A stretch of 64,000 bases of DNA from Octopus vulgaris (Eukaryota). The position numbers and the translations under genes are program-made. The stretch lies in the NCBI GenBank assembly GCA_951406725.2, contig OX597818.1, positions 61,442,001 through 61,506,000 on the forward strand, given 5' to 3'. Shown here one piece after another: positions 1-64,000 of the stretch. Position 1 is the stretch's first letter. Each line of letters opens with the position of its first letter. A model generated the notes under the pieces. It was not told where the DNA came from, made no database searches, and saw nothing but the letters and a program-made list of their open reading frames with translations.

Positions 1-19
1 TGTAGTGCACCTGAGCACT

Positions 20-405
20 CATCATCATCATCATTGTTTGGACGATTTGACTGAGGACTGGCGAACCAGATGGCTGCACCAGGCTCCAATCTGATTTGGC
101 AGACTTTCTACAGCTGAATGCCTTTCCTAATGCCAACTACTCCGAGAGTGTAGTGGGTGCCTTTATGTGCCACTGGCACGAGGGCCAGTCAGGTGGTACT
201 GGCAATGGCCACACTCAAATGGTGTTTTTTACATGCCACTTGCACAGTAGCCAGAGGCACTGGCAATGACCTCGCTCAAATGTTTTTCATGTGTTACTGG
301 CACTTGTGCCAGTAATGCGAAGCTGGTAATGATCACGCTCAAATGGTGCCTTTTATGTGCCACCAGCACAGAAGCCAGTCAGCTGCTCTGGCAGCGATCA
401 CATTC
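20..405 (-). mobile_element. SINE-like family A copy ((GAT)n tail, internal GTGCC-NNN-GGCAC modules)
   Basis: (TCA)n tail at left, then ctgcaccaggctcc...ttctacagctg...ccttcctaatgccaac...gagagtgtagtgggtgc, shared with many other copies in the window. Confidence 0.85.
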
Positions 406-1564
406 AATAATTTCATTATTATTATTTTAAAATGGTTAAGAACAAATAAAACCTTTATTCTTGCAAAAGACAGAGTGCACAGTCTGAAAAAATTACAATT
501 TGTCTACTGTATTAGCTGATTATCAGGAAGGACATTGCATGTAAAAATTCAACTAATTAACCAAATATGCAGTTTAGCACAATGACAACTCTGAGTATAA
601 AACATAAAATAAACACACAAGAAAAAACAAAAAAACTATCAGACAACCTTATCGTAATAGCACTGAAATGTGTATTACAACGTATTGTCCAGATACATTT
701 ACAAACTGCTCCAAAAAGAAAATAACTTCAGACTGAAATTAAGTAACTTCATGATATCAAATTGTAAACACAAAAGGCAATTTCTATGTAAAGAATTTCA
801 TAATGTATTCTATAGTATATAGTGGTAAAAACAATTGCTTCTGATGTCACTGTCATTTCTGTAAATACTTATATAAAATATTACATCCTTGAAATCTACA
901 GGAAAAACTTCCAAACCTACATTTTTTTTTTTTTTTCCTTATTTCTCTACACTTTAAAAGGACATTAGCAGAATTCCAATAATAAACAAAAAAAAAGGTA
1001 TTTAAATTGTGCTGATAGCAGTCCTTGGCAATCATAAGCTAATTTATAAGCTGACCATGTCTTTAGCAGACAATGATATTTCCCTCAATCATGACAGTAA
1101 AGATACAATCAATGAGGTCTGACTCCTCTTTTGTATTCAGTAGTGTATTAAGTATAAACAACCTCAATGGTGTCACGCAATAACCTAATGAAGCCCTCTC
1201 ATAGTTCGCACCACACTAAATTAACCAAACAAATGACATTAGGATACTACTGTGATCATATACCAAAGATATCTGAACAGAATATATTTCTTGTACATTT
1301 AGCACAACATTTACTCTTACATATAGAAACTAGAGATTTATTCCAATTTCTGAAAAATTTGGAACTTGTGGAGTTAATATCTTGGGAATAAGTGTGAGTG
1401 TATATACATAAGCATACATACATTATGAGTATATTTACATAACTGTTTCTAATTTAGGCAAAAGATCAGTAAATTTGAGAGGAGTGGTTTAGATGCCATT
1501 GTTTGAAAGGTTCTTGTATCGAATCCAAGCAAGTTTGGGAAAGAAAACAGAAAAATGATGATAT

Positions 1565-1660
1565 AAGTTAAGTTAAGTTAAGTTAATTTTTTGGCTCAAA
1601 AAGCAAAAGCAAGGCCATGTAGGAGGACATGGAGTTATGTACAGGGAGGGTGTTCATGCA
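1565..1660 (-). mobile_element. Probable 3' end of a non-LTR element with (TAACT)n tail
   Basis: (aagtt)4 tail followed by a GC-richer unique segment; single copy in the window. Confidence 0.35.
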
Positions 1661-1779
1661 TATATTTGGTCATCCTATAAATAATACTTCCTTTATTCTT
1701 CAGGATTAAGATAAACATTTTTTTTCATCTAAAATAAACTCCTTCATTTTCTACAATGTATATGTATATATAACGGGAA

Positions 1780-1925
1780 GGTTTACAAAAATAAACAAAA
1801 GATGAAGGCAGGTGGAGTACAAACAAACAATTGTATTAGTATAGCGCTCAGGAATAGAAATAGAAAAAGTCTTTTACGTTTCGAGTCTACGCTCTTCGAC
1901 AGAAAGATACACAGAGAGAAAAAAG
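1780..1925 (-). mobile_element. Short repeat (family H2) with variant minimal hammerhead motif, Penelope-like pLTR relic
   Basis: Minus strand 1907-1870 reads TCTTT-CTGTCGA-A-GAG(cgtaga)CTC-GAAA-CG-TA-AAAGA; flanks are homologous to 56640-56790. Confidence 0.55.
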
Positions 1926-1949
1926 GAGAGAAAAAAATGTATATATATG

Positions 1950-2157
1950 TGTGTGTGTGTTTGTCCCCCCAACATCGCTTGACAACCAATGCTGGCGTGT
2001 TTACATGCCACATGCCTGTAACTTATCAGTTCAGCAAAAGAGACCGATAGAATAAGTACTAGGCTTACAAAGAATAAGTCCTGGGGGCGATTTGCTCGAC
2101 AAAAGGTGGCGCTCCAGCATGGCCGCAGTCAAAATGACTGAAACAAGTAAAAGAGTA
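1950..2157 (+). mobile_element. tRNA-derived SINE family B, 3' half
   Basis: tgtttgtccccc...gaccgatagaataagtactaggcttacaaagaataagtcc...gctccagcatggccgcagtc...gactgaaacaagtaaaagagt. Confidence 0.9.
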
Positions 2158-2436
2158 TGGGAATGTGGAAAGAGTACCAAATTTGTGGTTCAATATTTGA
2201 AGTAGGTGAGGCTTGTAGTAGATTATGTGCCCATTATGGCTTGTAGAAGATTATGTGCCCATGAAGTCACCTGTTGTAGTGTTTTCAGTAACCTGAGTAA
2301 GCAACTACACAAATTATGAATCTGTATATTTGTGCATTCACAAGTACGCGTGTATCTTATTTTAAATTATTTGCAAATTGTTTTACCCTGATCAATTTGA
2401 CATTCATAAACTGATCCTGATATACACAACCTATGT

Positions 2437-2730
2437 ATCATCATCATCATCATCATCATCGTTTAACATCCGTTTTCCGCGCTAGCATGGGTTGGACGGT
2501 TCGACCGGGGATCTGGGAAGCCAGGGGCTGCACCAGGCTCCAGTCTGATCTGGCAGTGTTTCTACAGCTGGATGCCCGTCCTAACGCCAACCACTCCGCG
2601 AGTGTAGTGGGTGCTTTTTACGTGCCACTGCACAGGTGCCAGGGGGGTCTGGCATCGGCCACGATCGGTTGGTGCTTTTGACATGCCGCCGGCATGGAAG
2701 CCAGCCAAGGCAGCGCCGGCATCGGCCATA
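2437..2730 (-). mobile_element. SINE-like family A copy
   Basis: (CAT)n-cgtttaacatccgttttccgcgctagcatgggttggacgg... matches other copies. Confidence 0.9.
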
Positions 2731-2799
2731 TATATATATATTCATTATCATCATCATCGTTTAATATCCACCTTCCACGCTAGCATGAAGCTGGCCTCT

Positions 2800-3198
2800 T
2801 TCTCTTTTCTCTTTAGCTTGTTTCAGTCATTTGACTGCAGCCATGCTGGAAGCACCGCCTTTAATCGAGCAACTCGACCCCGGGACTTATTCTTTTGTAA
2901 GCCCAGTACTTATTCTATCGGTCTCTTTTGCCAAACCGCTAAGTAACGGGGACATAAACACAGCAGCATCGGTTGTCAAGCAATGCTTGGGGGACAAACA
3001 CAGACACACACACGCATATATATATATACATATATACGACGGGCTTCTTTCAGTTTCCATCTACCAAATCCACTCACAAGGTTTTGGTCGGCCCGGGGCT
3101 ATAGTAGAAGACACTTGCCCAAGGTGCCACGCAGTGGGACTGAACCCGGAACCATGTGGTTGATTAGCAAGCTACTTACCACACAGCCACTCCTGCGC
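2800..3198 (-). mobile_element. tRNA-derived SINE family B, full length, CpG-rich (young)
   Basis: Minus-strand head GGCGCAGGAGTGGCTGTGTGGTAAG (A box) and GGTTCAGTCCC (B box), central TA/TG microsatellite, conserved tail. Confidence 0.92.
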
Positions 3199-3989
3199 CT
3201 CAAGTAATTTTATTCAAATGTTTTTGAGAATAAAACAACCAACTATATCATCCAGTCTGAGAACAAATGTATCCTTAGAGACAATATTATCAGCAACAAA
3301 AACTTCATAGAGTTTTACCCTAGAGCTCTCTTTTAACTCTGGCTGAGAATGAGAGCCCTATAAAGAATAACTGAAATCAATTAAATCTGCTAATCTGCAA
3401 TTCTCTTCAAATAGGAATGTGATAATATGTGTGAGTACATTTGGAAACATATGTTTAAATTTAGGGTAGATTATCCTACTTGAGCAAAACTTTGTCTTAG
3501 TGATGTATCAATTTTCCAAGAAATTTCAAACATGATAATCTCCTAGCTATGGATCAAATGAGGAGCATCAATAATAGTCATTGAGAATAGCATGATCTGA
3601 AGATCTTTACTAACGTACCATTGATTTATTATAACAATATTCGATTCATATTCGAATGGACGTCATAAATATTAACCCATCTAAAAATAACATCACACTG
3701 TTTTAGATTGTTTAACTGTAATGATCTGACATATAATTGAAGACTGCAGCAGCATGTATTAGACACTAAATCAAATACAGTGGCACATTTCTCTAATTAT
3801 TTTCATAAGTGTCTACAGATTTTCAATAAGGAGGAAAAACAAAGTAAACAATTCAAACAAGCAAAGTGACACTAAACAAACCCCATACACTATATAGAAG
3901 AAACACTAAAACAAAATTTGAAAATTAAGAATAAATTCTACAGCAAGGGATAACTGATATGTAGTATATACACAGAATTCTCCTTTCTG

Positions 3990-4366
3990 GTGCACCATCC
4001 GAGCTTGATCGTTGCCACAGCGGCTAACTGGCTTCTGTGCCGGTGGCATGTAAAAGGCACCATTTGAGCGTGATCGTTACCAGCATCGCCCGACTGGCAC
4101 CTGTGCTGGTGGCATGTGTAAAAAGATTTGAGCGAGGTCGTTGCCAGTACCACCTGACTGGCCACTGTGCCGGTGGCACGTAAAAAGTACCAACTACACT
4201 CTCGGAGTGGTTGGCGTTAGGAAGGGCATCCAGCTGTAGAAACTCTGCCAGATCAAGATTGGAGCCTGGTGCAGCCATCTAGTTCGCCAGCCCTTAGTCA
4301 AACCGTCCAACCAATGCTAGCATGGAAAGCAGACGTTAAACAATGATGATGATGATGATGATGATG
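3990..4366 (+). mobile_element. SINE-like family A copy
   Basis: Repeated gtgccggtggcacgtaaaa modules, ggcgttaggaagggcatccagctgtagaaac, ends acgttaaacaatgatgatgat. Confidence 0.9.
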
Positions 4367-5347
4367 ATTTCACACAACAGACACATAAATATAATCATAA
4401 TAAAATAACAACCTACACAACACAACCAACATTCAAGAATAGAACATAACAGCACTTGTGAAGCACAATAAAATAAAACCATATTACATATGAAGGAGTT
4501 CCATAACACCAAAAACAAAATGAACACCCAAAACAAAAGCAAACGTATCGAGTAGAAACTAACTCAATTCTACACCCACGAAAGGCAGCGCTGCATTCAC
4601 TGCTGGAACATGAAAGTTCACCTGGTAATGCAGCAGAAACTTGCAACTACATCTTTATAAAATAAATAAGCTGCCAGACTTTTGCCTGCTTCTACATTCT
4701 CACATGCTCTTATTTATTTTACATTGTATTTACGTCCATGTATATAATTTAATAATATTTCAAAGACTGATTTCTTAGAATTTATATTAAATTTTTTGAA
4801 TGTCTTCAAGGAAGAAAAATTACTTTATGAATAAGAAAATTAGTAAAACAAATATCTATCCATATATTTCTATTGATAGATATTTTTCAACAATCATGTT
4901 TTCTTACACCAAAATACAAACAATTTTTATTTTTCTTACTCAACAAAGTATGCGTTAAAAATGCTACACAGTCAAAAAACTAGCAACAGCTTCACTTTGA
5001 ACATGAAAATATACATCCAGTAGTGTACGTTTTGAAACCAATCTTCAAAATATAATACAGGGTTATCACAAACAATGTTATCTGCAAAGCATTTGAAGTA
5101 GGTTGTGGACAAATTAAGTAGCTAGCTGAACTATAATTTCAATTTATTCTGGTTAGAACTATTGTTGAGGTGTTCTAACTAAACCTAACACTAACAATCT
5201 CTCGCTCTCAAACAAGACCCACAGACACAAGGAAAATTATCTCATCTTTAACCTGAAAAGCTCTTCTGTTTTCCTCTCCCTCCACCTCACCATTCTTCCA
5301 ATGTTTTTTTCCCTTTAACTCCCTCAGTCAAGATGGATCAAGTTATA

Positions 5348-5680
5348 TCATCATCATCATAATCATCATTTAACGTCCATTTTCTATGCTGGCATGGGTT
5401 GGACGGTTCGACTAGGCCCTAATCTGATCGGCAGTGTGTCTAGAGTTGGATGCCCTTCCTAATGCCAACCACACTGAGAGTGTAGTGGGGGCTTTTTATG
5501 TACCACAGGCACAGGATCCAGAGGAGCTGGCATCGACCATGATTGGATGGTGCTTTTTACATGCCACTGGCACAGAAGCCAGTCAAAGCGGCACTGGCAT
5601 CAGCCACGTTCTGATGGTGCTTTTTACGTGCTACCGGCACAGGGGTCACAACTACAATTTCCACTTGATTTGATTTTGAT
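5348..5680 (-). mobile_element. SINE-like family A copy
   Basis: (TCA)n tail plus ttaacgtcc...ggatgcccttcctaatgccaaccac. Confidence 0.85.
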
Positions 5681-6455
5681 ATTGAGGTACTTGACTCAAT
5701 AGGTACTCAATCCAAGGTACTTTTGAGTGGGCTGGATATATGAACGACAAAATATTCTGTCCTTCAAGATAAAAGGGATCATAAATCTACAGAACTATCA
5801 TTTAAAACAGACTCAAATCGTTGCTTCATGAGGCAACGCATAGATGTTTTTGAAAAGCTATCCACTTAGCTAAATGTCTAAATTTCTAAGAAGAGGCATT
5901 ATTATATCATAAATTGTTATGTTAAGACAAAGAAAACAAGTGATCACGTACTCAGGGTTGATGATTGTAAGACTGCAGATTTCATTTCTGGACAAAGAAG
6001 CAAGTTGTGTCTTTGAGTAAAGCATTTTATGCTACTGCAGTCTAGTCACCTGAAAATTAGTATCAGCCAACTGCTGATGCAATTCTCTCACCCTCCAACT
6101 ATCATTTCCTCGACTCTCTACTGGTCCAAGAGGATGGCCATGCCTGCTAGTAACCAAAGAGACACCTAAAACAACAAGCAACAACATAATGAAAACTCCC
6201 AGATCCTATGCACTTCTACATCTAAGCACACTTCAGCTATGGTATCATTATTGCTAAACTCATAACATTTGCTAAATGTCCAAGGTACCTCTTGTAAGGT
6301 ACTTCTTCTAACCAGTAATATTACTGGAATTTGGAATCAAACCCATTTGGAATCTACAAAGATTGATGGTTTCCATTTCATTGTCCATCCAGGGATATTT
6401 ATATTATGCATCCTACTACTTGTGAGGCAACTAGTTTGCTACACTTCAACTAGTA

Positions 6456-6683
6456 CAGTTCTGTATTTAAGAGATGGGGAATTATGTACAGCTAGCATGG
6501 AAAGCGGACGTTAAACGATGATGATGATTTACCTTATTTACATTTGACAGATATTTGTCCTCATCTTTGAAATTTCCCCAAGACACCTGATGAAGGCTGG
6601 AGGGTATATAAGCCAAAACGTTGTGTTAAAAACAAACAAGATGGGGACAAATATCCATCAAATGTAAATAATGTAAATGATGT
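6456..6683. mobile_element. Hammerhead element H1, fold-back insertion 1 (with a family A stub at 6491-6527)
   Basis: Minus 3' arm 6456-6569, plus arm 6570-6683 with GACAC-CTGATGA-A-GGCT...AGCC-AAAA-CGTT-GTGTT; 13-bp direct repeat acttcaactagta at 6443-6455 and 6684-6696. Confidence 0.8.
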
Positions 6684-7423
6684 ACTTCAACTAGTATTTA
6701 TAATTTGACTGATGCAGGGATTGACCTCATACCTATTAGCTAACGAAATTACCACAATATTCGTCACTTCCCCATTGTCTAGAATAACTGAAGCTTACAT
6801 TTACTATCCCCGTTGCATTGTGTAGTGAATATAAAAGTGTTTTGTTAAGTATAATAGATTAGTTAGCTAGTGGGTATGATGTCAAAATTGGTGAGTCAGC
6901 CAAACCAGACACGCACTGGTTGGAGAGCAAAGCAAACTAGCCACATCACACATGTTGTAGAATAAGGAGAATATCCTTGGAATGGACAATGAAATGAGAA
7001 CAATTTATTCCAAAGAATTAAATAAACAGCTTGGTTCTAAATTCCAAGAACGTTACTGCATTTGGCCACAAGACAGTAGCTATAACAACCAAGATAAGGA
7101 TACTAGTTCAAATACGTCCATAATAAGATAATTGTATCGTATGATGCTACCCACAAACTTCAGTCTCAATTATGTCATCTAGGTGAATATAAATCAATTG
7201 ACGGACCAGACAGAATCTCATGTCACCACAAATCTTCAAAGTGATCGCATTATTTCCTTTCTGTGTTGTATCCATGTTAGCTTTGTGCTGCATTTAGTTG
7301 TGCTATAGAAACACCATTGCTAGTTACAGTTAAATGCTCAACTAAGAGAAGATCAATTGGAGAAAGACTTTAATCTAATTGAAAAGACATCCGGTAAGAA
7401 AAAAAACCCAGAATATCACTCAA

Positions 7424-7463
<40 letters not shown>

Positions 7464-7599
7464 TAGAATATTCTGCAATTTTGAAGGGATTGTTAAAAAT
7501 AGGATGATGGAGGTCTGTTTACTGATGGAAGATTCATTAAGCAATTTGCATTTAATTCAACTTTCTCCCACCAAACTGCAGCTCCAATCAATACTGTAC

Positions 7600-7990
7600 A
7601 CTTGCAAGAGTTAAGAAACACCCATTCATTTAGCTGTGAGAATTGGATTATTTCAGGAAAGAGAAGTGGCTGTATTTTGATGCTTTAGAGGATGATCATA
7701 AGTTCAAGAATCTACCTGGATATCCTGAAGTAATCTACACACGTGGTTTCACTCTTTTCCTAAAGAATAGTGCACCATGCAATTCTACAAAATGCTCTCA
7801 GAGGCTAAGAGCTAGTGGTTTTAATTTAGTGGTTAAAAGGCAACAATCATCTCCTGAGCTGAACCCTATGGAAAATGGCATCATATGAAAAAGATTATAG
7901 CTTATATAAGGCTTTTATTACTTTGGGATTTAAAAGAGAAGGTATTAAGTCTGGGCATAGAAAATAAGACTTTTGCAAGCATTTAACTGG
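7600..7990 (+). pseudogene. Decayed Tc1-family (DD34E) transposase fragment
   Basis: FLKNSAPCNSTK...QSSPELNPMEN resembles Tc1 F.QDNAPCH...QSPDLNPIEN; upstream VKKHP resembles TVKHP; stops and frameshifts present. Confidence 0.7.
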
Positions 7991-8189
7991 AGACAAAAGA
8001 ATACCATATCAAGTATTGAGAAGTATAACATTGAATCTACATTATCAAATGCACCATTAAAACCTTAATTTTACTGGTGAATAAGACTTGACTGAGACTG
8101 TATTTTGTATTCTTAAACTTGTTTTTATGAATGTGACTGTGTATATGTACACACTCACACACATAAATGCTTGTCTGTCGAGGAAGCCA

Positions 8190-8410
8190 TATGTACAACA
8201 TGTGCTCCATACTACTAAACTATATTCAACCATTTTTACTATAGAATTTTCTTTAGGAATCCTGCTTTCTGATGTAACTTTGCACCACACTTCCCACTTC
8301 CTCAAAACCCCTTTTTCAGCATTTTCTCCTTGTCCTCCATCTTCATTTGCTAATTTGTGACCAAAGTGACCACACAGTTCTTTACTCTCAAACAAGGGTC
8401 TCAATGTAAG
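8190..8410 (-). mobile_element. Degenerate RTE-type LINE RT/thumb fragment
   Basis: FGHKLANEDGG...WEVWCKVTSESRIP...YSLVVWS..TYG resembles RTE YLG...W.KV.GV..DRRIP...Y..VVRP.MLYG. Confidence 0.45.
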
Positions 8411-8787
8411 ATTCTACACTCCTCACTCATAAAACTAATAATTTTTTTCTACAAACTGCCCCTGTGATAATTTGTTATTGATAAAGATCCTCACAAGTTA
8501 CCTCAAATTCTGAATTTTACTGTAAACCAACCATCGGATACCAGTTATTATCTTGTGCTATAAACTTATCTGATTCACCATCGATGGCAGCACAATAACC
8601 ACATGAACCAATAAAACAAACCACATTATGGCCACTCAACTTGCTACAATAGCAGTTATGTTGCCCTCAAATCACAATGGGAAAAGTCAATTTAGATTAT
8701 CCACATCTACTAAAAGCTGGGAAGTCACAGCTTGAATGCCTTATAATATAATTAAATAGGGCTATCTTGAAGCTAAACTACAATACC

Positions 8788-8995
8788 GCAATGGCCTAGT
8801 GGTTAGGGCAGCGGACTCGCGGTCGCAGGATCGCGGTTTCGTTTCTCAGACCGGGCGTTGTGTGTGTTTATTGAGCGAAAACACCTAAAAGCTCTACGAG
8901 GCTCCGGCAGGGGGTGGTGATCCCTGCTGTACTCTTTCACCACAATGGCGGTGCCCCAGCATGGCCACAGCTCAAGAGCTGAAACTGGAAAAACA
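8788..8995 (+). mobile_element. tRNA(Arg)-like SINE family D
   Basis: A box TGGCCTAGTGG, anticodon-like GACTCGCG, B-box-like GGTTTCGTTTC; tail ggcggtgccccagcatggccacagc..tgaaac shared with family B. Confidence 0.75.
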
Positions 8996-10102
8996 AACAA
9001 AAACAAACAAACAAATACCAAACAAGTTTTTTTTTTTTGTTTTTTGTTTTTTTTTTTGCTGTGTTCTTTTTTAACCTATGAAAATTAACTGGTTTGTGGA
9101 TCAGCAGATAAAAAATATGCCATTCTCATATCTGATGAAGAATAACATGTAATCTTTGAGTTCTTAGAAATTACTTTTTAGTTAATGAACTAAGGTTTTT
9201 TTTTTCACTTCATACCAGCTTAGCTGTAATGTACAATGCTACTCTTCCAATAACACAATGAGAACTGACTATGTTGTTCACATATGTTTAGAGTCAAATC
9301 AGTTATATCTTTGTTAGGTTTATATATTAGATGGAACCAAACATTAACACAACTGCAATGGTGAGACAGAATTTGATAATAGGTTTATAACTAAACTAAA
9401 CAAGCAAAGTTTTGGCTTCACCCATTAGTAATGTACGGAAGAGAATGGAACACAGCTGTTTAATACTCCTATATTGAACAACAAGTTACTTTCTTTATTG
9501 AGTTATCTTGACAATTTCAACTCGTGAAGCCTCAAATTATCATGCATAATCAATCTAACGATGAACTCTTCAAGCTTCAAGTCTGTCATATAATTAAAAG
9601 TACCCGAAAACGATTAATTTCAATTAACCCAAGGATTTGAAGCAATCCTTGATGTGATTTCAATGGTGTATTCCAATTAACATGTCCTTGTACACTGAAG
9701 GAGTTTCGTTTACAAAACGATGATCTAAGTTTTGAAATTATGTCATTCATTTACTCTTCATTTCTTGTTTATGTGCAGCAAAATGCTTCTGGACTAAATA
9801 ACAGGACTTGTAAATTATACTCTATAAACAGAGCCCTTCCCAGGTACAAATATCTCCATACCATCACTATTTAACATCCGTTTTCCATGCTGGCATGGGT
9901 TGGAGAGTTTCACAGGAGCTTTGGGATGGTTTCTCTGGTAGAATGACCTTAACACCAACCACTTTACCGTGAATTAGGTGTTTTTTTTTTTTTTACTCTG
10001 CACCAGCACCAGTGAGGTCACCATGAAACTTGCAACTGAGAGTGGGGAGGCATACTATTGAGGGAGGTGGCTTTGTGCTAGGAGATGAGAGGTCGTCTCT
10101 TT

Positions 10103-10511
10103 AGTTCTATATTCAAGAGATGAGGAGTCATGTACATTATTTACATTTAACGGATGTTTGTCCTCATCTTGTTTGTTGTTAACACAATGTTGTGACTGAT
10201 TTACTCTCCAGCCTTCATCAGGTGTTTTGGGAAATTTTGAACTTGGGTTCTCATTCCTAAGGTATTTTTTGATATTGTTATTGCCCACAGGTATATGATG
10301 TAGTGGTTACGAGTGCAGGCTACTAACCAAGATTCCAAGTTTGATTCCAGACAGTGACCTGAATAATAATAACATCAAAAAATACCTTAGGAATGAGAAC
10401 CCAGGTTTGAAATTTCCCCAAGACACCTGATGAAGGCTAGAGGGTATATCAGCTGAAACATTGTGTTAGCAAAAAACAAGATGAGGACAAATATCCATCA
10501 AATGTAAATAA
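10103..10511. mobile_element. Hammerhead element H1, fold-back insertion 2
   Basis: Headless minus arm 10103-10280; plus arm about 10282-10511 with tRNA-like head, (AAT)n and hammerhead motif at 10422-10467. Confidence 0.85.
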
Positions 10512-12674
10512 AGTTTACTCTTATAGTAGAAATGATACATGGCCACCTCAGCTGGAAAAGGAGGGAAGGAGAGAAAATAGTGAAAACAGTTGACAGTGAA
10601 GAGCAACATCATGAATTTCTCTGCTGCCATAATATGAAGATGAACAAGGAATAAGGTAGAGAGACAAATCCTGACTAATTTCCATGAAGGTTTTTGGGTA
10701 ATATGAACAGGATGTTCTGAAGAATTCACTGTGTTTCTTTGTTAGATACACAATAAACAAAGAGAATCCAGATTGCTTAAGACATGGTAAAAGCAGAACT
10801 AGTGTTACATGTGAGTGGAAAATAAATTTTCAAAAATAAAAAAAATAATAATAATAAATAAGATACAAATGACTTCTAACAAGTTAGTAAAATTTAATAT
10901 ATTCACTCAATTACATCACTATGCATTTTCAGTTCTTCATTTGTATGCAATTAGCTTAAACTACCAGCAATTTTAATTCAAATTCTGGTATAATTAATGT
11001 ACCCTTTTCTTCTAAAGTTATAATAATGTTGATAAGACTAATGATATCACTGTCTTACACGTGATGTTTAAGTCATCGGAACTTAAATTTTTCTTGCAGC
11101 TTGCATTGAGATTGCAATGTGAACTTTGATGTGTTGCAATTCTCTTATGTTTATTCACTAGTTTGTATTGTAGCAAATTCAAAGACAAGGATAAAAATGA
11201 TGTTACACATATAAAGGACACCAAATAAGTCCTACAAAATATTTCTTGGAGGTTACCCGAAAAGAAAACAGGCTTCGCACACAGATAAAGCTAAAATAAA
11301 CTTCTTAAAATTGAGAAAAATTACGTAATGCATGTTTTGAGGAATTATGATCATACATATCATTTTTAACAAGACACTGAAATAAGTTCATCTGTCGATA
11401 TGTTATAGATTAAAGGACAAATACATACTCCCATCAAGAACAACACTGTTGAAGGAGCAGATAATGAAGAGAAAAATAAACCAGAAATATATAGAAAAGC
11501 TGATGCTAGCATACATTGAACTCAGAACAGGAAAACACCCAAACGGTTTTACTGCCTATGCTACTGTTCTACTGCCCTGACCATCTTAGCCATTATATAT
11601 GGAAAACTTTTAGAAAAATACCAAGGAAATTACAACTGAATGTCTTTCACAGGACATTCTGATATCTAAATATCTGAAAAGGATTTTCTGGTGAGTTATA
11701 TTGCAAATTTTTAAATGTGAAATTCAATCAAGACTTTATATTGAATTCCAGCTCCTGTTTTCCTGCATCCAAAATGGATATTGTCATTGTTTTCTTCCAT
11801 TGAATTATGATGCTGAAATATAATATTGGTAATACCTTAATGCCTAACAACAGTTTGAATTTAAACAATTTGACAAATGCCAGCTTATATCTTAGTTTGC
11901 AGTCTACACTTTAATAAAAGAAGAATGTACAGACAATATTAAGGCTACACTTGATATTCAGTTGTTTAAATTATATAAAAAAATGCACAAATCACATGAG
12001 TATCTTACGTTATACAGAAGGGCAAAACTTTACAAGAACTAAGTAATATACATAGAACTATAAAATAGTTCTAAAAGCAGGATAAATATTAAATTGTGAA
12101 TTTTAAAACAATAAGTAACTAAATCAATATGAAAATAAATAAATGAATGAATGCATAAAATAAATATATAAAGTTATGTCAAGAGCTAAATTACATTTCA
12201 GATATTTCTGAGGGTAAAATTACATTTGGAAATGCCTTGGTTAGCTAATCAATTGTTATTGGATAGCATTTTTGCTAAGTAAAACAAATCTGAATATACC
12301 AGTTTGGACAGATTCCAAAGGAAATACCAAATGTAGACTACCATTCAGGGTAAATTTCAATAACTTCTGAAAGACATCTTAAATAGCAACAGTGAAGCAG
12401 CATTTAACCTCATACAGACGAGAGATAAAAATTAAATGTGTCAAATTCAAGTAGTTGAGATTAATTTGCTATTCTTTTCAATCTCATCTTCTAAATTATC
12501 AACCACTTCTAAATGAAATATATATCAACAGAAAAACATGAACTACAAGATTATATCATAAGATGGATGGCATATTTGATTATCTATTTTTCTAAGAATC
12601 CCATACTGCTGCACATAATGTTTATCCCCAACAAAAAAAAAGTATTGGTTTATAAAATTGTTGATGAAAATTCA

Positions 12675-12925
12675 TCCTCATCATCGTTTAATGTCCGCTT
12701 TCTATGCTAGCATGGGTTGGACAAATGACCGAGGGCTGGCGAACCAGATGATGTCTGCACCAGGCTTCAATCTTGATCTGGCAGAGTTTCTACAGCTGGA
12801 TGCCTTTCCTAATGCCAACCACTCCAAGAGTGTAGTGGGTGCTTTTTACATGCCAGTCAGGCGGTACAGGCAATGACCTCACTCGAATCTTTTACACATG
12901 CCACCGGCACAGGTGCCAGTAAGGT
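12675..12925 (-). mobile_element. SINE-like family A copy
   Basis: catcatcgtttaatgtccgc...ctacagctggatgcctttcctaatgccaaccac. Confidence 0.88.
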
Positions 12926-12999
12926 GATATGCGAAAAAAAATGGGGGGTATTGTTGCCATGTTTATTGCAAAACATAAATGCGACTGGCATTACAAAGT

Positions 13000-13290
13000 T
13001 GCAATGGAAAGAAGAATGGTGAATATTTTGATGAACGAATTACATGTATAAGGAGAAGATGGCAAGTGTTCAAGATACACTTCAAAAAGTAACAAAAAAC
13101 AAAGTGGAACTGGACAGACAATTTTGATAGAACAAAGGACAACAAATGGGTGAAGAAGAGCTATGGCGGATGTGACACAAAAGGAAAATGAAGGACAACA
13201 CTGAAGAATACATCAAGGCAATTAAGAGAGGTACAAGAATGGCAACAGACAGGAAGAAACATGAAGAACGTTGTCCAACAGTGAACTGTT
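13000..13290 (+). mobile_element. Decayed RTE LINE C-terminal fragment
   Basis: Conceptual translation across frameshifts AMERRM...KWNWT...RTKDNKW...MATDR...VQQ matches the RTE C-terminus pattern KW.WAGH..R..D.RW. Confidence 0.6.
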
Positions 13291-14369
13291 GTATCTTATG
13301 AGATGGAAAGCAAATTGGTAAAAGCTAAAAAAAATTAATCAAAGTCTTATTAATAACAATAAAGTATATTTCACATTCTATAATATATATGTTAATGAAT
13401 ATTATCCTGTTTAATTTCGGGAAATTAAAAACAAATGTCTAATCATTGTGAATGACTTTAAATATCAAACAAGTAAGTAATCTACATTTCGCTTTCATAT
13501 GGAATTAATAAAAAGAAAAATATCTGATTGATGCTTTGGAATTAATCAGTAAACTTTCTCTCTTGGTTCATCTTACCAGTCCAATTCATGCTCAAAACAA
13601 ATCAGAGTACAGATAATTCACCATTTGATAAGGTAGAGAAACTTTCTATTAAATTTTAGTATTGATCTCCTATAAAATCACATAAGCTATGGAAGCACAT
13701 ATGGTTCTGTGCTAAATTTAGACATTAAACCTAGCTAGCTGTCCACTAACAATGACAGGCTTCCCAGAGTTGAAGTTCCATACAATGACTTATTTACATT
13801 GCATTAGTTATTCAAACCTAAATAGCAACTAATGCTTTTAAACCTTCAATTTCCAAATGAAAATGCCAAATTTTCAGAAACAGAATTCAAAGTAATAGAA
13901 CATTTAATTGACAATTATGATAGAAGAAGCTGAAGATTTTGTAATTACAATACTCCAATCTAAATAATAAATTAATATCCTTCTACAGCTATAAATTTAA
14001 ATATCATTTACAACTAAACTGGTTGCATCCCTGAGTACTGGTGGTGCTTTCATTAGGATTCATTCAGTGATTATGTTTCAGAGTCCTTTCTAAATGCAAA
14101 TTTATAATAAGTGCTTAAAGTACAACACAACAACCTCAAAAAAATGTCTTGCTTTTATAACTAAGAAAGTAGCAGAGAAACGGCATAATTAACTTATTAA
14201 CTTAAACAATCTAAGATAAATTATCGAGCAAATCACTAAAGAATATGAAATCTGTAAGAACATCAGATTCAAATGAAATATGAAATACAAGAACTATAAA
14301 TTACCGTTCCCTGATAGCGTTCACTACTAACAACAGCTGGTCACCTACACATAAATATACATATCTTTC

Positions 14370-14766
14370 TTTTACTTATTTCAGCCATTTGACTGTGGTC
14401 ATGCTGGAGCATCACCTTTAGTGAAGCAAATGGACCCCAGGACTTATTCTTTTGTAAGCCTAGTACTTATTCTATTGGTTCCTTTTGCCGAACTACTAAG
14501 TTATGGGAATGTAAACACACCAGCATTGGTTGTCAAGCAATGTTAGGGGGACAAACACAAACACACAAACACACACATGCACACACACACACAGAGACAC
14601 ATCATATAGAGGGCATTACTATACATAAATGCCACACTCTAGGAGGGACTTTTAAAGCCAAAACTACCAAAATAAATAAACACATCGTACCGAATGTGAG
14701 GGAATGCAACTCTTGAAGCAAGCCATTAAAAACAGAATTACACATTTTTTATCCTATTTTTAAATA

Positions 14767-14813
<47 letters not shown>

Positions 14814-14950
14814 CACACATAAATATGACGGGCTTCTTTCAGTTTCCATCTACCAAATCCACTCACAAGGCTTTGGTTGGCCCAAGGATATAATAGAAGA
14901 CACCTGGGACCATGTGGTTGGTAAGAAATCTACTTACCACATAGCCACCC
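14370..14950 (-). mobile_element. SINE family B with a ~160-bp insert in its central microsatellite
   Basis: Tail at 14370-14600, unrelated sequence about 14603-14765, head part 14825-14950. Confidence 0.85.
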
Positions 14951-15382
14951 CATAACTCATCATTCTATTGTTGTGCCAAACTGCAGGTACAAGAAAGCCA
15001 CCATTCATCAATCCAATTACAATTAACTTTACTGTTTTAACACCTGGCTTTATTTAAATGGAGGTCTTGTTTTCCAAGTTTTATTGATTAGATTCTTTAG
15101 GGGTTTTTCTTTTTTTTTTCCGGCTACATAAGTAAGAATTGGAAGTAACTAAGTATTTTTTTTCCAGAAAACTTTACTATTAATTTAAATATCTAAATTA
15201 CTGAGATGGTTAGATTCATTTTAACATGATGTAAAAAAAAAAATGTCAAAATAAAATTTGCTTTAAACATAAAATTTTACTAAATATTATAAATGAAAAA
15301 TTACTTTACTAAATGTTAATAAATAATAATGTTAACTTTTTTTTAAAGAAAACTATTCTTAAATATTTGCATCTTTAAAAAT

Positions 15383-15810
15383 ATGTGGCTGTGTGGTAAG
15401 TAGCTTGCTTACAAACCACATGGTTCCGGATTAAGTCCCACTGTATGGCACCTTTGGCAAGTGTCTTCCACAATAGCCTCGGGCCGACCAAAGCATTGTG
15501 AGTGGATTTGGTAGATGGAAACTGAAAGAAGCCCATCGTGTATATATATATATCTATATATGTATGTGTGTGTATGTATATGTGTGTGTGTGTATATGTT
15601 TGTCTGTCTGTGTTTGTCCCCACCACTAGCATCGCTTGACAACTGATGCTGATGTGTTTATGTCCCCGTAACTTAGCGGTTCGGCAAAAGAAACCGATAA
15701 AATAAGTACTAGGCTTACAAAAAATAAGTCCTGGGGTTGATTTGCTCGACTAAAGGTGGTGCTCTAGCATGGCCACAGTCAAATGGCTGAAACAAGTAAA
15801 AGAGTAAAAG
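15383..15810 (+). mobile_element. SINE family B, near full length
   Basis: gtggctgtgtggtaagtagcttgc ... tgaaacaagtaaaagagtaaaag. Confidence 0.92.
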
Positions 15811-16392
15811 ACCGAGATACATTTCCAAATTATCAGGAGACATACAAATAAAAAAATATTTCTATGTAAGAAAAATTATAACACCTTTTTCCCTCTGGTG
15901 ATTCTCTCACTTAAAAAAGATATCAACAGAAAAATTATGAGAATGTACAATGAAGTTGAGTGAAAAATAGGTTTGAGATTGGTCACCAAAAATAGTCAAT
16001 TAGTTATATTTCAGGCGATTATAGATAATTATCTTACTAATATAAAATCTGAAATGTGTGGAGGCACAAGATAATTGTCTATTCTTATAAGGGAGTACTT
16101 TTCCACCAAAAACAGCGAAGCTATGAGACATGTTTCACTATCACCCCTCCTTCCATACCTATATTCTATGTTAATTAAACAACAAAACGAAATTATGTTA
16201 CTGAAAGCAACACATACATACACACAAACACAGTATGAGATTACAGCTCTACAAAGACAACTAAATGTTCTCTCCATTTTAGCAGCACTCTCTCCACACC
16301 AAGTAGCTTATAATGCAACTGGTCAAGTGCTCCCCACATAAATACATAGCAACTGGGCATGTTTTCTAAAGGGACAATCACACTTATATAAA

Positions 16393-16928
16393 CCCAAGAC
16401 CCGGCAAGCCAAATGAGACCATAACCTCATGGCCTATAACCAGCCTGCTTATGCGTACCTTTTCCTTCTTTGGTCACTAAACTCTGCTTGCGAAGACCTG
16501 TTAAGGTAAGTGAAATCAAAATTAAATTCGATGACTGGCATCTGTGCTAGCGGGGTGCAAAAAGCACCATACAAGTGTGATCATTTGACAGAGCGGCTAA
16601 CCGGCTTCTGTGCCAGTGGCACATAAAAGGGTGCCATTCGAGTGTGATCGTTACCAGCATCGCTTTACTGGCACCTGAGCTAGTGGCATGTGTAAAAAGA
16701 TTTGAGCGAGGTCATTTCCAGTGCTGCCCGACTGGCCCTCGTGCCGGTGGCATGTAAGAAGCACCCACTACACACTTGGAGTGGTTGGCGTTAGGAAGGG
16801 CATCCAGCTGTAGAAACTCTGCCAGATCAAGATTGGAACCTGGAGCAGCCATCTGGTTCGCCAGCCCTCAGTCAAAATCGTCCAACCCATGCTAGCATGG
16901 AAAGCAGCCGTCAAACAATGATGATGAC
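16393..16928 (+). mobile_element. SINE-like family A, long copy
   Basis: Multiple GGCAC modules, conserved core and (GAT)n tail; 5' extension starting aagacccggcaagcc. Confidence 0.85.
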
Positions 16929-17527
16929 AACCTGAGAGGACAATGGGAAAACAAAGCAACTGGGGTAGCAATATGTAAGAAGAGGGAGCAACACTGTACG
17001 TTTGTATGTAGGTGTAACAGTTAGTCTCATTTGATCCAAGCTAACTTTGGGAAAAAGTGGATGTTTAGCATATACACACAAAAGCAAAACAGTTGACTTA
17101 TAATGCAAACACATTTATTACTACATAACTTCATCTAACTGTCTAAGCACAGATCAAAGAATTTCGTCCAAAATCTTTCCTCGCCTACCTTTGCTCCAGG
17201 TATTCTACATCAGTACATCACCAGATAGTAATAAACCTGACAGTTGTTGCAATCTCATTTTACCTTATCACAGCAATCAAGTGTTTTTAAATACTTTTGA
17301 ACGACTCTGACTGGAAGCCATTTAAAATAACCAGTAGTTCCCAACTTTTAATTTTCTTTCACATATTTTAGCAGCTTATTTCCATTCCACTAATGTCCTC
17401 AGTTCTATGAGCTTATGGAGTCGAGCTGAAATATTTCTGTTGTGCATTATATTTTCTGTTTTCTAAATGATACTTACACATAGCGACCATTTCAACAAGT
17501 TCTGAGATACCTGTATCTCTTGGATAT

Positions 17528-17787
17528 GGCCTCCGTGCCAGTGGCATGTAAAAAGTACCAACCGATCGTGGCTGTTGCCAGCCTCACCTGGCACCTGTGC
17601 AGGTGGCACGTAAAAAAGCACCCACTACACTCATGGAGTGGTTGGCATTAGGAAGGGCATCCAGCTGTAGAAACACTGCCAGATCAGACTGGGCCTGGTG
17701 CAGCCTCCTGGCTTCCCAGACCCCAGTTGAACCGTCCAACCCATGCTAGCATGGAAAGCGGACGTTAAACAATAATGATGATGATGA
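17528..17787 (+). mobile_element. SINE-like family A copy
   Basis: Conserved core and ggacgttaaacaataatgatgatg tail. Confidence 0.88.
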
Positions 17788-19569
17788 GTACCTCTCCAGT
17801 AGTCAAACATTTTGATATTATACTCCTCATTCATATTTCATGTGGCAACATGTATATACTTTGTATAAAGCAACTAAATTCACCTCATGTTCTACTCAAG
17901 TATTCTTTATTGTCTACAGTTTACTAATATTACAAAATACTGTGATATCATCAATGGAAGCTTTAACTGTTTACTGTTACCAAAATTAATTCTGTTATCT
18001 TTGTAAGAAAACTAAAGTGTGTTTAGAAAACCTTTAGCAAATATATTCCACGTCAACAATGGTCTTTCTGTGACCAATTTTGCTATATATAAACCAAGGA
18101 ATAACCAGTTAATATTAGTACTGGCAATTTCGACTTTTCACTATCTCTCACACTGACTCATTAATTAAAACTAGGATGTGTGAGATAAAAATATGGATAT
18201 TCATATATATGTAAACATTATCAGATAGTGTAAGGGGGTAGGATAACCGAACCAGGTAGGTAAGTTAGTAATTAGATTCATTACTGAATGTGTTAATAAT
18301 CTTGGCTTTCTTGTTCTAACAATGCAATTACATCAAATACGTTAACACCCACTTTTAAGGCAAGTTGTATTATGTTTCCTCTCATGAAATATGACTCAAA
18401 AGTTCGTTTTGTAATACTTTCCAATTTCATTCTTAGGAAAGAACACTTTGTGAAATTGTCTTTTACTTTGGAGTGAGTGAGTGAGTGAGAGAGTTTCTAT
18501 GTTTACTGCTTTTAAAATGATGTTAAATTAAATCCACCTCTAACGAAGATTCTTTGCCACTTGATGAGCAGATATCGTTATACTGTTATATTTATTCATG
18601 TATAATATACACTCCCAGCCATTCATATGTCCTCAAACAAATGAGTGTGCATTAAACACGAGAACTTGAGGTTACCCACTTTTCTAGATATCATTATGTG
18701 GCCATTCCGAAAAGGTGTAAGTGACAGATTTTATAATAGTCAACTAATGTGTAATGAAGAATTTGAATCATTAAGATGTTACATTTCCAATGGTAGTGAT
18801 AATACATTAAATGTTTATTATATTTTCTATATACATCCTACATATAAAATCCTAACTGTGCTCATAGCATTGTATTGCTCAAGGTTGTTTACTATTTTAC
18901 AAACACTGAAATGATTTAAAAGTAAATTGTAAAACTAACACAGAAACAGCAAAATTAGGAAAGCTATTTATATATAGTATCTATATATATATTTACAGTT
19001 TCAGTTTATACTATGTACCTCAATTTGTGCTACATACATTGCTGCATGAAAATTTTATCAGATTTCAATAACCCCACCATAATAGAGAATAACAGGGAAA
19101 GGTTAAGTTTGATAACATAAAGGACATCCACTCACAGAAAATCTGCCTCAGCCTATTCCATCTGACCCATGCGAGCATGGGAAAGTGGACGTTAAAACAA
19201 TGATATTGATGTCTAGGCCTCATAAAGGAAATAAACACAGAAGTTTATTCCTATATTCTTTTTTTTCCACTTAGTATATAGGATCCAGTTTTTTTCTACC
19301 ATAAAAAAATTAAAATCACAATTTGTTTTCTGCTATTTACATATAATTACAGGTTTTCTTTATAATCCAATGAACAAAAATTAAAACTGTTTAATTCAAT
19401 TTGTTACTTACAAAACACTAATCCAGTTAATTTGGCTATATTAGAAGAAAATATTACAAATATACTGCATTAAAATGAAATACATTGTAGAGATTTGAAT
19501 CTTCAGAATAATGAATTCTTTCTTCATTGAATACAATAAAGCTTCTATAATTAATATTATTATATATGG

Positions 19570-21130
19570 CAGCATCCATTAGTTTTGTTGGACTAAGAAT
19601 CTGCAACTAGAAAGTCTTGTTCCAATCTTGTAGCAGAACAGTGCATCAGTGCATACTGTAACAGATTGCCATGTGAGGAACAATCCTGGCTGCAGTGACT
19701 ACACTTGAAGGCAGCCTGCCAGTCTTGCTCGGGTGCCATTCCTCTGTTGATTTTGCTTTGCTTGATAACCAAACCACAAATTTTCTTCTCGTCTTTTCAA
19801 CTCTTTAGCATTCAAGTTAATCTGTCAAATGCAATTTATTCATGTTTGTTTTGAATTATTCATACAATATTTAGTACCTTCAAGATTTCAATGATGTGAC
19901 TCTAGTTTTAGTATGGCATTGTAGGGTAAGGTCAGTGAGGCCAGATCTGGCTGGTTTGAGCATAAAACAGGTAGAATATTTGGGTCAGGTCTGGCTGGTT
20001 TAAGTGTAAAATGTTTAAACCCATGTCAAGTTTTAATCTACGGCAGCTGCAATCATCAGAAACAACCTCCTGCTTTCCAACATCCATGTAAAGAAACTTT
20101 TCATTTTTTAAATGACAGTGTTGTTCTTGTGTTCACTTTCCAGAGGTGTCATGTAGCAAGATTTTGGGATTCTCCCACCTGACAAGTGATGTACATGACC
20201 TAGCCAGTGGAGGCAACATTTGTGCAGTAGGGTGAGGAGGCTGGATTATGCAGATGTGAGGCAGGAGCTCACTGTTGGTGACTAAGTCAGTCCACTTGAT
20301 GTTCATGATCCATTCTGGGCTGCATAGGTGAAAAGCATTGAAGGACAAATTGCATTTATCCAGAATAGATGTTCCAAGTCTTACTCTCATAGAGCAGTGT
20401 ACTGAGAATACAAGTTCTGTAGACTGCAACCATGGTATGCAGTATTAACTTACTGTTCTCCCAAATTCTTGTCAGCCTTAGCCAGTGTTGAAGCTGCATT
20501 TCCAATATGTCAAGTCAGACTCCAAAGAGAAATTGCTCTGATGGTGGAACTGGAAATTCATTAACTGCCTATATTTCATAGATGTTGATGGTAATGATGG
20601 GGGACGCTCAACATCTTGCCCCAGCAACACTTTAGTCTTCTTCAGACAGATGGTAATGCTGAAATCTCAACAGTCTCTTTGAGAATGTCCATGAAGCTTT
20701 GCAGTTGCTCTTCCAAGAATACCACATCATCTACAAAGGCCATGTCCCCAATGATTATTTTGCATATTTGGGATTTTGCCCTTAGGAGAAAGAAACTGAA
20801 CAATGTACTCATTTGATTGTATGTGGAGATAAACACCATCAATTGATGCTGCAAAGGTGTGCTTCAGCATGACAGCAAAGATGATGTCAAACAGAGTTGG
20901 GGTAGGCACAGTCCACTTTCACTCAACTGCAAATCATGAAGGGGTTAAAGTAGGGGCCATCAAACTGAGTGACACTTTTCATGTCTATGGGGAATGACTG
21001 CACCATCTTACATAACCTCAAAGAATATTCTATCTTGTCAAGGATTTTGAACAGGCCATCGTTAGACATAGCATCAAAGGCCTTCTTCATAAGTTAGTGG
21101 AAAAGATGTAGAGTGTTTGCTATTGACCTC
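19570..21130 (-). mobile_element. 5'-truncated decayed RTE (BovB-like) LINE, RT domain to C-terminus, interrupted by a MITE
   Basis: Minus-strand motifs KKAFD, PTLFDIIFAVMLKH, DMAFVDD, FNAFHLCS..IMNIKWTDLVTNSELL and a terminal Cys motif; many frameshifts. Confidence 0.88.
19797..20018 (+). mobile_element. TTAA/piggyBac-type MITE family M1 (nested in RTE)
   Basis: Homologous along its length to 23259-23487; termini decayed. Confidence 0.75.
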
Positions 21131-21806
21131 TTCAGTTTTGTTTGTTGTCAAAGACAGAAAATCAGGTTAATATAGTAGTGCATTAAAATGTGGTATGTCA
21201 CAGGATCTGAGTCTTCTGTATAATGAATACTTTTTCACTGAATATAAAATTTCTCCAGCTATAAATCCTATTATAATTAGTATCATCATAAGGTCTAAAA
21301 CTGGCTAGAGAATACAAGCCACCAAGAAGTTGTGAGCATTTTGCAAGTAGGTTGAGCCTAATCAATATCTGCAGTGTTTCTAAGTATTAGCTTATACACT
21401 TCTTCCACAAGTCTTTTTTTTTTTTCGCATAATTATCTTAATGATTTTTCTTCCAACATAAATATTCAAATATGACAATCGGAACAATCTCACGATCCAT
21501 TCTTCCTTTCACATATCACAAAGGCCAGTTATTGGTACTTTTTCAGCTCCTAAAGCTGTTATTTCACATTGGCATTTCTCTAAGAAGAATAGGCATTACT
21601 TATAATCTATATTCATTTACAAGAAATATTTTCCGAACACAAATATTAGATATCATCTTTATTATGAGATTCAGAGTCATCTACACTCTTATCTATGGTA
21701 GAAACAAAGACAGATTGGAATAAATCTTTACTGGAATTTTCTCTTTTCTGAGTCACAACTTAGATACGCCTTGCATCATAAAATGATGATCAGATAAGTA
21801 CTGAAT

Positions 21807-21919
21807 GTACCACGGGCATATGGTGTAGTGGTTAAGTGTGCGGGCTACTAACCCCAAGATTCTGAGTTTGATTCCAAGCAGTGACCTGAATAACGATGAT
21901 AATAATAATAACAATAATA
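21807..21919 (+). mobile_element. H1 head-only insertion (tRNA-like head plus (AAT)n)
   Basis: gggcatatggtgtagtggttaag...gagtttgattcc..gtgacctgaataa; 13-bp direct repeat ataagtactgaat at 21794-21806 and 21920-21932. Confidence 0.8.
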
Positions 21920-22246
21920 ATAAGTACTGAATCAATTTGGTCAACTGTGCCAAGTCCCCTACAGCATTTCTGGCCCAGGAAAATTTGTAAATTATCTGTT
22001 ACAATATTCTTATTATTTCGTTTACAGTAGTGATTTCCATCAATCATTAATTTGCAATAATTGAGCTGACATAATAACCATTGATTAAACTAAATCCTCT
22101 TTGTATCCAGAATAGCAAACTTATATGTAATTTGTTCATATTGTTCACAAATAAAAGAAAAAAAAAAAGAAAATTGCTAAGTTGACAGAATATGAAATTC
22201 AGGTAAACATTTACTTAGAATTAATCTTCAAACTAGGTACTGCTGT

Positions 22247-22388
22247 ACATTATTTACATTCGACGGTTATTTCTCATCCTTTTTGTTGTTAACACAATGT
22301 TTCAGCTGATATACCCTCCAGCCTTTATCAGGTGTCTTGGGGAAACTTCAAACCTGGGTTCTCATTCCTAAGGTATTTTTCAATGTTG

Positions 22389-22419
<31 letters not shown>

Positions 22420-22694
22420 GCCCATGGGCATATGGCATCGTGGTTAAAAGCGCAGGATACTAACCCCAAGATTCTGAGTTTGATTCCAAGCAGTGACCTG
22501 AATAATAATGATAATAACATTGAAAAATACCTTAGGGATGAGAAACCAGGTTCAAAATTTCCCCAAGACACCTGATGAAGGCTGGAGGGTATATCAGCCA
22601 AAACGTTGTGTTAACAACAAACAAGAGGAGGAGAAATATCTGGCAAATGTAAATAACGTACATAATTCCTCATCTCTTAAATATAGAACTGTAT
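22247..22694. mobile_element. Hammerhead element H1, fold-back insertion 3 (most complete)
   Basis: Minus arm 22247-22416, plus arm about 22420-22694 with head, hammerhead motif 22567-22612 and full tail; direct repeat taggta(c/t)tgctgt at 22234-22246 and 22695-22707. Confidence 0.88.
22567..22612 (+). ncRNA. Minimal type I hammerhead ribozyme motif (this copy has G12>A)
   Basis: Stem I GACAC/GTGTT, core CTGATGA plus A, stem II GGCTG/CAGCC, (G>A)AAA, palindromic AACGTT stem III, predicted cleavage after GUU. Confidence 0.7.
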
Positions 22695-23258
22695 TAGGTA
22701 TTGCTGTTTTAGGTACCCTATCTTTTGATAGGTGGATAGAAATTACAAAACTCCAAATTCAGTAGCTACTGTTTAATAATTGAGGGTTTTCAGTTTCTAT
22801 GTTCAGGAAGCAGATAAAACAAACTGAGTAACTATCTTATTTTTACTCACACAATAATAGATATAAAGGTAAATTTTCTACTTACACCAATTAAAACAAA
22901 TGCCAAATTGCAGGGAAATATTTCTCACAGATAATACTGATTCTCAGTCTTGCAATTATATTGCTTCTGACCAGAAGAAATTTCACCAATAGAAGTATGT
23001 TGGCTTCCTTTTAACCAATTGGTTATATGATGAGTAGTTTATGGGTACAAAGTTGAAATTAAGTGTTTCTAAACTTTTCTAATCAGCAAACAATTGAATG
23101 TGTTTAAGTTTAACTACCTACAAAGAATACGACTTCAGGAAAATGTCATCTGTGATGAACTAGTACCCTACACAGCAAATATATGCTTTGCTACTATTGT
23201 TACTACTTGTAACGATAAGAAAAAGGTACCATTTTAATAAGGAGAGTAGGTGATTTTA

Positions 23259-23487
23259 TTAACTCTTTAGTGTTCGCATTATTCTGCCATAATTAAATCT
23301 TTTTCATCCACATTGTTTTGAACTAATCATGCATTATCTTGTAGCTATGAGATTTTGAAGAGGTAGCTGTTAATTTTTAAAACGATATTGTAGGGTTGGT
23401 GTGAGAGACCAGATCTGGCCAGTTTGAACATAAAACAGGCAGAATACTTTTGGGCGGATATGGCCGGCTTAAATGCTAAAGGGTTAA
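23259..23487 (+). mobile_element. TTAA/piggyBac-type MITE family M1
   Basis: TTAActctttag ... ctaaagggTTAA terminal inverted repeats with TTAA at both ends. Confidence 0.85.
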
Positions 23488-26400
23488 GCCAAATAATTGG
23501 ATGACCCTAAGTTAACAACTGCAGAAGATTGCTCTACAAAGTCAATCTAGGTTGGATTTGAACATGGAATGCAAAAGGATTTAAATAAATCCTGCATGTT
23601 GTTCAATTCTATCAGCCACAGCCTAAGTAAGAATGAGAAATATCAATAAAACAGGATATCTTGACACAACCAATGAATATATAATGAATATACTAATCAC
23701 ATTTCTTATATTTTCGTCATATGTGAAAAAAATTCATTTACATATCTTTCTGTAAGAGATCATACCTAATTCCATTTTACACTTGGGTATAATGGTGAAA
23801 TATAGACATTAAGCTGAAGCCATACATTGAGAAGAATTAAATTCAACACAGTAAGCCAACAAATACTTTATCAATTTTAGGGTGCTGCTTCTTATGGTTG
23901 TATATCAGAGTGACAAGAAACACTTTTTTACTGGAACTCATAAACAATAATTTGTGACACAAATTTTGTGACACTTGATAAGTAAGAGGCTTAAAGTGTA
24001 TTAAGGAATTTGATTAACTCTACCAAATGTCAATGTTTTTCATCGATAAAGAGTTTCAAATGGTTTTGCTCAATGTCATGAAAGTTTCAGAATCAGTAAG
24101 GGAAAAAGAAGTATTAAGGATTTTTCGAAGGGTTTAGGGATAGCAAAAAAAAAAAAAAGAACATGCAAAAACACAGAAAATATATATATATATAAAAAAA
24201 GAAATTATATTGGCTATCATTTCATGAACAAGCAGAATTTTATGTCAGAAAATAATCCATTAACACTGTCAAGTTTATCATTCCAGCAGAAAATTCAATA
24301 TGATTCTGCCTTCAATTTCTGTAATACAGCCAAGAAATATATATCATCATAATCTACATCTGTTTTCCTATGCTGGAATAGATTGGATGAAACCTAAGTG
24401 AGACAAGTCTCAATGGTTGGACGCACTTCCTGTGGCCAACCCTAATTTGTTTTCCAAGGTAACTCCACTGGTCATCTACTGGAAAAAGGAAACAATGTTA
24501 CAGTCTTTCACTTAGTGCTAACATCTTTGTGTACACACATGCACACACTCTCTCATCACAGGCTTCCTTACAGTTTTCATCTATTTATTTTATTAACAAG
24601 TGATAGTAGGCCTTAGATATAGCTGATAGCACATGCCCAAGATTACTACCTTTATTCCCCATTGGGTATTGTATACTTATGACTACATTATATGTGGGGT
24701 TATTTTAAGGTAACTGATGTGATTTGAGAGAGATTTTGTTATTTTTTCATGCAGATCAAACATTGATGATAACTCTCATTGCTACAAGAGTCTTGCTTAT
24801 TTATTTGCTCCATAGCTCGAGGATTTGTTTTCTATTGAATAATAGTAATGAAAGATTATTAAATTGCAAAGAAAAATAGTAGAGAAGCCATGTTGTTATT
24901 AAGACATATTTTTATTAAAGTTACACTTATACAAGGTTGTTAAGCATCTTGTCATAGTGAACTTGGTAACCCATTCAGCTGTGACCTAATTCAAATGTTC
25001 CATGAGATTTGGATACAAAAAAACAGTCAAATGAATGTGAAAGTGAAAATAGAAGGATGTCTCTTCTGCAGGTAATTACATACATGTCTGAAATATTCAG
25101 GTAAATAGATGCAACCAATCAAAAACCAAGATTCACTACAAACCATTCAAAGTGAAATGGTTCTATTAGATGATAGCGCTATCAATCAAAAATCAGTAAA
25201 CAAAGTCGCTTGTAACCTCATCAGAAATATAACATTTGCCATATTGCTGAGAGCAAAACAATTGAAATTTATACAGCTACATACATATACAAACATACAT
25301 GTACCTCAAAAGCAGAACGCAGCTGTCTTCTATATATTGGCAGCTAACATATGTACAAAGAGAATATGAAATCCATTCTCCCTCCACACCGTACTCCAAG
25401 ACTGATTCAACCCACATTTCACAATAAACTGAAATGCAGAGCAATCAGTCATATTTTTACAATGCTGTAAGATGTATGCTTTTAAAGTGATCATGCCATT
25501 TAGTATTTTGACTTGCTTTAAGATTACTGAACAAAATCTGTAACAAAGTGAATTTAAAAGAATCAAACATAAATAGAAATGGCAAGACATGTATTTTTAC
25601 TATTAAGAATAAATACTTCACCAAGCCAGGTTCATGGTTCATGATAATCTAGCAAAATAAGAACATCTAGGAAAGATTTATTCTGACAAAATTAAGTGAG
25701 CTACTTAGTATAGCTTTTGAATATTTCCAGAGATCTGTCTAAATTCTCCCCCCACTTCCTTCTAATTATTTTCTATTGAAAAAAAAAATCAAGAATTACT
25801 ATACAAAAAAAAAAAACGAAAATTGTGAAAGAAGAAATTTAAATCCAGACAAAATATATCTACAATGAAAAAATAAAAAAAACGAACTTTAATATCAAAG
25901 CAAGTGAAGATTATGGTACGTTGTCTTAACATAAAACATAGAACAGGGTGGAGTAGAATGTGAGGGTCAATTAAGATAGGAAATAAACCAGTGGCATTGA
26001 TCTATATTCAGTTGAGCAATCAAGTAAAGATATCAATTTAATTTAATTTTCAATATTACAATAATTGCTTGACTGTAGTCAGTTGCGAACATTTGATTTT
26101 TTTTTTCTCTATATTATTGTTAGGCTGGTTTTTTTAAAAATGAGACAACATCCAATGAAGGTTTTTGATCAATTAAAATACACACCTTGCATCTATGTAT
26201 GTGTATATAAGAAGACAGAAACAGAAAGATGGGGGTGGTGGCAGAGAGAGACACAGAGAGAGAGAGAGGGAGAGAGATGGTGGCAGACACACAGACAGAA
26301 AAGATCATATTGAGAAGCTAACTTTAGTTTCACAAGTGAACAAGATGATGAAAGAGATTTCTAAATCAATATAACTTACAAGAACAACAAATATTATTAG

Positions 26401-26524
26401 ACATTCAGCAACAAAAATTTATGATAATTTTGTTTTGCTATTTTACATATATACATACACACACACACACACACACACAAACATATGCGTATGAGTCTCC
26501 ATACGTACATGCATGCACATCTTA

Positions 26525-26645
26525 TATGAAAATATATTTATATATATATATATGAGAATATATTTATATATTTATATATATATATATATGAGAATATATT
26601 TATATATATATATATGAGAATATATTTATATATATATATATGAGA

Positions 26646-26692
<47 letters not shown>

Positions 26693-26794
26693 ATATATTT
26701 ATATATATATATATGAGAATATATTTATATATATATATATGAGAATATATTTATATATATATCATCATCATCATCATCATCATCATCGTTTAAC

Positions 26795-26825
<31 letters not shown>

Positions 26826-26840
26826 ATATATATATATAGA
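26525..26840. repeat. (AT)n-GAGAATATATTT minisatellite followed by an (ATC)n/(GAT)n palindrome
   Basis: Directly visible tandem units and inverted trinucleotide arms. Confidence 0.9.
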
Positions 26841-27185
26841 ATATGAAATGTCCATAGGAGACACATTTATGATATTGCAGTAGCTTGATTGGTAGCAACA
26901 ATAATGGAAAGCAAGTTTCAAACCAACGATTGCAGTTAGTGGTATCAGCGCAAAATTCAAAGCTATACACAGGCATTTAATTTGGAAAAATCAATATTCT
27001 ATAGGTTCTTATTCTGAGACAATGTAATATTCTGTTAATTGCAATTTGTTCTATATTCAATAGTAAATAAAAACTATTTATGCTTAATAATATAAAATTT
27101 ACTTAATAGTAAAACACAAGAAGGAAATTTCAGTTAAGTTGCATTTCATGTTATTTTTCTTGTTGAAGATATTTATTGTGAATGC

Positions 27186-27216
<31 letters not shown>

Positions 27217-27480
27217 TGATAGATTGCGTATGTATACATGTATGATTGCATAAATATACAGCATGTCCTATTTTCTGAATAGGTGCACCATGGCCTTCCA
27301 TAATATAAGAGTTGACTAAAGCAGTTGTTGACAAGAACACCCCCCCCCCACAAAACACTATTCAGAAACACAGTCCAACACTTAATGAAAGAGCAGACAA
27401 GATGTCACTGGAAAAAGAGGAAGCTGTGTAATGTCACCATCACTTTAAAGTTCAATTTTCCATGCTTTAATGTATCAGAT

Positions 27481-27796
27481 CAGCGGTTCTCGACCAGGGT
27501 TCACATAAGATTTGTGGGTGGAGGCCATGCTGGGAAAATAGTAAATTAGGGAGCCACAGTATTATCTTAAGGAGCCTATGGAAAGTTTTGATTTAAATGT
27601 ATAGTAAAAAACAGCTAGGTGTCTTTCTGTAACATTTTACATAGTTCAACCTACAGAAGCGAATGAATGAAAAACAGAATAGAATTTTGGAAGTATCTAT
27701 AAAACTAGTTTTTTAAAGAGGCTATGGGGGTCCACTAAACTAAAAATAGTGAACAAAAGAGGTGCATAGGTAAAACAAAATGGTTGAGAACCACTG
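27481..27796. mobile_element. hAT (Charlie/MER5-like) MITE
   Basis: Termini CAGCGGTTCTCGACC ... GGTTGAGAACCACTG; no clear 8-bp TSD. Confidence 0.7.
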
Positions 27797-28533
27797 TGTT
27801 GATGCTGATTTTCTATCATATGCTCATCCGATTGCCAACCTACACTGGTTTCTAAACAAGAGTGATGTCTTCCTGATTCCTTTGAACATTAACAATTCAA
27901 TGGCCTGATATACTATCACTACTAATTGTAAGCAAACATCACTGTCATACTGACCGTGATTGCTTATAATTAGTAAACAATATATATATATGTATATACA
28001 TATCATATATGTTTTATCTATTATTTTGCACATTACTTAATCATCATTATATTTTTCATCTTATATTTAAATTTTCTATAATATGTAACTTTCTAGATGG
28101 GGTAATTTAATTTTCATTATCGAATTGATAACAGGTGTTTTTTTTCTAATTTATATATATATATATTATACACACACACATAGACCTTCATGAGTCTTCA
28201 TGAGTCTTTTTTTGAGTGTGTGCACACACACGGATTTTGATAGTTGCTTGCTGATTGTACGCAAAAACAGTGGTCTTATAAATGGTGCCATTTTGTTTTC
28301 AGTCCTCAATAAAACCATGTCTGATCATTGATCTGATCATTGTTCAAAGAATGAGAAGAAAAATCAACTTGTTTATAAACACATGAAGGTTGGCAGGAAG
28401 AAGAGCATTCAGCCACTGAAAATAGTTTTGTCTGGCTTATATAAACATGTTAAAGTCTATGTAAAATGATAATTGGCACACACAGATACATATCCATAGA
28501 TTCTTGTGGCAAAGTAAAATATGTATATGTATG

Positions 28534-28566
<33 letters not shown>

Positions 28567-29397
28567 CAAATGAAAATAAATGTAGAAAAGCTTGAAAATA
28601 AGTGCAAAGATGTAAATGAATAGTTAACAAACATATGTAATATGCAAGAGAATTTGTATAAAATATTTCATATCAAACAGGATCTAATTTTCTTTTGTAT
28701 GTAGATCTATGTAATGTTTAAAAATATATATTAAGATCGGTTTGTATTGTAGCACAAACATCTGCATCACTTAATTAGTTTTATGAGATATTTCCTAAAT
28801 CTATCAAGTTTGCAGCCATTCATATTATATGACACTTAGCTAAGAAACCATCTTAATAAAGTCTTTTTATTTCTGCAGGAAATCTTTTAAGCACAAAATA
28901 GCATACATATCCTGACAATTCTTTACTATTCAGTCCCATCACATGCTGCTATGAAGATGGGATAAAATTATTGTTATATTGCTCTAATTTAATTCTATGT
29001 CCTGACTAAGTATTGAACTAAATTTAGTGACTCTGCATTATTTCGTGCGTTCGCCTAGTGTCCTTTTAAAGTGAACTTTCGACTGCTTTCTTAATTTGCA
29101 TACTAGTTTATTTCATAAGCAGCGTGATACATTTTGCACGTGGCTCTTTGGGTTATAGTTTTTTTTGTTTTTTTCCTATAAATCAGTGTGCATTTTTGAG
29201 TATATATTGCATTGTATTTGCTCACATATTCTCTCCATTATTGGCCTGCATTCGAGTAATGTGTAAGCAATAGGATCACATGTGGTCGTATCGTGTAGGA
29301 AATATGATCGCACGTGGTTCTACTCTTAATGAATTATTACAAGCCATAAATACATGCAGTAACAATAGAACATAAGTGAATTGACGACAGGTCTTGC

Positions 29398-29908
29398 TGT
29401 TGAGATATAAATATTGTTTATTTTACAATCGTGTCAACATTAGGAGTTTGTAAGCGTTCGCATGTCTTGTGTCTGTGTGTTCGTGTGTGTGGCAGGACAA
29501 TCAGGGTGAATGCGGCTGGCATAGAAGGCACATGATGGTGGCGACGGGGAAGATAGTAGACTTTCTATGATTGTGTACATTGGCGTAGCCGGTAGTAGCC
29601 GGAACAATCGTATATTGCTTGGTTGAGTAACGCTGTGGCCTAAAGTTAGTTCTTAGAAGAACTGGAACTAAAAGACGAAAAGTGTCTGAAAACATTCCTT
29701 TATATACCGGTTGGTTGGCTCAAACGAGCCTCAAAAACGGAATCTTAACCAAAGGCTGTGATTGGTTATTTCAGGACAGTGGCACGAAATAAGTAGAGAC
29801 AAATCGCGTCATGTGTCAACCAATCAGGTTAGTGTTTACAACAGGAACTAGTTGGCCAGAGATGGCTTTAACCTCAAACGAGATCATTTCTTGCCTTGCC
29901 TTTCAACA
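29398..29908 (-). mobile_element. Solo LTR of an LTR retrotransposon (511 bp)
   Basis: TGTTGA...TCAACA termini; on the minus strand in order: CCAAT (29765-29761), TATATAAA (29706-29699), AATAAA (29422-29417); CpG-rich; no TSD seen. Confidence 0.7.
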
Positions 29909-30869
29909 GTGACAATATTAGAAATCGCTATAGTCATATTTCAAAATGGCTGAAACTGCCATGCTACAATCCGAGTTAATAATTCTGTATTAAAACATAA
30001 TCATTCTTACTTTATTTTAGGAGAATTATCAAAAAACAAAAGAATTTCCTTCCATGTATCAATGCATACCCATCCTAATGGTGTAATGATACTTGCTGAA
30101 GCTAAGGGTTTCAGAAAGGGCTCAGTGATAGAAGGATAAAATTAAGTGTCAAGTAAGTAATCTGATAATGATATAAGTCATAGACTCCAACAAACCATTC
30201 TAGTAACAGACATATTGTTTCATAATGGGAGGGACACTGCCATTTTGCCTTGGAGTTAATTGCTTCTAAACTTTGATTAACAAGTATTCCTAACTCAAGT
30301 TTTGAAGAATTAATTAATCTACAACCTATATAGTACATATATAAACAGAGATAATTAAGCTGTTTCTCATTCTAATACCACAACACCTCTTCCTAAACCT
30401 CACCTCCCATCAAATGTTAAACAGTTTATTTGCATAAGAAATTGCAAATTTCCTGATATTCAAATATACTCTGTATGTTGCACTGGTTGCACTTGCGTAT
30501 GTTGCATTAGTTGCAACACCAATGAGAATACAGTATCAGAATGTAATGAATTTAGCATCTCTCGATGAAATTTAATACATTATCTCTTACAATTGAAATC
30601 ATTCATAAATATCTGATCACTTCTCATACGAATGCAGCTTCCTCACCCTTAAGAAGTCACAAATAAAACTGAGTGAGTCTTAGCATAATTAGTTGCTGAT
30701 TAATCCCAGCTCAGATCTGCTTAAGCAATCTTATGATCAAAACATACTCTAAACTTGATCGCCTCATCTTTAGGGTCTGTGTTGGACTTCTTTATCCAGC
30801 AAGTCCTTTCATTTTTCAGGATGGCAGGATGTGGTTTTTATGAATAACTTGGCTTCTATTTCTAGTAGG

Positions 30870-31099
30870 TTAACCATTTCATTACCATATTTATTTTGAA
30901 ATGCTCTGTTTTTCTTTCAATTAATTTTAAATATAACAAAGAATTTAGTAAAATAACTTAGTTATCATTCAGCTAGTGTTAGGAACATAAATTGTGACTA
31001 AGGTTCGGTGGAAGATTTTAATTCAAAACTTATGAAAACAAGACATTTGTATTATAGAACCAGAGCCGGTTTCAGCCGGGTTGGTAATGAAAGGGTTAA
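30870..31099 (-). mobile_element. TTAA/piggyBac-type MITE family M2
   Basis: TTAAccatttcattacc ... ggtaatgaaagggTTAA; reverse-complement homolog of 46023-46246. Confidence 0.85.
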
Positions 31100-32883
31100 G
31101 CAAGCATGTAACAATCTCACCATTGAGATAAGTGATATGCACTGGTATTGTCTACAAACTGCAGTGTGGTTTCGGGACTTAATTTGCTACAAGTCTACTG
31201 TACTGCCACTGAATTACCAATTTATATTAACTAAGATCATTGATTATTTTGATAGAATATATTAATATTTATCGTATAATAGAATATTAAAATCTTCACC
31301 ATATTTATAATGTTACACTGTTGTCATCAACAAAATCTAATTTGAATTTTCAACTTGCATTTTTAAGCAATTAAATTCATATAATGACTGTTGTTGCAGA
31401 ATATATGTGAAAAGAGCATAGTAATCTTGCCATACGCAATTGCTGTCTGCAAAATATTGTGTAATAAGCAAAAACATTAAAGGTTAAAGGAAATTATCAT
31501 ATAAATCATTATTATGAATTATTGACACTTTCCTCATTTATATTCTTGATATTTTATAACATTTTCTCACAATTTACCAAATTAGTTTTTTTTTTTACTT
31601 TTTTTTTGTTTTTTTCTTTATGAAGGAGTATCAACATAATTTTCCTACAAAAAAATAATTTTTTGACAAGTTTCTCCAAACAATAGTAATAGTCCATTCA
31701 TGCCCGGATTTTGCTTAAAAAAAAAACAAAACATTGTTTTGTTTGTGTGTGTGTGATCTGACCCCCCCCCCCTATTTTTTTTTTATTTTGCATACTTGGT
31801 ACAAGGACTCTTATGGAGAAAGGAGCAGGAAATCACTCCAGTATCTTCAGAAAATCTTTTCAGATCACTAGAAGTTCATCACTCAGTCCATAACAGACCC
31901 AAAAAATAAATATAATAAATAAATATTTAAATAAAATAAGAATAATAAACAAAAATGTTAACATATTATGAACTTGCTAATAATACACACTTCTGCCAAG
32001 TATGTAACAGATTAAATTTTCTCTACCATCAAACCTACAGTACCATTTTAAATTTGTTCTGTTATTTTGTACATCACAAAGCTTTTCAAAACATTTGCCT
32101 TACTTCGTTTTGTTATTAAACATTAATAGCAAAACCCATTTTAGCTTAAAGGCCGTACATATGAATCAAGAGTAATACTTTGAAAAATTTACCAAAGTAA
32201 GCATTATGCACTTCTTGAAGCCATTAAAAACGATGATGTAACATTATTTCAAACTGAAGTTAGGAAACTAAAATGCCCCTAACAATACCAATGATCAGAC
32301 CTGAGCACGTTTGCAGGGTCAGTTTAGAGAGGACATTAATGTCAACTTCAGCTAATCTTTTCATTGAACCCTTGGACATTTTCATAACTTGTTTTTAATG
32401 GTGAAGCTTGAAATAGATAAGGCTATAGATAATAGAGTGTATGTAGAATATTGGATATGTAAGAAAAAAAACGGAAGGCTGCCCAGGAGCATGAACCCAT
32501 ATCTTCAAACATTACAGACATTCCAACCATTATAGCAAAACAATCCTTTTGAACCTTGCCCAGCCATTTTAGAAGCTTTGTTCTTACCAGCAGAAATTGT
32601 ACATTGCTTACATCATAAGAATTTATAAACTCTAAGAGGTTTGAAATCAATAATTTTTAATGGTGGAATTCAAGAGTAGATGAAGTTATAAATTCTAGCA
32701 TGTGAAGACTACTGGGTTTTCAAAACACTTGGATGAGGAGGGAGAAAAACTATAAAGAAAGGTTTCCTGTGGGCATTTATTCAAACTTTATTCTATCTTC
32801 CGATATTAAGCTTTTCATTCTAGTCTAACATGACAATTTGCTGAAAATTTCACGAAGATCTACAAAACATAAACAGGTTTATA

Positions 32884-33285
32884 GGCATAGGAGTGGCTGT
32901 GTGGTAAGTAGCTTGTTTAACAACCACATGGTTCCGGGTTCAGTTCCACTGCATGGCACCTTGAGCAAGTGTCTTCTACTATAGCTTCAGGCCGACCAAA
33001 GCCTTGTGAGTGGATTCAGTAGATGGAAACTGAAAGAAACCTGTCGTATATATGTATATATATATATGTATGTGTTTGTATTTCTGGGTTTGTCCCGCCA
33101 GCATCGCTTGACAACTGATGCTGGTTTGTTTACATCCCCGTAACTTAGTGTTTCGGCAAAAGAGACCGATAGAATAAGTACTAGGCTTACAAAGAATAAG
33201 ACCTGGGGTCGATTTGCTCGACTAAAAGTGGTGCTCCAGCATGGCCACAGTTACATGACTGAAACAAGTAAAAGAGTAAAAGAGG
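32884..33285 (+). mobile_element. SINE family B, full length
   Basis: ggcataggagtggctgtgtgg ... gactgaaacaagtaaaagagtaaaagag. Confidence 0.92.
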
Positions 33286-33931
33286 TTTAAATTTTTTCTG
33301 AAAAAACAAAAATGAAATTTCACAAAAGTCCTAAAAGTGATTTCTAACAAAGTCAACTTTTTCTTTTTCTTTTATTTGGTAGGGAAACACAGAGTTGTAG
33401 TTGGTTATATAGACCCATTAATTTGACAGGTACTCATTTCATTACCACCTGCCAAAGGATGAAATCTAAAAGCACTAATTTCTCAATACTCAACATCAAG
33501 TGTAATCATAAATCTTTAAGACTAAGGTAGCCACAGCTTCTAGAGATCAAGGACACATTCAGGAAAAAACCAAAGCAACAACAGATAAAAAAAAATATGC
33601 TTGACATTTTTTCTTCCCCTGACAAAATGCAATTTACTTGTTATGCTAACATACATCAATAGGAAAGTAGAGTTTCTTTTATGGCTCAGATAATCAGCAG
33701 TTGCTGACAGTTTCTTGTATGGTAAATAGGACTAATGCAAGCTATGAGAAAATGCTTTTTATGCAAAATAAACTGCCAGACAGAAGAAAGAAACTCTAAA
33801 ATTATAGGTAAGTCTGCACAAACATACTCTACGGTAAGTTGTCAATAACAATTTGAAAAACAATCTGAAAATTATAATTCTTATTATAGATTTCATTTAT
33901 TGTTTCTTTAAAGCAAAAAATGTTATACTCT

Positions 33932-33962
33932 TATATACATATATATATATATATATATATAC

Positions 33963-33993
<31 letters not shown>

Positions 33994-34025
33994 TATATAT
34001 ACACATACATACATACATACATACA

Positions 34026-34083
<58 letters not shown>

Positions 34084-34084
34084 C

Positions 34085-34135
<51 letters not shown>

Positions 34136-34170
34136 TATATTACACATACTCTATCTCTCTCTCACACACA
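33932..34170. repeat. Compound (TA)n/(TACA)n microsatellite
   Basis: Directly visible; it produces the YI/HT/CM ORFs. Confidence 0.95.
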
Positions 34171-35019
34171 AACAGAGCATCAAATATTGCAATGTCTTAC
34201 ATAATCAATCTGAATACTGGAAACTGTTTCAAGGAAATGTATGAAAAGCAGTCATATCTATAATATAGAAACCAATATTATTTTCCACAGAAAATAATAG
34301 AATTTTTAAAAAATCAAAACTGACACTTAAAACTGTTATCCTGATTGAAGAATCAATATCTAATTTTCGCTTACATACACCGAGACTTGGAGAAATTTGA
34401 AGTTTACAGAGTTCACATTTTAATTCTTTTAGTAAATTACTTCTCATGGCTATATATTTTCAGTAAAAAAAAAATGGGGGCTTTAAATGTTTCTAAATAT
34501 TAAAAGAAAAAAAAGATTTTAAGGCGAATACTTACATATACAAGGATATTTGCAACAACATAATGCTAAGAATATAATCCTTAAATGTGCACAAAATTTA
34601 AGGATGTGCACAAAATATTTTCCTTCTGTTTTCAAAAATTAGATTTCTGATGTTTCATTAACAGCCTTTCTTTGTATATTTTATTTCATGCAAACAATCC
34701 TAATGTAAGTAGAAGAATATCTTAAAAGCCAGATTCAATGCAAAATGTGTTCCCAAGTCAAATTTTCGTGCATTATGGATGTCAAACAGAAATGTTTCCA
34801 GAGGAAATGATGACTGACAGCACAAAAGGTGGTGAAATATTTATAGTTCATTTCTTATTTAATTACAGAAGCTGAATAGTGCCATAGCTAGAAGAATGAT
34901 GGAGGGATGAATGATAAGAAAATTAGATGTGGAGAGAAGGCTAATCGGGAATGGATTGGGTGTGCAGTCCAGGTGAGTGTATAGGCATAAATTTAATGCT
35001 TTAAAACATCAAAACAATT

Positions 35020-35380
35020 GCCAGTCATCTCAGTACTTTGTCATCTTCATGAAGCTTAACATCCTGAGCTGTTGATCTTTACTACTTCATCCCATGTCAT
35101 TCTGTGTCTTTTTCTCTACAGGTTCCAATCAAAATTAGCAATTAACATTTCTTAATGCAGCTGTCCTTATCCATATGCATCACATTACCATACCATTGTC
35201 GCACCCTGCTCATAACATCTGATTATTTGCAGTTGGTCACAAATAAACACTTGCATTTGCACATCCAATAAAGCATGTAAGCTTCACTTTTCAAGTCTTT
35301 GCTCATTCTCTGTATTCAGTTTTGCTCTTTTCACACAAGTATCATAGAATCTACCTTTCCCTCTGAGAAGTAACATATCT
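35020..35380 (-). mobile_element. Decayed RTE LINE 3' fragment
   Basis: Minus translation contains RQWYGNVMHMD, resembling RLRWYGHVMRM; similar to 61060-61350. Confidence 0.55.
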
Positions 35381-35933
35381 CTCTCTCTCTCTCTCATATA
35401 TCAGACACACACACAAACACACAATTATATCTATGCATACATATACACACATATATACATAAATACAGTTAGAGGAAGAGATAGATGCATAGAAGTTCTA
35501 GTAAAAGAAAGCCAATGCCATGGATTTTAGATAGTTACAGAATGCAATAGAAATTTACATGTAGCATCTGACAGCCTGACAGCCTGACATACATACATAC
35601 AGACACATATGTGTTTGTATTTATCTATACAAATGCAGGTGATTATCTGTATGAATTATCTGTAGGAATGTGTATGTCTGTCTGTACATACAGGTCTTTA
35701 TAAACATTATCATTTCTCAGTTTTTTTCTTCATACATGAATTGGTTGGCCTATAATATATACACAGACAGACAGATGGGGTTGTATGTTTGAATGTTTAA
35801 AAAGTCCATTTGCAAGCAAGTGGTTGTGGGATCAGTCCCACAGCAGTGGTACCTTTGCCAGGTGTCTTCATCTATAGTAGTAGGTTAACTGAAGCTTTGG
35901 AAGCAAATTTGGTTCCAAGAAACTGGAAAAATC

Positions 35934-36151
35934 AAGGCGGCAAGCTGGCAGAAACGTTAGCACACTGGGCAAAATGCTTAGCGGTATTTTGTCTGCTGTT
36001 ACGCTCTGAGTTCAAATTCCGCCGTGATCAACTTTGCCTTTCCTCCTTTCAGGGTTGATACATTAAGTACCAGTTACACACTGGGGTCGATGTAATCGGC
36101 TTAATCCCTTTGTCCCCTTTGTGTTTAGCCCCTTGTGGGCAGCAAAGAAAT
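35934..36151 (+). mobile_element. SINE family C nested in an old family B copy
   Basis: ggcggcaagctggcagaaacgttagc...gagttcaaattcc (B box)...; 17-bp TSD aagaaactggaaaaatc at 35917-35933 and 36152-36168. Confidence 0.9.
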
Positions 36152-36374
36152 AAGAAACTGGAAAAATCTTGCCATACACATATACACAACCAGGAGTGAT
36201 GTGGCTAGATGCAGGTATGGCTGCGTGGCACCTTGCATGTGTTTCCTACTGTAGGTCTGGACCAACTAAAGCCTTGGTTGGTCAATGGAAATTGAAAGAA
36301 GCCCCCTCTCTGTACATGCATGCTTCTATCTTCTTTACATCACATGCAAACTATAGACAAATTTTATAGGCGTA

Positions 36375-36722
36375 TTCGTGACCCAAGTGTAATCGTTGCC
36401 AGAGTGGCTATCTGGCTTCCATGCCAGTGGCACGTAAAAATCACCATTAGAGCATGATCGTTACCAGCATCGCCTTCCTGGCACCTGTGCCAGTGGTATG
36501 TGTAAAAGTTTCAAGCGAGGTCATTGCCAGTACCGCCTGACTGGCCCCCATGCAGGTGGCACATAAAAGCACCCACTACACTCTCGGAGTGGTTGGTGTT
36601 AGGAAGGGCACTACCAGATCAAGATTGAAGCCTGGTGCAGCTATTTGGTTCGCCAGCCCTCAGTCAAAATCGTCCAACCCATGCTAGCAGGGAAAGCGGA
36701 CGTTAAACGAAACGATGATGAT
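36375..36722 (+). mobile_element. SINE-like family A copy
   Basis: GGCAC modules, conserved core, acgttaaacgaaacgatgatg tail. Confidence 0.88.
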
Positions 36723-37930
36723 ACAAATGATGTTGTTTGTTTGCGACCTTCTGTGCAAACATGTTCAGATTGGGGGAAATTATTAGCTTTCTTCAGAATT
36801 GCTGAAAAAGCATAGAGCTGTAGAAAGATACTTGTTTATGCAAATCTGGCCTGACCCATGCCAGCAAGAAGTAGGCAATAAAGAGAAAGCAAATCGATAG
36901 ATACATGTATGTATATATAATGGAACAAGAGATCAAAAATTTAAATATTAATTGCTTTTCCAATTCTTTATATACAAATACCTCCTTTACTGCCAGGCAA
37001 GAGAATCTCCTAATTCATGTTGAATAGTTTTGTTAAGATATTTCCATACATAATTCATCCATATATTTCCAGACAATGAATTCAAAAAGAAATTTCTTTT
37101 TTTATTTTAATTTCTATTCTGAACTGCTTCTCAAATCCACAAGTAAATTGGCTATTATAATCTTTAGATGTGTTAGAAATATATATTAACAAAAAAGAAA
37201 AAAAATTAAAAATAAAAAAAAAAAAAGAATGAATGAAAAACAGTAACCTTTTAATTTGTCAAATAATATTTCAGTAGAGATCGCAATATCTAAGTGCCAT
37301 ATTCATTTTCACGATGTGATTTGTATGCTCTGAGATGAAAGCTATCATATGAAATCTAAAGTAACAATTCCATACCCACTCCTTTCTCTTTTATTTCCTC
37401 GACACACCAGCTAGCTCACTCTTTAAGCTCTGGCTCAAAGACGTAGTTTTTGAAATTACAGAATTAGTGATTGAAGATTAATATCCAATAGTTATTAAAT
37501 GTTAAACATTCTATGTTTTATTCTGTACCTGCCTCTAAGCTAAGTTTAAAGATGAAAATAAAATATTTTGAAAAAATCAATTTCCTTATCAACTCTTAAA
37601 TTTCGCCAACAAAATATATAATCAAGCCAATTATTTCAGTAGAACAGCTGCAAAGATGTATGTGAGCGTATGATTTGCATGAGTACAGGCATGCCTGTGC
37701 GGGGTTTAAAGTGTACTTCACAACTACATCGTTCCAAGTTTGATCCCATCAACCAAGTGTCTTATTCCTCCACAGCCACTGTGCCTTGAATGTGAAATTT
37801 GACAAATGAAAACCGACATGTTAAGCCATTGTGTATATATATATATATATATTAGGGAATAAATCCAAACTTACAAGGAAAAATTAGATTTAGGATTAAA
37901 TCCAATTTTATAGTATAAATATATTATATT

Positions 37931-38101
37931 ATATTATATTAAATTAGAGATAAAACCACTATTAGGCAAATCAAACAGTGAAAAACATAAGCCAATACAT
38001 AAAATTAATTAAAAAATATAAAAGTTAAAAATTAAAAAATTATTTAAATAAATTAAACTTCACTAATTGATTTGCCTAATAGTGGTTTTATCTCTAATTT
38101 A

Positions 38102-38110
<9 letters not shown>
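37931..38110. repeat. Perfect 44-bp inverted repeat with a 92-bp AT-rich spacer
   Basis: 37931-37974 is the exact reverse complement of 38067-38110. Confidence 0.9.
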
Positions 38111-38149
<39 letters not shown>

Positions 38150-38153
<4 letters not shown>

Positions 38154-38522
38154 AGTGGCTGTGTGGTAAGTAACTTGCTTACAAACCACATGATTCCGAG
38201 TGTTCAGTCCCACAGCGTGGCACTTTGAGCAAGTGTCTTCTACTATAGCCTCGGGCCGACCAAAGCCTCGTGAGTGGATTTGGTAGACGGAAACTGAAAG
38301 AAGCCCGTTGTATATATATGTGTGTGTGTGTCTGTGTTTGTCCCCCCCAGCATCACTTGACAATCAATGCTGGTGTGATTACACCCCCGTAACTTAGCGG
38401 TTCGGTAAAAGAGACCGATAGAATAAGTACTAGGCTTACAAAGAATAAGTCCTGGGGTCGATTTGCTCGACTAAAAAGGCAGTGCTCCATCATGACCACA
38501 GTCAAATGACTGAAACAAGTAA
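38150..38522 (+). mobile_element. SINE family B, full length
   Basis: aggagtggctgtgtggtaag ... gactgaaacaagtaaaa. Confidence 0.92.
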
Positions 38523-39479
38523 AATAAAAAAAAAATATTTGTGCATGTATGTATATGTGTTAATGGAAAACTGGCACAGCAAACAAATATATATTGTGGT
38601 ATTCAATAGGTCAAGTTGTCTCTTTATGTCTAAAAGCAAACTTCCCCATTAAATAAATAGAAAGCAATGAAAAAAAAATAATAATAGACCGAGTATTGAG
38701 GTTAGTATAACTGACTAAATCCTCTAAAGTGGTCTGCAGCATGGCCTTAGAGGAGTTTGTTAAATACACAAACACACTCACATGTATTACAGTGACACCG
38801 ACATTTTCCTGCCTATGTTTTGAATAGCTAAAACACTATAATATCTACTTCGTGATGTGCCTTTGCATCCAAGAAAACTTCAGAGCTGCAAGATGTGACA
38901 TCACACCTATAAAGACACTCTCCTGCAATGATTATGTATTCACTTATTCAATAACCTCAGCAGTGACTGTTCCTCATAAGTTGGCATTGACTGTGCTGTT
39001 CAGTTAGAGGAAGATGCCTTTGGACAAGGACTAAGGCACTTGGTATTGTCCCACCATCACCAGACTACATCTGCAGTAGATGCTGAGGTTGTCCTGCAGT
39101 AGCAATTCACTCACTATCTGACATTCAACCATCGTCTCATGTTACAGATTTTCTGCCACAAATAATCTTTAAGCAGTTGGTGTAGGACCCCTCTGCCTTG
39201 TTGATAATCCAACATACTACTGTCCATTGTATCCCTAATATGGGAGGCTAAGGGGTTGCTAGCATTTCCCCAAGAGGCCACCCCAGTCTATGAACAGAAG
39301 GTGTGACTCACTCTCCTTTTTATAGCCTGCGACTGATGCACTTAAAACAATACGAATACATAGAACGTGTGTGTGTGTGAGAGAGAGAGAGGGATAGAGA
39401 GAGACTGTGTGTGTGTACACATGTAAACTGCAGTGAAAAGCTTTTGCATGTTCAAGTATCCCTCAAAAATTGTTGAGTC

Positions 39480-40300
39480 TGATGAGTAATCCATGAACTT
39501 TTAACAGGACCTCTGAGACAGATGAGGAAAAGAGAAGAATCTGGTGTCCTGCTCTGAACGCTTGTAAAAGTGAACTGTGGGAAAGGATTCGAAGTGGCAT
39601 GCTTATAAACCAGCATCATCCACATTTAACATCTGCTTTCAATGTCAAGGATGGGTAGGGACAATTTAATAGGAAACTGGTGAGCTGCAGCGCCACATCA
39701 AGCTCCAGCATCATCTTTAGGTTCTCCAGCAGTGCACTGACTCTGATGACCACAGGGTTAGGGTTAGGGGGTTCTATGAAGCTCTCAAGGCAGTTTACAA
39801 TCCAACACATCAAGTCCACAGCTCAGATGGCCAAGCACGTGTCACAGACACAGCATCCATCTTCAACCGCTGGTCTGAATACTGTCAGACCCTCTTCAGT
39901 GCAAAACCGAGTTGTCCAAAAAAACGTAATCCCCTACATCTAGCAGTAACCAGTCAGAGTGGAACTAGAGTTTCCAGCCCTAGAAGAGTCCACAGTTGCC
40001 ACAGGCCAGCTGAAGAGTAGAAAGGCAGCAGGAATCGATGGTATACCAGCAGAGATATGGAAGCACGGGGGTCTTGTTGTACATGCTAAACTCCATGAGC
40101 TCATCGTTGTGTGCTGGGAACAGGGCCAGCTGCTACAAGTTCTTCTAGATGCTGTCATCATTACACTACAAAAACAAAGGGGAAAAAACTGCTCAAACTA
40201 CCAGGAGATAACCCTGCTTTCCACTGCAGGAAAAGTGTCTAGCAAGATTACTCCTCAACAGGCTTGTTCTGTCCATCACCAAAAACCATCTTCCAGTTAC
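39480..40300 (+). mobile_element. Decayed RTE LINE internal fragment (pre-RT and RT N-terminus)
   Basis: QLKSRKAAGIDGIPAEIWKHGG...LHELIVVCWEQG...DAVIITL...CSNYQEITLLSTAGKV is a typical RTE/BovB ORF segment. Confidence 0.88.
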
Positions 40301-40402
40301 TACAGTATCAATAAAATAAAGATGCACTGGAGGATAGTGACTAAAGAAATATACAAATAATTAGCCCTCTTCCCTGAAAATTTTGCCTCAAAAGTTAATA
40401 CC

Positions 40403-40640
40403 TATTTCTTTACTACCCACAAGGGGCTAAACATAGAGGGGACAAACAAGGACAGACAAACGGATTAAGTCGATTAAATTGACCCCAGTGCGTAACTGGT
40501 ACTTATTTAATCGACCCCGAAAGGATGAAAGGTAAAGTCGACCTCGGTGGAATTTGAACTCAGAACGTAGCGGCAGACGAAATACGGCTACGCATCTCGC
40601 CCGGCGTGCTAACGTTTCTGCCAGCTCGCCGCCTTTCCAG
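40403..40640 (-). mobile_element. SINE family C, young copy
   Basis: Reverse complement of 35934-36151, CpG-rich; direct repeat aagttaatacc on both sides. Confidence 0.9.
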
Positions 40641-41829
40641 AAGTTAATACCATTTATCTTATCAAACCCAGAAGGATGAAAGGTAAAATCGACCATGGTC
40701 GATTTGAAACCAGAATGGAAGGATCCAGAACAAATAGTGCCAAGTATTTTCTTTGAAGCATGAATGATTTTGCCAGTGTACTATCTTTAGATATATAACT
40801 AAAATGTCAATATAACATAAGACCACAGTTAAGGAAGAAAGGATTTAGTTTAGCAATGCAGATTCCATTGGAGAAATTTATCTGCAATACAAAAGTGATA
40901 TCCCTGAATCTTCAGTACGATGATTTGTTTTGACATTTGTGTTGTAGAATTTATTGAAACCAGATTAATTTCAGTTATTTGTAACAGATCCTTATGGAAA
41001 AGAAATCCCCTTAATATTTCATTTAATACTGAAAAAAATATTTGAAATAAGTTTTGATTATATGCATTTCCACAGTATCTTCTGTAATTGGATTAGTGTG
41101 CAATGGTGGCAATTATTAACATTTAAATTTATATACACCAATCCTAAGAAAACTTTTATAGATACACTATATCAAAACAACCAGTTGCTTTGTCGGTCAA
41201 TGTAATTTATACAATCTCGTTCAGTTTACCTGAGAGTGAATATAATACCAAACCAATTTCTAAATGAACATGAACTAGATTTATGACATTTCCCAAAAGC
41301 TTACTTAATCAGAAATAAGACATAAATCAACGTATAACCTCAGAAGTCTCAGTCGGGAATGCCAGCCTTTATCTTCATTAATATTATAATTCAAATGCTA
41401 ATTCTAATAGCAGCTCAGTGTGTTTGGTAGGAGACTTTCACAATCATCATTCTAATAATTGCTCACTAGATAAACGAACCATCCTTATTTGATTTTGTTC
41501 ATAAATTCTTCAAAGAAAGAAAATATTTAAATTTCAAATGTTAATATTTCTCACTCTAAATTCCTCTCCCAGGGTCAATCAGCTTGTATCTGGACCTTAC
41601 TTCTGCTGATGCCATGAAACACACAACCAGTACACTCTGTAAAATGGTCAGCATCAGGAAAATGCAGTCCTTGGACCGGTCAGATCCTGTCAAACCAACC
41701 AACCTGTACCAGCATGGAACAATGATACTAAGGGATGATGATGAGGAAGAGGATAAATTCTGTGTTTCAAAAGGCAATTTACCAGAAGACCAAAAATATT
41801 TTAACCTGGAACTTACAGGTTCCAAATGT

Positions 41830-42245
41830 TTACTCTCTTTTTACTCTTTTACTTGTTTCAGTGATTTGACTGCGGCCATGCTGGAGCACCGTCTTTAATC
41901 GAGCAGCTCGACCCCGGGACATATTCTTTTGTAAGCCCAGTACTTATTCTATCGGTCTCTTTTGCCGAACCGCTAAGTAACGGGGACATAAACACACCAG
42001 CATCGGTTGTCAAGCAATGCTAGGGGGACAAACACACACACACACAAACAGACACACGCACATATATATATATATATATATATGACGGGCTTCTTTCAGT
42101 TTCCATCTACCAAATCCACTCACAAGGCTTTGGTCGGCCCGAGGCTATAGTAGAAGACCCTTGCCCAAGGTGCCACGCAGTGGGACTGAACCCAGAACCA
42201 TGTGGCTGGTAAACAAGCTACTTACCACACAGCCACTCCTGCGCC
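41830..42245 (-). mobile_element. SINE family B, full length, young
   Basis: Near-identical to 2800-3198. Confidence 0.92.
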
Positions 42246-42672
42246 TATTTGTTGTAAATTAGTTTTGGCTTCTTTTCTTAAATTCGTATTTCAATGATTT
42301 AATACCTCCAATATTATGCAAGTCCAATATCCTTCTCTTTATTATTTGTTCACACAAAATTTCTACATATCCTGAATATTTTAGTAAATGTTGATCTAAC
42401 AAATCTTCAATTTTCACTTGTTTTATTCTTGAGAAAAGTCTTAATTGTTTCTTACACATTTCTTTGGCATGTCAAAGATAGGACAGGCCATTCATTATAT
42501 CAGCTTCTATACAGAGGAGATACAGAACGATGACTAATTATTCAAATACCTGCTTCAGTAGCACATATTCACATAAATACCCAAGCTGCTTCAACTTATA
42601 TCTGTAACCAGTCATTCCAAGTAGTGGTTATGGTCTTGGATGTACCCTGAGATTAAATAGTGGTTCAAATGC

Positions 42673-43308
42673 TTTTACTCTTCTATTTGTTCTAGTCATG
42701 TGACTGTGGCCATGCTGGAGCAACGCCTTTAGTTGAGCAAATCGACTCCCGGACTTATTCTTTGTATGCCTAGTACTTATTCTATCAGTCTCTTTCGCCA
42801 AACCACTAAGTTACGGGGACGTAATCACACCAGCATCAGTTGTCAAGCAATGTTGGGGGAGACAAACACAGACACACACACACAGACATACACACACACA
42901 TACACACACACACATATATATATACATATATACATATATACAACAGGCTTCTTTCAGTTTCCGTCTACCAAATCCACTCACAAGGCTTTAGTCAGCCCAA
43001 GGCTATACACTTACCCAAGGTGCCACGCAGTAGAACTGAACCCAGAACTAAGTTACGGGGATGTAAACACACCAGCATCAGTTGTCAAGCAATGTTGGCG
43101 GGGTAGAAACACAGACACACAAACACATATACATATATATATACATATATACGACGGGCTTCTTTCAGTTTCCGTCTACCAAATCCACTCACAAGGCTTT
43201 GGTCAGCCTGAGGCTATACACTTACCCAAAGTGCCACACAGTAGAACTGAACCCAGAACCGTGTGGTTTGTAAGCAAGCTACTTACCACACAGCTACTCC
43301 TACTCCTA
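42673..43308 (-). mobile_element. SINE family B with an internal tandem duplication
   Basis: Middle segment occurs twice (about 42807-43048 and 43049-43259); both lack the gtagaaga present in other copies. Confidence 0.88.
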
Positions 43309-46022
43309 TGAATATATACTTCAGGCAGTGGCATGGCATTAGAGGAGTGTAGCAGCAAATTATTACATTTTCTGCTAAAGACAACACAAATAATCAGAAC
43401 TGAGTTAGAGACTATGTGACATAACAATAAAATAGTTCCAAAGAATTTATCCCATAATGAAAATATGACAACTTCTAAAACAGATTGCAGTTACAGGGCA
43501 GAAACTGTTACAGCTTTTCAGTAAACAAACACTTAAACTGAGTGAAACGATAGAGTGACAGAATATATTTATACCTACGAGGAAAAGATAGACAAGAAAT
43601 AATCCCTTCTGGTATAGGCACAAGTCCTGAAAGTTTGGGGAGAGTAAAAAGTACCAGTGTTCAACTGCGTTCAGAATGTAAAGACACATGAAATTCCGCT
43701 ACCAATTTTGCTGGTTAGCCAGCAGAATAGTTAAAGTTGGCTGCTCATTCACAAAAATGAAGGTCATATGTAACAGGCTCATAATTAACTACACGTCTGA
43801 TTCTCATGCTAGCATGGATTAGACAAATGTTTATAACTGAATACTCTACAGCAGGATGCACTTCCATTCACTAACCCCAACCTGTTGCTCAAATAAGGGA
43901 TCTTTCTTTTCACTTGTTGTTGAAAGTAGGGAGCTAAAGACAATTTATTAACAGAGAATGTTACTGCCATCATTTTTGCTCTAACAGTTTCATACAAGGA
44001 CATGGAATGGAAATGTTTACCTAGATACATGACTGTACATATGCACAAACATGTGTTAGCAGTGTGTATGTAGACACACACAGACACACAGTGGGTTTTT
44101 TATCTACCAATTCCATGCAAAAATTGATCAGTGCAGAAGACTCTTATCCAAAGTACCATGCAACTGAGATAAAATTCAGAACTACATCATTACAAAGCAA
44201 ATGCTATTCCCAACAGCCATATCCGCACCTCTATTATGTATATATAAGACACACAACGAAGCTCTCCTCAAAGAAGAAAGGTTTTTATTAAATGTTCTAA
44301 GATGACATAAAAATATGGATATCTAAATTGAGATATGTCAAAGACTAAAGAGAGTGAAAACCAACAAAAATCAATATAAATAGATCTCCAGTCTGGAATG
44401 GTTAATACACTTTTGATAATCTTCTGTGTAGCCTTGCCCAGAATGTAGGAAATACACAAATGCAAGTCAACAAATTACTATTTATCAAAATTCCTGCTCA
44501 CTTGCTTTAAGACAAAGTTTTCAAGCTGCAGACACTAGGATTATTAATATTTTGGAGTAAGACTCCTAATCAGGAAAGGACTAAGGGAGTGTGAGATTAG
44601 GATTGTATAGCAGCAGACAACAATGATTTATTTTCTTTAATAAAGAATTGAACTTGAATAAAGGCTTGAAACAGCACGCAGCTCTTTTGTTTATAAGTTC
44701 TAACCAATTCAGGCTAACAAGAGTGTAGGTGTGGCTGTATGATTGAGAATTTCCCTTTCCAACTAAAAGGTTCTAAGATCAGTTCATGTGTGTGAGTGTG
44801 TGTATGCATGCATGCATTTACAATTTCTTGTGCAAAAGTTTTAGAGTAATGAGGTGTTATCAATTCTCCTATGAACAAATGATTTGGTCACTTCATGTCT
44901 TTGAAACCATATGGAATATGAGATCTCCTACTTGATATCAGAACAATGCCGGAAATAACATATTTATCTAACCCATGGAAGCATGGTAAAAACAGGAGAT
45001 CTAATCGCCCAATTCCACAGTTTAATGACTATTGTTCTTCATAACTGAAATTTGACTGATTCCATCCAACAGAGACTTGTGGTTATTAAATTTTTAAAAA
45101 ATAATCTGCAATATTACCCATTAAATATTTGACAGTATCATCTATTCAAAATTTCAATGGAAATAGCTCAATGGTTTCCAAACACCTGAGACACTAAATG
45201 ATGGGAAATAACTTGTGAAAAAAAGAATTAGTTGTAAACAACAATATGGAAATGATAGAATATAAATATATGGATGGAAAAGAAATAGACTAAAGAAGTG
45301 GATCATGCAGAAATTATGGAAATTTATCTGCAAGAAGCAAGTGCAGAATATCCAAGAAAAATTAACCGAAACATGTGATGATCTCAAAATAGAAATGGAG
45401 ATAAGGAAGAAAAGTGTGTTAACATATCGAGGTCATAAGAAATGCACAAATAAGCAGAAACAGCTATGGAATATGAAAATGAGTGAGGCAGATCTCGTTT
45501 TTATCAATTTAATCAGCTTAAATAAGATATACAGAAAGCTACTGAGTATCGTTAGAGAAAGGTCTTCAATCACATGCAAGTTCATACAGCTGTGTTTAAT
45601 TATGGTGTGAAACAGGTTTCCAAGTATCAATATTAGTAATGTAATGTAATTCCATATATAATTACGTAAACAGATAATTTCATAAGCCCACAAATTAAAA
45701 ATGCTATAAGATATATTTGCTTTGAATATAATTTTATCAACAATTTTGCAAATATATTCGTTAGAATCAAAATAACAGATGATGAAATGCTCAATTTTTA
45801 TCAAACCCTGTTAGAAAATTAATTTACAAATTATTTTCATCTATAATCAACTAATATTTTCTTAATTTACAAAGGGCATTTTTTTTTTTTTTTTAGCACT
45901 AACAGCTCACATCCTTGCTTTTTCCAACATTAATGATAGCTACCTTTTTAATTCCAACATTCAGTTACAACATGAACATACAGTACAGAGTAAACACTGT
46001 AAAATACCCTAAAATAATATGT

Positions 46023-46246
46023 TTAATCCTTTCGTTACCAACCTGGACTAAACCGGCTCTGGCTCTGAGTACAAATATCTAGTTTTCACAAGTTTTAAAT
46101 TAAAATCTTCCACCAAACCTTATTCACAATTTATATTCCTAACACTAGCTTATTATTAAGTTATTTTACTAAATTCTTTGTTATATTTGAAGTAATTCAA
46201 AGCAAAACAGAGCATCTTAAAATAAATACAGTAACAAAAGGGTTAA
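46023..46246 (+). mobile_element. TTAA/piggyBac-type MITE family M2
   Basis: TTAAtcctttcgttac ... gtaacaaaagggTTAA. Confidence 0.85.
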
Positions 46247-48275
46247 AATAATAGAACTCTTAATGCTTAAAACTATAATCTGAACATGTCTGTAAAAGAT
46301 TTTGAATGGAAATTTTTCACTGTCTATCTGTCATACATGATGCTTGATCTAAACATAAAAGCAGTTCTCCAAATAACAAAATCAAAGGTATCTATATTCT
46401 AGGAGTCTACCACATGAATGACTGATGACTCATGACTGATGACTCATGACTCATCTTTAACAACAGATGATGAAAAAACTGGAAAGGAAACTGAGGACTT
46501 ATATGAAAAGCCATTTACAAGAGAAACAAAACTGGAAGGTAAAGCTGATAGCAGAAGACTATGACATCAAATGAGACTATTATGTTAAATTCTGATCAAT
46601 TGAACATCATAACCAGGGACCACATCTGGCATGGATTATCATCACAGGGGACGTAGAATAAGCTATTGACTGTCAGAATTTTAAACTAGTGTTGCATGGT
46701 CAAACATTTAATTGATACTCTTAACCACATTCTGAATGTGTAGATTTGATTAAACAAAGCAAGATAATACAATAGCTGGATTGAAATTTTCAAAATTATT
46801 TTATAACATTTATCCCTTAAATCAGAGAAAAAAGAATTGGCTCTCAAACTTCAGCTACAAAGAAAATTAATTCATTATAACCTTAATAGAGACGGGGGAA
46901 CGGTAATGAGATTTCAAATTGGATTTTCTCCAGTTTTTATGAAATAAAGTTAAAATTGTGTGTCAAAAGTTGAGAGAACAAAAATGCTAATCTACAAAAT
47001 ATCTAAAAAGTTTTTATATAACATTCAAGAAGCAGATAAACATTCCAAATATAGCAAAATGGATTAGGGAAATCAGACAAACAAAAAGAAATTAACGAGT
47101 AATTTTAAATATTTCAGCACTGATTTGGAATAGTTCCAGGAACTGTGAAAAGAGACAGGCCAGAAATTGGTAGTCCTAAGAGTAGAATTACAATCCACTG
47201 GCCATTAAAATGTGATTGAACTTTGACCAAAACACCTCCATCTTCAAATCATCCATTATTGAGAAACAACTTTAATCAATGGATACATGAATAATTTCGC
47301 AGGATGTGATCTTTATCAGCTACTAATGAGAATCATTTATATTTTCTTCATACAGACAAATGTTGATGAAAATTCAAATATCAATTAAGTCGTAAAGTGA
47401 GGAGAATAAATTGAAAACATTCTGAACAACGGAGATGAACCTTCATATTTCAGTAATGAGATGTTCATTACTATCTTAAAAATAGATGCTGCATTTCATG
47501 GTTTTAAGAAGCACTAGTATTTTAAGTTGCCAGTTAAAATTTCTATTATATAAAACTATAATTTTTCCCCAATGAAAGTCATTGAAATTAGTATTAATGC
47601 ATAATTTTACTGGTTTCATTTCTAAACAAATTGTTACCAATTTATATATATGATCATTAACATATTTCATTTGCTTTTTTTTTAACCAAATGATATTTTT
47701 ATTTTTAACATGGTAGAGACAGCAGATAAATTAGTGAATATCGTATGTGTATTTTAAAGGATACACAAGTCTAATTCCTCATCCGCTTTTAGTAGATGCT
47801 GCTCTGTTGCAATCACTCAGGTCAGTCCTCTACTTTGAAGATGCTTTTCTTTCTCCTTCCCATTAGCCTTGGAGGCTCATCCCATGTGATTAAGAGATAA
47901 AAAATATACATAGATACAAGGCAGAATATGAAACTATTCCATCAAGCCAAAATTACATTACACAAGTAAATTTTCTAACTGCCCATTATGTTTTAAAGTT
48001 TAAAGTGTTTAGCAGTATTGAAAATAGTAGGGTTTAAACAAACGTAACTAGTTAATTTGCTACTTCTAAACACACATATAGACTTTATTGTATATAATAT
48101 GCTGGCAATAAATGCAAGTACTACTGCGTATTTTAATTTGCAAACATCTATTTTAGATAAAAGCAGATGTAACATTATTCCGTATTTGCCTTGAACTGGT
48201 ATGATACTGATCATATAAAGCTGTGTGTATCTTAGTTTCCTATGTTTCCAATTGAATCTGTTAAAACAAAACTTA

Positions 48276-48814
48276 TCTATTATATAAAATCTGTTCTGTC
48301 CGTCTGTATGTGTGTCTTTTAGGATCTCGGGCATCCTCCATCTGATTGCGTTCAAAATTGATATGTAGATACCGACATTATTAGGGCGTGTATAAGTTTT
48401 GAAAAAATCACAAAAAATCGATTCCAAGTGAGAATGCGATCGATAAAGCTTTTCTTCCGTCAACCTGTACATAACTGCACCTTCCATTTTTTGTTGTTTT
48501 TGTATTGCTTAAAAGCACGTTTCTTTCATGTGAAGCTTTCTGTTTAAACAATGTTTGTGTTCTCCCAGTCAACAGCCTCATCATTACTGGTAATTTAAAC
48601 TCTTCGGTTGCATATTTGTGTGAATAAAATCATTTTTCTTTGGAATAGAAAAAAGTCTATCTTTCTTCTTTTGCTGGTGTCTCAAATTTAGGTTAAATCA
48701 GTGTTTCTCAAAGGGGAGGCCTATGAGACGGTCGACAAGTTTGTTTTGAGAAAATTTGGTTTAAATATTTGACAACTCAGCACCGTCCATTGGATGGGAG
48801 GAGCGTTTTGCTCG
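48276..48814 (+). mobile_element. Probable non-autonomous Helitron
   Basis: A|TCTATTATATAAAA start, (GTCT)-like tract, subterminal hairpin ccgtcca-t-tggatgg, CTCG|T end (canonical CTAG|T); CpG-rich. Confidence 0.5.
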
Positions 48815-49393
48815 TATTATATATAAAAGAAAACATTTGAAAATCTATAGTACTTAAAATAACTACACAGAAAAGAAAATTCTTTCAACAGATGATTCTT
48901 TAATAGCATACCAAACAAGGATGCTTGGCCACAAACCATTATCATCATCATAATTATTATATCTAACACCAACTGTAATAAATTATACAGTTCACAAATT
49001 ATTATAGGAAGAAGCATAAATATTAGTATTATCAATATGGTCAAGAAATTAGGGTAGTGATCCAACCTTGGGCAAAATGCCATTCCGTATTCATTCACAT
49101 GTTTTATATTCTGGTTTCAAATTATATTATGTCACCATTCCTTTCATCCTTCTACGGTCAATAGAACGGCATTTCACTCAAGTACAGAGGGGATTTAATC
49201 AGCTACTGATCAGTACAAGCTAATGAGCTAGCATCATAGAATCCAGCCATGAGGTTCCAACCGCAAGTAAAGAGACACACCAGTTGGAGGAAACAGCCAT
49301 CATATCAATTTTATCAATCTATAAAACCTTTATTACCACCAACACAATACGTGCATCCTGAAATTCACTTACACAGTCAGTTACTCAATCTCT

Positions 49394-49436
<43 letters not shown>

Positions 49437-49729
49437 GAACTACATTAGAAGAGACAGTACAAAGAAAAACATTACAGAAATTAAATCGATCAACTATTTC
49501 CATTTTATTTAACATGGCTTTTTCATGTCCTCCCCACAAAAAAAATCAGTGTTAGTAATTTTTTTTTTTAAATCAGAATAAGTGAAAAAAGCAAAAACAA
49601 AAAAAAAAGCAAAATTAATTAGAAATATAAAAGGTACCAAAGATATTTGTAGAAGAATAAAAATTTAACTATACTTAACAAGTTCAATAGGCTGGTTAAG
49701 TCAATGCAGTAAAGTTGTACATTAAACCG

Positions 49730-49770
49730 ACTCACCTGAAAAAAATGAAGTTAGAAAAAAATGATTAGCT
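49730..49770 (-). promoter_or_regulatory. Strong 3' splice site directly followed by a 5' splice consensus (candidate recursive splice site)
   Basis: Minus strand: ctaat and ctaac branch-like motifs, pyrimidine tract, then TTTTTCAG|GTGAGT. Confidence 0.55.
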
Positions 49771-51269
49771 TACGCAACAAAATTTTCAATGGATCTAAAT
49801 CCATTGACGCAATGGAAACAGAATGAAACAGAAGATAGTTAATGAATGCAAAAGAAAGTTCAAACACAGACATTAAGCATTTTAAGAAAATAAAGCATAG
49901 CTATATAGAAAGAAAAACAATAAGATAGCTTTTGATGAAAGTGACCATTATCTATAGTTTTAAGTGTAATGGTGGAGCTAGCTCTGTGAAAAAACTAAGC
50001 AGAAAAGAAAAGAAACAGATAACATAAGAGTTTAGTAGAATTTCAAGAAAGAATATGATAAAAGAAAGTTGACATAGAAATGTAACCATTTAATTAAGAA
50101 AAAACAATAATACACACACTATACATACCCACCACACATTGACGTAAAAAGAGCAAAATGTTTCACAATGGAAGTTGTGGAGAAAAGAGAGAAGTGAACT
50201 GGGAAAATGAGTTTAGAAATAGAACGGCAGACTATTTTTAAATAAATACTGATTGTTATCAGTGCAGTTTAGTTTCTATAATTAAGCAACTAACTTGCTT
50301 TTATAGTAGCGGAGTGAATCGGTAAACATGCGACTGTCTGCAGAATGATTTTCTGAAGTTAAAAACCTATCTGGAACCAAACAAAACTGATTCTGTTCTA
50401 GTCTCTATAGCTGTTAGCTAAATTTACAGCGGATCCCAAATTTGATTCTATGGAATATCTAGAAATAAGGAACATTCTGTTAATCTAATAAGCGCCATTC
50501 CTAATAGTTTACTAACGAAGTTTCATTTAATGATTTAATAACATACATTACAATCACCAGTTTTAGTTCAGCTATTAAAATAAACCAAATGAAAGAAAAA
50601 AAAAACAATAAAAGATTAATTAATTTTCTGTTTGATCATGAGGAGATTTTTAAAAATTTATTTCTGATTCCAAAATTAAAGTAGGCTTTTGTTCATTGCA
50701 TATTGATATCCATTTGGGAAAAGTCTTATTATGAATGTTATCAAAATAGGTTCATGTAAAAAAACATAAAATTGATATCCATAGTTTAAAGAAATAAAAT
50801 CTTTGATTTTTGTACATAACATTAAATATGGTATTATAAATAGTGTTAGCTGAGGCAGTTTACTCAAAGACACCATTGGATTTAGTTGTGTTGTATTGGC
50901 AACAATGACTTATCTTCATTAAAAGGAGATTTTCAACAGATTATATCAAAATATGAAACTAAAGCCGACAGATTTGGTTCCTACATATAAGAACATGTAA
51001 GTAATAGCTGAACAGTTTTAGAATCTCATTACAACAGTTGTAAATGACAATACAGTTATTCCAAATACATTTCAGATTTCTTTTTCTACACCTCTTTAAA
51101 CAAAGAAGAACATTCCATATAAATCTTAGACATTACTTACATTACCATCATTCCTACCACCATCATTTTAGTGTTATTTTTCCATTGCTTGCATGGGTTA
51201 GACAGGTTTGCCAAAACGAAAATCACGTGTGTCAATACTGTCAACCCAAATTATGGAATTTAACCTCAC

Positions 51270-51600
51270 TGCTTCTTTCCAGGTTTCCCTCTACCATAAG
51301 TAACATCCACTAACAACTAAAAGCATTTTTCACCAAGCATTCATTGCCTGTTTACATCACAAGCTCACACCAGTGAAATCATTGCTGCTGCATATATTGG
51401 TTAATAATTTTAATGCCCAGCTACTCTTTCATGTCACCAGCACTCTGCTTTTCATAACATTAAACATCTAATGGATAATACTTGGCTTGTTCCTCTTCTT
51501 AATCAGTATTCATTGAGAGAACTATCATAATAGTTTATAAGCCATACATAAATTACCCTTTGTCAACTATGCCATTTCTGCTTAGGTATGCTACCTCAAA
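51270..51600 (-). mobile_element. Decayed RTE LINE 3' fragment
   Basis: Minus translation HWCELVM...CLVK...GRGKPGK resembles W.GHVMR...GRGRPRK. Confidence 0.5.
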
Positions 51601-53940
51601 GATAAATATTGAAATTTGCCAACACACACACACACTACTCAATGCATACATACCAAAAAATATAAAGAAAAAATATTCAGACTAAAAGACCACTTAAACA
51701 CACTAGCTACATACAAATACATATCTAATTACATACCAACAACATTGCTGCATACTGTTACTCCAGCTTCATAGGATCACAGCCTCTTCCATCCACTCTA
51801 GCCAACTACCACATACAAAGCATCCATAGAATCAATATTCTTAAAATAAGTACAAAATCTGATCCAATGACTAACCTATAGATTATCAGGTTTTTGAGAC
51901 AGGTATACACTAGTTGATTAAACTAATTTTCTGTTGCAGCTGGAGTTATAGATCATACGTGACGGCACTAAACAGACTCTGATTGCAGGTGAATTGACCA
52001 CATAGTGAAAAATGGAAAATCATTTCTTGATTGTCACAGTTCACTCAATGAATTAATATCGAAAACTGTGTAATGCACTCTCCAGCCTAACGTCTGCAAC
52101 ACTGTGGCTGTGGGTTTCAGAGCATCTACAGAGATTAGTGAGACATATGTGAAGTTTGACTCAATACGTACCATTAAAAAGCTATCTAAGGTTGAAAAAC
52201 TCTGTTGATAAAGCCTATGAGCAAAAGAGAAACTAAAAACTGTACTCAAAACATACTCCAAAATGCCAAATACCTGAGATATAATTAAATACTTATCTTT
52301 AGAACTAAACATACAAGAAGGGGTTATGTTCAGAGATCATTTACACATCAACAACATTGAAGTTCTTGTCATACATAGTATATAATCAATACGGACCAGA
52401 TGTCAAATATGTTTACAGAAATAAGTAAATATATATTCTAAAAGAAATCTAGCCAAAATGTTTTTCAATAGTAAATCAATGAAGATGAAAGATAATGAAA
52501 TCTAAAGCATATATCAATATTTTATAGTCAAAGGATTAAGAATTTTATAAAATTAAAAAAAAATAAACGTGTGTGACAAATGATAATGTCAATTTTATAT
52601 TTGTATTGATTCTAGGTAGTATCAGGGTTTTGAAAAATCTATTAAATCTAAAATGAATGTTTCTTAACACTAGATAATCTAAAAGAAAATTAATTACCAG
52701 TAGTTATTGATCACAGTAATTTGAGGAGTAATTAAAATTTTGGTCGCTATATTATTTTTTTATGGTTATAATTTCCAAATTTTTTTTTTTAAGTGTCAAA
52801 AAACATTTACATATGCATAGTTACATTTTAATACTTAAAATAAATTTCCTAGATTAATGAAGTTGATGAACATTGTATTTTTTATTTGTTTCCTAGTGTA
52901 TAAATGTATATACATTCTAAAATATTTCAATTACAAATTTTAATTTCTAAAACCATAAACCATCCATAAATTTATAGTCTGAACTGCCAAGATAACTATC
53001 ATAAAACAAAAACAATTTTAAATCTATAACAGATTAATTTAACTGAATGTGCAACATTCACAGCTCAATACCTTAATTTGTAGGCCATTTATTATAGGCA
53101 TTTTATAAGTAAAATTAATTTACAGCTGGGTTTTCTGTCTTTTGCTATGAAAAAATATTACTGGATCTTGAAATCTAATGCAGCACAAAAAGTTGAAATA
53201 GAAGCAGGATAAAGATTTCTTTAAAAAATGTATTTGAAACTGATTTTAAAAATCTTTTGTCAAAAGTCATCCTGGCAAAGATACGGTTGAATAAATTGCA
53301 TTCACATATATATATCAACATGTGAAGCAAAAATATTAAAAAGTCAATAGAAAAAGTGAAGAGCAGAATAAAAAAAATAAAAAAAATCACTATGTATTTC
53401 AAATATTGAATCAGATTTGTTTTTTTAATGTATTTTATTTTTATTATTTTCCTGTAAAGGACATTTTTTTTAAATATATGAAAACACATACAAACTGGGA
53501 TCCTATAGAGTTGAACTTCTAAATTTGGCTGTATCTGATGATAGGATTGCTAAGTTATTGTTATCTGGTTTTATATAATCCAAAGGAGCCAAATTTGTTA
53601 AATGTTCAGCTCTCAGTTCTTAGAGAATTAACTATAATTTTTTTTTAGAAAAAGAACAAAGGTACATGAAACCACTAATAACTTCCATGTAAGAAATAAA
53701 TTTCTCCATAGACAGCATACTTATCTATGAAGAAGCTGACAAAGCAGAAAGCTCATTCGCACAGCTAGGCAAAATGACAATGTCAGCAACTTAAGCGTCC
53801 TACCCCTGCACATTTCCAGTAGATTTCAACTAATGTTATAAGGCACCAACCAATATTTATTGTGCTTTTTTTTTTTTTTTTTTTCAAGTATGACAAGAAT
53901 TAAGCAATTGTTATATTTTCTGTTTAGCACATTCAAAGAT

Positions 53941-54270
53941 ACTGACTTTCAGAAATATTTTCTCACGCTAAGAGTCGCTGAAGCATGGAACAAACTGCCG
54001 GCATCAATTGTTAGTTGTCGGAGCACAGCATCCTTCAAAACTTCCATGCTTCCTGAGATTCGCCAACACTACACCTGATTTTCTACCCTCCATACACACG
54101 CAAGCATGCACCTGATTCATACACTGTTCACTTTCCAGACATTTGTACATTACTGCATATGCTTTATATGCACTTTTGACAAGTTGTGGTGCACCTGAGC
54201 ACTGTATACAATAATTTCATTATTATTATTATTATTGTCATTATTGTTATTATTATTATTATTATTATTT
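53941..54270 (+). mobile_element. CR1/L2-group LINE 3' end with 3' UTR and (ATT)n tail
   Basis: FQKYFLTLRVAEAWNKLPASIVSCRSTASFK matches the CR1-type FF..RV...WN.LP C-terminus; window bases 1-19 match its terminal gtgcacctgagcact. Confidence 0.8.
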
Positions 54271-55224
54271 GTATTATTAATTCACCTGTAACAATGACCT
54301 GCACATTCAGATAAAACAATTTTATTGGGTCCGCTAGGATGTTGCAATAAGATGCATTAAAGAGATAGCTAAAGACCATTTAGTGCCTCCCTATAGGGAG
54401 CAGAAAAAGTATTAATTTTAGAGTTATGTTTCTAATTCTTACATTCTTTAATAGCTAAGACGATTCCTTATAGACATTTTTTTTGGCATAAACAAAAATT
54501 GAAGTAATATTTGATTTGGGGGTTCTGAACCACAGAGAAAATATACTGAATAAATATGTTTACAATAAAATATTATATTCAAATGCGTATAGATAAATAA
54601 AAGCAAATGCTTATTATGGTAAGTACGTGATGTATAGAAATTGAAGGAAAAAACTGTTAGAGAGTTAACTCAAAATGTCATTAGTAAAAGATTGCTTATT
54701 TATTAAACTTGATGCTGTTATTCAAACAAATGATCCTGACATTATATATTGGCAGTGCTGTTAAAAATTGAATTCCTAACAAATGGAAGACAATAAAACA
54801 TGTCAGCGAGTTCTTTCCTCAATAATCTTCAGAAAATAAACATTATGAAAACATCACCATGCATATGTTTGCACACTAAACACAATCTTCTTAATAAACT
54901 CATTAAAAATGGACAATGGATATGCTCTCCTCGTTGTTGAAGATTTGCACAAATGCAAGAAGTTATTGATCTGTGACTTGCGTCACTTTAGATTTCATTT
55001 TCTATAGATTCTATATTTTCTAACCCACAACATTTCAATACCTCACATACATCTGCTGTATTGTAGAGATATCTTTCATATTCTATATATATATATATAT
55101 ATATGTATATATAATTTACTTGGAAATGGATGCGTGGCATTTGATCATATAATAATATAAATAATATATAAATGTATGCATATATACATACATGTATGTA
55201 TATACCTAGATATATATGTATATA

Positions 55225-55670
55225 TACAACGTAGAGTAGATGAAACCATAACAACTGAAGAAGGGGTTTTTTCTTTGTGTTAATTGTCCTGTACTCAATT
55301 TTTTTGTTGTTTTAAAAAAAATGTCCAGTTCCTTTGGTTTGTGTCTTTGTTTTCGTTTCTCATTGTGTTCGACGTCCTTTTGGTGTCCTGTACTCATATA
55401 TGCGTGTATATGTACATGTAGAGGTAGGTACGTACATATATGTTTGTATATATGCATATGTTTTATTTTATTTATTAATATATACATGTATATATGGGTA
55501 CAGGACATCAAAAAACGTAGACAAAATGAGAAAAAGACAAAAACATAGAAACAAACTTTTTTCGAACAACGAAAGAAACAAAGAGAGAAATGAGGCAGGC
55601 AACATAAAGAACATTCCCTTCATCAGTTGTCCCCCGTTTTATCAACTCCACATTTCAAAGACTCAACTTT
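55225..55670. mobile_element. Inverted pair of related short repeats around a TA-rich spacer (possible Penelope-like relic)
   Basis: 55360-55400 ...gacgtccttttggtgtcctgtactcat is inverted-homologous to 55495-55535; both arms carry caactga(a/t)gaaggg. Confidence 0.5.
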
Positions 55671-55784
55671 GTTAAAATAGTCCATCCCACAAAGCAAATT
55701 ATTTTGGGATTTTTTGCGGAGGGTAGGGTTAAAGTGGTAACAAAAACAAGACATACACACACACGTACATACATATATATTCTT

Positions 55785-56320
55785 TTAGCTTTTACTTGTT
55801 TCAGTCATTGGACTACTACCATTGCTGCAGCATGGCCTTGAGGACTTTTTAGTTGAATGCATTGATCTCGGTACTTACTTTTTAGGACCAGCACTTATTC
55901 TATCGGTCTGTTTTACTGAACTAAGTTATGGGGAAATAAACACACACACATTATATATATATATATATATATATATATCATCATCATCATCATCATTATC
56001 ATCATTTAACGTCCGCTTTCCATGCTAGCATGGGTTGGACGGTTCAACTGGGGTCTGGCAAGCCCGAAGGCTGCACCAGGCCAGTCAGATCTGGCAGTGT
56101 TTCTACAGCTGGATGCCCTTCCTAACGCCAACCACTCCGAGAGTGTATATATAGATATATATATATATGCGTATATATATATATATATATATATCACACC
56201 TGCCAGGCTTCTTTCAGTTTCCATCAACCAAATTCACTCACAAGGCTTTGGTCAGCCTGAAGCTAAAATGGAAGTCACTTGGCCAAGGTTCCACTCAGTT
56301 GGTCTGAATCTGGAACTATA
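55785..56320 (-). mobile_element. Old family B SINE with a family A copy (55978-56145) nested in its microsatellite
   Basis: B tail 55785-55950, A copy, B head part 56205-56320. Confidence 0.8.
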
Positions 56321-56639
56321 GGATTTAAAGTTAAATTTAAAGGAGCCATGAATGTTGTAGCATGGAAATCTAGATTTACTTATGGAGACAGCAATTAAAT
56401 ATCACCTGAGGAGATACATATGGATCTTCTTATACAGGTAAATCATTACATAATTTAATTCAAATTTAAATCCTGTATATACGTGGATCCGTATGTATTG
56501 AAACATTTGTAGTGATTATTAAAAAGTTGCCTAACCGTTCTTACTCTCCCTTTTGAGTCTTTTACTTTTTACGCACGCACACGCACGCATATATGTTTAA
56601 CCATGCTAGATCGCTGAAATCTACAAGTTTTTTTATGCT

Positions 56640-56790
56640 TTCTCTGTTTATTTTCTCTTATTCCTTTCTGCTGAAGAGTATAAGCTCGAAATGTAAAAGC
56701 CTTTTCCATTTTTCCCAAGCATCAAACTAATACACTTGCTTGTTGTTCATACACGTGTCTTCATCTTTTGTTTTCCTATAAATTTCAACT
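56640..56790 (+). mobile_element. Family H2 copy with variant hammerhead motif
   Basis: CTTT-CTGCTGA-A-GAGT(ataa)GCTC-GAAA-TG-TA-AAAG at 56664-56699; downstream homologous to the reverse complement of 1780-1870. Confidence 0.55.
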
Positions 56791-57004
56791 ATATATATAT
56801 ATATATATATATTTCCAATATTCTACAAAATATGTTTGGCCATGAGGAAATAATAAATAGTATGGAAAATGGTAAGGACTGTTGACAGGAAGGGCATCTT
56901 GTCCATAGGAAATTTGCCTCTATAAACTGGAAAAGTAGACATTAAAACAACAATGATGGCTAAAACAATGGTGATGATAATATCTAAGATGATGGGTTTT
57001 CATT

Positions 57005-57158
57005 TCATCATCATTATCGTTTAACGTCTGTTTTCCATGCTAGCACGGGCTGGATGGTTCGACCAGGTTCTGGGAAGCCAGGAGGCTGCACCAGGCTTCA
57101 GCCTGATCTGGCAGTATTTCTACAGCTGGATGCCCTTCCTAACGCCAACCACTCCGTG
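57005..57158 (-). mobile_element. SINE-like family A, 3' part
   Basis: tcatcattatcgtttaacgtc...ggatgcccttcctaacgccaaccactcc. Confidence 0.85.
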
Positions 57159-58899
57159 AAATATTAATTTTTAATATTCAGACAGTACTGCAAAGTTATT
57201 TGGAATGGTTGAAATCATTTAAACTGATCCCACTACTTAACAGGTACTTAATTTGTTAAACCTGAGAAAAAACGGAAGAGCCAAGTTGGCACTGATGAAA
57301 TCTGAGGAATCTTTGAAATCTGATCTTGCTGATCCTAAGTGAATACAGCAAGATACTTCGACTCTACGGATGTTATTTCTTGATCTTACATTCACACAAA
57401 TATTTATAAACACACATGCACGAAACCGCAGAGATGCTGTAGTTGACTGGAAGCAAAGAGTCAAGATAAGTCCACTTACTGCTGCATAAAAGTGGTACAG
57501 AATCTAATGATATTTTTGATTTATTAAAGATGTTATGAAAACATTTAGTAGTTTAAAATAAATTTGCCACTCAAATAGCAAAGCAATTCTTCCCTATTAT
57601 AAACGTAAGAAGCTCAGTTTCCTTATACCAGGCAACTTTTTTAAAAATTTACTTTGCTTACACTTTAATTACTGTTGTTACAGCTGACAACTACCTCTTT
57701 GACGTTTTTTTTTATTTTCAAATGTTCAAAAAGAAAAGTATCATATTCCAAGTTTTTACCAATATTTATCAAGATATATTCAAAATATTAATGAGGTTGA
57801 ATGCTAAGTATGAGAGAGAGAGAGAGAGAGAAATTAATATTCCCCGGCAAAGGCAATTTCATCGGAACCAATTAGTTACGTCTGTTTATTTAGGTCATGT
57901 AATTAATGGTAATAGCCAGATTAAGAATATTAATTATTTTTAACTAGAAACACACACACACACACAAAGAAAAATCTCTTCATATTGACTTGATGATGCA
58001 GTGTGGCTGTGATAATGTATGCAATGAAGACAGACAGACAGAAAGTAAAGCTGATTACTCTTTGTGGAGGATACCATAAAGTCTGATGAATGACTTCAGA
58101 AGAAAACAAGATAAAGAACAACAAGAAAGAGCTGACAAAGACTACTAGAATTAGAAAAAAAAAATACATCGGTTGGGAAAGACAAAGAATAAAGAGTTAA
58201 TTCCATTATATGGCAATTCAGAGTTGACAGAGCAAGTAAAAATCTACGGAGCAAAACCTAAAAATAGTTATCTACTGTTTTAATGCTGAGTTCGCTTAAC
58301 AGAGATTGTACGTCAATTTAGAAACAAAGAAATGAAAATTACTATAATATATTACATCATAAATTTTTTAGTGAATCATTCAAAATGGCTATTAAGCACA
58401 TCTAGAATGTGACAAAATTCATATTTAATATCAATATCTATGATATATACTTAGCAGGGGTTAAGATCACTTTCAAATGTATTCTTTTTCTTTTGAATTT
58501 AACTTCTTTAATGCACTGCTGTAACATAACCAGACTACAGCTTGCTGCTGGTTTAATATTTCTGATTTCATATATAACTTAATCTTTCTACATTTGTTGC
58601 AACATTGAATAGTTCATATAAAATTTTGATTTCCTAGGTATTTTCATAACAAGAGCATTAAGTAATTGCAAGGCAGAATTCTTTCAAAGTAAAGTATGCA
58701 TAATCATACTTGATGGAGTGAGCCAAGAATCTTTAATTAATTAATTAAAATTTTATAAACACTTATGAGACGAATCATTTACTTCAAGTGACTAAGTGAT
58801 TCTAGCCAAAAATAACTAGTTGGGTGCCTTGACAAACATTAACAGGGATAAGTAAAACGGGCAGGCACATAAAAAGACCCTTGTCTTGGGAGTTACTTG

Positions 58900-59082
58900 G
58901 TGACCACACTAGAGCCAGTGCCACATAAAAAGTACCCAGTGCCCTTTGTAAATTTATTGGTATCCAACTGTAGAAGAAACACAAAAACAGACAGTGGAGC
59001 TTGGTGCAATCCTCTGGCTCACCAGCTGCTGTTCAACTGTCCCACCCATGCCAGCATGGAAAACAGATGTTAAATGAAGATG
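58900..59082 (+). mobile_element. Degenerate family A copy
   Basis: cccatgccagcatggaaaacagatgttaaatgaagatg tail. Confidence 0.65.
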
Positions 59083-60307
59083 TCCAAAATTAGCTTTGAC
59101 ATGAAATGCTTCAGGTTTAGAAAAAGTGAAGAGTCTGCCTCATAGAATGAGTTTTCCTCTAATCATTAAATTCATTATTGAAATGATTAAACAGTGTATT
59201 TAGTCAGTATGAGAGTAATTGCATCATCATTCTATTTTTAAGAAACTAAAATGCACTTTACAAATAAATATCTCCAAACTCCACAACAATTACAGGAATC
59301 TCTCTCAAATATAAATTTAAGAAATAAAGAATTATAAAGATATCTAAAAAATTAAAAAAAGAAAAAAATACTAGATGAATTTCTTCCATGATACAAAACA
59401 GTATCAAATAAGGAAATACAGTTAGTTTACTCAATAGCATGGAAAATTATTCCACAATTTAATGACATAAATTTTATTTCACACAATTTATATTTCAGTA
59501 TTTGGAAACAAATTAAATATAATAATATTAAATAACTGTACTTAGTCTAAAAATAGCAACTGTAATAAGCTCATGAATGACAGTATTCTACCTTCCAAGT
59601 GACAGGCTTTAATTTAAATACTGAATTTTGTTCAATGAAATTTTAATAAAAGTAACTATGAGCAACTTTCTTTCCAAAAATAACCTTTTAAAACTATACG
59701 AAATTATAATTATTACTCATAGTTATGGAGATCATAATGAAAATGATAGTACTAATTTAAGTAATGCACTAAGACATTTTATTCTGACTGTTGCAGCACG
59801 TGAAAGTTGGAAGAAATTACAAACTTAGAAGAGATTTACTAAAATTAGGAAAAATAAGTTTTGATATCAGACAAGTTAACTGAAGGTAAAAACTTAGAAG
59901 TGACAGGTGCTCTTATTTAACCACAAATTTAACAATGTAAAGGTAAACAGAAATACATTTACATATTGGCCATATTTTGTTTGAAAGTAAAGCAATAACA
60001 AGACAGGTAACAAAGTACCCACAAATTTCAAAAGAGACAGAACATTTCAGGTAGAACTTAGCAAGTTTGTTTCATAAGAAGTTGCTGAAACTCATGGACA
60101 AGAGATGCAAGAAAATGCTGGTATGATAAAAGATTTAAAAAGCAAAATTCCTTCATTCTGAAGAACTTCAGTAAAATTTGCTTTGTAACAACAGCAAAGA
60201 TTGGCAAGTTCATATCGTCCTTCACTAAAGAGGTTAAATAGAGATCAATACTACCTACTGGTAAGCACACCACTGGCTGTTATACTAATCATTATTTATT
60301 AACAGTA

Positions 60308-60470
60308 AGGCAGCGAGCTGGCAGAATACTAAGCAGCATTTCGTCCACCTTGACTTTCTGAGTTCAAATTCCACCGAGGTTGACTTTGCCGTTCAACCTT
60401 TAAGAGTCGATAAAATCGATTAGTCCCCTCTCCAAAACTTTCTGGCTTTGTGCCTATAGTGGAAAGGATT
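60308..60470 (+). mobile_element. Degenerate SINE family C copy
   Basis: ggcagcgagctggcagaa...tgagttcaaattccaccgaggttgactttgcc. Confidence 0.75.
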
Positions 60471-61059
60471 GTTTGCTAGCAGTAAATGCTTTCAATAATA
60501 TATCTTATTCTTCATACATTATGGCAGTTTTAAATGTGAATATCTAATCGCTGTTGTTTTACATCATCAGAGAAACATTGCCCCTTTAGATGTATGTTCA
60601 GAACATATGCGATTTACAGGTGTAAGTGGATTTTGAAACACTGGTGTTTCAATTTTCCTGTGAATCTGCTCAGCCAGAGATATGCCACCAGACTGATGAA
60701 TCTCAAGGGTCCCTTACAGAGGTAAATTGCTTTTGCTATGAACACACTTGATCCTAAAAGGAAGGGTTGTTTTCCAATGACAAAAATGACAACTTGGGCA
60801 GGGAGTCTTCTAGTACAGTATGTGTCTTCACGGTTTGTGTTTCCCCACCAATCTTGGATTGTTTAGCAAGTGTTGGCAACCTAACACGTCAGCAAAGAGA
60901 CTGATAGAACAAGTGCTAGGTACCACGGTGATGTCCCAGCATGCTAAGTACCACATTTCAATGCAGTGCACCAATATGGCTGCAGTTTATGTGTATGTAC
61001 TTGTGTGTACACACACACGTGTGTATGCACACATACACACGCACATGCACACAATGCTG

Positions 61060-61350
61060 GTTGTGTAATGTAAGTGTACATGTTTGACAGACTGATGGTA
61101 TATTGAAAGAGAAATTAGGCATAAGAAGAAGAAGTAGATACAGTGTGCAAGAGCGAAGGCTGTGCTAGTTTGGTCAGGTGATGTGGATGGATGCCAACAG
61201 CTTCATAAAGAAGTGTCAATCTCTCAAAGTGGATGGAACACATGGGACCAGGAGAGCCAGGAAGTGCTTTCAAGCAAAATTGGATAAAAATGTTAAAGGA
61301 CGACCTCTGGAGGCTGAACTTTTGAGATAAAATGACAAAGGACTGAAATA
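61060..61350 (+). mobile_element. Decayed RTE LINE 3' fragment
   Basis: LKEKLGIR...VQERRLC*FGQVMWMDANSFIKKCQSLKVDG matches the RTE C-terminal RRLRWFGHV motif. Confidence 0.75.
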
Positions 61351-61354
61351 CCCC

Positions 61355-61536
61355 ACAGCAGAAGTGTTAAGAAATGTACCTGACAGCAGAAGTGTTAAAA
61401 AGTGTCCAAGACAGCAAAAGTGTTAAGTGTCTCTGACAGCAGAAGTGTTAAGAAGTGTCTCTGACAGCAGAAGTGTTAAGAAGTGTCCCTGACAGCAGAA
61501 GTGTTAAAAAGTGTCTCTAACAGCAAAAGTGTTAAG
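61355..61536 (+). repeat. 28-bp minisatellite, about 6.5 units (ACAGCAGAAGTGTTAAGAAGTGTCTCTG)
   Basis: Directly visible head-to-tail units without spacers. Confidence 0.92.
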
Positions 61537-64000
61537 GCCACTCCTCCTGATGAACAGGATTGGCTTGCAAGTGTTGTATGCCAGTGCCAAATAGAAAGCA
61601 TTCATGCTGCAGTCAGGCAAAAGCATTCACTCATGCAGTACTATGTTAAAACCCAGCACACACACACACTGTAATGTGGTTGGCATTAGGAAGGGCATGC
61701 AGTTGTAGAAACCAAGCCAAATCTGATTGGGACCTAGTGCAGCTTGCCAGCTATAGTCAACTATCCAACCCATGCCAATATGAGATGATGATAATGTCAC
61801 ACACACATATACGAAATACAGATATTTTGCACTGTCAATTTAGCCCCAATATTACAAACGAATTGTGTTGCTGTGTGTTTATGTGTGCGAAAGTAGTTCT
61901 GTAGAATTAAGTTTTCTTGTATAACCAGTACTTGGCCAATTGCATGACAAATAGACTAATTATTACAGAAACAACAGTCTAAACAAAAAGGAAAATTTAG
62001 GTGGGGGAGAAAAAATTAAAGATTTACTTATTGATATGGTTCTTAGCACAATAACCATTGACAAAAATTTGGTTGTTTCTGAGATACCAGAGAGGGTACT
62101 TAAGTATTCAATGAAGCAACGAATTTTGATAAAAACAGAGTTGCCTAATCTATTGCATTTGTATCAGATGGGAGCTATTTCGGATAGGAAGGATGTTATG
62201 GTTGTGATCATTGTCAGAAAACACAAAGAAGAGACTAATTAGTGATCATATGCATCTTCAGATAAAACTATTACAAGATATTTCAGGTTATCAAATCCAC
62301 AAAAACTATTAGTCTCTACATGCAACTTAACATAAAGACTGTTATCAAATCTTCAATTGAAAACTGGATATTTTTTTTTTATACTTGAATAATTAAAATT
62401 AGATAATTTCAATTTAAAAACACTTTACAGTCAAAGTTTTGTAGTTTGCTGGTAGCAGATTGGCAGAATCAATAAGGCAACCAACAAAATTCATCATGAC
62501 GTGGTGCCTTTCATTGTTCTGCAGTCGAAAAAGTAAATACTAGTCACAAACTGGTGTTGATTTGATTGGTTCTGCCCTTCTTCAAAATGTGTGTGGCTTT
62601 GCACTTATGTTACAAATCAATATTGCAGATAAAGTTCCAATAGCTAAAATATAATTGACTTGTTATCTGATAAGAAGTCTGACTGCAGTAAAATAAAATT
62701 GAGTATTTATGCAATTGATAATTAATTCTCCAGCTTACAGGGAAAGCATTCGATATTATTGTTTCATATGCATGCATGGAAACTGAAACTTTTTAAGAAT
62801 AGGAACTAGGAAATGTTGATGGTTCCTGTTAAAGTATATATGCATTTTATCTGAGACAACAAAAGATTCCTAACAATAACTACAGCATGATGCAGTGAGG
62901 AATTATAAAAATAGAAAAAAAATAAATAAATAAAAGACAGTTTTGCTTAACCTTTTTAATATCATTTTAGATTTATACAAAGAATTACAACTAAAATCAT
63001 TGTTGGCTTAAAGTAACACAGCTATTAGTAAATACATATAGAAATCAATAAAAATATTTTACAAAATTAGATGATTTTGTAAAAAATATTATGCATACTT
63101 AAAAAAGAAAGAAGTAATGCTTAAACCAACTTTAAGTTTAAAAAGCGCCATCTTGTGATATATATTCCTTTCTTTTATATCAATAGAAGTAAAGTAACTT
63201 TAGTCGATTTCCAACATTGGGGAAAAACATATTTTCTGGTAAGTTAACCAGAATTTATGAATTTTATTTACTATTAAGTATAGCTGCAGTTACATTAATA
63301 CCTATCTTTCACTTCTCAAGTTTTCAATAAGCATCGTAAAATATAAAAACAAAATCCATGTGCTAGTTCAGCTTAATGTCAAAGTTTAGATACTTATATT
63401 AAAAAAAAACAGAGAAAGATAAGAGGAAATTTTTGTGAAAAGACTGAGAGTGCACACTGACAATATGAAAACTTTTACTTTTATTTACAGCTTATGTGTA
63501 AATAGTATGAAAAAAAAGTAAAATTCTGAATTGTTATGTGATGTCAACATAGCAACGTTTGAAATAAAGTGAAATCATGAAAAAGTGAAGTTGAGAAGGA
63601 GCAGCAAAGACCACACTGCTAGACTAGGATCAATACAACCTCAAGGGTATGGACATAAAAAAAAAAACAGTTATGACAACTGATTTTTCAGCCAGGTACA
63701 GATAACAGATGGCTAATGTCAATTGGGTGATATTTCTAGTATTTCTAGCTGGTTTTCACTTTTGGGAACCTGGAGCAGGATGGTGGTGGTGGTGGTGGGG
63801 GGGGTTATGATTTTGCTTTGTTATTTTATGTTTAATTATGTAATAATTTCTCTGAATTTCTATCTGCACACAGTTAAAAAAAAAAAAAATTAATGCCCTC
63901 TCTATTTGATCCATGGATACACATCAGAAAATAAGAAAATAAAAAACAGAAGTATGGAGATATACTTGCATAGCAAGTGACCTGTTCAGAGATTGTGTGT

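Follow-up and report, generated by a model that had tools for sequence, protein, structure and literature searches.

Insertions of Penelope-like retrotransposons (PLEs) carry an inverted, 5'-truncated copy and a tail of 30-40 bp at either end (PMC8557442), accompanied in a rotifer study by duplications of 8-10 bp and palindromes at the junctions (PMC3846280). The protein of an anole PLE cuts both strands and extends them, and reverse transcription starts at two sites bounding the tail (PMC11167929). In Schistosoma mansoni, minimal hammerheads paired on opposite strands about 100-700 bp apart were read as probably truncated PLEs, and the available part of that report mentions no tRNA head, tail or duplication (PMC4209133). 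SMalpha and Sj-alpha, the SINE-like elements of schistosomes, are short non-coding repeats in which a pol III promoter precedes a type I hammerhead; in the accessible portions of the two sources, they are described as tandem repeats freed by self-cleavage, with neither a PLE-type inversion nor a tail mentioned and no PLE named as partner (PMC6765202, PMC8490949). Non-autonomous derivatives dependent on PLEs include Chlamys such as MRC1 (PMC8557442) and the animal non-LTR retrozymes, whose type I hammerhead is related to pLTRs and which are defined by head-to-tail tandems; the words "tRNA" and "promoter" are absent from the main text of the retrozyme preprint (10.64898/2026.07.22.740005).

In this report, we focus on three loci (L1, L2 and L3) in a 64-kb stretch of Octopus vulgaris DNA, hereafter the window, with the following features (positions within the window).

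6443-6455, forward strand: left target-site duplication of L1, 13 bp, matching 6684-6696 at 13/13
6456-6569, reverse strand: inverted arm of L1, with the tail (6456-6487) and a body of about 41 nt, cut short below the hammerhead
6491-6528, forward strand: nested 3' end piece, 38 nt long, from a different dispersed repeat ending in (GAT)n
6570-6683, forward strand: direct arm of L1, with 5'-truncated body, hammerhead at 6582-6627 (G12 changed to A) and short 3' end
6684-6696, forward strand: right target-site duplication of L1
10103-10282, reverse strand: inverted arm of L2, comprising the tail, a decayed hammerhead and the body, the arm breaking off within (AAT)n
10283-10361, forward strand: tRNA-like head of L2, A-box-like at 10296 and B-box-like downstream, judged by the box consensus
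10362-10514, forward strand: direct arm of L2, with (AAT)n, body, hammerhead at 10422-10467 and short 3' end; no duplication
21794-21932, forward strand: solo head copy, with head (21809-21888) and (AAT)n end, in a 13-bp duplication (21794-21806/21920-21932)
22234-22246, forward strand: left target-site duplication of L3, matching 22695-22707 at 12/13
22247-22419, reverse strand: inverted arm of L3, running from the short 3' end through a decayed hammerhead, in which G8 is changed, and the body to an expanded (AAT)n tract
22417-22432, no strand: perfect 16-bp palindrome spanning the centre junction of L3
22420-22500, forward strand: tRNA-like head of L3, A-box-like at 22433-22443 and B-box-like at 22478-22487
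22501-22659, forward strand: direct arm of L3, running from (AAT)n through the body and the minimal type I hammerhead (22567-22612) as far as the short 3' end
22660-22694, forward strand: tail of L3, 34-35 nt
22695-22707, forward strand: right target-site duplication of L3

These three mirror-image repeats are old, decayed insertions of a mobile element of octopus that is short and very abundant. The non-coding unit, about 275 nt long, comprises in order a tRNA-like head, (AAT)n, a short body, a minimal hammerhead, a short 3' end and a 34-nt tail, and we consider it probable that it is a non-autonomous passenger of a PLE, inserting as fold-backs. As the sequence-only reading had claimed, all three loci are inverted pairs arranged head-to-head with the element 3' ends facing outward, and each has the tail on exactly one arm: in L1 and L2 this is the left, inverted arm, in L3 the right arm, which bears the head. 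All three short arms terminate at nearly one position, no more than about 3 nt from 22659 (numbering of the right arm of L3), which lies 31-35 nt before the long end in the window loci. A hammerhead is present in only five of the six arms, the left arm of L1 being truncated below it. The loops of L2 and L3 are, as a correction to that reading, the 80-nt tRNA-like head, so that each of these two loci consists of a truncated inverted copy joined to a full-length copy. An inverted 5'-truncated copy abutting the 5' end occurs in all three window loci and, elsewhere, in the protein match P0009 and two contig joints.

The inference that a PLE had mobilised the unit was supported, since an inverted truncated copy, a one-sided tail, a duplication and a minimal hammerhead are published hallmarks; a PLE-type insertion mechanism is thus supported, and as it has already been published, it is not new. 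Under such a mechanism, RNA polymerase III would transcribe the unit from its tRNA-like head, and the PLE protein would nick both target strands about 13 nt apart. Each nick would then prime cDNA synthesis on uncleaved RNA, one cDNA usually starting at the tail end and the other about 34 nt upstream. Early stopping of one or both cDNAs, followed by head-to-head joining and repair, could leave a single inverted repeat within a single duplication. For L2, an origin by snap-back copying of one arm alone was rejected, its inverted arm being tailed and its head-bearing arm tailless; because the tail is missing from the latter, the former would not be its snap-back copy unless the right end was later lost. 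The octopus unit resembles the endonuclease-bearing PLEs (Penelope/Poseidon, Neptune; PMC8557442, PMC3846280, PMC11167929) in its inverted 5'-truncated copy, its 30-40 nt tail on one end, its duplication, the junction palindrome of L3, the minimal hammerhead upstream of two 3' ends and the partial tandems. It differs from them in its length of about 275 nt without an RT or GIY-YIG frame, and in that a tRNA-like head takes the place of the pLTR promoter at its start. Its duplications of 13 bp exceed the 8-10 bp of the rotifer study (PMC3846280), which we counted against the PLE reading.

The two 3' ends recur in sequencing contigs, where the family is found in 15,255-35,444 contigs per run in three large runs. 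Among the 17 listed contig pieces with at least 100 nt of downstream flank, 10 end at 22686-22696 (the tail end) and six at 22655-22665 (the short end), that is, 16 of the 17 at one of two places, and loose ends with unrelated AT-rich flanks accumulate at 22693-22696 in all four runs. Of 80 joints in all, 15 were listed; strand changes occur in only two of these, a figure also entered against the PLE reading, and one partial tandem joint was noted outside the window. Related repeats occur in tandem and inverted arrangements, and a sister family has tandems. P0009 is the only one to show an inverted arm among the four same-family protein proxies with at least 25 upstream residues; it is apparently tailed on both arms, so the asymmetry of the tail is not strict, and both observations were likewise weighed against the reading.

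In sequence, the hammerhead is of the minimal kind found in PLEs, its helix III being palindromic, and it lies shortly upstream of the two 3' ends. A descriptor scan recovered the minimal type I motif in the three right arms, one strictly and two with G12 relaxed. In the direct arm of L2 the core is intact and a helix III pair is broken, while the copy of L3, with self-cleavage predicted after 22607, has G12 changed to A. Majority letters across contig runs restore the core: at 22600, G predominates in four of four runs, with 80-90% of depth, and variation is seen at the free core position 22576. A search of Rfam with the whole window and with 21780-22720 returned no hammerhead or tRNA match, the output consisting of microsatellite or hairpin look-alikes below gathering scores, and folding of single hammerheads and heads (z of -1.7 to +0.9, two windows being off-centre) gave no support. 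With regard to S. mansoni, the two cores of a locus, 206 bp apart in L2 and 241 bp in L3, can be set beside the opposite-strand pairs of that species.

With regard to the head, the A-like (22433) and B-like (22478) boxes are 45 nt apart in three copies, which is the spacing of tRNAs by the box consensus, and the B-box-like element of L3 fits that consensus when the majority letters of the family are used. No run of four T is present within the unit of L2 or L3. ARAGORN predicted zero tRNA genes, and neither it nor Rfam recognised the head; the blindness of these programs to head and hammerhead was counted against the PLE reading. Ohshima and Okada reportedly described tRNA-derived SINEs of octopus in 1994, and the octopus head, alike in being a tRNA-like head in an octopus repeat, may belong to such a family.

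The strongest alternative, which we regard as rather unlikely, is that a headless non-autonomous PLE fragment (retrozyme-like or a solo pLTR) inserts in the PLE manner, and that the head is an independent short SINE, picked up a single time as a passenger or inserting into (AAT)n, and not a working promoter. The solo copy at 21794-21932 speaks for it: this fourth, head-only copy is non-inverted, lacks a hammerhead, ends in (AAT)n and has its own 13/13 duplication, equalled by 1 of 300 random boundary pairs. The head therefore also moves without the PLE-like end, and this copy was held against the PLE reading. Furthermore, L1 is headless, P0026 extends as far as (AAT)n and shows no match to the head further upstream, and summed contig depth is lower over the head than over the hammerhead in four of four runs, depth here being no measure of copy number. 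However, headless copies are explicable by 5' truncation alone, and L2 and L3 have their head-(AAT)n-body join and their head start in common, with no duplication flanking the head within either locus by eye. The join is also bridged in 5 of the 32 listed contig pieces, from runs of two organism codes, linkage being seen in 4 of the 15 listed joints and at the start of the O. bimaculoides protein model P0034.

The partner of the unit was sought among proteins. The longest open frame of the unit spans 57 codons, and a protein search with the window frame found no partner. Further protein searches gave 37, 3 and 13 matches, three of the 37 (P0025, P0027 and P0029) being dropped as unrelated before counting. 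A Pfam scan of the 37 detected no RT and no GIY-YIG endonuclease, and the tables of the other two sets (3 and 13) list no RT or endonuclease domain. These searches found no autonomous PLE sharing the 3' end of the unit, a result set against the PLE reading, and identity of the unit with an autonomous PLE was rejected, no ORF with PLE RT and GIY-YIG being present. Pattern scans gave zero matches in viral contigs and zero in prokaryote genomes; their three matches in metagenomes, of only 22-24 nt and in GC-richer DNA, were taken as chance. The non-LTR retrozyme, with two or more tandem hammerhead units, was also rejected, the three window loci being inverted pairs.

It is improbable that the SINE owes its movement to an ordinary LINE (RTE, CR1 or R4/Dong), through twin priming or template switching, and that the hammerhead is incidental. 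From LINE-1, 13-bp duplications accompanied by 5' inversions are well known, and the solo head, like LINE-moved SINEs, has a simple repeat at its end. In twin priming by LINEs, however, the upstream part of one RNA is inverted and the 3' end is not duplicated, whereas both arms here contain the 3' region. Moreover, two discrete 3' ends are present, separated by 31-35 nt, and the full unit has its unique 34-nt tail as its terminus and no simple repeat, (AAT)n being terminal on the solo head only. The minimal hammerhead, too, is located at a PLE-typical place. These features count against a LINE partner although RTE, CR1 and R4/Dong are among the recently active insertions of Octopus vulgaris (PMC13282606). 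Returning to a PLE as partner, we judge the chances about even that the unit is a true pol III-transcribed, tRNA-headed SINE relying on a PLE and not a LINE, carrying the PLE hammerhead and both RT start sites, with tens of thousands of octopus copies, many of whose insertions make 150-bp inverted repeats in one step.

Whether each fold-back arose in one event was approached through the duplications. The direct repeats described by the sequence-only reading were recovered at L1 (13/13, 6443-6455/6684-6696; none of 300 random boundary pairs as good) and at L3 (12/13, 22234-22246/22695-22707; 2 of 300), and L2 indeed lacks a convincing one, its best repeat of 5-6 nt being equalled by 198 of 300 random pairs and a wider search finding none of at least 7 nt. 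A duplication thus surrounds the whole unit in two of the three window loci, the lack at L2 being counted against the PLE reading. Since the duplications enclose both arms, the claim of a single insertion event is supported for L1 and L3, and for L2 it extends on common architecture only. It is very doubtful that the fold-backs are two independent adjacent insertions or a later inverted duplication of one copy, given these enclosing duplications and the head-to-head abutment of the pairs, with host DNA between the arms absent in all three hammerhead loci of the 64 kb. The great abundance of the family and the missing duplication of L2 would suit such an origin, as would arm divergence: arms of one locus (identity over aligned letters of 36/41 in L1, 129/144 in L2 and 133/150 in L3) are no closer to each other than arms of different loci. 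However, equal divergence is also expected from one old event, and the arm-by-arm comparison, giving no sign of a common template, was uninformative as a test, which was noted against the PLE reading. A mobile MITE-like DNA element with long terminal inverted repeats, suggested by the common internal layout of L2 and L3, is just as implausible, since a MITE has matching fixed ends, whereas here one end extends 31-35 nt beyond the other, on opposite sides in L2 and L3, and the centre junctions of L1 and two contig joints differ.

For the PLE passenger, no report of a tRNA-headed SINE-like element moved by a PLE was found in the literature searched. The pairing of a tRNA-like promoter head with PLE-type insertion may not have been described before, the nearest known case being SMalpha of Schistosoma. 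If it is true and the gap in the literature is real, dependence of a tRNA-headed SINE on a PLE would be a partnership of a kind new for SINEs. With its short length and many thousands of copies, the family also offers abundant natural material for working out how PLEs insert, in which one or two tails, start-site choice, duplication length, primer microhomology and junction palindromes can be counted.

The RNA hairpins proposed for the loci fold as stated by the sequence-only reading, with z values of -22.7, -21.3 and -4.8, a trivial consequence of inverted repeats. A transcript started at the head would omit the inverted arm, so that a long hairpin would need read-through transcription. Octopus is an animal with heavy A-to-I editing, to which inverted repeats made in one step could possibly supply double-stranded RNA. 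In other respects, L1 shows about 2 nt of microhomology at its centre junction and one additional 9-nt repeat unit in the short 3' end of its direct arm. The nested piece at 6491-6528 sits at the tail boundary of its left arm and has matches of up to 95% at 4316-4353, 17745-17782 and elsewhere.

The fold-back arrangement is confirmed in the window, which is AT-rich (34% GC) and dense in repeats and microsatellites. Comparison of the three loci with the window by blastn recovered six arms of one unit, forming three adjoining inverted pairs as the sequence-only reading had claimed, together with a copy of the head:

6443-6696 (L1): fold-back, both arms truncated, the left one interrupted by a 38-nt terminal piece of a different repeat
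10103-10514 (L2) and 22234-22707 (L3): fold-backs, each with a full-length copy whose first base is fused to an inverted copy broken within the (AAT)n tract
21810-21905: head-only copy, a blastn match of the loci against the window
Unit order: ~80-nt head, (AAT)n tract, short body, hammerhead motif, short 3' end, tail

Each locus has a single tailed arm, the left one in L1 and L2 and the right one in L3. The stop points of the three short arms agree within ~3 nt and lie 31-35 nt short of the long end, which bears out, at 3/3 loci, the claim that one arm is full and the other roughly 30 nt shorter. Hammerheads are present in five of the six arms; the sixth, the left arm of L1, falls short of the motif. 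The 13-bp direct repeats said to enclose the fold-backs are found at L1 (13/13, equalled by 0/300 random boundary pairs) and L3 (12/13, 2/300). At L2, where none had been claimed, no duplication exceeds chance (198/300 random pairs were as good) and a wider search was also empty.

A single insertion event per locus, of the type known from Penelope-like elements (PLEs), appears to fit these features best, and the earlier proposal to this effect is supported, inversion, tail and duplication pattern being the known PLE signature. According to PMC8557442, PLE insertions typically include an inverted truncated copy and a tail of 30-40 bp at one end or the other, and the window fold-backs share the inverted truncated copy and the tail; PLE duplications are given as 8-10 bp in excerpts of PMC3846280. 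Two nicks ~13 nt apart would each prime one cDNA on uncleaved RNA, usually from different start sites, before the two are joined head-to-head. We infer this scheme from an anole PLE protein, for which excerpts of PMC11167929 describe cleavage and extension of both strands, use of uncut RNA and two start sites bounding the tail. The nicked target would pair briefly with the RNA, in which case an overlap of 2-3 letters would be expected; element and duplication have 2-3 letters in common at both duplication-flanked short ends. PMC3846280 discusses a further proposal for PLEs, self-priming on antisense RNA, and the 16-bp palindrome at the centre junction of L3 is compatible with it too. This support is weak, because palindromes of at least 14 bp turn up repeatedly in the window, 21 of them being listed. 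Snap-back copying alone is argued against by L2, where the inverted arm has a tail that is missing from the head-bearing arm.

With five CpG columns set aside, 11/131 positions differ between the two arms of L3 and 14/133 between those of L2. Long arms of different loci show a similar range (10-15 of ~131), so divergence is uninformative on one event versus two. Together with decay in 20/24 cells of the five CpG columns, it indicates that the copies are old. The long RNA hairpins anticipated on transcription are predicted, and would form only in read-through transcripts, where those of L2 and L3 would base-pair the hammerhead.

Other copies were sought in 4 of 24 listed sequencing runs (three organism codes), compared with 22420-22720 at 80% likeness; 35,444, 2,949, 15,255 and 16,161 contigs matched. 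In all four runs, loose ends with unrelated AT-rich flanks cluster at 22693-22696 (24 of 1,200 rows listed). Among 32 listed pieces out of 70,197, a sample biased because the longest were kept, 17 have at least 100 nt of 3'-side flank and end at 22686-22696 (10), 22655-22665 (6), a short end that could also reflect an alignment break, or 22562 (1); five of the 32 span the head-body junction. The 15 joints listed, out of 80, comprise 12 skips (four from head to body), two strand changes at new positions and one partial tandem; the contigs are fragmented, and these counts give no fold-back share. The number of repeat units at the short-end start site may vary, resembling initiation slippage, to judge from several protein proxies and from a C>A change that makes up 6-22% of the contig depth at 22661. 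The right arm of L1 has an additional 9-nt repeat unit at its short end (6660-6683), and its left arm (6488-6545) may have had an extra one before the nested insertion.

The 57-codon open frame of the unit retrieved 37 proteins, of which 34 appear to be repeat copies translated by chance; no RT or endonuclease domain occurs in any of the 37. Twenty resemble the fold-back family. Translations of this family are present in Octopus bimaculoides (P0001, 80% identical, and P0034) and O. sinensis (P0039). By eye, six family-like proteins continue into the tail; another seven depart at the short end, an exit that frameshifts can mimic. P0009 is an independent head-to-head pair with the tail apparently on both arms, which argues against strict asymmetry; it alone has an inverted arm among the four proteins with at least 25 upstream residues. 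P0034 starts with a head translation fused to a hammerhead translation. Two gene models, dystrobrevin beta isoform X1 (P0034) and LOC115224785 isoform X2 (P0039), start in repeat translation, either through exonisation or through annotation error. A sister repeat whose ~44-codon units lie in tandem, with an inverted copy in some cases, accounts for 14 proteins (P0002-P0004, P0008, P0011-P0013, P0020, P0022, P0030, P0032, P0035-P0037), eight with tandem units and three with an upstream inverted copy. A third variant (P0040 and P0041) has the same hammerhead-to-tail layout but differs in its upstream part. There may thus be several short families side by side that depend on PLEs.

The hammerhead was not recognised by Rfam, nor the head by Rfam or ARAGORN. 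Over the whole 64 kb, a minimal type I hammerhead descriptor gave one strict match (10427), and allowing G12 to be A added two (6587 and 22572) and no other. A fully intact core is found in 0/5 window copies; the majority letter at 22600 in the four runs is G (80-90% of summed contig depth), which restores the core and the palindromic helix III. In the contigs, the letter at the free core position 22576 is variable (40 of 59 rows listed). At 61327-61564, a tandem array of 28-nt units is followed by a CTGATGA heptamer and does not pass the descriptor.

In the head, A-box-like and B-box-like motifs, which we take to be such from the A/B box consensus, show a 45-nt spacing in three copies. The contig majority letters at 22475 and 22481 reverse CpG decay, the latter completing the B box, and no TTTT run occurs within the L2 or L3 unit. 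The head-only copy (21794-21932 with its flanks) ends in (AAT)n and is enclosed by a duplication (13/13, equalled by 1/300 random boundary pairs) that has the 13-bp length of those at L1 and L3 and shares a central 6-mer with the one at L3; this copy may derive from priming at the internal (AAT)n tract, or may itself be the parent SINE.

The element is neither an autonomous PLE nor a textbook SINE. The evidence supports an element that works like a non-autonomous PLE bearing a tRNA-like head, with a putative partner and transcript start; the PLE insertion pattern is known, and it is this combination that is worth following. Excerpts of the literature describe minimal hammerheads paired on opposite strands in Schistosoma (PMC4209133), SMalpha as a polymerase III repeat with a hammerhead (PMC6765202, PMC8490949), and retrozymes, which a bioRxiv preprint (10.64898/2026.07.22.740005) interprets as non-autonomous PLEs. 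Of the 900 SINE families that an Octopus vulgaris repeat annotation (PMC13282606) lists as recently active, 893 are unclassified; the word hammerhead is absent from the part of its text available, and its supplements may include the present family. The available parts of PMC10886601 and 10.1101/596502 contain nothing on a SINE-PLE pairing, and no description of PLE-driven movement of a tRNA-headed element was found in the literature searched, which lay outside subscription journals and repeat databases.

A small hairpin is formed at 26749-26836, where two opposed (GAT)n/(ATC)n runs enclose the (GAT)n end motif of the other abundant repeat. An open frame of 136 codons at 39950-40360 resembles a decayed piece of an RTE-type LINE reverse transcriptase.
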